The notes under the pieces are model-generated. The model was not told the origin of the DNA, did no database searches, and saw nothing but the letters and a program-made list of their open reading frames with translations. A stretch of 32,000 nucleotides of DNA from positions 120,001 through 152,000 of the forward strand of contig NC_022093.1 of assembly GCF_000446015.1 (NCBI RefSeq), in the 5' to 3' direction. Source of the DNA: Thermofilum adornatum (GTDB lineage: Archaea; Thermoproteota; Thermoprotei; Thermofilales; Thermofilaceae). The position numbers and the translations under genes are program-made. This document shows, one piece after another, positions 1-32,000 of the stretch; within the stretch, counting starts at the first letter, position 1; every line of letters starts with the position of its first letter.

Positions 1-1811
1 AGCTTTGTGTGGCTTATTTCTTGTCTTAGCTCGCGGACGTAGTCTGGCAGGAGTGGCAGGTAATTGTTGTAGCGGTGGTCGCCCAGGATTATTACTGCTT
101 GGTCTCTTGGGCTTCTGAGGGCTCTCCCTATTGCTTGTGAGGCTTTGCGGAGGGCGGGGTATATGTATGCGTAGAGTCTTCCTTTTCCTTCTCCGTATAG
201 CTCCTCGTAGTAGGAGATGTAGAGGTTGGTCTTTACTGTTGGTTTTTCGAAGGGTATTCCTGCGAGGAAGACGCATACAAGCTCTTTTCCGGGGAGGTCT
301 ATGCCTTCGGCGAATCTTCCACCCATTGGTGCTACTAGTAGCCCTTTTCCTTCGTCTGCAAGCTCCTTGAACTCTTGGAGTACTTCTCCGGCTTCTTGGC
401 CACTCATATCCCTTTTCTCGACGAAGACTTGGTAGCCCTTTTGTTGGCTTGTCTCCCTTAGACCTGCTTCTAGGAGCTTCAGCTGTATCCTGTAGCTGGC
501 AGTGAAGACGGCCGTGTTTCCCTTTACCCTCTCGAGGACCTTTCCGATAGCTTCTACATATTTTCTGGCCATTTCCTGTGAGAGCTCTTCGCCTCTTGTT
601 GTGAGGTCTTTTACAATGTATACGGATGCATTTGTCTCGTCGTATGGGCTGGGGACGCTTATGGGCTTGTAGTTTTTTACTCCTATTGTCTCGGCGAACG
701 CCTCTATGGGGCTGAGGGTGCCAGACATAAATATTACCCTTCTAAACTTCTTCCAGACGTTTGAGAGTATCTCAGAGGATCTCATGTCCCATATGTTGAG
801 GTGTATTTTGCCATCGATTTTTTCGGCTATCAGGGCTACTCCTCTTTCTCCCTCGTAGCTGGTTGCCTCTTCTAGGAAGTTTGCCAAGTGGTACAGGCTA
901 CTGTGCGGCCTTTTACCTTCTCTAAACCTCATGTCCCTTACCTCCTCGCCTAGAATCTTCATTTTCTCTATCATTTCCTCGCGTCCATCTATGAGTTTAA
1001 GCGGGCTGAATACTTGGGACTCTTCTTCGCCTAGGCTCGAGAACTCTTTTTCCACGTTTTCCTGTATCTTGTCTATGAATTCGGCCATGTCTCTGGCTTC
1101 TAGTTCTTCTGCCTCTCTTTTCGCCCTCTCAATTGTGCCCTCTGTCACTGTGTCTCCGCCGAGGTTTAGCTGTGTCAGGTTGTGCGCCTCGTCCACTACG
1201 AGTATGGACTGGCTAAGCGGGAAGGCTCCCTTTATCGTCCAGGAGAGGTTCTCGTCTACCACGTAGTTATAGCTGAGCGATACTACGTCTGCCACTTTAA
1301 GCAACTCTCTCTGTAGAAAGTATGGGCATACCTTTTTCTTTCGGGCCCATTCATAGACTTCACTGTAGGTTAGCACGCCCCTGCTCAGCAGGATGCTGTA
1401 GTCTACGCCTTCCTCTAGCCTATTGTAGTATGGGCACCTCTTCCTCTCGCGGCTACATATGTAGGAGACCTCGCTGTAGTCAAGTGTCTCGCCGAACTCC
1501 TTCGCTAGGAGGCACATGTCCTTTTTCCCGCGGAAGCTCATAGCTATGAATCTTGCATTTGACTTTTCGCGGAAGACCCTGAACTCCTCGATTGGCCTGT
1601 CCGTCTCATTTCCCGTTCTAACGGCCCACACTATTCTTCCTCCCCTGTCTAGGAAGGGCAAAAGCGAATAGATTACTACAGGTGTTTTGCCGAAGCCTGT
1701 TGGGGCCTCGAGGATAACGTTGGCTGTCTTGAGTGTTTCCTGTATCTCTGAGGCTACCTCTAGTTGGCGGGGCCTCGGCTTGTAGGGAAACTTGTATTTC
1801 GAGAGGCTCAA
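1..1811 (-). CDS. xpd: XPD/Rad3-type SF2 DNA helicase with 4Fe-4S domain (partial; C-terminus beyond left edge)
   Basis: Missing from the ORF track because its stop lies outside the window. My translation of the minus strand from TTG at 1811 stays open to base 1 (~603 codons). Motifs seen: EAPTGFGKT (Walker A); four Cys in FeS-domain positions (DMCLL, YICSRERKRCPYY, KKVCPYF); VVDEAHNL (DEAH box); QAIGRALRSPRDQAVIILGDHRY (motif VI). Confidence 0.88.
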   Translation of the reverse strand, partial: MSLSKYKFPYKPRPRQLEVASEIQETLKTANVILEAPTGFGKTPVVIYSLLPFLDRGGRIVWAVRTGNETDRPIEEFRVFREKSNARFIAMSFRGKKDMCLLAKEFGETLDYSEVSYICSRERKRCPYYNRLEEGVDYSILLSRGVLTYSEVYEWARKKKVCPYFLQRELLKVADVVSLSYNYVVDENLSWTIKGAFPLSQSILVVDEAHNLTQLNLGGDTVTEGTIERAKREAEELEARDMAEFIDKIQENVEKEFSSLGEEESQVFSPLKLIDGREEMIEKMKILGEEVRDMRFREGKRPHSSLYHLANFLEEATSYEGERGVALIAEKIDGKIHLNIWDMRSSEILSNVWKKFRRVIFMSGTLSPIEAFAETIGVKNYKPISVPSPYDETNASVYIVKDLTTRGEELSQEMARKYVEAIGKVLERVKGNTAVFTASYRIQLKLLEAGLRETSQQKGYQVFVEKRDMSGQEAGEVLQEFKELADEGKGLLVAPMGGRFAEGIDLPGKELVCVFLAGIPFEKPTVKTNLYISYYEELYGEGKGRLYAYIYPALRKASQAIGRALRSPRDQAVIILGDHRYNNYLPLLPDYVRELRQEISHTK

Positions 1812-1938
1812 ACTTATCCTTTGTTGGTTTTCGAGACTCTACTTAAAAAGATAGTGGGTTCCTGCATAGCATTTAAGGAACGCGTCACAAATGGATTTTT
1901 ATTGCATTTTGTCAATAGTGAAAAAGGAGGGTTCAGGG

Positions 1939-3006
1939 GTGCCGGCAAAGATTTGGAAGGTTGACCCATCTGATCCAGATCCAAGAGCCATCGAGGAAGC
2001 CGCCTCTATATTGAAGTCTGGTGGAGTAGTCGCGTTTCCAACGGAGACTGTTTACGGGTTAGGAGCGATATACAACTTGGTAGAAGCCGTAAAGAAAGTA
2101 TTCCAAGCAAAAAAGAGGCCCATGGACAACCCACTTATTCTGCACGTCTCAAGCTTCTCGCAGGTCTCCGAGCTGGCGGTGGACATACCCCTGGAGGTAC
2201 ACGAGCTGGCTAAAAGATTCTGGCCTGGTCCGTTAACCATTGTATTGCCCAAATCTGCTAGGGTCCCAAGAGAGGTGACTGGCGGCCTTGGGAAAGTCGC
2301 TATCAGGATGCCTGCCCACAATGTCGCCCTAAAACTTATTGAGGCCGCTGGTGCCCCAATTGCCGCTCCCAGCGCGAATCTCTCTGGTAGACCCTCCCCT
2401 ACAACTGCCCAGCACGTTATAGAGGACTTGGGGGACGCTATCGACGGGATTCTGGACGCAGGCGAGACGCTCTACGGGGTTGAAAGCACAGTCATTGACT
2501 TGACAAGTAGGCCCCCCGTCCTCCTAAGGCCCGGCTCTATGCCTGTAGAGGAGATAGAGAAGGTACTGGGTGTCAAAATTTTTATTCCTTCATTTGCGAG
2601 GGGACTAGGAGAGGCAGAGAAGGCAGTAGCTCCTGGAACAAAGTACCGACACTACTCCCCAAGGGCTACATTGATACTGGTAGAAAGCAGGGACACAATC
2701 AATATTGAGAAGGTCGTGGCGAAGATAAGGGAGCTGGCCACGTATCATCTAGGGTTAGGTAAAAAGGTTGGCATCCTGTGTACTGACGAGACGCGGGACA
2801 GGTATCTAGACCTTCCGGCTGAGGTTATTAGCCTAGGCTCCAGAAGAGACTTTTTCCAGATAGCAAAGAGGCTTTATCCCTCATTAAGGACGTTTGATTC
2901 AAAGAATGTAGATATAATTTTGGCTGAACCAGTCGAAGAGAGGGGTCTTGGGCTCACGATTATGAATAGGCTTAGGAAGGCATCGAGTCAAAGGATCCTT
3001 GTCTAG
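1939..3006 (+). CDS. sua5: L-threonylcarbamoyladenylate synthase Sua5/YrdC family (t6A biosynthesis)
   Basis: Track ORF is 1891..3006. I prefer the in-frame GTG at 1939, which is preceded by GGAGG (1926-1930) and gives MPAKIWKVDPSDP..., a typical archaeal Sua5 N-terminus. YrdC-domain motifs present: VAFPTETVYGLGA, KKRPMDNPLILHV, SANLSGRPSPT. A C-terminal Sua5 domain follows. Confidence 0.9.
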   Translation: MPAKIWKVDPSDPDPRAIEEAASILKSGGVVAFPTETVYGLGAIYNLVEAVKKVFQAKKRPMDNPLILHVSSFSQVSELAVDIPLEVHELAKRFWPGPLTIVLPKSARVPREVTGGLGKVAIRMPAHNVALKLIEAAGAPIAAPSANLSGRPSPTTAQHVIEDLGDAIDGILDAGETLYGVESTVIDLTSRPPVLLRPGSMPVEEIEKVLGVKIFIPSFARGLGEAEKAVAPGTKYRHYSPRATLILVESRDTINIEKVVAKIRELATYHLGLGKKVGILCTDETRDRYLDLPAEVISLGSRRDFFQIAKRLYPSLRTFDSKNVDIILAEPVEERGLGLTIMNRLRKASSQRILV

Positions 3007-3635
3007 GAGGACTTGCCAAGCGCCGACACGACGTCTTTGTCGGTTACCTCTGAGAAATCTCTGTAGAATTCTCCAACAGCAAACAAGAATGTTGGGACAT
3101 GAACGGAGACTACCTTGTCAGCATACTTTGACACAATGGGTAGTACATCTCTAGAAATCACGGGGACAGCCACGTAAACCTTTTCTGCGCCGGCTTTTTT
3201 GGCCGAGATGCATGCCGCGATGACTGTTGCACCAGTAGCGATTCCATCATCAACAATTATGGCTATCTGTGATCTGAGGTCTAGGGGTCCTCCCCTAAAC
3301 TTTTCGATGTAGCTCTCGATTATTCTTTTCTGGTACTCTACTTCTTTCTCGATGTATTCCTGGTCTATCCCTAGATGCATGACTATCTCCCTGTTTATGT
3401 AGACAGCCTCTAGCTCGGCTATAGCGCCGATCGCGAGCTCCGGGTTTCCGGGCGCCCTCAGCTTCCTGGACACTATCACGTCGAGGGGAGCGTTGATCCT
3501 CGCGGAGACCTCTTTAGCAACGATGACTCCTCCCCTAGGTATACCTAGAACCCTAAAGTTGCTGTCCGTTATGCCTTCTTCTAGGAGCTTCTCGGCGAGC
3601 TTCTTTCCTGCGTCGACCCTGTCTCGAAAAACCAT
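3003..3635 (-). CDS. predicted phosphoribosyltransferase (type I PRTase fold)
   Basis: 210-aa ORF with the PRPP-binding loop IAIIVDDGIATGATV and the N-terminal FRDRxDAG..LA pattern of the predicted-PRTase family. Its 3' end overlaps the convergent sua5 stop by 4 nt. Confidence 0.75.
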   Translation of the reverse strand: MVFRDRVDAGKKLAEKLLEEGITDSNFRVLGIPRGGVIVAKEVSARINAPLDVIVSRKLRAPGNPELAIGAIAELEAVYINREIVMHLGIDQEYIEKEVEYQKRIIESYIEKFRGGPLDLRSQIAIIVDDGIATGATVIAACISAKKAGAEKVYVAVPVISRDVLPIVSKYADKVVSVHVPTFLFAVGEFYRDFSEVTDKDVVSALGKSS

Positions 3636-3824
3636 ACCTATAATAACGCTTTGAAAGACCTAGATATATTTTGTTTTGTTGCTAAAAACAGATCCAAAAG
3701 GGACAATTTATGGTCATATAACTTCAGAGACGGGGTTGCTCGGCATCCTTTCTACGAGCATCTCCCCGAGACCTCATCATCGGGAAGAAAACAGAGATTA
3801 GAAATAAAAATTTTGCCGAGAATG

Positions 3825-4952
3825 CTAGCTAAAGGCCTTTCTCAGCCTTGCAAGCGATATTCTTCTATCCCTCTTTTTCTCCTTGGTCTTCGAGAAGACC
3901 TTGTAAGCAGAGTCCACGGCTTCAAATGTCACTGCTACAGGATCCCATCCAGAAGAAGATGTACTAAATGTATCCTTGTCAAGCTTTATAGAAACGTATG
4001 CGTCATACCTTTTTCTCTCTCCAGCCTTCTCACGGGACTTTATCACCACAGACATTTCGAGTAGGCGTCCCCGTTGCGCAATTTCCCGGGCAACCTCTAG
4101 AGCCTTCCTGAAAACAAGGTTTCTAGCTATAAAGTCTAGGTCTTCTACGCCCTCTATTCTAAGGGGAATGTTGGCTTCCTCAACTGCTGGTAAAAGTCTC
4201 CTCAGAAGCAAGTAGGGAGAGATAATACCATAGACAGTCCCGTTGGCGTTCAGCACTACCGAGCCCTCGGCTATGTCCATAGTGGTGGGTTGCCCATCAA
4301 TATTTACAGCTCTAAAGTTTGTGGCCATGATTTTGGATACTGGCTGTTCTAGGAAGTATGATATTTCTCCCTTTATTTCGCCGAGCCTTTCTCTGCGTAG
4401 GGGCGTATTATAGATAAAGTTGACTAGGTCGTAGATCCTTACCACTCCCACTGGCTTCCCATTCTCTGCGACAGGCGCAAACCTCAGCCCATTCTCTGCC
4501 AGCAACTTTCTCGCTTTCTCTATGGGGTCGTCTGGTTTAAGGGGTTCCAGCGGGAAAGCTATATACCTGGCTGCAACCCTAGAGACGAGCCCCATCGTTT
4601 CTAATAGTCTCCTAGCCGAAATTACTCCAACTATTTTCCCTTCCTCAGCGTAGGGGAGGCCCGGCTGGCCCGTTTTAACAAACATCCTGGCGATATCTGT
4701 GAGGGAATAGGAAGAGTCGACAATGGGAACCTTCTCGAGGACGCTCCTAATTTTTGTGTTTCCTTGGTACTTAGATTTGAGAATCGAGAAAATAGAAACT
4801 ATTCCAGCATATTTGCCTTCTGAATCTACAACTGGGACAACTGGAAGCTCAAATCTCCACATTTTCTCGGCAACAAGAGAAACAATATCATCCAGCTTTA
4901 AGGGATCGATTCTGACAACTGCCCCGCTTAACGGGGGTCTACTAGATGCCAT
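3825..4952 (-). CDS. CBS-domain (two Bateman modules) protein with C-terminal YfiA/HPF-like domain
   Basis: 375-aa ORF. The N-terminal ~260 aa contain four repeats of CBS-like pattern (…PVVDSEGKYAGIVS…, …LPYAEEGKIVGVISARRLL…, …APVAENGKPVGVVRIYDLV…, …NANGTVYGIISPYLLLR…). The C-terminal ~110 aa follow a beta-alpha-beta-beta-beta-alpha pattern that aligns by eye to E. coli YfiA. A TATA-like TTTTTATATC lies ~30 nt upstream of the ATG. Confidence 0.8.
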   Translation of the reverse strand: MASSRPPLSGAVVRIDPLKLDDIVSLVAEKMWRFELPVVPVVDSEGKYAGIVSIFSILKSKYQGNTKIRSVLEKVPIVDSSYSLTDIARMFVKTGQPGLPYAEEGKIVGVISARRLLETMGLVSRVAARYIAFPLEPLKPDDPIEKARKLLAENGLRFAPVAENGKPVGVVRIYDLVNFIYNTPLRRERLGEIKGEISYFLEQPVSKIMATNFRAVNIDGQPTTMDIAEGSVVLNANGTVYGIISPYLLLRRLLPAVEEANIPLRIEGVEDLDFIARNLVFRKALEVAREIAQRGRLLEMSVVIKSREKAGERKRYDAYVSIKLDKDTFSTSSSGWDPVAVTFEAVDSAYKVFSKTKEKKRDRRISLARLRKAFS

Positions 4953-5013
4953 AACATGTATAATAATCCTAGAAAGATATAAAAATGAATCGTTTAGAGG
5001 AGATCAAAGCATT

Positions 5014-6258
5014 TTAGGAGACTTCCTCTAATGTTTTACCCTTAGTCTCTATTCCAAGCACAGACACAGTCAGGCTCGATACGAGCTGCGCAACGGCAAA
5101 TGCCAGGAAAGACGTGAATGGCTCCTTGAACTGTGAAAGCATGAAGCCTACGAAGTATGGTCCAAGGATGCCTCCTATCCTGCCGACAGAGTTGGCCCAC
5201 CCGCTTCCCGTGCCTCTCAGCTTGGTGGGGTATAGTTCAGGGGTGTAGGCGTATGTTACTCCCCACGCCCCCAAGTTGAATGCTGAGAGTACGATTCCCC
5301 ATAATAGGACGGCCTGGTCACTGGTAGCCATCCATAGGCCGAAACTTGAGAGACCAGAAACCAGCATGTAGGTTGCGAGGGTACGCTTTCTTCCTACTTT
5401 TTCGACTAGGTAGGCGGCTGAGAAGTATCCGGGGACTTGTGCAAGCGTTATGATAATTGCATATTCGAGGCTCTTGACGATGCTTAACCCTCTCCTTGCA
5501 AGGAGGTCGGGTAGCCATGTAAAAATGCCCCAATATGAGAAGGCGAGCATGAACCAGTGTATCCAGAGCATGAGCGTCCTTGCAAAGTATTTACCTGTAA
5601 AGAGTTCCTTTAGAGAGGCTTTCTCTTGCTGGCTTGTACTTGGTAATTCTATAGAGAATCTTTGGGTTAGGCTTCTTGCTTCTTCTGTTTTTCCCTTTAG
5701 TAGAAGGAACCTCGCAGACTCTGGGACATAGAGGAGAACTACCAGGAGAACTGGCCATGTTATCGTCGAGGACAAGAACACGGCCCGCCAGCCACTGATC
5801 GGTAGAATTATTCTTGATAGAATTATTGCTAGGAGCCACCCTATGGCCCAAGAGCTTTCTAGTAGGGTTATGTTTCTTCCCCTGGTTTCTTTTCTCGAGT
5901 ACTCTGCGAGGAGCACGCTTGCAGTAACCATGTAGCCAGTGTTTCCAGTACCAGCTAAGAGCCTCAGTATCGAAAGTGTAATCCAGTCTCTCACAAATGA
6001 TGTCAGGGGGGTAAAGATCCCCATGGTCAATAATGACAAGACGATGGCTTTTTTCCTCCCAATTTTGTCGCTGAGAAAGCCAAAGACAAATGCGCCTATC
6101 AGCATTCCGACAAGCCACGAGCTCAAAATGAGCCCGGCCTGTTCGGGTGAAAGATTGAGCTCTGTCCTGATAGCTGTCAATGTGCCGGAGGCAAGTCCAG
6201 CGTTTAGGGCTCCTATAGCCCATCCAGACATCAGGATAACGAGTAGCTTTTTCTCCAC
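5014..6258 (-). CDS. MFS transporter (sugar-porter/metabolite:H+ symporter-like)
   Basis: 414 aa with a ~12-TM hydrophobicity pattern. Has the MFS loop motif LSDKIGRKK after TM2 and a PESARFL motif in the central loop. Confidence 0.85.
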   Translation of the reverse strand: MEKKLLVILMSGWAIGALNAGLASGTLTAIRTELNLSPEQAGLILSSWLVGMLIGAFVFGFLSDKIGRKKAIVLSLLTMGIFTPLTSFVRDWITLSILRLLAGTGNTGYMVTASVLLAEYSRKETRGRNITLLESSWAIGWLLAIILSRIILPISGWRAVFLSSTITWPVLLVVLLYVPESARFLLLKGKTEEARSLTQRFSIELPSTSQQEKASLKELFTGKYFARTLMLWIHWFMLAFSYWGIFTWLPDLLARRGLSIVKSLEYAIIITLAQVPGYFSAAYLVEKVGRKRTLATYMLVSGLSSFGLWMATSDQAVLLWGIVLSAFNLGAWGVTYAYTPELYPTKLRGTGSGWANSVGRIGGILGPYFVGFMLSQFKEPFTSFLAFAVAQLVSSLTVSVLGIETKGKTLEEVS

Positions 6259-6360
6259 GGGAATAATCGTAAGGAAGAAATTTAAAAATTTTTATCTCCT
6301 CTAATTAACCCATATTTAAATAAGCTGAGAATAATTTGTCTATATCGGAAGTGGGTCAAA

Positions 6361-6756
6361 ATGGCAAGGCTAGTTATAACAGATGTCAACAAGTGTGTTG
6401 GATGCATGTCTTGTATGTTTGCATGTTCCCGTAGATTTGGAGAAGGTGGGTTGGCAAAATCCGCAATACATGTGTCAAGCATTGGGGGAGTCGAGAGGGG
6501 ATACAAGGTTGTTGTTTGTAGGGCATGCGAGGATCCTCCCTGTGCGGCTGTATGCCCAACAGATGCACTTGTCAAGAGGCCTGGGGGAGGCGTGTTGCTC
6601 AAGGCCGAGAAATGTATCGGCTGTGGTAACTGTGCGAGAGCTTGTCCGATAGGGGCTGTACAGTGGGACTTAGAAAACAATAAGCCGATTATATGTGTAC
6701 ACTGTGGTTACTGTGCTGAGTATTGTCCTTACGGTGTTTTACAACTTGTGAGGTGA
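6361..6756 (+). CDS. four-cluster [4Fe-4S] ferredoxin-type electron-transfer subunit (AOR-associated)
   Basis: 131 aa with 16 Cys in four cluster motifs: CVGCMSCMFAC, CRACEDPPCAAVCP, CIGCGNCARACP, CVHCGYCAEYCP. Its stop is 6 nt before the AOR start codon. Confidence 0.85.
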   Translation: MARLVITDVNKCVGCMSCMFACSRRFGEGGLAKSAIHVSSIGGVERGYKVVVCRACEDPPCAAVCPTDALVKRPGGGVLLKAEKCIGCGNCARACPIGAVQWDLENNKPIICVHCGYCAEYCPYGVLQLVR

Positions 6757-6762
6757 GGATGA

Positions 6763-8529
6763 ATGGTGGATGGTCTTCCAAGAAATGTCCTCTATATTGA
6801 TTTATCCCGTAAAAAGTACTGGGTTGAAGACAGGCACGACTTATTCGAAGAGTACCTTGGCGGCACCGGCGTAGCTACAAAGCTTTTGGAAGAAGAACTG
6901 CCCAGGGGCGCAGACCCCCTTGGACCAGATAACGTAATCGTCTTTGCTGTTGGTCCTTTCAACGCTGTTTATCCTACGGCTTCAAAGACTGTTGCAATGT
7001 TTAAGTCTCCACATACGGGAAACCTTGGCGAGAGCCACGCGGGAGGCAGAAGCGCCATAGCGATCAGGCTTGCCGGGTACGGCGCAATAGTGATCAAGGG
7101 TGCAAGCGACCTTCCTGTATGGGTCTCTATCCAGGAAGACAAGGTGTTCTTCCGGGAGGCCAGAGCACTGTGGGGTATGACGAGTAGTCATACTGTTGGA
7201 CGAGTACTTCGAGAGGTTGAGCCTGGCTCTGGAATAAGGACGATCATGCGTATAGGTAGGGCGGGCGAGAAGCTTGTCACGTATGCAAATGTGATTACTG
7301 AGACTTACAGGCATTTTGGCAGGCTTGGTCTAGGCGCTGTCTTTGGAAGCAAAAAGCTTAAGGCGCTCGTGGTTAGCGGGAAGAAGTCTATACAGGTCAG
7401 TGACAGGAAGCTTTACCGAGAGGTCTATGACGAAATCTACAAGCTTATTGTCGACAGCCCACTTATGAAGAAGTACCACGAGATAGGGACACCTGTAAAC
7501 GTAAACGTCTTGAACGCGTTGAAGGCGTTGCCCTCCTTAAACCTCCAGTGCTCAAGCCTAGAAACCGCTGAAAAGATCTCTGGCGAATACATTGCCGCGA
7601 ACTATTTGGGAAGGAGAGTGTCCTGTGCCCACTGCCCTGTAGCATGCATCCACTTGGCTGTTCTAAGGGAGCCTTATGAGGAAGAGTCTTACTTCTACAA
7701 GACGACGTTTGTTGGCTACGACTATGAGCCCATATATGCCCTTGGAGCAATGCTTGGAGCAAAGGAAGCAAAAAGCATGCTTGAGCTTATCGACCTGGTG
7801 GATTCCCTGGGCCTCGACGCAATGACGACCGGCGTAGTCCTAGCGTGGGCTACAGAGGCATACAGCAGGGGGCTCATTAGCGAAAACGACCTCGGCGGGC
7901 TGAAGCTGTCATTTGGAGACTACGACTCTTACAAGAAGGCTGTTCAATACCTTGTTGAACAGCCTACAGAGCTCTACAGAGACCTCGCGAAAGGACTCGA
8001 TTATGCTACGAGGAAATGGGGCGGAAGAGACTTCGCCCTGACCTTCGGCGGCAACGAGATGGCCGGGTACCATACCGGTCCAGCAGCGTATGCAAACTAC
8101 GCCTTTGGTGCACGCCACAGCCACCTTGACAATGCAGGCTATGACTTGGACCAGGAGACGATTGGCAGAACGCTGGAGCCCAGCGAGCTTGTTAGAAGAC
8201 TCTACGAGGAAGAGAGCTGGAGACAAGTCTTAACAAGCTTGGTTATATGCCTCTTTGCAAGAAAAGTATACAGGCCAGAAATAGTTTCGAAGGCTCTTAG
8301 GCCCCTGGGCGTCGAGATGAGTGTAGACGACTTGTACAAGCTTGGCAAAAAGATTTATCGGGAAAAGTACCGCCTCAAGCTCAGGGAAGGCTACAAACCA
8401 GAGGATGTAACATTTCCAAAGAGAATATTCGAGACGCCAACTCCTCACGGCCAACTCAGCGAGTCATACATGGAGAAAGTAAAAGAAGAATATGTAAAGC
8501 TTATTCAGCAAGTCGTCACGGAGGAATAA
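6763..8529 (+). CDS. aor: aldehyde:ferredoxin oxidoreductase family (tungstopterin enzyme)
   Basis: 588 aa with an AOR-family N-domain (YLGGTGVATKLL, GESHAGG). Also has GLGAVFGSKKLKA and the Fe-S ligand motif SCAHCPVAC. A Shine-Dalgarno-like AGGTGAGGA (6751-6759) lies just upstream. Confidence 0.9.
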   Translation: MVDGLPRNVLYIDLSRKKYWVEDRHDLFEEYLGGTGVATKLLEEELPRGADPLGPDNVIVFAVGPFNAVYPTASKTVAMFKSPHTGNLGESHAGGRSAIAIRLAGYGAIVIKGASDLPVWVSIQEDKVFFREARALWGMTSSHTVGRVLREVEPGSGIRTIMRIGRAGEKLVTYANVITETYRHFGRLGLGAVFGSKKLKALVVSGKKSIQVSDRKLYREVYDEIYKLIVDSPLMKKYHEIGTPVNVNVLNALKALPSLNLQCSSLETAEKISGEYIAANYLGRRVSCAHCPVACIHLAVLREPYEEESYFYKTTFVGYDYEPIYALGAMLGAKEAKSMLELIDLVDSLGLDAMTTGVVLAWATEAYSRGLISENDLGGLKLSFGDYDSYKKAVQYLVEQPTELYRDLAKGLDYATRKWGGRDFALTFGGNEMAGYHTGPAAYANYAFGARHSHLDNAGYDLDQETIGRTLEPSELVRRLYEEESWRQVLTSLVICLFARKVYRPEIVSKALRPLGVEMSVDDLYKLGKKIYREKYRLKLREGYKPEDVTFPKRIFETPTPHGQLSESYMEKVKEEYVKLIQQVVTEE

Positions 8530-9220
8530 AGACTGGAAGGTCAGGGTTATCCAGAACAATATTTCGCTGTATAGGCTCATAGTGCATTGAAATAGCCCTG
8601 ATCTCTACACCTGTTTCTTTCGCTATTCTGAGCAACCTTGCCACTTCACTGTCCCCCTCCACGTAGGGCTTGAAGGCTTCCACATTTGGAAGAGCCGCAA
8701 TGAAAACTATGAGCCCCTTTCTGCCTGACTCAACGTGTCTGATAAGCTCCTTGATTTGCCTCCTTCCACGCTCGGTTGGACAGTCAGGGTACATCGCATA
8801 AGAGTTTTCCCTCAGCACTGCACTCTTAACCTCTACAAGTATGTCCTCTCCACGACGCTCAAATTCGTAGTCAAACACTGAACTGTATAGGCGAGGGGAC
8901 CTACGTGAAATCCTAATGTTGTCCCACGGCTTTATCCCTAGAGATATAAGTTGCTCGAAAGCCCTCATCTGCAGGGCAGTGTCAATAAGCGCGGCTAGCC
9001 CGCCTTCCTCAACAGCGAATAATTGGTACTGGGTCTTCGGCGTATCTTTTGGTATGCAGAAAGCCTTCCTGCCACTAACGAGAAACTCTCTCAGGCGCCC
9101 AGTGTTGTTTATGTGGGCTCTCCGGGTTTTTCCTTCTACCTCTACCTCTACGACGAACCTATTGATACGTTGCCTTATCAAACATTCTACTTGGACTGGT
9201 ATATCTAGGAGCCTAGTCAT
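8516..9220 (-). CDS. sfsA: SfsA family nuclease / sugar fermentation stimulation protein homologue
   Basis: 234 aa, colinear with E. coli SfsA: RINRFVVEV, HINNTGRL, VEVKSAVL…YPDCPTERGRRQIKEL. The start overlaps the upstream stop (ATGA at 9217-9220). The 3' end overlaps the aor 3' end by 14 nt. Confidence 0.85.
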   Translation of the reverse strand: MTRLLDIPVQVECLIRQRINRFVVEVEVEGKTRRAHINNTGRLREFLVSGRKAFCIPKDTPKTQYQLFAVEEGGLAALIDTALQMRAFEQLISLGIKPWDNIRISRRSPRLYSSVFDYEFERRGEDILVEVKSAVLRENSYAMYPDCPTERGRRQIKELIRHVESGRKGLIVFIAALPNVEAFKPYVEGDSEVARLLRIAKETGVEIRAISMHYEPIQRNIVLDNPDLPVFIPP

Positions 9221-10179
9221 TCCTGTTCTCCTAGCCCCTTTGCTACATTGACTAATACCTTAAGCTTCCTCAGCACTATTTCCTCGTATTCCCTACCCTT
9301 TAAAAACCCCCTCATCCCGCCAAATCCACAGTCCGGCTTCAGGAAGGCAAGGTGTGCCCCATAGGTATTCAGGGCTTCTTTAGCTAAAGCCATGACGTCC
9401 TGCTCCTCTTCTACACGTGTGTTTCGAGACGAGATAATACCGTAGCCGAGAGCTTTACCGGCTCTGTTTAACTCTTCTCTACTATAGTACTTCCTGTTCT
9501 CTGGTATGTCGCTGTGCTCGTGGTCTAAGAAATTCGCATTTCTCAAAGGAAGAAGAATATTCTTCAATAGGGGCGGGAGCCTACTACAAACATGGACTCC
9601 TCTAAGGGGGCTCTTAAACTGGCCTAGCACGCGGTCGAGTACTTGGGTTATTTTATTGGGTTCCATGCCAAACATTATACTCTTTGCCCCCACAATCACT
9701 GAGAGAACTGGCTCGTCTACACATACAACATGGGGACGTGATACTTTTGAGACTTCACGAGCCATTTCCACCAGGTAGTCGAAAAGTTCACTGAAGAGAT
9801 CCTCGTATGCCAGGAGCGAGGATTTTATGTCGCCTAGTTTTCCTCCTTTAGGGGTTAGCCGAGAGGCAATCGTAAATGGCCCCGTAAATGCTAGCCTGTA
9901 CTTGATGCCGAGGTCTTCAGCAATGTCGACAGCATAAACTATGTCCTCTGGGGGCTCGGGCTCCACGGACAAAATGTCTCCCCGAACCTCATAGCCCAGA
10001 TGCTCATAGGAAAGGACTCCCTTGTTCACTAGTGGCTCAACATACATGTAGACGAAGTCCCGTAGCTGAGGCAACACTGGGAACGTTATCCCAACTTCGT
10101 ATTGGTCTATAAGTGCCCGCTTAATGTTTTCACGGTTGTAATCGAGGGGAAAGCTCCCCACCAGGGTCGTGGGGATCAT
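9217..10179 (-). CDS. cobalamin-independent methionine synthase (MetE C-terminal domain)-like Zn methyltransferase
   Basis: 320 aa with an N-terminal TTLVGSFP motif. Candidate Zn ligands are GVHVCS (H-x-C), DHEHSD (acidic) and KPDCGFGG (Cys). The substrate is not determinable from sequence. Confidence 0.72.
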   Translation of the reverse strand: MIPTTLVGSFPLDYNRENIKRALIDQYEVGITFPVLPQLRDFVYMYVEPLVNKGVLSYEHLGYEVRGDILSVEPEPPEDIVYAVDIAEDLGIKYRLAFTGPFTIASRLTPKGGKLGDIKSSLLAYEDLFSELFDYLVEMAREVSKVSRPHVVCVDEPVLSVIVGAKSIMFGMEPNKITQVLDRVLGQFKSPLRGVHVCSRLPPLLKNILLPLRNANFLDHEHSDIPENRKYYSREELNRAGKALGYGIISSRNTRVEEEQDVMALAKEALNTYGAHLAFLKPDCGFGGMRGFLKGREYEEIVLRKLKVLVNVAKGLGEQE

Positions 10180-10184
10180 GCTAT

Positions 10185-10925
10185 CTACCTCTCAACCTTT
10201 AGCTCTACGCTTGATGGATTCGTAGGCGCACCCTTAAGGGTGGAGACCAAAGCATAGACAACGTTCCTGAAAACGTCCTGCACAAAGGGGTTTAGCTCGA
10301 TGCTTCTTCCGTCAACCCTTAGCTTTACCTTAGAGGATAAAACTGTGCAGTCTCTATGTGTTGCCTCGCCTCGAAGAATCGCTTCAGCCATGCTCATGCA
10401 GTTTCCATACTTGCAGAAGCCACAGTTAAGGGCTGGTAGCGGCTCAAAGGCCTTTTTAAGCACGTAGTCTACTATTTTCTCTAGGTCACGATCCAAGTCG
10501 AATACAGGAATCTTGAAGTTTTCTCCATCTATTTTTTCCCTCGTGGAAACGATGGCAATGGTTAGGGGTGAAACGAGCTGTTTAGCCTCCTCGGCGTCTT
10601 TTGCAACGGCAATCCTAACGCCTGGAAACTCGGACTTGAATCCTTCAAAAATGGCGAAGTCATAGCTCTTCAAACTTGAAATTATTTCCCATAGCTTTGC
10701 ATCGTACCTCCTATATTCCTCTATTACGCCTTTGGAGACAGTCAAGACAAGGTCGGCTCCAGCCCTGAAAAGCCTGCCAGAGTCTTTTTCAGGAAGAGAA
10801 ATTTCCTCGTGCACATGCTTCACAACTGCAACCTTCATGTTTTTTGCCTTGAGGATGGGTATCATTCGTTCTGCAAGAACCGTTTTCCCAGAATCCTTAT
10901 AGCCTATAATGGCTATGGCCCTCAT
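10185..10925 (-). CDS. mobB: MobB-like molybdopterin-guanine dinucleotide biosynthesis adapter fused to a Cys4 putative Fe-S domain
   Basis: N-terminus IAIIGYKDSGKT (P-loop) followed by VAVVKHVHE is typical of MobB. The C-terminal CGFCKYGNCMSMAEAILRGEATHRDC (C-x2-C-x4-C-x16-C) resembles the RnfB-type N-terminal Fe-S domain. Confidence 0.8.
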   Translation of the reverse strand: MRAIAIIGYKDSGKTVLAERMIPILKAKNMKVAVVKHVHEEISLPEKDSGRLFRAGADLVLTVSKGVIEEYRRYDAKLWEIISSLKSYDFAIFEGFKSEFPGVRIAVAKDAEEAKQLVSPLTIAIVSTREKIDGENFKIPVFDLDRDLEKIVDYVLKKAFEPLPALNCGFCKYGNCMSMAEAILRGEATHRDCTVLSSKVKLRVDGRSIELNPFVQDVFRNVVYALVSTLKGAPTNPSSVELKVER

Positions 10926-11026
10926 ATCCTATCATTTTCGAATAGCGTTGGATAAATATATTGCCTTATCCGTGAAAGCAAAGACTATCGGGGAAAATAT
11001 TTAGGCAGGATCCTAACATCATATTT

Positions 11027-11821
11027 GTGCCTTTGGAAATTAACCTCAAAGGTAAACTCTCCCTGACAACTGCTTCTTCGAGAGGTATAGGCTTCGGTGT
11101 CGCACGGGTGCTCGCACTGGCCGGTAGCGATGTTATTTTGGTTGCAAGAAACAGGGAAGAACTAGTCCAGGCCAGTAAATCGATAAAAGAAGAGGCCAAC
11201 GTCGACGTTACATATCTTGTTGCCGACTTGACAAAGAAAGAAGACCTAGAAAAACTCGAAAAAGATATCCGAGAAACAGGCTACCCGGATATTTTCTTCT
11301 ATTCGACTGGGGGACCAAAGCCTGGAAGCTTCCAGGAGCTCGAAATGGAGGACTGGGACCAGGGCTACAGGCTACTCGTCTATCCAGCGATATTTCTGAC
11401 GAGAGTAGTGACTCCCCACATGGTCGAGAAGAGGTGGGGAAGAATAATCTATCTCACGAGTTCAGCCATAAAGGAGCCAATGAGCAACCTTGCCCTAAGC
11501 AACGTGCTACGTATAAGTCTTGCAGGACTCGTGAGGACGCTTGCAAAAGAACTTGGAAGATACGGCATAACTGTTAACGGGATTATGCCGGGGACAATAA
11601 AGACCTCGAGAATAGAAGAGCTTGCCAGAGACATTGCAAGACGCAACAACATATCTCTAGAAGAGGCATATAATAGCCTAGCAAGAGACATTCCGGCTGG
11701 GCGCCTCGGAAAACCAGAAGACATAGGATATCTTGTAGCTTTCCTTGCAAGCGACTACGCCTCCTACATTAACGGAGCAATGATACCTGTAGACGGGGGC
11801 CGCTTAAACTCTGTTTTCTAG
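11027..11821 (+). CDS. short-chain dehydrogenase/reductase-like protein (atypical active site)
   Basis: 264 aa with a GTG start. Has a Rossmann motif TASSRGIGFG and a PG motif (IMPGTI). The position of the canonical YxxxK reads SNVLR (11498-11512). Confidence 0.85.
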   Translation: MPLEINLKGKLSLTTASSRGIGFGVARVLALAGSDVILVARNREELVQASKSIKEEANVDVTYLVADLTKKEDLEKLEKDIRETGYPDIFFYSTGGPKPGSFQELEMEDWDQGYRLLVYPAIFLTRVVTPHMVEKRWGRIIYLTSSAIKEPMSNLALSNVLRISLAGLVRTLAKELGRYGITVNGIMPGTIKTSRIEELARDIARRNNISLEEAYNSLARDIPAGRLGKPEDIGYLVAFLASDYASYINGAMIPVDGGRLNSVF

Positions 11822-11847
11822 CGTCGCCACGGCCTCGGTGATTATGC

Positions 11848-12606
11848 TTGACTAGCAAAGAAAATAAAGGACTGCTGACCAAAGAGGAACTAGAAAGGTA
11901 CGACCGACAAATAAGAGTCTGGGGAATAGAGGCCCAGGAGAAAATTAAGAGGGCAAAAGTAGCTGTTGTGGGAGCGGGAGGACTAGGCTCACCTGTCTCC
12001 TATTATCTAGCAGCGGCCGGCGTTGGTAGCCTTCTAATTGTAGACTCGGAAATAATCGAGACGAGTAACCTTAACAGGCAAATTCTGCACTGGACAAGTG
12101 ACATTGGAAGACCCAAAGTCGAGTCGGCAAAGGAAAAACTAGAGAAACTAAACCCCAATGTCACTATTAAGGTTGTTCGGAAGAAAATAGAGAGTCTAGA
12201 TGATGCAATAGAGATTGCGAGAGAAGTGGACATTGTTGTAGACTGCCTCGATAACTGGGCCACTCGTTTTCTCCTGAATGAGGCATGCGTGAAACTTAGA
12301 AAACCACTTGTTCATGCAGGAGTAAGGGAACTATATGGACAGCTCACAGTAGTAAAGCCATATGAGGGCCCATGCCTAAGATGCATTTTTCCAAAGAATC
12401 CGCCCGAAGAGTCAACTTTTCCAATTGTAGGACCCGTCCCGGGAGTGATCGGTGCGCTCGAGGCTCTTGAAGTACTAAAACTGATAACTGGGCACGGTGA
12501 AACCTTAGTGGGTAAACTATTGTTCTACGATGGCTACAGAAATTCTTTCGACATAGTAAAGGTCGAGCGCCGGCCAGACTGCCCTGTATGTGGGCGTAGG
12601 CCTTGA
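11848..12606 (+). CDS. ThiF/MoeB/UbaA-family E1-like adenylyltransferase
   Basis: 252 aa, TTG start with GGTGA 8 nt upstream. Motifs: RYDRQIRVWG, VGAGGLGSPVSYYLAAAGVG, ETSNLNRQILH. Paired Zn Cys motifs CLRC and CPVC are present. There is no rhodanese domain. Confidence 0.85.
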   Translation: MTSKENKGLLTKEELERYDRQIRVWGIEAQEKIKRAKVAVVGAGGLGSPVSYYLAAAGVGSLLIVDSEIIETSNLNRQILHWTSDIGRPKVESAKEKLEKLNPNVTIKVVRKKIESLDDAIEIAREVDIVVDCLDNWATRFLLNEACVKLRKPLVHAGVRELYGQLTVVKPYEGPCLRCIFPKNPPEESTFPIVGPVPGVIGALEALEVLKLITGHGETLVGKLLFYDGYRNSFDIVKVERRPDCPVCGRRP

Positions 12607-12619
12607 AAAGCTTGAGAAG

Positions 12620-13150
12620 CTACAGGCTGTATCTTCGCTTTACAGCCTCCCATACTCCTAGTTCCCGTGAAAAATCCTCTATTTCTTTTTTAGTGTTTTC
12701 AATTATATCATCCACTCTGAATCCCATCTCCCTGTACCTTAAGCCCATTATATATGTGGCAATGTAATTGCATAGCTTAGCCATTTTAGCCTCCCTGCTT
12801 TGTTGCTGAGAATATTCCCCGTAGAGCTTCTTTGCGAGCTCATTTTCTATTCCTTTCTCTACGGACTCTAGTTCGATGCGTTCCTTGGTTTCCCCAACAC
12901 TTGAGCTAAAGTTCTTTACGACGTCTCCGATGAATGCCTCTCCAAGGTCGTGTAGCAAAGCATAGATAGCCATTTTCTCTACATCCAGGTCTTTTACATC
13001 TTCCGATAGCTCCATGCATATGAGTGCAGACATAAAAGAGTGCTCTGCAACGGTCTCCGCCAATGAGCCGGGTATGCCTCTGAGCATCCAACCCGTCCTT
13101 GCCAGGTTAATAAGGCTAAATGCTACATCTGTAAGGCTTTTCCTAGACAT
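12620..13150 (-). CDS. HD-domain phosphohydrolase (YfbR-like 5'-nucleotidase family)
   Basis: Has the H…HD…D pattern: VAEHSFMSAL, LLHDLGEAFIGD. The track start is TTG at 13162. I prefer ATG at 13150 because a TATA-like AATAAAAATTTG (minus strand, ~13170-13182) sits ~26 nt upstream, implying a leaderless mRNA. Confidence 0.78.
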   Translation of the reverse strand: MSRKSLTDVAFSLINLARTGWMLRGIPGSLAETVAEHSFMSALICMELSEDVKDLDVEKMAIYALLHDLGEAFIGDVVKNFSSSVGETKERIELESVEKGIENELAKKLYGEYSQQQSREAKMAKLCNYIATYIMGLRYREMGFRVDDIIENTKKEIEDFSRELGVWEAVKRRYSL

Positions 13151-13217
13151 CTCAATGCTCAAGGGTTTTCAAATTTTTATTCACTTAAATATTTGCTTAA
13201 GAGATTGCTGGGACTTT

Positions 13218-15764
13218 TTATCCTCTTTTGTTCTGCCATCTCAGCATGGAGACAGCATTCACTACGACAGTTATATCGCTGGCCATCATGGCCCCAGCAG
13301 CCAGCTCTGGCCTTAACATGACTCCTAGGGGTTTCCAGAGAATCCCAGCAGCTATTGGTACAAGGGTTAAATTGTAGGCGAAGGCCCACAATAGGTTCTC
13401 TAGTGCTTTTTTCCTCACCAACTCGCTCAACTTGAAGAGAGCTATGAGGGGCTCCAGGTTGCCTCCTGCGAGAACGGCGTCTCCGGCTTCCTTAGATATG
13501 TCTGCACCCCCACCCATGGCTATGCCAACGAAGGCCCTGCTCAAAGCGACAGCATCATTGATACCGTCACCGACAAATAATACTTTTTTGCCTGATGCTT
13601 GGAGTTTTTCAACAAGTTCACCCTTGTCTTCTGGCCTCATCTCTGCATATACCTGGTCTAGGGAAAGCTCCCTGGAAAGATTTTCGGCTACAACCTTGCT
13701 GTCTCCTGTTGCAAGGATGGTTGTCAAACCTTTTTTCTTCAGAAAAGAAACCACCCTTAATGCGTCTTCCCTTATCTCGTCTCGAACCAAAACAAGAGCA
13801 GAAACCTTTCCATTTAGAGCAACATAGAAGATGGTAGACCCCTGCGAAATCTCTTTTTCTGCTCTCTCGTTTACCTGACCCGGGACTTCAAGGTTAAACA
13901 TTTCAAGAAGTCTCTTCGAGCCAACAATCACTTCTGCACCGTTTATTTTGGCAAAAATTCCCAGTCCAGGAAAATGTTCGTAGTGTTCCGGCTCTAGCGA
14001 AACAACCTTCTTCTCTGAACAATACTCGATAACAGCAGAGGCCAAGGGATGCTCACTTCTATTTTCTGCTGAACAAAGGTACCTTAAGACCTCTTCACCT
14101 GCACTGTCAAGAAAAATTACTTCTTGGACTCTCGGCTTCCCCATGGTCAGGGTGCCTGTCTTGTCAAAAACAACAGTGTCTACCTGCAGAATCCTTTCGA
14201 AGACGTCTCCGCTCCTAACAACTATACCAATCCTAGTTGCATTTATTATAGCGATCGCTACTACCAGGGGCACTGCTATACCTAGGGGACACGGACAAGT
14301 AACCGCAAGCACTGCCGCAGCGAATAAGGCGGCTTCGCTGTAGCTAGCTCCTCCCAACGTCGCCCAGTACAAAAACGTCCCAATGCTAACCGCTATTATC
14401 GCCCATGTAAGATAGCCCACAACACGGTCGGCAATCCTCTGGAACTGCGGCTTCCTAAACTGTGCTTCCTTGACTGCTTCTATTATGTAGGCCAGACTCG
14501 TCTCTTTTCCCACCCTAGTCGCTCTAACTCTCAAGTAGCCAGAGACAAGAATTGTCCCCGACAGGACAATATCTCTTTTCTCTGCGCTCTTCAAAACAGG
14601 AGCCGGCTCGCCAGTAAATGTAGATTCATCAACATATCCCCATCCTTCTACAACAACACCGTCAACAAGGATGCGTTCTCCGGCTTTTACCTCTACTATT
14701 TCTCCTGGCTTTACCTGGTCAGATTCTACCTCTACGAGTTTCCCGTCGCGTATCACTCTCACCTTACCTTTTTGGGCAGAAGCCAGAGCATACAGGTAGT
14801 TGAATGCCCTTTTCCTGACCCTATTCTCGATATATGTACCCAGCGAGACAAAGCCCAAAACCCCAGCAGGTATTTCAAACATTCCCATGCCTTCATGACT
14901 AAGAAGCAACTGTATAATCCCTGTTATATATGCAACAAGAGAAGACAGAGTTACAAGGCTGTCCATGCTTGGGGATAAGCGTATAAGCGCTAACAGGCCC
15001 CTTACGAGTAAATCATAGTTTAGGAATATCACTGCCGTCGCAACGGCAAAGTAGATGATTGGCGGAAGCGGAAAAACAAGGTGAAAGGCTTCTAGCGAGT
15101 GCCAAGTAACCACTGTGAGGCCCAATCCAAATGAGGCCAGAGGTATCCAGAGTGGCTTTTCCCGTTTATCTTCGAGTTGACTCTCTTCTACTTCTCCAAC
15201 TTGGTATCCAAGGACCCTGACCAATTCTTTGATTTCTGCTGGGTTGGTAGTTAGAGGATTATAGGTTATCTTTGCGAGATTAGAGGCTGGCGAATAGTGG
15301 CAAGAAAATACTCCCTTAAGCCTTGATACTTTTTTCTCAAAGTTGTGTGCTTCTTCAGGTTCGAGTTCAACACTGAAGACAAGCGTTCCCTTTTCTAAGT
15401 CGTATCCAGCTTCCCGAATAGCCTTGTTTATGTCAACAAGAGATATCTTGTCCTGGTCATAGATGACAACGGCATCACCAGTTGTAACATCTATGTCTAT
15501 GGTGGCCCCAATCTTGTGCAGGGATTTTTGTATCGCTAAAACACAAGTCGGACAGTCTACACCTATAACTCTAATCTTTTCCCTTGTTTTTGTCAGTTTG
15601 TTCACAACTGGACCATGCTGTAAATAATATTCAGGGTTCTTTTCGAATGCTTTTTTGCAGTGTGGGCTACAGAAATAGTATATTTTTCCCTTGTAGACAG
15701 ATTTGTAAGGAGTTTTCTCAGATTCTACTTCCATTCCACAGACTGGATCTATTTGCTTTACCAT
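13218..15764 (-). CDS. copA: copper-translocating P1B-type ATPase with N-terminal YHS/TRASH-like and HMA-like domains
   Basis: 848 aa. Domains and motifs: DPVCGMEV…[19 protein letters not shown] (YHS/TRASH-like); [10 protein letters not shown] (HMA CxxC); TM motif VTCPCPLG (CPC); DKTGTLT; SEHPLA; GDGINDA; YN and MxxS TM motifs. Confidence 0.92.
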
Positions 15765-15807
15765 GATTTCTCACATGAGAATGACGGTGTCATGGTATAA
15801 ATTTTTT

Positions 15808-16959
15808 CTAACCATCTTGTCTTTTTGTCTCTTCGAGATATGTAGCAAACTGTTCAATGTATTTAAACCCGTGATCTGGGAATATCAGCACATAGTCACC
15901 TTCTTGGAGCGCCCCATTCTTTTTCAGCTTTTCAAAAGTAGCCATTACTGCTCCACTGCTAAGACCCACAAATAAGCCCTCACTTCTAGCTATCCTTATA
16001 GCCTGTTCAATAGCTTCACTAGATGTAACATCTTGGACTTTGTCTATCTTTACATAGTGAAGCCACTTCATCCCGGTTTCTACTCTTCTTATGCCGGGAA
16101 TAACATTCCCGGGTGCCGGCTGGGCGCCATAAACCTTTACGTTGTCGCCATATTTGCTTTTGAAATAAAGACTTAGTGCCGAAAGGTGACCCGAGGTACC
16201 TACACCACCTATTATTCCCCTAAGCTTAAGGGAGGCTTCCCGCACCTGCAAGTCAAGCTCTTTAGCAGTATATCTCAAATGAACCTTTAAATTCGAGTTA
16301 TTCTCGAATTGATTCAAATGGATGCCTCCCTCCCTTTTTGCAAGCTCGTCAACGTCTCCAACGAATTCCACGGTGAGACTTTTTTGAACCCTTTGAACCT
16401 CAGCACCCATTATACGCAGAATTATGTCTGAGGCTTTTTGAATCGTGTATGGCAAGAATAATTTAACCTTGAGACCCTTTATATTTGCGAGAGCAGTTAA
16501 AGCCATGCCCGTATTTGTACTGGTGGCTTCATACAAAACGGTAGGATTATTATACTTCGCCAGATAGTCTGTGATCATTGACCAGCCAATTCTGTCCTTT
16601 ACACTCATACTGAAGGGGTTAAAAAACTCCAACTTTGCCCACACCCTTAAATTATGGTTGGACAGTGAACGAAGAAGAACGAGAGGGGTTGGCCAGTTCT
16701 TGTATAGAAGCTCTTCGGTGCTACTAAATACTCTAAGCCGTGAAGGAGAAATGTCGTCAAAGAAACCCAGATGATCGAGATGATACGTCTCAGTCCCTTC
16801 CTTACATGAAGGTTCCCTTATTCCTAGAAAACTGAGAGCTTCCTGCATCAGGTCTTTTTCCCCTAAATATTCGTTGCAGGATATCTTTCCCTTCTTCAAA
16901 ATTTCCGCAACTATTCCCAATACTTTTTCTAGTCTCTCATCTTTCCCAATTATATACAT
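15808..16959 (-). CDS. cysO: PLP-dependent cysteine synthase family, O-phosphoserine sulfhydrylase-like
   Basis: 383 aa with PLP-lysine motif NPFSMSVKDR, plus GVGTSGHLSA and IPGIRRVETGM. It has a ~100-aa N-terminal extension. From memory it is closely colinear with the Aeropyrum pernix O-phosphoserine sulfhydrylase. Confidence 0.85.
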   Translation of the reverse strand: MYIIGKDERLEKVLGIVAEILKKGKISCNEYLGEKDLMQEALSFLGIREPSCKEGTETYHLDHLGFFDDISPSRLRVFSSTEELLYKNWPTPLVLLRSLSNHNLRVWAKLEFFNPFSMSVKDRIGWSMITDYLAKYNNPTVLYEATSTNTGMALTALANIKGLKVKLFLPYTIQKASDIILRIMGAEVQRVQKSLTVEFVGDVDELAKREGGIHLNQFENNSNLKVHLRYTAKELDLQVREASLKLRGIIGGVGTSGHLSALSLYFKSKYGDNVKVYGAQPAPGNVIPGIRRVETGMKWLHYVKIDKVQDVTSSEAIEQAIRIARSEGLFVGLSSGAVMATFEKLKKNGALQEGDYVLIFPDHGFKYIEQFATYLEETKRQDG

Positions 16960-17143
16960 TCGAATACCACCAGATTTTTAACAATAATTTGGAAGAGAAC
17001 CCTTTTCCAAAAATGCTCAAGAAAGAAATTCCTCATAAAAATTTTTCCTCCAATGTAGACGTTCATTAGATTTGTGGTCTTGGGATTTATCCCGTTTTGT
17101 TTCATATTGACAAAAAGAAGAGGCTTCATCTTCAATGTCTCCC

Positions 17144-17584
17144 TTATCTTAACAATTCTAGTTCGATATTTATATCAGGTTCAAATCGCGAGATATGTAC
17201 AAGGCCTTTCCACGTAAACACGAGGTGCTTGGTTGTCTTAGGAGGAAAAAGTTTCCCAGATAGCCCAGCTTTTAATACCTGTTCCTTCGGGATATTCTTG
17301 CCATCTCCAAAAGACTTTACTAAAATAAGAGGCGACTTGTAGTTGAACATGATACATGGTATATACCTGCAACCCAGACATTTTAATGCCTCAAATCTGT
17401 GGTGCCCATCTAGTATGACTCTAGTACCTTTATCTACAGCTATCGGCTTCTTTAAAACTCCATCCTTCACTATTGAAGCTAGCAATGTCATAAGTCTGTC
17501 TTGTTCGCACTCCTCGTGAGGACGGAGCTCACTGATGGCACACAGTTCAATGTTATTTTTGCTTTGTAACCAATAACCCCTCAT
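17144..17584 (-). CDS. ParB/sulfiredoxin-fold protein; candidate free L-serine kinase (SerK/SbnI-like)
   Basis: 146 aa with ISELRPHEE and VILDGHHRFEAL (ParB N-terminal/Srx motifs). No HTH or dimerisation domain is present. It sits 185 bp upstream of the O-phosphoserine sulfhydrylase on the same strand. Confidence 0.7.
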   Translation of the reverse strand: MRGYWLQSKNNIELCAISELRPHEECEQDRLMTLLASIVKDGVLKKPIAVDKGTRVILDGHHRFEALKCLGCRYIPCIMFNYKSPLILVKSFGDGKNIPKEQVLKAGLSGKLFPPKTTKHLVFTWKGLVHISRFEPDINIELELLR

Positions 17585-17593
17585 GTTTAGTTC

Positions 17594-17612
17594 TATATGA
17601 CATCGTCATATA
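17594..17612. promoter_or_regulatory. perfect 8-3-8 palindrome TATATGAC-ATC-GTCATATA over the core promoter of the ParB/Srx-like gene
   Basis: Read directly from the sequence. It lies 10-28 nt upstream of the ATG at 17584, and its distal half supplies the TATA-like TTATATGA. Confidence 0.5.
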
Positions 17613-17789
17613 AGGAATATATGTTTTTCGTTTTTCATATTAAAACAAATACATAATGTCGCGGAAATCTAAAAAATTATGAAAAGTTTTTACTCTGAAG
17701 AGGCAACACCCCAAAGCGCAATGCGTCGTACATGCATACGTCGTAGAACCAACCGCATACTATGTATTCAGTCCTTGAGATGCGTGCGC

Positions 17790-18041
17790 TTAATCTGGGT
17801 CTGGGAGTTCTAGACTTTGAAGTACATCTGACACCAGTATACTGTTTTCGTCATAGTCTTTGTTTGTATAGTGGTCTGAAAACTCCTCCTGGAAGACATG
17901 TGGGTCAACCCTCTTACCCTTAACAGGGCCACAAGGCTGAGTCTCATTAACCATTCTTCTTGAGTTCTCGTCGAGAGCCTTTTCATCCTTAACCCAGCTA
18001 ACCTCAAGGCTTCGGAGAGGTAGAGCAACAGGTTGAATCAT
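17790..18041 (-). CDS. orphan small acidic hypothetical protein (possibly a gene remnant)
   Basis: This is the only ORF over 60 codons in the 690-bp gap (apart from a 72-codon minus-strand ORF in another frame that lies entirely inside it). It runs 83 codons from ATG 18041; the track starts it at TTG 18044. No recognisable motif, no convincing TATA or SD. Composition is coding-like compared with its AT-rich flanks. Confidence 0.25.
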   Translation of the reverse strand: MIQPVALPLRSLEVSWVKDEKALDENSRRMVNETQPCGPVKGKRVDPHVFQEEFSDHYTNKDYDENSILVSDVLQSLELPDPD

Positions 18042-18274
18042 CAACTAACGCATAGCGACTGTGGAACATTACCGTATCATTGACGAGAGGCGTTAATACG
18101 TAATCTTCTATAGCTCGTGCTAGGAAAAACCTAAGAGAAAAGTCTCACATAAGCTTCTAGTATGTGCTTCTTATTTTTCATTTACGTAAACAAATTGTAT
18201 AAGAAAAATTTTGCCTTCTTTACGATTTGAATAGAGTAAGTTATATAAGTTTCTAAATATATTCATATAACGCT

Positions 18275-18892
18275 ATGCCGGAACAAGTCTTAGTAGTAGA
18301 CCCATTAGATACATGGTTAATGCTACTAGCAGCAACACTTTTCGCCGCCGCGGCATACATTTACTTCAACTTTGTAAAGCCCCTAAAAGAGCTCGAGCAG
18401 GCAAATAGAGGCTTCGGCGTCTTCTTTACATGTGTAGGCATTTATGCACTCGCCACAGGTGTTTGGGCAACAATTACGTGGCCTTTCCCTGGACCCTATA
18501 ACATTGTACTGATGGATCCATGGGCTATTTTTGGATTAGCCAGCCTTGTCCTCGGTTTGTCCCTGCTTCTCAAGATAGATTTCTCCTACACTTCTGTCCC
18601 GTTCGCCTTCCTAGGCATCTTGCCAGTTGTCCACGGCTTGGCTATCCTCAACTACAGATTAACAAAGACCCCAGAGTTTACTTTCCTAATGTACTTCCTT
18701 ACAGGCCTCTCTGTTCTCTTGTCCCCGATTCTATTCTACAAGAAGAACAAAACGATTGCATACATAGCTGTATTATTCCTCGTGATAGCTGGTCTTCTAG
18801 CTTTATACATTGGCGCAAATGCTACATTCGGCCACATTCCTGGATGGGGCAAGTGGTCTCCTTGGTACGGCGCAGTTAAAGTCGGAGGCTAA
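18275..18892 (+). CDS. integral membrane protein, ~6 TM (DUF981-like, from memory)
   Basis: 205 aa, strongly hydrophobic, with six predicted helices. Contains a conserved-looking WPFPGPYNIVLMDPW segment. A T-rich terminator directly follows the stop. Confidence 0.78.
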   Translation: MPEQVLVVDPLDTWLMLLAATLFAAAAYIYFNFVKPLKELEQANRGFGVFFTCVGIYALATGVWATITWPFPGPYNIVLMDPWAIFGLASLVLGLSLLLKIDFSYTSVPFAFLGILPVVHGLAILNYRLTKTPEFTFLMYFLTGLSVLLSPILFYKKNKTIAYIAVLFLVIAGLLALYIGANATFGHIPGWGKWSPWYGAVKVGG

Positions 18893-18899
18893 AAAAGTA

Positions 18900-18911
18900 T
18901 TTTTTCTTTTT
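18900..18911 (+). terminator. oligo-T terminator (TTTTTTCTTTTT) after the DUF981-like gene
   Basis: The T-rich run begins 8 nt after the stop at 18892. The complementary A6 at 18891-18896 would give a T-run for the convergent MFS gene. Confidence 0.4.
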
Positions 18912-20109
18912 ATTCTGTTTTTAGTGTTTCTTTTATATTTCTGCTTAAAGCAAGAGCTATTATTGAAAGAACGCTAAACACTGCTATGACAGTGAGTGGA
19001 TCAGGGTGAAATGTTGCGATGGACTGGTAGATTGCTACTCCTAGAAAGCCTATCATGTTTACAAATGAAAACGTTGTCCCCGAGTATTCGTGGTTGTATG
19101 CTTCACGTGCCATGGGCGATATTACCATGTGTGTAGAGGCTACGAGCCCGAGGACAAAGAATAATAAGAGTAGAAGGTTATAGGAAACATTCACAAGTAT
19201 TGGGAGAAAAGCGAGGACAAGCCAGAATATTGCATGCAGTAGACAGCAAGCCTGCAGGATGGGCTTCCTTCTCTTGAGAACCCTGTCACTTATGAATCCC
19301 ATCAAGGATACTCCTATTAGGAATGCTAGTGCAAGCATGAAAAGCAGGCTTGGCGTATCTTGTAGAGATTGTGGATAGTACTTCTTTATGTATATTGGTG
19401 CCCATAGTGACTGGAATGATAATATAGCGGAATATGAGCCGAGATACGCCATTCCAAGCGCTAGAGAGTGCGGGGACCTGACTACTACGCGTAGCTGCTG
19501 AAGCGTCTGTTTAAAGCCATCTTTTATGCTGTGGCTTGAGACTCCGTGGTCATTTATTGATACAAACGAGATTATTCCAACGAGGAAGGCAACTATTGAA
19601 AGAAAGAGAAGTGTGCCCGAGAGGCCGTATATGTTTATGAGTATTCTTATTGGAAGGGTCGCGAAGAGGGCCCCAAAGTTACCAACTGCCAGACCTATGC
19701 CGGTGAGTGTAGCTCCGAGGCTTTTATCTGCATATACGCCTATCACTCTCTGTATCGAGATCCAGACTGCCGATGCCCCGATGCCTACAAGCACACGTCC
19801 TGCCACTATTAGCCATGGATTTGGTATGGAAGATATGAGTGAGCCTAATCCTAGGGTAAACATGCTTATTGCTACGTATCTTTTTGCCCCAAGTGCGTCT
19901 GAGAAGACTCCAGAGGGCAGTTGCAGTGCGGCGTAGGCGTAGAAGTAAGCGGAGGCGACCATTGAGATGAATAGGGAGGGCTCGATTCCATTACTAGTAG
20001 CTATATTGGAGAGTTCTCCTTGGATAACGCCTGTGACTGTCCTGTGTATATAGACTAGGAAATAGGCTGTGTATAGGGCTACCAGTGACATGGCAAGCTT
20101 TTTGTCCAC
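18910..20109 (-). CDS. MFS transporter
   Basis: 399 aa with a ~12-TM pattern. MFS-like motifs: GVFSDALGAKRY (loop 2-3) and ISDRVLKRRK (loop 8-9). Start is GTG at 20109; an alternative ATG is at 20091. Confidence 0.83.
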   Translation of the reverse strand: MDKKLAMSLVALYTAYFLVYIHRTVTGVIQGELSNIATSNGIEPSLFISMVASAYFYAYAALQLPSGVFSDALGAKRYVAISMFTLGLGSLISSIPNPWLIVAGRVLVGIGASAVWISIQRVIGVYADKSLGATLTGIGLAVGNFGALFATLPIRILINIYGLSGTLLFLSIVAFLVGIISFVSINDHGVSSHSIKDGFKQTLQQLRVVVRSPHSLALGMAYLGSYSAILSFQSLWAPIYIKKYYPQSLQDTPSLLFMLALAFLIGVSLMGFISDRVLKRRKPILQACCLLHAIFWLVLAFLPILVNVSYNLLLLLFFVLGLVASTHMVISPMAREAYNHEYSGTTFSFVNMIGFLGVAIYQSIATFHPDPLTVIAVFSVLSIIALALSRNIKETLKTE

Positions 20110-20126
20110 ACGGTTCTAGGGTTTGC

Positions 20127-20155
20127 CTAATTAAAAAATTTTCATTTTTAATTAG
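20127..20155. promoter_or_regulatory. perfect 11-bp inverted repeat CTAATTAAAAA-N7-TTTTTAATTAG (promoter/terminator hairpin between two minus-strand genes)
   Basis: Read directly from the sequence. It lies 18-46 nt upstream of the MFS start (20109) and 19-47 nt downstream of the oxidoreductase stop (20174). Confidence 0.5.
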
Positions 20156-20173
20156 TAAAAAGTTGACTTTGTA

Positions 20174-21583
20174 CTAATGGTGATGATGCTTTTTCCATTC
20201 TCCTGGTTCATGCAGGTGGAAGAACGCCCTCTCCACTACCTCTGAGAGGGCTGGGTGTATATGCATGCCGTTGTAGATTGGCTCAGCACTTCCATCGGGG
20301 GTATACATTAGGTTTACTATTTCCTGTATCAGGATGGATGCTTCTGGGCCTATTATGTGGGCTCCAAGGATTCTGAATGTTTCCCTGTCAAGTATTACCT
20401 TTACGAAATAATCAGAAACCATCATGGCCTCTCCCTTTGCCGTCTCCTCGTAGCCGGCTATCCCTACAAGGATATCGTACTTCTTCATTGCCTCTTCTTC
20501 CCTCAAGCCAACACTTGCAACTTCTGGCTCTGTAAAGATTGCGTGTGGCACCGCGTCGTATCTGGCTTTAACCTCTTCGCCCTTGAAGGCATTCCTGTAG
20601 ACAATTATGCTTTCGTAGTTGGCCTTGTGCTTATACATCTGTTTGCCAGTAGCGTCACCGAAAGCCCATATACCTTCTTTAGACGTCTTTAGGTATTCGT
20701 CCACTATTATCCACCCCTTCTCGTCTGTCTTTACACCGGTTTTCTCTGGCTTAGTGATGTCGCTGTTCGAGGCTCTACCCGAGGCAACTAGTATCGCGTC
20801 TGCCTCGAGCTCGACGTTTTCGCCTGTAAGCTTGTTTTCGGCTACCACGATTTGTCTGTCTCCATTCTTCCTGAACTCGACCACCTCGTGGCGGGTCTTT
20901 ATTTCCATGTACCTGGATAGATCCCTCTGGAGCAACTCCGAGACTTCGGGTTCCTCTTCTTTTAGTATTCTCTCTCCCCTCTGGAGTATTGTTACCTGGC
21001 TACCCATCATAGCTAGGAAAAAGCCAAGCTCTAGCCCAACGAATCCCCCGCCTATAACGACTGTTTTCCGTGGCAGTTTTCTCAGTTCCCGAAAGAAATT
21101 GTCGTTCGTGTAGTATTTTACCTCGTCTATTCCTGGCACTCTAGGAACTGCTGGCTTAGAACCTGTACACAGCAACACTATTTCGCCCTCGATTTCTCTG
21201 CCCCCCACATCTACAGTATAGTCTCCCACGAATGTGCCATTTGTCTGGTATAGGTCTATGAGTGGATGATGCTTCAGGGAATGCTCTATCTCTTTACTTT
21301 CCTTGTAGATCCTTTTCCAGACCCTTTCCATTGTCCAAGCAAAGTCTGGGGGAGAATAGCTCACATTTATGCCGAACTTGTCTGCTTCCCTTATCCTCCT
21401 AATGTTCCGGGCAACCTCTATCAGCATCTTGGAGGGTATGCATCCACGGGTTAGGCATATCCCGCCAACCATGTCGTTTTCGATGACTGCGTAGCGGTAG
21501 CTCTGACCCTCATTTATTAGCTCAGAAACAATGTTCATGGCCGAGCCTGTACCAAAAACGATGACGTCGTAGTGTTTAGTCAT
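20174..21583 (-). CDS. class I FAD-dependent pyridine nucleotide-disulfide oxidoreductase (dihydrolipoamide dehydrogenase / mycothione reductase-like)
   Basis: 469 aa. Motifs: YDVIVFGTGSA (FAD GxGxxG/A); redox-active GGICLTRGCIPSK (CxxxxC); VVIGGGFVGLE (NAD(P)H site); C-terminal HIHPALSE interface dyad. Ends in KKHHHH. Confidence 0.85.
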   Translation of the reverse strand: MTKHYDVIVFGTGSAMNIVSELINEGQSYRYAVIENDMVGGICLTRGCIPSKMLIEVARNIRRIREADKFGINVSYSPPDFAWTMERVWKRIYKESKEIEHSLKHHPLIDLYQTNGTFVGDYTVDVGGREIEGEIVLLCTGSKPAVPRVPGIDEVKYYTNDNFFRELRKLPRKTVVIGGGFVGLELGFFLAMMGSQVTILQRGERILKEEEPEVSELLQRDLSRYMEIKTRHEVVEFRKNGDRQIVVAENKLTGENVELEADAILVASGRASNSDITKPEKTGVKTDEKGWIIVDEYLKTSKEGIWAFGDATGKQMYKHKANYESIIVYRNAFKGEEVKARYDAVPHAIFTEPEVASVGLREEEAMKKYDILVGIAGYEETAKGEAMMVSDYFVKVILDRETFRILGAHIIGPEASILIQEIVNLMYTPDGSAEPIYNGMHIHPALSEVVERAFFHLHEPGEWKKHHHH

Positions 21584-21628
21584 ATATGTTTCTGCTTTCT
21601 TGTCAATATATTTATTTATTGCATTTCT

Positions 21629-22561
21629 ATGGATATATTAATGTCCGGCCTAAAGGAAAAGGTTTGGAGGAAACTTCCTCTAATAATAATCCTGACAGTA
21701 GTAATTCTGGGAGTTGTTCTGGCAGTGTTTTCCCAGAGACAACCATTCACTAGCCTACAGCCTTATGTTGCCCAGATAACAATAACGGGGACAATAGACT
21801 ACTCTTCTTCCTCGATTCTAGGAACAACGACAGGAGTAGAGGAGTACATTAGACTCATAAAACAAGCAGAGGAAGACCCCCTAGCCAAGGCTGTCATCAT
21901 AGTATTCGACTCCCCAGGCGGAACATTCACCGCGTCCGACGACCTTTACCAGGCCGTAAAGAGCCTGGCCTCAAAGAAACTTGTCGTGGCCTATGCTAAG
22001 GGCCTCATGGCTAGCGGCGCATACATGGCCGCACTCCCCGCAAAAGTTATCTTGGCTAGCCCAACTAGTGAAGTAGGATCAGTTGGCGTAATCATGACTG
22101 TTCTCAACGTTGAAAACCTTCTTGGAAAACTAGGTATAACCGTCTACACATTTAAGTCTGGAACACTCAAGGACATTGGGTCCCCTTACAGGAATATGAC
22201 AGAGCAAGAAATAAAGATAATGAACGACTTTGTAAACTATTATTTCGAAATCTTCAAGGAAAGAGTGATAATGAATAGAGGAAAAGTCTCTGACGAAGTC
22301 TTCACGGGTCAACCGTTTACTCCAGTAAAAGCCAAAGAGGCAGGTCTAATAGATGACGTATGTACATATGAAGAAGCAGTCAACCGGACAAAGAGTTTAG
22401 CGGGTTTGCCCGAAGATGCGCCAGTAATAGAGCTTAAGCCGAGAACACCATCGCTCCTTGATATCCTGTTTGGCGCTTCTCAAGGGAGGAGCTCAATTAC
22501 TATTCCAAGCATTCTTGTCTTGGCGATGTGGCCTCCACCAGTCGCAATCGTTTTACCTTAA
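21629..22561 (+). CDS. sppA: signal peptide peptidase SppA (S49 family, 36K type)
   Basis: Track ORF starts at 21572, which overlaps the divergent gene's start. I prefer ATG 21629 (MDILMSGLKEK…), followed by one TM helix. S49 motifs: VIIVFDSPGG, catalytic-Ser context GLMASGAYMAA, Lys context GTLKDIGSPY. Confidence 0.85.
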   Translation: MDILMSGLKEKVWRKLPLIIILTVVILGVVLAVFSQRQPFTSLQPYVAQITITGTIDYSSSSILGTTTGVEEYIRLIKQAEEDPLAKAVIIVFDSPGGTFTASDDLYQAVKSLASKKLVVAYAKGLMASGAYMAALPAKVILASPTSEVGSVGVIMTVLNVENLLGKLGITVYTFKSGTLKDIGSPYRNMTEQEIKIMNDFVNYYFEIFKERVIMNRGKVSDEVFTGQPFTPVKAKEAGLIDDVCTYEEAVNRTKSLAGLPEDAPVIELKPRTPSLLDILFGASQGRSSITIPSILVLAMWPPPVAIVLP

Positions 22562-22577
22562 AGAAGATTCGAATAGC

Positions 22578-23990
22578 TCAGGCGACTATTTTTTCTGCTC
22601 TAGCTAGGGTCCATAGAGATGCAGTGAAAAATGCAAGGGACAATGCCCCGATAATGGTATTCTGGTTTAGGACTGAGATGAAGAGGCTTAGGGTGCTCCA
22701 TAGCAACATGTAGAAGGGATCTTTAGGCTTCTTTTCCTGTGTTTCTTTCTTTCCCTTCGGTGTCACTTCGTAACTGAGAGGGAGGCCAAGTAACCCTTTC
22801 AGGCTGTTCCAGGCAAGGGTAGGTGTAAGCGTTGTTAGTATGGCTGTGAATCTTCCGAGGTTTGTTATGGTTTGTTTTAGGCTGTATTTTTTCATGAGTC
22901 TCTGATAGAGATAATAGTATATAGGAAATATGAGAATGAAAGGCGACGACATGTATAGGATTTCTTCCAAGAACATGCCAAAAGTTATACGTTGTTCCAG
23001 TGCCCCTGCTATGGGTAAAAGGAGAAATGAAATAGAGACGGGGATTGTGAGAAGAGGCAGAGACATATAGGCGAGCATTTCTAGCCTCCTCCAAAAAGAC
23101 AGCTTGTGGCTTTTAATGAGTTTTAAGGCGGATCTCCTCAAGACGTCACTCGTGCCATATGCCCATCTTTTTTGTTGCGTCTTGAACGCAGCAAGCGTCG
23201 AGGGGACAAGAATCCTCAGAGACAGTTCTCCAAGCAGATGTGTATCATAGCCGTTTAGGGCAAGCTTAACCCCCATCCATATATCGTCTTGAATTATGTT
23301 GTCTCCCCAGCCGCCCACATCTAAGACAACGTTTTTGTCATAAATTGTTCCAGAGCCTAGAGGAAAAACAAAAAGGCCCGCCTGGCTCCTCATTCTGTAG
23401 AGGAGATCCGAGCCAAAATCTGTGAAAAACTTTACCGCGTGTGCTAGACGCGTCCCTCTTGTAAAGTAACCTTCCCATGGTATTACACTTGCTCCCCCGT
23501 TTTGGAGCCCTGTACAAATTTTTGTGGCAATTTCTAGTGTTGGTTCAGCGTCGACGTCTAGTATCAAGAAATGAGTGGCAGTAACATTTTTTAGATAGTC
23601 ATCTAGTGCGCCAGTTCTCCCGCCTCTACGGTCTGGCCTGTGGAATATGGATATGGGGAGGTCGTATCCCAGGGCTTCAGCTAGATTTCTTACGTAGTCG
23701 CTTGAGTCGTCTGAAAGTATAGTTAGGCGTGTGAAACAGGGGCTTGTCAGGAGGACTGCTGAGTTACGTCTTGTTTTTTCGACAACTAGTTCTATTGGCT
23801 CAGAATAGATTGGTACAACAGCTTCTAATGTGCCCCTAGAAGCCCTATGAATGTTGTTGTTTGCTTTGTTTCTTCTTCTGTTTGCAATAGCTAAAATAAG
23901 GGTCTCATACAAGAGGAGTAAAAGTATTGGAAATACTACCAAGAGCATGGCTATTGTGCTTAGAAGTGGTATCGCTGTGTAGCTTTCCAT
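22578..23990 (-). CDS. membrane-embedded family-2 glycosyltransferase with processive-synthase motifs (D, DxD, ED-like, QxxRW)
   Basis: Track ORF extends to 24122, overlapping the upstream gene by 106 nt. ATG at 23990 (MESYTAIPLL…) gives a 26-nt gap instead. Motifs: VVPIYSEP, ILSDDS, LILDVDAEP, IIQDDIWMG, KTQQKRWAYG. One N-terminal TM helix and ~4-5 C-terminal TM helices. Confidence 0.85.
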   Translation of the reverse strand: MESYTAIPLLSTIAMLLVVFPILLLLLYETLILAIANRRRNKANNNIHRASRGTLEAVVPIYSEPIELVVEKTRRNSAVLLTSPCFTRLTILSDDSSDYVRNLAEALGYDLPISIFHRPDRRGGRTGALDDYLKNVTATHFLILDVDAEPTLEIATKICTGLQNGGASVIPWEGYFTRGTRLAHAVKFFTDFGSDLLYRMRSQAGLFVFPLGSGTIYDKNVVLDVGGWGDNIIQDDIWMGVKLALNGYDTHLLGELSLRILVPSTLAAFKTQQKRWAYGTSDVLRRSALKLIKSHKLSFWRRLEMLAYMSLPLLTIPVSISFLLLPIAGALEQRITFGMFLEEILYMSSPFILIFPIYYYLYQRLMKKYSLKQTITNLGRFTAILTTLTPTLAWNSLKGLLGLPLSYEVTPKGKKETQEKKPKDPFYMLLWSTLSLFISVLNQNTIIGALSLAFFTASLWTLARAEKIVA

Positions 23991-24016
23991 AGGCCATGTC
24001 ACCACATAATAAATGG

Positions 24017-24688
24017 TTAGTCCTCGCTGGATACTGGCAGGTCTCTGTCTCTGGACTCTGCTATTTCTTTGGAGCGGAGAGTTCTCAGCAGGAGATCTAT
24101 CTGTTCGCCGAAGAATGCCCACAGCGAAAAGACGCCTATAAGGAGGCCGATGCCTATAGCTATTCCAATCGCTAGTGCCAGCTTTATTTCGCTACTGAGT
24201 GCTGCAAGGTCGATGAGGAGCAGGGTTATGAGGAGAAGACTTAGCATTGTGAAGAATCTTTCAGTTTTCCTTTCTAGCCTCATAGATTTGACCAATGCGT
24301 CGATAATTACAAAGGTAAGCATTGATAATACCACTACGCTACCGACCCTGTATATGTAAGCTATTAGGTCCCGATATGCCTGCGTGTATTCTGGGACAAA
24401 TATTCGAACCACAATTGCTGTGCTAGTGGCTATTACGCCTGCGTCTGCCAAGAAGATTATAAGGGAGTTTACCGGTATTCTTGTTCCTTCGGGGACAGCT
24501 CTCTTTACATAGTCTTCCAGCCTGCTTGTACGGACAAGCCAGTTAATTGCCTTGTTGAGAAGCTTTACAAAGAGGAGCGTTACAAAAATTACAAGCGTGG
24601 CGAGACCTGCCTTGGGAAAGAGTGACAAGATGTCTTCAAGGAGCTGACGGAGAAGCATAGTGATCTCTGCGTCCGACATGTCAACCAC
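24017..24688 (-). CDS. hypothetical polytopic membrane protein (~5 TM, charged C-terminal tail)
   Basis: 223 aa, GTG start at 24688 (alternative ATG at 24679). The start abuts or overlaps the upstream stop TGA (24681-24683), indicating translational coupling. I recognise no family motif. Confidence 0.7.
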   Translation of the reverse strand: MVDMSDAEITMLLRQLLEDILSLFPKAGLATLVIFVTLLFVKLLNKAINWLVRTSRLEDYVKRAVPEGTRIPVNSLIIFLADAGVIATSTAIVVRIFVPEYTQAYRDLIAYIYRVGSVVVLSMLTFVIIDALVKSMRLERKTERFFTMLSLLLITLLLIDLAALSSEIKLALAIGIAIGIGLLIGVFSLWAFFGEQIDLLLRTLRSKEIAESRDRDLPVSSED

Positions 24689-26012
24689 CGATTATTAGGA
24701 ATGCTAGCTTATAAATTATATATAAGAGCAAAGCCAGTGTCATCAAGGTTACTGCTTCAAAGAATGTTTTGAGGAATTCTTTAGAGGCTTGAACCGTGAA
24801 TGTGAAACCTGTGAGGCTAATAGAGTAGATTAGTCTGCTGAACTCGTACGCCTTTCTTCCTGGAATTATAGCGGTTTCAGGTATAGCAAGTAAGACTATT
24901 ATGACAGCTAGGAACTTGATGATAGCTGACAAAATGAGCCCTGTAAATGGATCCTTGACAAATATGTATGCAACCATCGAGGCTATGAGCAATCCTGTAT
25001 AGTTGCCGGCAACAAGAAATGCGGATGCCTTTATTCTTCCCATGCGTGCATTAACCTCAGCGAAAATCTGCATTGCGAGTAAGTTTGCAGCCATAAAGGT
25101 TAGAGATGTAAAGAACGATATCCCTACATGGGCATACGGGTAGCTGATAAATGGTATTAGTCCCGTCAGCAAAGTATTTGCAACTAGGCCAACCATATAT
25201 GACTTGTAGCCCCTAAACAGGAATGAGCCAAGAGTGCCTCCAATGTTCCCCGTTACACTCAGGGCGAGAGCTATATAGATAGGGGCGCCTAAGCTCTTTA
25301 GAAAAGGAGTCCACGACAATCCCACTAAGTTGCTACCGGCCAGCATGAATGTGAGAACCAGAAAAGCCGAGTGTCCTCTTACAATTACTTCGACCGGCGT
25401 CTCCTGCTGTTTCTCTACTATTTGAGAGGGAAACTTTGGGACAAGTATGAAGGCGAGAGAGCTTCCCAGGCCAATAACAAATGCCGCAAAGTAGGATATA
25501 ATGTAGCTTTGAGGGGGATTATAGACGTAGGAAACGAAGGTCATAAAGAGGGATCCAAGCAAGGAAGCAACTGCTCCAGCTGCTGATCTCCAGACTGAGA
25601 CATTTATCACGTCTTGTATAGATGAGAAATATGAGTAGATTAGTGCTCCAATGAAAATGCTTACCACTGCTGAGATAAGGTTTCCAAGCATGTAGGTAAA
25701 GGATATCAGCTCTATGTTGCCCAAGAGGAAAGGCAAGAGGAACCATACAACTCTTTCAGTCACATGTGTAGTGAAGGCCAGGAATTTGAATTTCCTTGTA
25801 AGGCTGTCGGAATACCTGTACAATATCAATGATAGAATAGACCCGCTTAGGCCTGTGGGCAAGAGTATGAGTGCCATGTTTCCTAGGCTGTACCCGCTAT
25901 ACGAGATCATTGGGATAAAGAGACCCCTAGTTATTGAGACGTAGAATCCTCCTAGGAATGCTTCTACAACTAGGAGTACCTTAGCAATATTTTCTTCTGG
26001 CGAAGACGACAC
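24681..26012 (-). CDS. hypothetical ~12-TM membrane protein (weakly MFS-like)
   Basis: 443 aa, GTG start. A TATA-like element (26029-26045) lies ~20-30 nt upstream. Hydrophobic throughout. The weak loop motif YRYSDSLTRKFK resembles the MFS loop 2-3 motif. Confidence 0.72.
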   Translation of the reverse strand: MSSSPEENIAKVLLVVEAFLGGFYVSITRGLFIPMISYSGYSLGNMALILLPTGLSGSILSLILYRYSDSLTRKFKFLAFTTHVTERVVWFLLPFLLGNIELISFTYMLGNLISAVVSIFIGALIYSYFSSIQDVINVSVWRSAAGAVASLLGSLFMTFVSYVYNPPQSYIISYFAAFVIGLGSSLAFILVPKFPSQIVEKQQETPVEVIVRGHSAFLVLTFMLAGSNLVGLSWTPFLKSLGAPIYIALALSVTGNIGGTLGSFLFRGYKSYMVGLVANTLLTGLIPFISYPYAHVGISFFTSLTFMAANLLAMQIFAEVNARMGRIKASAFLVAGNYTGLLIASMVAYIFVKDPFTGLILSAIIKFLAVIIVLLAIPETAIIPGRKAYEFSRLIYSISLTGFTFTVQASKEFLKTFFEAVTLMTLALLLYIIYKLAFLIIGG

Positions 26013-26059
26013 GTTAACTCATGTTCATGAATATTTATTAAAAGTTTTTAGGTTAGGAG

Positions 26060-26941
26060 TTAGAGGTCTAGGTTCTCTTGCAAGATGTTTTTCAAAGCTT
26101 CGGAACCCATATGGTGCTTCAGCGAAACCAAAATTGCTCTGAGGAAAGACTCCCAGTTTCCAACATCTACCCAGTCTGCCTCAGACTCATAAGCTATAAA
26201 CTCTACGCCACTCTTGATCAAAAGCTGGATTGAATCTGTTATCTCGATTTCTCCCCGTGGACTTGGCTTCGTCTCTTCTATCGCTTTGAATATCTCGGGT
26301 GGAAAAATATACAAAGAGACATTTGCCAAGTTGGAGACAAATTCCTTTGGCTTCTCAACTATGCCTTTTACAAGGTAAACGAATTCCGCAACTTTATCCC
26401 CAACGATTACTCCGTATCTGCTTGGGTCTTTTACTTTTCTCACAGTTATGACTGGCTTTTTAGTCTGGCCATGCAAAGAGATAACTTTCTCCGTAACATT
26501 CTCTCCCACAAATATGTTGTCAGCAGCCGCGGCTAGGAAAAAATCGTCACCCACAAATCCCTTAGCCATGTATACTGCGTGCCCAGTTCCCCTAGGGATA
26601 GGCTGATTTACCCAGACGATAAATGACTTCTCTATTTTTTCATAGAAATCTTTTAACAGCTCTGCGTATTCATCTTTACCATTTCTTTCAAGGTATTCGA
26701 CAAAGTCCCAATCAGGAGTAAAGTGGTCTTCTATTGCACGTTTACCCCGTCCAACAACAAAGCAGAATTCACGTATCCCTGCATCATATAGCTGTTCAAA
26801 AGCGACCTGTATTACTGGTTTAAGATACATTTTGCCGTTGAACCCATAGAAAATTGGTAGCATCTCCTTCGGCATCTCTTTGCTGTAGGGGACAAGCCTT
26901 GTCCCAAGACCTGCGGCAAGCAATACTCCTTTAGAAATCAT
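26060..26941 (-). CDS. galU: UTP--glucose-1-phosphate uridylyltransferase (GalU-type sugar-1-phosphate nucleotidyltransferase)
   Basis: 293 aa. LLAAGLGTRLVPYSKEMPKEMLPI matches the GalU signature AGLGTR..P.TK..PKEMLP. Also has IEDHF and PRGTGHAV, colinear with E. coli GalU. Confidence 0.85.
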   Translation of the reverse strand: MISKGVLLAAGLGTRLVPYSKEMPKEMLPIFYGFNGKMYLKPVIQVAFEQLYDAGIREFCFVVGRGKRAIEDHFTPDWDFVEYLERNGKDEYAELLKDFYEKIEKSFIVWVNQPIPRGTGHAVYMAKGFVGDDFFLAAAADNIFVGENVTEKVISLHGQTKKPVITVRKVKDPSRYGVIVGDKVAEFVYLVKGIVEKPKEFVSNLANVSLYIFPPEIFKAIEETKPSPRGEIEITDSIQLLIKSGVEFIAYESEADWVDVGNWESFLRAILVSLKHHMGSEALKNILQENLDL

Positions 26942-27061
26942 ACATGCCTCTGCCTAGACTCCAAATATATATGTATAACGTGTAGATACGCTACCCCATT
27001 TTCTATATTTTGGCAAGGGCTAAATTTTTATACCATACCTTAACTAAGAGATTTGACAAAC

Positions 27062-27439
27062 ATGGCAAAAAAGTTTGGAGACCTGATATATTCTCCGGAA
27101 GTTGCGGCAGGCGAAGCAGTCTCAAAGGTTGAAACCCACACACCAAAGATCGAGGCTCCCGACGAGGTCAAAGCTGGGGAACCATTCTACATTAAGATAA
27201 AGGTTGGGCCACATCCAAACACACTACAACACTCGATTAGGTGGATAGAGGTATACTTTGAAGAGGAGGGTAGAGCATTCAACCCTATAATGCTTTCGAG
27301 GATACATTTAGAGCCCGAGCTCGTAGAGCCAGAAGTTACACTCAAGCTTGTCCTAAAGAAGAGCGGAGTAATTTATGCCCTAGAATACTGCAACCTTCAC
27401 GGTGTCTGGGAAGGCAGGAAAGCAATAACTGTAAAGTGA
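27062..27439 (+). CDS. sor: superoxide reductase (1Fe-SOR / neelaredoxin type)
   Basis: Track start is TTG at 27053. ATG at 27062 (MAKKFGDL…) sits ~30 nt after the TATA-like AAATTTTTATA (27022-27032). Motifs: ETHTP (in place of EKHVP), HPNTLQHSIRWIEVYF, YALEYCNLHGVWEG. Colinear with Pyrococcus SOR. Confidence 0.9.
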   Translation: MAKKFGDLIYSPEVAAGEAVSKVETHTPKIEAPDEVKAGEPFYIKIKVGPHPNTLQHSIRWIEVYFEEEGRAFNPIMLSRIHLEPELVEPEVTLKLVLKKSGVIYALEYCNLHGVWEGRKAITVK

Positions 27440-27460
27440 GCTAGTAAAAAATAATAATAC

Positions 27461-27467
27461 TTTTTTT
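27461..27467 (+). terminator. oligo-T archaeal terminator after the SOR gene
   Basis: A T7 run lies 22 nt after the TGA stop of the SOR CDS, in an AT-rich 39-nt spacer. Confidence 0.5.
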
Positions 27468-27478
27468 GCATTTATCTT

Positions 27479-28768
27479 GTGTTAACTAAAAAACAAAAAT
27501 TTGTCTACGGGTTCGCACGCTTCGGCTCTACAATTTTCATGGGTCTCTACGACTTTGCGAGCTTCTATATCTACTGGCAGGTCTTCAAGCTAGACCCCGC
27601 CCTAGCGGGAATTATGGGAGCCGCTGGAAAAATCACTATAATGATCGCCAGCTACATTATTGGCTTTATTAGTGACTCTATATGGACGAGGCTTGGCAGG
27701 AGAAAGCCATTCATATTGACAGGGGCCCCCATGCTTGCTCTCTCTGGCTTCTTACACTTCACACCAATTTATTTTCTAACAAGTATAGACCAGTCTTCCT
27801 TGTTTTTGTGGGGTGTGGGGACAAGTGTCCTTTTCCACATCTTCTATGCGTGGCTTCTAACTCCGTATCAGGCTTGGCTTCCAGAGATTTCCGAGCCTCA
27901 CGAAAGAATCGATATATCAATGATACAGAACTTGTCTAATATTTTTGGGCAAGTTGTCAGCACTGTAACAAGCTTCTCCGCCAAGATGCTCGTTGCTTCT
28001 GGGCTGTTAACGCCACTTATGGGTCTATATGCCCTCGTCCTGGTGGCATTGTTTACTCCTCAGGTCTTTATACTACCTGTCGAAAGGAAGACTGAGACTA
28101 TAAGACCCTCTTTAAGAGACTTTCTTACAGTTTTTAGGTACCCTGAATATATGAAGTGGATGGGTGTCAGAGGGCTAATGTCTGCAAGTGTACAAATGCT
28201 TTCAATCTCTATTGTTGCTTATATAGAGTACGTAATAGGAGTCGAGAAAACCCTAGCTTCTGCATCCTTTGGATTAATCCTTGTATTATTCGTTGCAGGT
28301 GCTTTCCCATTATGGAGCAGGTTGGGCAAAACACGCGGGAAAGGTTATGCCCTTTCATTGGCCATAACTGTCTTAGTAGTCACACTTCTCTTGACGCCTG
28401 TCCCTCATTTTATTAATGAAACTGCTTTAAAGATACTTTTTGGATACCTCATTGTAGCTGTTGGCGCTGTAGCAGTCTCGGCCTACGTGTTGTTCCCATA
28501 CGCTGTACTTGCTGACCTCGCACACTGGTATCAAGAAAGAACTGGCGAAAACAGGGCTGGGCTATTCACTGGATTCGAGGGGATACCGATAAACATTTTC
28601 GAGTCACTTGCATACTTGGTCACTGGTTATCTAATGAGTCTGCCAAACGTAAACGGCTACACAATGGGTCTGATCCTGTGGGGACCTATAGGTGCGTTCT
28701 TCGCCTTGATAGCTCTCTTGCTCTTAAAGAAAACAAACATTGATCCATTTCTTGCCAGGAATCGTTAA
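27479..28768 (+). CDS. MFS-superfamily transporter, glycoside-pentoside-hexuronide (GPH/MelB)-like
   Basis: 429 aa, GTG start, ~12 TM. The N-terminus KQKFVYGFARFGSTIFMG and the loop DSIWTRLGRRKPF are typical of GPH-family symporters. Confidence 0.8.
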   Translation: MLTKKQKFVYGFARFGSTIFMGLYDFASFYIYWQVFKLDPALAGIMGAAGKITIMIASYIIGFISDSIWTRLGRRKPFILTGAPMLALSGFLHFTPIYFLTSIDQSSLFLWGVGTSVLFHIFYAWLLTPYQAWLPEISEPHERIDISMIQNLSNIFGQVVSTVTSFSAKMLVASGLLTPLMGLYALVLVALFTPQVFILPVERKTETIRPSLRDFLTVFRYPEYMKWMGVRGLMSASVQMLSISIVAYIEYVIGVEKTLASASFGLILVLFVAGAFPLWSRLGKTRGKGYALSLAITVLVVTLLLTPVPHFINETALKILFGYLIVAVGAVAVSAYVLFPYAVLADLAHWYQERTGENRAGLFTGFEGIPINIFESLAYLVTGYLMSLPNVNGYTMGLILWGPIGAFFALIALLLLKKTNIDPFLARNR

Positions 28769-28801
28769 AGCTATATTTCTTTTTGTTTTTCTACATGTCT
28801 T

Positions 28802-29653
28802 GTGTACGGAGAGATACTTGCACTCATGGCTGCATTATCGTTCAGCGGGGCTGCGTTGCTCTATAGGGCAGGAGTAAAAAACAGCGACATCCACCCGCTT
28901 GTTTTGAGCGGTTTCCGCGGAATATTTGCACTTATGTTCATGCTGGTCGTCGCCCTGTTTTACCCAGTAAATCTAGCTAAGCCTCCAGTATTCTATTTAA
29001 TAGTTGCAGTCTCCATGCTTGCCTCTTTTGTAGCCGGGGACTCTGCATTCTTGTATGGTCTCCAAAGAGCCCCCGTGAGCATAGTGTATCCAGTAGCCTA
29101 TACTTTCTCTATTTCTACCTCTGTCTTCTCCCATTTTCTATTAAATGAAAACTTAGCAATGAAAGACATGCTTGCAGCAGTATTCATCATTGTTGGTGTT
29201 TTCTTTGTATATAGAGGCTCCAACTCCTACAAGTCCAACAGCCTCGTTGGGATACTTGCAGGACTAACCGCAAGCCTGTTCTGGGGGCTCGGCGTCTCGA
29301 CTATGGGACTGGCACTGCACTGGGGGAGCTCTATAGAGGTAAATATCTCGAGGTTGACTTTGCTGATCCTGCTAACTTCGCCGCTCATCCTAAACAACAG
29401 AGAAAAGCTCAGAGAACAAGTAAAACTCTCTTATCTTGCTCTTGGAGGAATAATGGGTATAGGGATAGGCCCCTTACTCTTTATGAGCTCTATTGGGCTT
29501 ATAGGCGCTTCTAGGTCAAGCATATTTATTTCTTCTACGCCGGCGCTGACGGTAGTCCTGTCAAATGTTTTCTTAAAAGAAAAGACCTCTGGAAAACTTC
29601 TTCTGGGAGCTCTACTCGTTTCAGTAGGTCTTCTTATTGTAAGCATAAAGTAG
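28802..29653 (+). CDS. EamA/DMT-family transporter
   Basis: 283 aa, GTG start, ~10 TM arranged as two similar halves. The half-ends (FLLNENLAMKDMLAAVFIIVGVFFV and VFLKEKTSGKLLLGALLVSVGLLIV) are characteristic of duplicated EamA domains. Confidence 0.8.
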   Translation: MYGEILALMAALSFSGAALLYRAGVKNSDIHPLVLSGFRGIFALMFMLVVALFYPVNLAKPPVFYLIVAVSMLASFVAGDSAFLYGLQRAPVSIVYPVAYTFSISTSVFSHFLLNENLAMKDMLAAVFIIVGVFFVYRGSNSYKSNSLVGILAGLTASLFWGLGVSTMGLALHWGSSIEVNISRLTLLILLTSPLILNNREKLREQVKLSYLALGGIMGIGIGPLLFMSSIGLIGASRSSIFISSTPALTVVLSNVFLKEKTSGKLLLGALLVSVGLLIVSIK

Positions 29654-29654
29654 A

Positions 29655-29939
29655 CTATTCCTTGGACAATTGAAGACTAAGTTTCTCACTTTTAAGGACG
29701 TGGTCTTCTTTGGACGCTTCTTCCTCATCAGACAACACTTTCACGAAGTAATACTCTGTTACCTTTGACTCTGCAATTATGTCACTTATCGATGACAATT
29801 TTTCATCGTAGGCAATCTCTATGACAGACCCGTAAACCTTTACAGACTTCACAGATGGTATCCTAAGGAAAAGGGCCTTGGAGGGGGCTACACAGCTCCC
29901 GCAACCTATACCCTTAACCTGTATACGTGCGAGACGCAT
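29655..29939 (-). CDS. small HMA-like (ferredoxin-fold, CxxC) putative metallochaperone with acidic tail
   Basis: 94 aa. ARIQVKGIGCGSCV places CxxC in the HMA loop position, and the secondary-structure pattern is consistent with beta-alpha-beta-beta-alpha-beta. The motif is GCGSC rather than the canonical GMxCxxC. Confidence 0.55.
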   Translation of the reverse strand: MRLARIQVKGIGCGSCVAPSKALFLRIPSVKSVKVYGSVIEIAYDEKLSSISDIIAESKVTEYYFVKVLSDEEEASKEDHVLKSEKLSLQLSKE

Positions 29940-29969
29940 AATTACAAAAAGATAAAGAGATAAAAATAT

Positions 29970-30956
29970 TTAGAGTTCCAGAACTATTCCCGGCACCCTT
30001 GGGAAAAGCTGCAGTTCGCCTATATGTTCAATTCCGGTAACCCATAGGAGCAACCTCTCGACACCAATACCTGCGCCAGCGCTTGGGAGAAGCCTTCCCT
30101 CCTTTGCTAGGCTCAAAAGTACCTTGTAGTTTTCAAGCGGCACACCGTCCCTCTTCATTTTTGAAACTATCTTGTCATATTTGTATTCTCGTCTAGCTCC
30201 AGACAGAATTTCTCCCACTCTTGGAACATATAGGTCATAGTTGTCCCAGACGCCTGTCGCCTCGTCTTCATAGTCGTAGAATTCTCTTGGAATGTTAACT
30301 ATCCAGAGGGGTTCTTTTAGTTCTTCTCGAAGGATGTCTGGCCACTTTTCACCATACTTCTCCTCAGCCTCACGGCTATCCATAACCTTGAAGGGGATGC
30401 TGAAACTCAAAAGGTCATATGTTCCTAGTTCTTTTAATTCACTTGAGAACCTAGCCCTTAGGAATGCAATATACTCTCTGAGTAGTTCCTCAACGAATTT
30501 CCTTACGTCGGCGGAGCTGGCTCCACGTATTTCGAAGTCTAGCTGTGTGAACTCGTAGCCATGTATGCCTGTGTTGAGTCTCTCCCTTTTTTCAATTCTG
30601 ATGTTGGGGGAAAAGATAAAGATCCTGGGAGCTAGAAGAGAAACTAGTACCTGTTTGTGTACAATCATGCTATGGGTGGTTCTCACAGTTTCTCCATATA
30701 TCTCGATCTCTATCCTTTTTTCGATACTGAAGTCGGGATCGGGCCAGAGGGGGTCTGTAGCTTTAGAGAGAATTACGGGCATTATCCACTCAAAACCCTT
30801 CTCGACAAAATATTCTGATAGGTAACGTAGGGTATGTGTCGTAATCCGTGTTGTTAGCCTTTTTCTCTCTATTTCCTCTGGGGAAAGCTCGTTGAGCTGC
30901 TTTATTTTAGACTCGTGGAGTTGCTTGAGAATTAATTTGGTTTGTTCCTTGGTCAT
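29970..30956 (-). CDS. class II aminoacyl-tRNA-synthetase catalytic-core paralogue lacking an anticodon-binding domain (archaeal AsnA-type asparagine synthetase candidate)
   Basis: 328 aa. Motif 1-like GFEWIMPVIL; motif 2-like FSPNIRIEKRE…GYEFTQLDFE; motif 3 SAGAGIGVERLLLWVTG. No OB-fold N-domain is present. Confidence 0.72.
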   Translation of the reverse strand: MTKEQTKLILKQLHESKIKQLNELSPEEIERKRLTTRITTHTLRYLSEYFVEKGFEWIMPVILSKATDPLWPDPDFSIEKRIEIEIYGETVRTTHSMIVHKQVLVSLLAPRIFIFSPNIRIEKRERLNTGIHGYEFTQLDFEIRGASSADVRKFVEELLREYIAFLRARFSSELKELGTYDLLSFSIPFKVMDSREAEEKYGEKWPDILREELKEPLWIVNIPREFYDYEDEATGVWDNYDLYVPRVGEILSGARREYKYDKIVSKMKRDGVPLENYKVLLSLAKEGRLLPSAGAGIGVERLLLWVTGIEHIGELQLFPRVPGIVLEL

Positions 30957-31074
30957 AATTCATTTTTGAACCCTCTTTATAAAAACTCTTACGGGTATTT
31001 TTTTGAAAATATTGCAATAATTGTGACAAAAATCCTTAGATAAATGGAAAAAATTCACAGGAAAAATGACTCTT

Positions 31075-31488
31075 CTAGTGCTCGTGTTCGTGAACCTCTC
31101 CTGGTTCAGCAAGCTCAAACATTATATCCACGACTCTTGCAAATTCCTTTACTTCGAGAACACTCAGACCCTCGTCGCTCTTTATGACAATATATCCCTT
31201 GTCTTCGTATTCTTTACATTCGCTTTCTGTTTTACAGGTTGCTATCTCTTCGATTATGGCTACTATGGGCTCTATGCCTCCTGAGAGTAGCTTGTACATT
31301 TCGCATGGATCCTCTATAGCTGTTACAACTTCCTCTGCATGGTGTTCCTCTACTAGTTTCAGTATTTCCTCTGCTTTTTCTAGGGGACCAACACCTATAA
31401 CTTGAACATTTTCTCCGAGGGAGTCCTTCAGCTTGTCATATATGTGTGGAGTTGCTGGGATATCTATGGCCCATATTACTTTTTTCAT
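31075..31488 (-). CDS. hypothetical small acidic alpha/beta protein with HEHEH C-terminus
   Basis: 137 aa. The ATG lies 2 nt after the upstream stop (TAAAAATG), indicating an operon. I recognise no family. Confidence 0.62.
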   Translation of the reverse strand: MKKVIWAIDIPATPHIYDKLKDSLGENVQVIGVGPLEKAEEILKLVEEHHAEEVVTAIEDPCEMYKLLSGGIEPIVAIIEEIATCKTESECKEYEDKGYIVIKSDEGLSVLEVKEFARVVDIMFELAEPGEVHEHEH

Positions 31489-31490
31489 TT

Positions 31491-32000
31491 TTAGCTCACC
31501 AGCGACAAAACGTCTAGGACTTTCTGGTAATCTGTTATGAGTCTGTTTAGCTTGTCTATGAGGTCGTTTTCGTTTGATGCATATTCAGATAGTATAACAA
31601 AGCCTTCTTCGTTTATGTCTAGACGGCTCTTTATTAGGTGTGCCCTTATCCTAAGTTGCAAAGCCTCGTCTATGGCGGAGAAGTCTCTCTTGAATATGGG
31701 GTCGCTCTCAATTATGTAGCCAAATTTTTCAACAAATATTTCGAAGCCAATCCTTGTGTCCCTCTTCGTCGAGGCCCCAACTATGCTTACAACGTCCCTC
31801 CAGTTGCGTGGTGCAACTAGGTAGCCAGACTCACGTATCAATTTAACGAGCTTCTGCATGTCGGGTGGATATTCTTCGTCTCGGGGCACATCTACCTTAA
31901 CCTCGGATCCATTTTCTATTTGTAAAACGTAGTGTTTTGGACCAAGGAACCATCCCAGGGGTATAACAGGTCCATACGGCTGGTTTGGGCCGGCAAATAG
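31491..32000 (-). CDS. hypothetical protein (partial; N-terminus beyond right edge)
   Basis: The track reports 31491..31889 from a GTG. My translation shows the frame stays open for 37 more codons to base 32000 (LFAGPNQPYGPVIPLGWFLGPKHYVLQIENGSEVKVD-), so the gene probably starts outside the window. I recognise no family. Confidence 0.62.
   Translation of the reverse strand, partial: LFAGPNQPYGPVIPLGWFLGPKHYVLQIENGSEVKVDVPRDEEYPPDMQKLVKLIRESGYLVAPRNWRDVVSIVGASTKRDTRIGFEIFVEKFGYIIESDPIFKRDFSAIDEALQLRIRAHLIKSRLDINEEGFVILSEYASNENDLIDKLNRLITDYQKVLDVLSLVS

Follow-up and report, generated by a model that had tools for sequence, protein, structure and literature searches.

A gene for an archaeal protein with CBS repeats at one end and a putative ribosome-binding domain at the other raises the question of which family the protein belongs to and how it might act. 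The gene lies in the 32,000-nucleotide stretch of the Thermofilum adornatum chromosome analysed here (the window; NC_022093.1, positions 120,001 to 152,000). It is complete, occupies 3825..4952 of the window on the minus strand according to the open reading frame list, and encodes 375 aa plus a stop codon. Very probably it is the hibA/AHA orthologue of Thermofilum, so that its product would be an archaeal ribosome hibernation factor and would, by homology, bind both the ribosome and AMP.

The N-terminal module (residues ~8–255; 4188..4931, minus strand), as delimited by Pfam CBS, AlphaFold2 (AF2) secondary structure and Foldseek, is a CBS tetrad comprised of CBS1 (4773–4925), CBS2 (4593–4754), CBS3 (4407–4571) and CBS4 (4188–4355), all on the minus strand. 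Pfam CBS matches the 375-aa protein with an E value of 1.6e-23, three stretches exceeding the threshold, and the full-length AF2 model (pLDDT 87.3) contains four CBS-type units N-terminal of residue 255, for the most part with pLDDT >90. When the full-length model was compared with known structures using Foldseek, 265–285 columns were aligned to CBS tetrads, and the matches of this part include ribosome-bound SriA/B/D and Dri, MJ1225 and AMPK gamma, with E values from 1e-20 to 1e-12. The four CBS domains, arranged as two Bateman modules, that a sequence-only reading of this DNA had proposed are thus borne out by profile, model and fold search. A sub-threshold Pfam IF3_N match (20.8 bits; cut-off 26.9) to residues 144–183 falls on CBS3 and was regarded as spurious. 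The canonical ribose-binding Asp is kept in CBS3 only, as D175 in the motif GVVRIYD, where it is invariant in the homologue alignment; CBS1, CBS2 and CBS4 lack it. By homology, the tetrad would serve as the large-subunit-binding and adenine-nucleotide-binding module.

The C-terminal domain (residues 262–375; 3828..4169, minus strand) was defined by AF2, Foldseek and profile searches. Because the Foldseek list for the full-length model is dominated by CBS tetrads, a separate model of this domain was needed. AF2 assigns its elements as β1 (264–267), α1 (274–294), β2 (297–310), β3 (313–324), β4 (328–335) and α2 (338–374), and the top 28 PDB matches of the isolated model are all HPF, RaiA, YfiA or pY structures, with a best E value of 4e-6, TM scores of up to 0.78 on the target and an rmsd of 2.5 Å. 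Among them, V. cholerae and E. coli HPF, T. thermophilus and E. coli YfiA and plastid pY are found with E values of 4e-6 to 2.6e-4 and target TM scores of 0.72–0.78 (rmsd 2.5–3.1 Å), and the modelled likeness to HPF/YfiA is, at the level of the fold, far beyond chance. Both the β-α-β-β-β-α order and the YfiA/HPF-like character of the domain with its basic tail, as read by eye from the sequence, therefore reappear in the model and its structural matches. The peptide singled out in that reading corresponds to residues 262–364 of the open reading frame, but the end given for it, 4170, misses the reading frame by one base; the in-frame limits are 3828–4169. Bacterial HPF occurs either as a stand-alone protein or as long HPF with a C-terminal dimerisation domain, whereas the Thermofilum domain is fused behind a CBS tetrad, at the C-terminus of 375 aa, and has a longer β2-β3 hairpin and a longer last helix. 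HibA itself is unlisted among the Foldseek matches of the full-length model, and a direct superposition on it was not available, since the PDB copy used by Foldseek ends on 2026-04-08, apparently before the release of the 9SR* entries.

The basic C-terminal part of α2 (residues 351–375, KVFSKTKEKKRDRRISLARLRKAFS; 3828..3902, minus strand) contains K357, R361 and R369, which are conserved among homologues, and the domain as a whole has 26 Lys and Arg residues against 17 Asp and Glu residues. W336 and K357 are among the best conserved positions of the HPF-like domain in Thermofilaceae. We infer by homology that this domain binds the 30S subunit; bacterial HPF/RaiA and the characterised archaeal homologues share the same 30S site (PMC13324472; PMC12934967).

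The sequence-level link of the domain to bacterial HPF is weak, though in register. Pfam S30AE (PF02482; gathering threshold 23.7 bits) matches neither the 375-aa protein nor its C-terminal domain even at E ≤ 10, the sole Pfam match of the C-terminal 114 aa is PP2 at chance level (E 0.11), and NCBIfam gave no match for the same 114 aa. Used alone as a phmmer query against PDB sequences, the domain retrieved spurious matches to designed repeat proteins only, and the link to HibA and HPF emerges only with the full-length query or a family profile. With the domain profile, HibA (7.3e-10), 9l96_a (6.9e-14), E. coli HPF (0.013) and then YfiA/RaiA chains were matched among PDB sequences, all in one register, and the register of the HMMER alignments between this profile and E. 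coli HPF and YfiA is the very one that had been drawn by eye. A literature search found no paper that mentions PDB 9l96, which is not an ARC entry. Comparison with bacterial HPF by hhalign gave an E value of 7.5e-4 and a probability of 25%, obtained with a shallow HPF alignment of enterobacterial sequences of at least 76% identity only. Among 1.84 billion representatives the domain profile found 258 clusters, in which proteins of ~360–420 aa carrying the domain at the C-terminus are mixed with stand-alone proteins of ~100–140 aa. Half of the homologous C-terminal domains (9 of 18) match S30AE weakly, with a best E value of 5e-4, and one protein found by the profile (P0190; E 9.5e-10) passes the S30AE gathering score with 29.1 against 23.7 bits. 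Judged by these profiles, the window domain is homologous to S30AE transitively, via P0190, though it is not a Pfam-defined member. Taken literally, the lack of a direct Pfam S30AE match fulfils a condition that the sequence-only reading had named as refuting it, but the family profile, the transitive match and the fold search overturn this.

The full-length protein leads to a characterised family. In a phmmer search against the PDB, residues 37–366 were aligned with residues 35–381 of P. abyssi HibA (9sr9_H), spanning both modules, and the similarity is significant (E 3.2e-14) while identity is only roughly 20–25% over the aligned region. HibA is P. abyssi PAB0961 and Thermococcus TK1186 (PDB 9SR9-9SRF, 9T7H; Madru et al., Nat Commun 2026, PMC13324472) and has been studied in P. 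abyssi and T. barophilus (PMC13324472); AHA of H. volcanii (Souza et al., bioRxiv 2026, PMC12934967) belongs to the same family under another name. For this family there is evidence from cryo-EM, knockouts, in-vitro translation inhibition and AMP binding, with ITC or structural nucleotide data for the P. abyssi and H. volcanii proteins only, and the family trait is adenine-nucleotide binding in the order AMP > ADP > ATP at the CBS3/CBS4 interface (PMC13324472; PMC12934967). The T. pendens protein P0003 (UniRef100_A1S180), which is 68% identical to the window protein and lies in a conserved gene order, was one of the AHA seed queries of Souza et al. (PMC12934967); by sequence and gene order, the window protein is an orthologue of A1S180. 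Homologues of the 375-aa protein across Thermofilaceae are 47–98% identical and keep the two-module layout throughout, and two homologues are labelled by JGI 'CBS domain-containing protein/ribosome-associated translation inhibitor RaiA'. One CBS tetrad, in this family a disc built of two Bateman modules, followed by an HPF-like domain is the diagnostic HibA/AHA layout. The architecture was already published in 2025–2026 as HibA/AHA, and the window protein is an ordinary member of the family. The sequence-only reading was made without knowledge of whether this architecture had been characterised, which it has been, and the hibernation role that it proposed for a fusion of nucleotide sensor and ribosome-silencing domain has been shown experimentally for the HibA and AHA homologues.

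There is also a counterpart of the element by which HibA and AHA reach the peptidyl-transferase centre (PTC). An extended loop after the CBS3 helix (residues ~183–199, TPLRRERLGEIKGEISY; 4356..4406, minus strand) aligns with P. abyssi HibA residues ~189–207, and the GE..GE motif is present in both. Among homologues, G191, E192 and G195 are invariant and T183, P184 and R187 invariant or nearly so, and the AF2 pLDDT falls below 50 at residues 189–194, consistent with a protruding flexible loop. On this alignment, the loop qualifies as the putative equivalent of the HibA 'PTC loop' and AHA 'loop 3', although P. abyssi HibA has four residues more in its loop. The two modules are joined by a flexible linker (residues 256–261; 4170..4187, minus strand) with pLDDT <50 at residues 257–260; in HibA, the N-terminal module swings among three positions about the inter-module hinge (PMC13324472).

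Other differences from the characterised proteins concern nucleotide binding and host. P. abyssi HibA has Asp also in the corresponding motifs of other CBS units, so that with Asp in CBS3 only, nucleotide stoichiometry or specificity may differ in Thermofilum. The Thermofilum protein comes from a crenarchaeon (Thermofilaceae, Thermoproteota) rather than a euryarchaeon. [quoted passage not shown] Haloarchaeal AHA proteins carry acidic insertions that the Thermofilum protein lacks (compare P0033). The four-CBS fold is common to the eukaryotic AMPK gamma (Foldseek E ~1e-13), but the Thermofilum tetrad is covalently joined to a predicted ribosome-binding domain and kinase partners are not in evidence.

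It is very improbable that the C-terminal domain is a generic dsRBD-like fold rather than an HPF homologue, which would make the protein a CBS-regulated RNA-binding protein unrelated to hibernation. The dsRBD proteins Loquacious, Staufen, RNase III and DRB7.2 do occur among the Foldseek matches, beginning at rank 29 (E 3e-3 to 4e-2), and the missing S30AE match would fit such a fold; however, the 28 better matches all cover the whole domain including β1, which dsRBDs lack, and the profiles tie the domain to HibA and to P0190, whose S30AE score lies above the threshold. The CBS part, for its share, matches Dri and SriA-D in both sequence and fold searches of the PDB, and a weak NCBIfam match (27.7 bits) points to HhpR, so the protein could be of the HhpR / CM-3 type, a transcription regulator with a CBS module, or of the Dri/Sri/ARC type, a CBS-only hibernation factor. 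The chance of this appears very slight. The HhpR score is far under the 520-bit cut-off. Dri (Pyrobaculum calidifontis; PDB 9E6Q/9E7F) and SriA-D/ARC (Methanosarcina, Methanolobus) are, like HibA/AHA, CBS-tetrad proteins on hibernating archaeal ribosomes and are the closest fold matches of the Thermofilum N-terminal module, but they lack the HPF-like domain that in Thermofilum completes a single tetrad to 375 aa. Dri consists of two fused tetrads (~655 aa), and its chain 9e6q_3 matches the window protein through the CBS repeats only; the stand-alone CBS-module factors (SriA-D, ARC-A/P, CM-1/2/4/5) are tetrads only, Sri/ARC being ~260–340 aa long, and Sri chains align in Foldseek to residues ~1–265 only. 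The loop of Dri also enters the PTC, with Dri oriented on the 50S subunit opposite to AHA (PMC12934967).

Two further readings accept descent from HibA/AHA and place the difference in function. It is distinctly improbable that the protein has another main job in Thermofilum, as an AMP-regulated partner of DNA replication or recombination proteins or as another regulator that binds RNA, and that binding to the ribosome has become secondary or has been lost. This is prompted by pull-downs that link HibA in Thermococcales to DNA replication and recombination proteins, in work that leaves open what nucleotide binding is for (PMC13324472), by the presence in Thermoproteota of Dri, a factor of unrelated architecture beside which HibA might be redundant there, and by the shorter loop and the three CBS units without canonical Asp. 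Against it, the parts best conserved in Thermofilaceae are those that contact the ribosome, namely the GE..GE loop and the basic helix at the C-terminus, together with W336 and K357 of the HPF-like domain, the two-module architecture is retained over the full identity range of the family, and no neighbouring gene is conserved beyond local synteny. Unlikely, too, is a mechanistic variant of HibA that, with its shorter PTC loop and its single canonical Asp, might bind one nucleotide with an altered specificity or contact the 50S subunit in another way, and might also share the work with factors of the Dri type, which are typical of Thermoproteota. No positive pointer to this variant was found. 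If it were true, Thermofilaceae would offer a natural example of two archaeal hibernation strategies side by side.

The surroundings of the hibA/AHA gene on the Thermofilum chromosome are ordinary housekeeping genes. A TATA-box-like element read from the sequence (TTTTTATAT; 4977..4985, minus strand) is centred ~29 nt 5' of the ATG; it would be the gene's own promoter, and the mRNA would be leaderless or near-leaderless. With T-rich tracts behind its stop codon and another TATA-like element ahead of the next gene downstream, which encodes a phosphoribosyltransferase (PRTase), the hibA/AHA gene looks monocistronic. The gene order is shared with T. pendens, with Fer4-AFOR on one side and PRTase-Sua5 on the other, and the adjacency of hibA/AHA and the PRTase gene is kept in Thermofilum and Infirmifilum. 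It is absent from another Thermofilaceae genome and from the locus of a distant homologue, so that it was treated as local synteny only and the PRTase was rejected as a conserved functional partner. Scans of the window for tRNA and Rfam families gave no matches, and no further CBS genes were found in it.

A mechanism for the Thermofilum protein can be proposed from its homology with P. abyssi HibA and H. volcanii AHA, for both of which there are cryo-EM structures; in it, ribosome binding, AMP binding and physiological role are all predicted. Upon translation shutdown, in stationary phase or under energy, oxidative or cold stress, the C-terminal domain would settle at the decoding centre of the 30S subunit, inside the mRNA/tRNA channel, with its long basic helix directed at the mRNA path. 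The CBS tetrad would cover the A/P (or P/E, E) tRNA sites of the 50S subunit and would drive the conserved post-CBS3 loop into the PTC. A single polypeptide would then bridge both subunits, keeping mRNA and tRNAs out, and the bridged 70S ribosome would stay intact and shielded from degradation until growth restarts. The CBS3/CBS4 cleft probably favours AMP over ADP and ATP, and AMP binding may couple engagement or release to energy charge.

The window protein, its identical or nearly identical copies in the Thermofilum adornatum group and its Thermofilaceae relatives are named in databases 'CBS domain-containing protein', 'hypothetical protein' or 'signal-transduction protein'. The practical value of the assignment is one of annotation, as such entries can become ribosome hibernation factor HibA/AHA, and a true, non-obvious domain fusion proved recoverable from raw sequence alone. 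For the family, the window contributes one more orthologue, whose close relative A1S180 is already in the published survey, to a picture that is itself already published: in HibA/AHA, an HPF ribosome-silencing domain common to Bacteria and Archaea is joined, in Archaea, to an AMPK-gamma-like nucleotide sensor.

The ORF at 3825..4952 on the reverse strand of the window comprises 375 codons, with the HPF-like segment at its 3′ end, and encodes a member of the published, experimentally characterised archaeal hibernation factor family known as HibA in P. abyssi and as AHA in H. volcanii. We refer to it as hibA. It is a real gene, since homologues of 364–391 aa with 47–98% identity to the window protein occur across the Thermofilaceae (Thermofilum, Infirmifilum and uncultured relatives). 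An identical copy is present in the database, Thermofilum adornatum TCARB_1210 is ~99% identical, and T. pendens A1S180 is a syntenic orthologue with 68% identity; T. pendens Hrk5 has matching gene order around hibA. These identities place the window on a Thermofilum chromosome. The peptide in which the sequence-only reading had recognised a YfiA/HPF-like domain corresponds to residues 262–364; the in-frame C-terminal segment is 3828–4169, and the right boundary given at the time, 4170, was one base off.

In the Pfam scan of the protein, CBS (E 1.6e-23) was the one family above threshold, passing it in three stretches. An AlphaFold2 model, built from a 28-sequence alignment (mean pLDDT 87.3, pTM 0.79), contains four CBS-type units until ~residue 255, followed by a short low-confidence linker (residues 257–260); the proposed four CBS domains ahead of the C-terminal domain are thus borne out by the Pfam match and the model together. 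The loop behind the CBS3 helix (residues ~183–199) is poorly ordered, with pLDDT <50 at 189–194. In Foldseek searches, the folds closest to the N-terminal module are the ribosome-bound CBS tetrads (SriA/B/D, Dri), MJ1225 and AMPK gamma, the same nearest folds as published for the CBS module of AHA. The modelled C-terminal domain consists of E264–267, H274–294, E297–310, E313–324, E328–335 and H338–374; the last 120 residues modelled separately gave an identical topology (pLDDT 85.8). This domain is basic (26 K+R vs 17 D+E) and has a long Lys/Arg-rich helix at its end. A sub-threshold Pfam match to IF3_N, the translation initiation factor 3 N-terminal domain, lies at 4404–4523 (-), residues 144–183, and is also precomputed for a 98%-identical homologue. 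The match is curious given a ribosome-binding protein, but as it scores 20.8 bits vs a cut-off of 26.9 and overlaps CBS3, it is most likely spurious.

As judged from the predicted structure, the HPF/YfiA likeness of the C-terminal domain is clearly genuine at the fold level. When the isolated model was compared with the PDB by Foldseek, all of the first 28 matches were HPF, RaiA/YfiA, plastid pY, long-HPF N-domains or mycobacterial RafH/MPY, and dsRBD proteins, whose fold is similar in part, appeared only from rank 29 onward. The best match was 6eri_BV (E 4e-6), E. coli HPF 2rql superposed with a TM of 0.75 and an rmsd of 2.5 Å, and the matches include YfiA on the 70S ribosome (4v8i/4y4o). The predicted topology and these matches agree with the proposed YfiA/HPF-like assignment.

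The sequence signal linking the domain to HPF is weak but consistent. Neither Pfam PF02482 (Ribosomal_S30AE) nor NCBIfam matched the window's own C-terminal domain, and phmmer with this domain alone found no meaningful match in the PDB. A profile built from the C-terminal domains of 18 homologues matched 9l96_a (E 6.9e-14) and P. abyssi HibA (E 7.3e-10), then E. coli HPF (0.013) and a second sigma-54-modulation/HPF chain, 4v8h_AX (0.052), with YfiA/RaiA chains at 0.35–0.5. The profile–HPF alignments share the register that had been drawn by eye against E. coli YfiA, and the YfiA/RaiA ranges fit it. PF02482 weakly matched 9 of the 18 domains (best E 5e-4), and hhalign against a shallow enterobacterial HPF alignment gave E 7.5e-4 at 25% probability. 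Against 1.84 billion representative proteins the profile found 258 clusters at E <= 1e-3, a mix of ~360–420-aa proteins carrying the domain C-terminally and stand-alone proteins of ~100–140 aa. One stand-alone relative, P0190, matches the profile (E 9.5e-10) and passes PF02482 (29.1 bits vs a gathering score of 23.7), which provides a transitive sequence link from the window domain to the bacterial family. The expected HPF-profile relationship thus holds through the family profile and P0190, but not as a direct PF02482 match.

The best PDB sequence match of the full-length protein is 9SR9 chain H and its sibling entries (E 3.2e-14), aligned over residues 37–366, across both modules. These entries are HibA, discovered on P. 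abyssi 70S ribosomes in hibernation (Madru et al., Nat Commun 2026, PMC13324472). In that work, the HibA C-terminal domain occupies the mRNA/tRNA channel of the 30S subunit. The CBS module was seen at three places on the 50S, with a long loop (residues 190–207) entering the peptidyl-transferase centre (PTC) from one of them, and it prefers AMP (Kd 12 uM) over ADP and ATP. AHA, independently described in H. volcanii, belongs to the same family; it holds two AMP molecules at the CBS3–CBS4 interface, and its 'loop 3' reaches into the PTC (Souza et al., bioRxiv 2026, PMC12934967). The AHA seed queries include T. pendens A1S180, the syntenic orthologue of the window protein, so that a sister-species orthologue is already named in the literature. 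The diagnostic loop is kept: TPLRRERLGEIKGEISY of the window protein aligns to the PTC-loop region of HibA and has the GE..GE motif in common with it, and in the family alignment T183, P184, R187, G191, E192 and G195 vary little or not at all. The top match of the C-terminal profile, 9l96_a (also 9l98, 9l9c, 9l9v), is a 406-aa 'CBS domain-containing protein' chain that outscores P. abyssi HibA; a literature search found no paper mentioning these entries. It is probably a further HibA/AHA orthologue solved on the ribosome.

The window protein differs from characterised members in several respects. At roughly 20–25%, its identity to P. abyssi HibA is low, its loop is four residues shorter, and CBS1, CBS2 and CBS4 lack the Asp that HibA has in the corresponding motifs. 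Its host belongs to the Thermoproteota, the phylum of which Dri, a factor of unrelated architecture, is typical. These four differences do not contradict HibA/AHA membership and are the sole remaining room for novelty.

A TATA-like TTTTTATAT lies ~29 nt upstream of the hibA ATG. Beyond the stop codon there are T-rich tracts, with a further TATA-like element ahead of the next gene, suggesting that the transcript is probably monocistronic and leaderless-type. The neighbours are housekeeping genes (Sua5, phosphoribosyltransferase, MFS transporter, ferredoxin + aldehyde:ferredoxin oxidoreductase, AFOR), and the window contains no other CBS gene, tRNA or Rfam element. Directly downstream are a type-I phosphoribosyltransferase gene (3003–3635, -) and then a convergent Sua5 (threonylcarbamoyl-AMP synthase) gene (1891–3006, +). 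This order by hibA is kept in T. pendens, a second Thermofilum contig and Infirmifilum (compared loci L002 7283–9033 and L001 6110–7853) and is absent in another Thermofilaceae MAG and at a distant homologue. The adjacency is not general and therefore carries no functional weight; it looks like local synteny rather than a functional link. An MFS sugar-type transporter gene (5014–6258, -) sits between the ferredoxin/AFOR genes and hibA. T. pendens has no such transporter at this junction, and a related metagenomic Thermofilum contig (L003 3108–5949) has there both the transporter and an IS605 OrfB/TnpB (Cas12f-like) gene; the junction appears to be a variable spot.

Elsewhere in the window, G+C falls from ~49% in the first 10 kb to ~41–45% beyond 16 kb, with a minimum of 0.408 at 16–18 kb. 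At 24017–26012 (-), two ORFs that adjoin or overlap each other (223 and 443 aa) had no Pfam match at E <= 1e-5; their neighbours are a family-2 glycosyltransferase and a nucleotidyl transferase, and they may encode membrane or glycosylation-related proteins from an unknown family. Four small ORFs (137, 132, 146 and 111 aa; 31075–31889 (-), 17144–17584 (-) and 931–1266 (+)) likewise had no Pfam match. For a 328-aa protein (29970–30956, -) the only match is to the catalytic core of class II (D/K/N) aminoacyl-tRNA synthetases, with none to an anticodon-binding domain; it may be AsnA-like or a paralogous synthetase-like protein.

The observation of the sequence-only reading is confirmed and its interpretation, a nucleotide sensor fused to a ribosome-silencing domain, is supported by the characterised family (PMC13324472, PMC12934967). 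By homology at every step, we infer that when energy is limiting or the cell is stressed the HPF-like domain would occupy the 30S decoding centre and mRNA path and direct its extended basic helix towards the mRNA channel, and the CBS disc would cover the 50S tRNA sites and push the conserved loop into the PTC. A single chain would thus staple the subunits, block translation and shield rRNA until growth resumes. Retention of the CBS3 motif GVVRIYD, including the invariant D175, makes it likely that the CBS3/CBS4 cleft binds adenine nucleotides. The value of the finding lies in correct annotation of proteins that databases still call 'CBS domain-containing protein'.

Follow-up and report, generated by a model that had tools for sequence, protein, structure and literature searches.

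Synthases of membrane-exported beta-glycans differ in how much help they need. PgaC and IcaA need a second, small membrane protein, PgaD or IcaD. The GT2 capsule synthases of mycoplasmas stand alone: they have 3-6 TM helices and three interface helices, no PilZ domain, and the motifs DD, DxD, ED, QxxRW and FxVTxK, their products have been proven experimentally, and the capsular glucans are made with only GalU/Pgm-type supply genes upstream (PMC11658790). In the plant CslA and CslC proteins the acceptor-side motif takes the form QQ(H/F)RW, which has been described as their signature (PMC5670714).

We analysed a window of 32,000 nucleotides from the thermophilic archaeon Thermofilum adornatum (GCF_000446015.1, NC_022093.1:120001-152000) that contains a locus of four consecutive genes on the minus strand. 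These encode a 293-aa sugar-1-phosphate nucleotidylyltransferase closest to GalU (26060..26941), a 443-aa membrane protein with a GTG start at 26012 (24681..26012), a 223-aa membrane protein (24017..24688; 220 aa if the ATG at 24679 is used) and a GT2 of 470 aa counted from its ATG (22578..23990); a longer, 514-aa ORF from a GTG was regarded as an over-extension of the GT2. All four ORFs were found as given in a first-pass annotation of the window, and direct reading of the sequence also confirmed its 47-nt spacer between the nucleotidylyltransferase and the 443-aa gene, its 26-nt gap between the 223-aa gene and the GT2 start, and its TATA-like box. The 443-aa and 223-aa genes overlap by 8 nt. 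In T. pendens, successive genes of the four lie 14, 2 and 1 nt apart, the 14 nt being the counterpart of the spacer between the GalU-like and the 443-aa gene. A TATA-like sequence, TTTAATAAATA, is located ~25 nt ahead of the GTG start of the 443-aa gene; the A+T-rich element at this position (ACTTTTAATAAATATT, 26029..26045, minus strand) is a candidate internal promoter that could possibly give a near-leaderless transcript of the 443-aa, 223-aa and GT2 genes. An SD-like GGTGA (23999..24003, minus strand), 8 nt ahead of the ATG of the GT2, would fit a gene internal to an operon. Accessory components of the Bcs, Pga, Wzx/Wzy and Alg types, reported absent in the first-pass annotation, were indeed found in none of the neighbouring ORFs that were scanned for domains. 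The host being a Thermofilum (Thermofilaceae), the link it drew to slime formation in Desulfurococcaceae is unfounded.

The GT2 is a synthase-type, membrane-embedded glycosyltransferase of the BcsA/CesA/HAS/CHS class by sequence, motifs, topology and predicted fold. It matched Glyco_trans_2_3 (PF13632) with 72 bits, and PF13632, PF13641 and PF00535 all scored above threshold. The motifs VVPIYSEP, ILSDDS, LILDVDAEP, IIQDDIW and KTQQKRWAYG, on which the assignment to processive synthases had originally been based, are all present in the translation, and the catalytic set is complete, consisting of D, DxD, a QDD finger-helix base that replaces TED, and QQxRW. Residues E64, P65, D94, D95, D145xD147, D235, D236 and Q272-Q273-x-R275-W276 are invariant or nearly so in 24 homologues (D94/D95, D145xD147, D235/D236 and Q272-x-x-R275-W276 in 24-52 homologues), and so are T410-P411-K412, part of the FxVTxK gating-loop motif (family alignment A1).

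The topology was derived from an AF2 model (pLDDT 93.3, pTM 0.91) and from hydropathy. An N-terminal TM helix (~9-38) is followed by the cytosolic GT-A domain, an interface helix (266-293) carrying QQKRW (272-276), two TM helices (299-331 and 337-365), a second interface helix (371-401), the YEVTPK loop (407-412) and two further TM helices (424-441 and 445-464). This makes five TM helices in total, in which a membrane module of the order IF2-TM5-TM6-IF3-loop-TM7-TM8, as in BcsA, is preceded by a single N-terminal helix. The BcsA/HAS-type layout and the single N-terminal helix proposed in the first-pass annotation were thereby borne out, while its ~4-5 C-terminal TM helices became four TM helices plus two interface helices. 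The protein stops six residues past the last TM helix and has no PilZ domain, and therefore no control by c-di-GMP; PilZ and BcsB domains were found neither in the GT2 itself nor in the neighbouring ORFs scanned.

A profile of the GT2 family aligned nearly end to end with BcsA of E. coli and Rhodobacter (profile positions 23-456, E 1.4e-22 to 3e-22), the alignment covering TM5-8 and pairing 'kyevTPKG' with 'KFNVTAKG'; the match with DPMS was confined to the N-terminal half. Foldseek against the PDB ranked BcsA first for the GT2 model (TMq 0.62-0.66), followed by hyaluronan synthases, plant CesA, cyclic glucan synthase and chitin synthase (Chs1). Among curated families, PgaC/IcaA, CelA and NodC come closest; PgaC/IcaA gave the highest-ranking NCBIfam hit for each of the 24 family members compared (best 5e-33). 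The GT2 is not BcsA proper: it scored 37.9 bits against CelA (TIGR03030, cut-off 699.1) and 25.6 bits against NF008558 (cut-off 992), and it has neither PilZ nor BcsB. An assignment to PgaC/IcaA was likewise rejected, with 48.9 bits against a cut-off of 422.3 for TIGR03937 and no PgaD-like or deacetylase gene among the neighbouring ORFs scanned. What is new here is an uncharacterised compact archaeal GT2 of a known synthase class.

The wider family is large, comprising 1,436 representatives at E<1e-30, nearly all of them full length (440-520 aa). QxxRW, almost always as QQxRW, was present in 167 of the 175 relatives checked and [FYW]x[VIRL]TxK in 161, with FxRTPK/YxVTPK as loop forms. Some distant members, which share 18-19% identity with the window protein, carry a fused GH113 beta-mannanase domain; no polysaccharide-modifying or -degrading gene was found near any archaeal member of the family.

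A likely source of activated sugar is encoded directly upstream in the locus. The nucleotidylyltransferase matched PF00483 with 124.7 bits, and its best NCBIfam match was TIGR01099 (galU), with which it aligned over its full length at 196.3 bits, compared with 153 bits for the archaeal GlmU-type and RmlA models. The galU score is below the cut-off of 326.8, and its nucleotide and sugar specificity are therefore inferred. Orthologues with 59-99% identity are found at this place in every Thermofilaceae-type locus that extends far enough, and the GalU-type gene noticed earlier is co-oriented and directly upstream throughout the Thermofilaceae.

The two proteins encoded between the GalU-like enzyme and the GT2 had been proposed as novel membrane partners of a three-protein system, which our results do not support. 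The ~12 TM helices described for the 443-aa protein stand, its novelty does not: the AF2 model (pLDDT 84) has 12 TM helices and an extra C-terminal helix (385-442), and the top 50 Foldseek matches were all MFS transporters, including G6PT1, FLVCR1, NorA and VMAT2 (probability 1.00, TMq 0.6-0.68). At the sequence level it reached 15.9 bits against MFS_1 (threshold 33.4), with no match to a PDB sequence and no hhalign match to the other MFS protein encoded in the window. We conclude from the predicted fold that it is a divergent, secondary transporter of the MFS type. The 223-aa protein has 4-5 TM helices and 34 homologues, Korarchaeum included (alignment A2). It scored 14.6 bits against PF05552, the N-terminal TM helix of MscS (cut-off 22), and matched neither PF00924 nor, at E<=10, any PDB entry; with this weak match and a length of 223 aa, too short for the beta-domain, it was rejected as an MscS channel.

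The gene for the 223-aa protein was always beside the MFS gene in the loci examined, and the pair was found without GT2 or GalU in five loci of four lineages, namely Korarchaeum cryptofilum and three others (L011/L012, L013, L102 and L103/L104). Conversely, neither the pair nor GalU was located beside the GT2 in any of ~80 loci outside the Thermofilaceae (41 after dereplication). Co-occurrence of the trio across archaea is thus confined to Thermofilaceae-type loci, where unrelated flanking genes (encoding desulfoferrodoxin, an S49 peptidase, a pyridine-nucleotide disulfide oxidoreductase and an MFS protein) are equally syntenic, so that the linkage of the trio carries little independent weight. 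Such a lack of wider conservation is one of the findings that the first-pass annotation had itself named as refuting its model. The two genes form an autonomous, overlapping transport module that shares an operon with the GT2 in the Thermofilaceae and are not dedicated synthase subunits; since this module is found without the GT2, the locus does not represent a new secretion system. The sharing of an operon could nevertheless be functional in the Thermofilaceae.

Our leading, though tentative, interpretation is that the GT2 is a compact, stand-alone, GalU-fed beta-glycan synthase of the inverting, BcsA/CslA-like type that has no accessory subunits. A UDP-hexose donor, probably UDP-glucose, would be supplied by the GalU-like enzyme, whose gene is co-oriented and probably co-transcribed; the chain, held by the tryptophan of QQxRW, would grow by repeated addition of beta-linked sugars, and the product would be threaded through the small TM channel of the GT2 itself to the cell surface. 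Because equivalents of TM1-3 of BcsA are lacking in the predicted structure, a closed channel is only a proposal. A membrane lipid may serve as first acceptor. By analogy with the stand-alone synthases of the mycoplasmas, which have no wall, accessory subunits would not be needed.

Neither motifs nor fold can tell a processive synthase from a lipid glycosyltransferase of the same clan that adds a single sugar, and the caveat given at the outset that a QxxRW GT2 may be a lipid enzyme is still live and gains weight from the lipid genes around the homologues. The main competing explanation, which we hold to be less likely, is that the GT2 is an ether-lipid glycosyltransferase with UDP-glucose as donor, adding one or a few hexoses to an archaeol- or GDGT-type lipid that enters laterally from the membrane, the MFS module of the Thermofilaceae flipping or exporting the glycolipid. 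An analogue is the glycolipid pathway of S. aureus formed by GtaB, YpfP and LtaA, which combines a GalU-type enzyme, a glycosyltransferase (YpfP, of family GT28, not GT2) and the MFS flippase LtaA; in the window an MFS protein likewise adjoins the GT2 and GalU. On the other hand, the GT2 is absent from the five loci of the MFS pair mentioned above, and the pair is missing from the 41 dereplicated GT2 loci. Hexosyl lipids are general in Thermoproteota, whereas the GT2 family was detected in only some of them by a pattern-based scan of incomplete coverage.

Support for a lipid substrate comes from the gene neighbours outside the Thermofilaceae. The commonest, in 12 of the 41 dereplicated loci, encodes a ~520-aa radical SAM enzyme with a 200-aa N-terminal domain, a candidate lipid enzyme whose best matches were B12-binding radical SAM families. 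Its gene is found in three arrangements: divergent from the GT2, directly upstream of it, or upstream but separated from it by a glycerate-kinase paralogue. B12-type radical SAM enzymes of this size include GDGT ring synthases and GDGT methylases (PMC13459092; bioRxiv 10.1101/2025.10.20.683597). In six loci of one lineage, genes for Tes (NF045702, 673 bits; PDB 7tol, 5.7e-135) and digeranylgeranylglycerophospholipid reductase are located 3-8 kb from the GT2, although this proximity may reflect lineage-specific synteny. Taken together, the radical SAM, glycerate-kinase paralogue and Tes/reductase neighbours point to membrane lipids rather than to an exopolysaccharide. Profile matches are divided: Glyco_transf_21 (PF13506) was matched by 21 of 24 family members (best 1e-10) and HpnI by 6 of 24, but the window protein itself had no PF13506 match at E<=0.01, and the match with ceramide glucosyltransferase of known structure was marginal (E 0.0024, profile positions 10-270), whereas BcsA aligns through TM5-8 and the loop.

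There is a more speculative possibility, to which we attach a rather low probability. On the outer face of the ether and tetraether membranes of Thermoproteota, the GT2 family might install head groups of hexose or short beta-glycans anchored to lipid, the gating loop and small channel moving the sugar, together with B12-radical-SAM lipid-tailoring enzymes in most lineages and with a GalU-type enzyme and a flippase of MFS protein plus small subunit in the Thermofilaceae. If true, the family would provide the still-missing enzyme for these outer-face sugars, which have to cross a monolayer that cannot flip.

We consider it improbable that the GT2 makes a short, cytoplasm-facing beta-gluco-oligosaccharide or glucoside, as in NodC- or OPG-like pathways, which the MFS module would export, for example in osmoadaptation. 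Weak NCBIfam matches of the GT2 family include NodC and MdoH/OpgH, all of them far under the respective cut-offs. The presence in the operon of an MFS exporter together with a small protein that weakly matches the MscS helix would fit this reading, but the combination is limited to one archaeal family. The msc-gt-tpsp operon of T. tenax, in which a UDP-glucose-using enzyme, a glycosyltransferase and a small MscS-TM-like protein are encoded together, offers a crenarchaeal precedent, but its glycosyltransferase is an unrelated GT4 (PMC3634074). In addition, the conserved gating loop and the TM5-8 module would be superfluous for a purely cytoplasmic product. Least probable by our estimate is the original model, with the 443-aa and 223-aa proteins as obligatory partners, comparable to BcsB or PgaD, in a single exopolysaccharide machine, since the tight, co-oriented packing of the three genes in all Thermofilaceae loci (2 and 1 nt apart in T. 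pendens), the SD-like sequence ahead of the GT2 and the thought that extra helices might in principle complete a channel lacking TM1-3 are set against a complete predicted MFS fold, which is normally that of a self-contained transporter, the presence of the pair without GT2 in K. cryptofilum and elsewhere, its absence from the GT2 loci outside the Thermofilaceae and the equal synteny of the flanking genes.

Returning to the reading of the GT2 as a compact stand-alone synthase, BcsA is its best match among solved structures in both sequence and fold. The two share the GT-A core with D, DxD, a catalytic Asp on the finger helix and a QxxRW that opens an interface helix, and then two TM helices, a second interface helix, the FxVTxK gating loop and two more TM helices. 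They differ in size (470 aa versus 730-890 aa for BcsA), in the number of TM helices (one N-terminal and five in total versus four and eight), counterparts of TM1-3 being absent from the GT2, in the C-terminal PilZ domain and BcsB partner that only BcsA has, and in the motifs QDD versus TED, GGRTGAL versus HAKAGN and QQxRW versus QRxRW. The GT2 also resembles the plant CslA and CslC proteins, synthases of mannan, glucomannan and xyloglucan backbones, with which it has QQxRW, compact size and few TM helices in common; the DxD motif is DVD, DAD or DSD in the GT2 family and DMD in CslA/CslC. PgaC and IcaA are compact too (~410-440 aa), but the GT2 has a loop of the cellulose-synthase FxVTxK type and no PgaB-type deacetylase, and its small neighbour of 223 aa occurs independently of it. 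The GT21 ceramide glucosyltransferases and HpnI have the same succession of N-terminal TM helix, GT-A core with D, D, D and (Q/R)xxRW, and C-terminal TM helices, although the likeness of ceramide glucosyltransferase ends before the C-terminal membrane module. With the mycoplasma synthases, finally, the likeness is one of mechanism and pathway layout, in a single-membrane host in both cases.

The 470-aa glycosyltransferase (GT2) encoded from an ATG on the minus strand at 22578-23990 matched the Pfam family Glyco_trans_2_3 with 72 bits, and its NCBIfam matches, led by PgaC/IcaA, CelA and NodC, were all far below threshold (the JGI label is 'cellulose synthase/poly-beta-1,6-N-acetylglucosamine synthase-like'). 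In the family alignment of 24 homologues (A1), the residues E64-P65, D94, D145xD147, D236, Q272, Q273, W276 and T410-P411-K412 were invariant, and D95, G123-G124-R125 and D235 nearly so. The profile of these homologues matched BcsA of E. coli and Rhodobacter with E-values of 1.4e-22 to 3e-22; positions 23-456 aligned with BcsA 245-676, from the end of the N-terminal transmembrane (TM) helix as far as the last one, and the family's YEVTPKG aligned with FNVTAKG of the BcsA gating loop. In the AlphaFold2 model (pLDDT 93.3, pTM 0.91) a single N-terminal TM helix precedes helices in the order found in BcsA (interface helix IF2, TM5, TM6, IF3, gating loop, TM7 and TM8), and the hydropathy profile concurs with this layout. 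A Foldseek search of the PDB with this model returned BcsA on top (TMq 0.62-0.66), followed by hyaluronan synthases, plant CesA, cyclic beta-1,2-glucan synthase and chitin synthase. Because profile matches, motifs, topology and predicted fold all agree, we regard the assignment to the membrane-embedded synthase-type GT2 class as settled; the first-pass annotation was right on this point, and its call can be made more precise. GT2 falls outside BcsA proper, with five TM helices instead of eight, no PilZ domain and a score of 38 bits against a cut-off of 699 bits. It adds a new, uncharacterised protein to an enzyme class that is already known.

When all 1.84 billion representatives were scanned with the GT2 family profile, 1,436 proteins matched at E<1e-30; among the top 150, nearly every one was 440-520 aa long and matched over its full length. 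QxxRW was present in 167 of 175 checked sequences, almost always as QQxRW, and [FYW]x[VIRL]TxK was found 100-190 residues after it in 161 of the 175. The signature of plant CslA and CslC is QQ(H/F)RW (PMC5670714). A few distant members, only 18-19% identical to GT2, are fused to other domains, which ties this distant branch to polysaccharide metabolism. The fusion partners, carried by the wider-family proteins P0152 and P0193 (also P0155, P0162, P0181 and P0211), are an N-terminal GH113 beta-mannanase, another GT2 domain, or extracellular LRR repeats or CarboxypepD_reg-like Ig domains; a synthase-hydrolase fusion would be a one-protein counterpart of BcsA plus BcsZ. The sole name obtained from cluster look-ups of wider family members was 'cellulose synthase/poly-beta-1,6-N-acetylglucosamine synthase-like glycosyltransferase'. 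A 2022 review had already drawn attention to archaeal GT2 genes that are short and PgaC/BcsA-like (PMC10086821). The literature search gave nothing specific on a characterised archaeal enzyme of this type, on a Thermofilum exopolysaccharide or on a connection of cyanobacterial MgdA with CslA, and no crenarchaeal synthase-type GT2 with an assigned product was found.

Upstream of GT2 on the minus strand lie the genes for a 223-aa membrane protein (24017-24688, stop at 24019-24017), a 443-aa membrane protein (24681-26012, GTG start at 26012, 8-nt overlap with the 223-aa gene) and a 293-aa GalU-like nucleotidyltransferase (26060-26941), and all four ORFs are present exactly as first described. The 47-nt spacer between the nucleotidyltransferase and 443-aa genes contains a TATA-like element, TTTAATAAATA (26029-26045, minus strand), about 25 nt upstream of the GTG, at the spacing expected for a leaderless transcript; GT2 instead has an SD-like GGTGA (24003-23999, minus strand) 8 nt before its ATG. 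Both elements were read from the sequence, and their arrangement would fit what is usual in archaea, namely that the first gene is leaderless and internal genes are SD-led. The gaps in the four-gene array are tight (14, 2 and 1 nt in T. pendens; 46, 1 and 11 nt in Infirmifilum lucidum), so that co-transcription is likely. GC content across the locus (0.42-0.46) is the same as in the surroundings. A longer GT2 reading frame of 514 aa from a GTG was rejected, since it runs into the upstream gene and homologues have N-termini that line up with the ATG at 23990.

GT2 loci were collected from contig look-ups, from a set with one genome per species (28 loci) and from metagenomes queried with A1 (58 loci), and the flanks of all of them were searched with the window proteins. 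The GalU-like gene and the genes of the two membrane proteins accompany GT2 only in loci of the Thermofilaceae type, which come from Thermofilum, Infirmifilum and close MAGs and have a GT2 of at least 41% identity; these genes occur in none of the ~80 GT2 loci of other lineages (Desulfurococcales MAGs, Ignisphaera, Thermocladium and other Thermoproteota), which were reduced to 41 by dereplication at 80% identity. The composition of the operon is specific to one archaeal family, and the joint conservation of GT2 with its two membrane neighbours breaks down outside it, an outcome that the first-pass annotation had itself listed as counting against its model. Within the Thermofilaceae, the unrelated flanking genes for desulfoferrodoxin, an S49 peptidase, a pyridine-nucleotide disulfide oxidoreductase and another MFS protein are equally syntenic, so the linkage of GT2 with its neighbours there mostly reflects a gene order that was inherited. 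At least seven genes in a row (desulfoferrodoxin, NTP-transferase, MFS, small TM protein, GT2, S49 peptidase and pyridine-nucleotide disulfide oxidoreductase) have kept order and orientation between Thermofilum and Infirmifilum (window 20174-22561 and 27053-27439; loci L001, L009 and L014), and adjacency in the Thermofilaceae is therefore weak evidence for a common function. Tight operon packing in one archaeal family with syntenic neighbourhoods is not evidence for a multi-subunit machine.

By sequence, the 443-aa protein gave a sub-threshold match to MFS_1, no PDB match and, in hhalign, no match to the MFS protein also encoded in the window. Its AlphaFold2 model (pLDDT 84) has an unambiguous MFS transporter fold with one extra C-terminal helix, and all top PDB structure matches were MFS proteins (probability 1.00); on the strength of this model the idea of a novel partner fold was rejected. 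The 223-aa protein, with 4-5 TM helices, has no solved relative in the PDB, and its identification as an MscS channel was rejected as well, the match being a weak one to the MscS N-terminal helix model, with neither the beta-domain nor a PDB match. The two genes (24017-26012 in the window) overlap or abut in every instance, and the pair is found with no GT2 or GalU nearby on two contigs of Korarchaeum cryptofilum (L011 and L012, 4689-6621) and in the loci L013 (6001-7976), L102 (6001-7917) and L103/L104 (6001-8033). Since the genes are always paired, and are so in several lineages without GT2 and GalU, the pair is an autonomous transporter module. It consists of a divergent MFS protein of 430-445 aa and a small 4-5-TM protein of 194-237 aa with a weak PF05552 match, and its neighbourhoods in Thermofilaceae, Korarchaeum and further uncultured archaeal lineages are unrelated. 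Such a two-component MFS is without assigned function. A YHS/HMA-domain P-type (copper-type) ATPase is encoded at 13218-15764, ~9 kb from the locus, and a YHS-domain P-type ATPase (L011/L012 1715-3757) lies ~1 kb upstream of the Korarchaeum pair; their nearness is probably a coincidence.

Outside the Thermofilaceae the commonest neighbour within 4 kb of GT2 is a ~520-aa radical SAM protein, found in 12 of the 41 dereplicated loci (L002 3552-5123, L007 3405-5012, L017 7546-9114, L027 3251-4858, L043 3019-4578 and others) and 58-72% identical across lineages (33-36% for the L027 type). Its gene is either divergent, behind an HTH gene and a small gene, or directly upstream and co-directional (L027, L064 and L066), or upstream but separated from GT2 by a glycerate-2-kinase paralogue (L043, L070, L083, L085, L088 and L101). 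Being the commonest neighbour, and in three gene arrangements, it suggests a functional link with the GT2 family. The radical SAM core begins near residue 220; Pfam gave Radical_SAM and a weak B12-binding match only, the best NCBIfam matches were B12-binding radical SAM families, all sub-threshold, the PDB search returned one uncharacterised match and cluster look-ups gave no names. GDGT ring synthases and GDGT methylases are B12-type radical SAM enzymes of similar size (PMC13459092; bioRxiv 10.1101/2025.10.20.683597), and we infer from class and size only that the neighbour may be 'Grs/Cgm-like'.

The glycerate-kinase paralogue directly precedes GT2 in 9 of the 41 dereplicated loci. This protein (MOFRL/DUF4147) scored ~270 bits, under the NCBIfam cut-offs of 550-670, and its gene is immediately upstream of the GT2 homologue and co-directional in 15 loci (L043 4629-5996; L065, L070, L071, L073, L075, L083-L085, L088, L092, L094, L097, L100 and L101). 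In one uncultured lineage, two lipid-synthesis enzymes, the tetraether lipid synthase Tes (673 bits, above cut-off; 5.7e-135 to PDB 7tol) and digeranylgeranylglycerophospholipid reductase are encoded next to each other, 3-8 kb from GT2, in six loci (L043 10292-13419; L075, L084, L092, L094 and L097); in L043 an insertion of a resolvase and a TnpB fragment separates them from GT2. No polysaccharide-modifying or -degrading gene recurs near any archaeal member of the GT2 family.

Our tentative preference is for GT2 as a stand-alone beta-glycan synthase that would be fed by the GalU-like enzyme and possibly lipid-primed. This is favoured by the full BcsA-type membrane module with gating loop, a QQxRW of the CslA type, GH113 fusions among distant relatives, the upstream GalU-like gene and the precedent of mycoplasma GT2 synthases, which produce capsular glucans and have just GalU/Pgm upstream (PMC11658790). 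Possible, if somewhat unlikely, is a function as ether-lipid glycosyltransferase, to which the radical SAM, Tes and reductase neighbourhoods point, as do the widespread PF13506 and occasional HpnI matches in the GT2 family. The combination of GalU, a glycosyltransferase and an MFS protein may also be likened to GtaB/YpfP/LtaA, the staphylococcal glycolipid pathway. Solved structures other than BcsA matched the GT2 profile less well: dolichol-phosphate mannose synthase matched only the N-terminal half, and ceramide glucosyltransferase reached an E-value of only 0.0024, with the match ending at QxxRW. We think it unlikely that the family is the sugar head-group or lipoglycan synthase still missing for crenarchaeal membranes, which would be of considerable interest if true. 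A place in a short-oligosaccharide or solute pathway is improbable. The three-subunit machine of the first-pass annotation is highly improbable, the 443-aa protein having an MFS fold, the pair being autonomous and the trio being limited to the Thermofilaceae. Of that interpretation the GT2 call stands, but the system with two novel partners is unsupported, the attribution to Desulfurococcaceae is wrong (the host is a Thermofilum, of the Thermofilales and Thermofilaceae) and the link to slime has no support.

The synthesis of surface glycans and glycolipid head groups in hyperthermophilic archaea is poorly known, and the GT2 family is a candidate for making an archaeal beta-glycan or lipid-linked sugar. 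It is a small relative of cellulose synthase, modelled with very high confidence and probably thermostable. The family keeps the catalytic core, the gating loop and the last four TM helices and drops the regulatory and N-terminal parts, and it offers a convenient minimal model for the coupling of synthesis to membrane passage. The mycoplasma synthases, with 3-6 TM helices, three interface helices and no PilZ domain, have the same motifs as the archaeal GT2 (PMC11658790).
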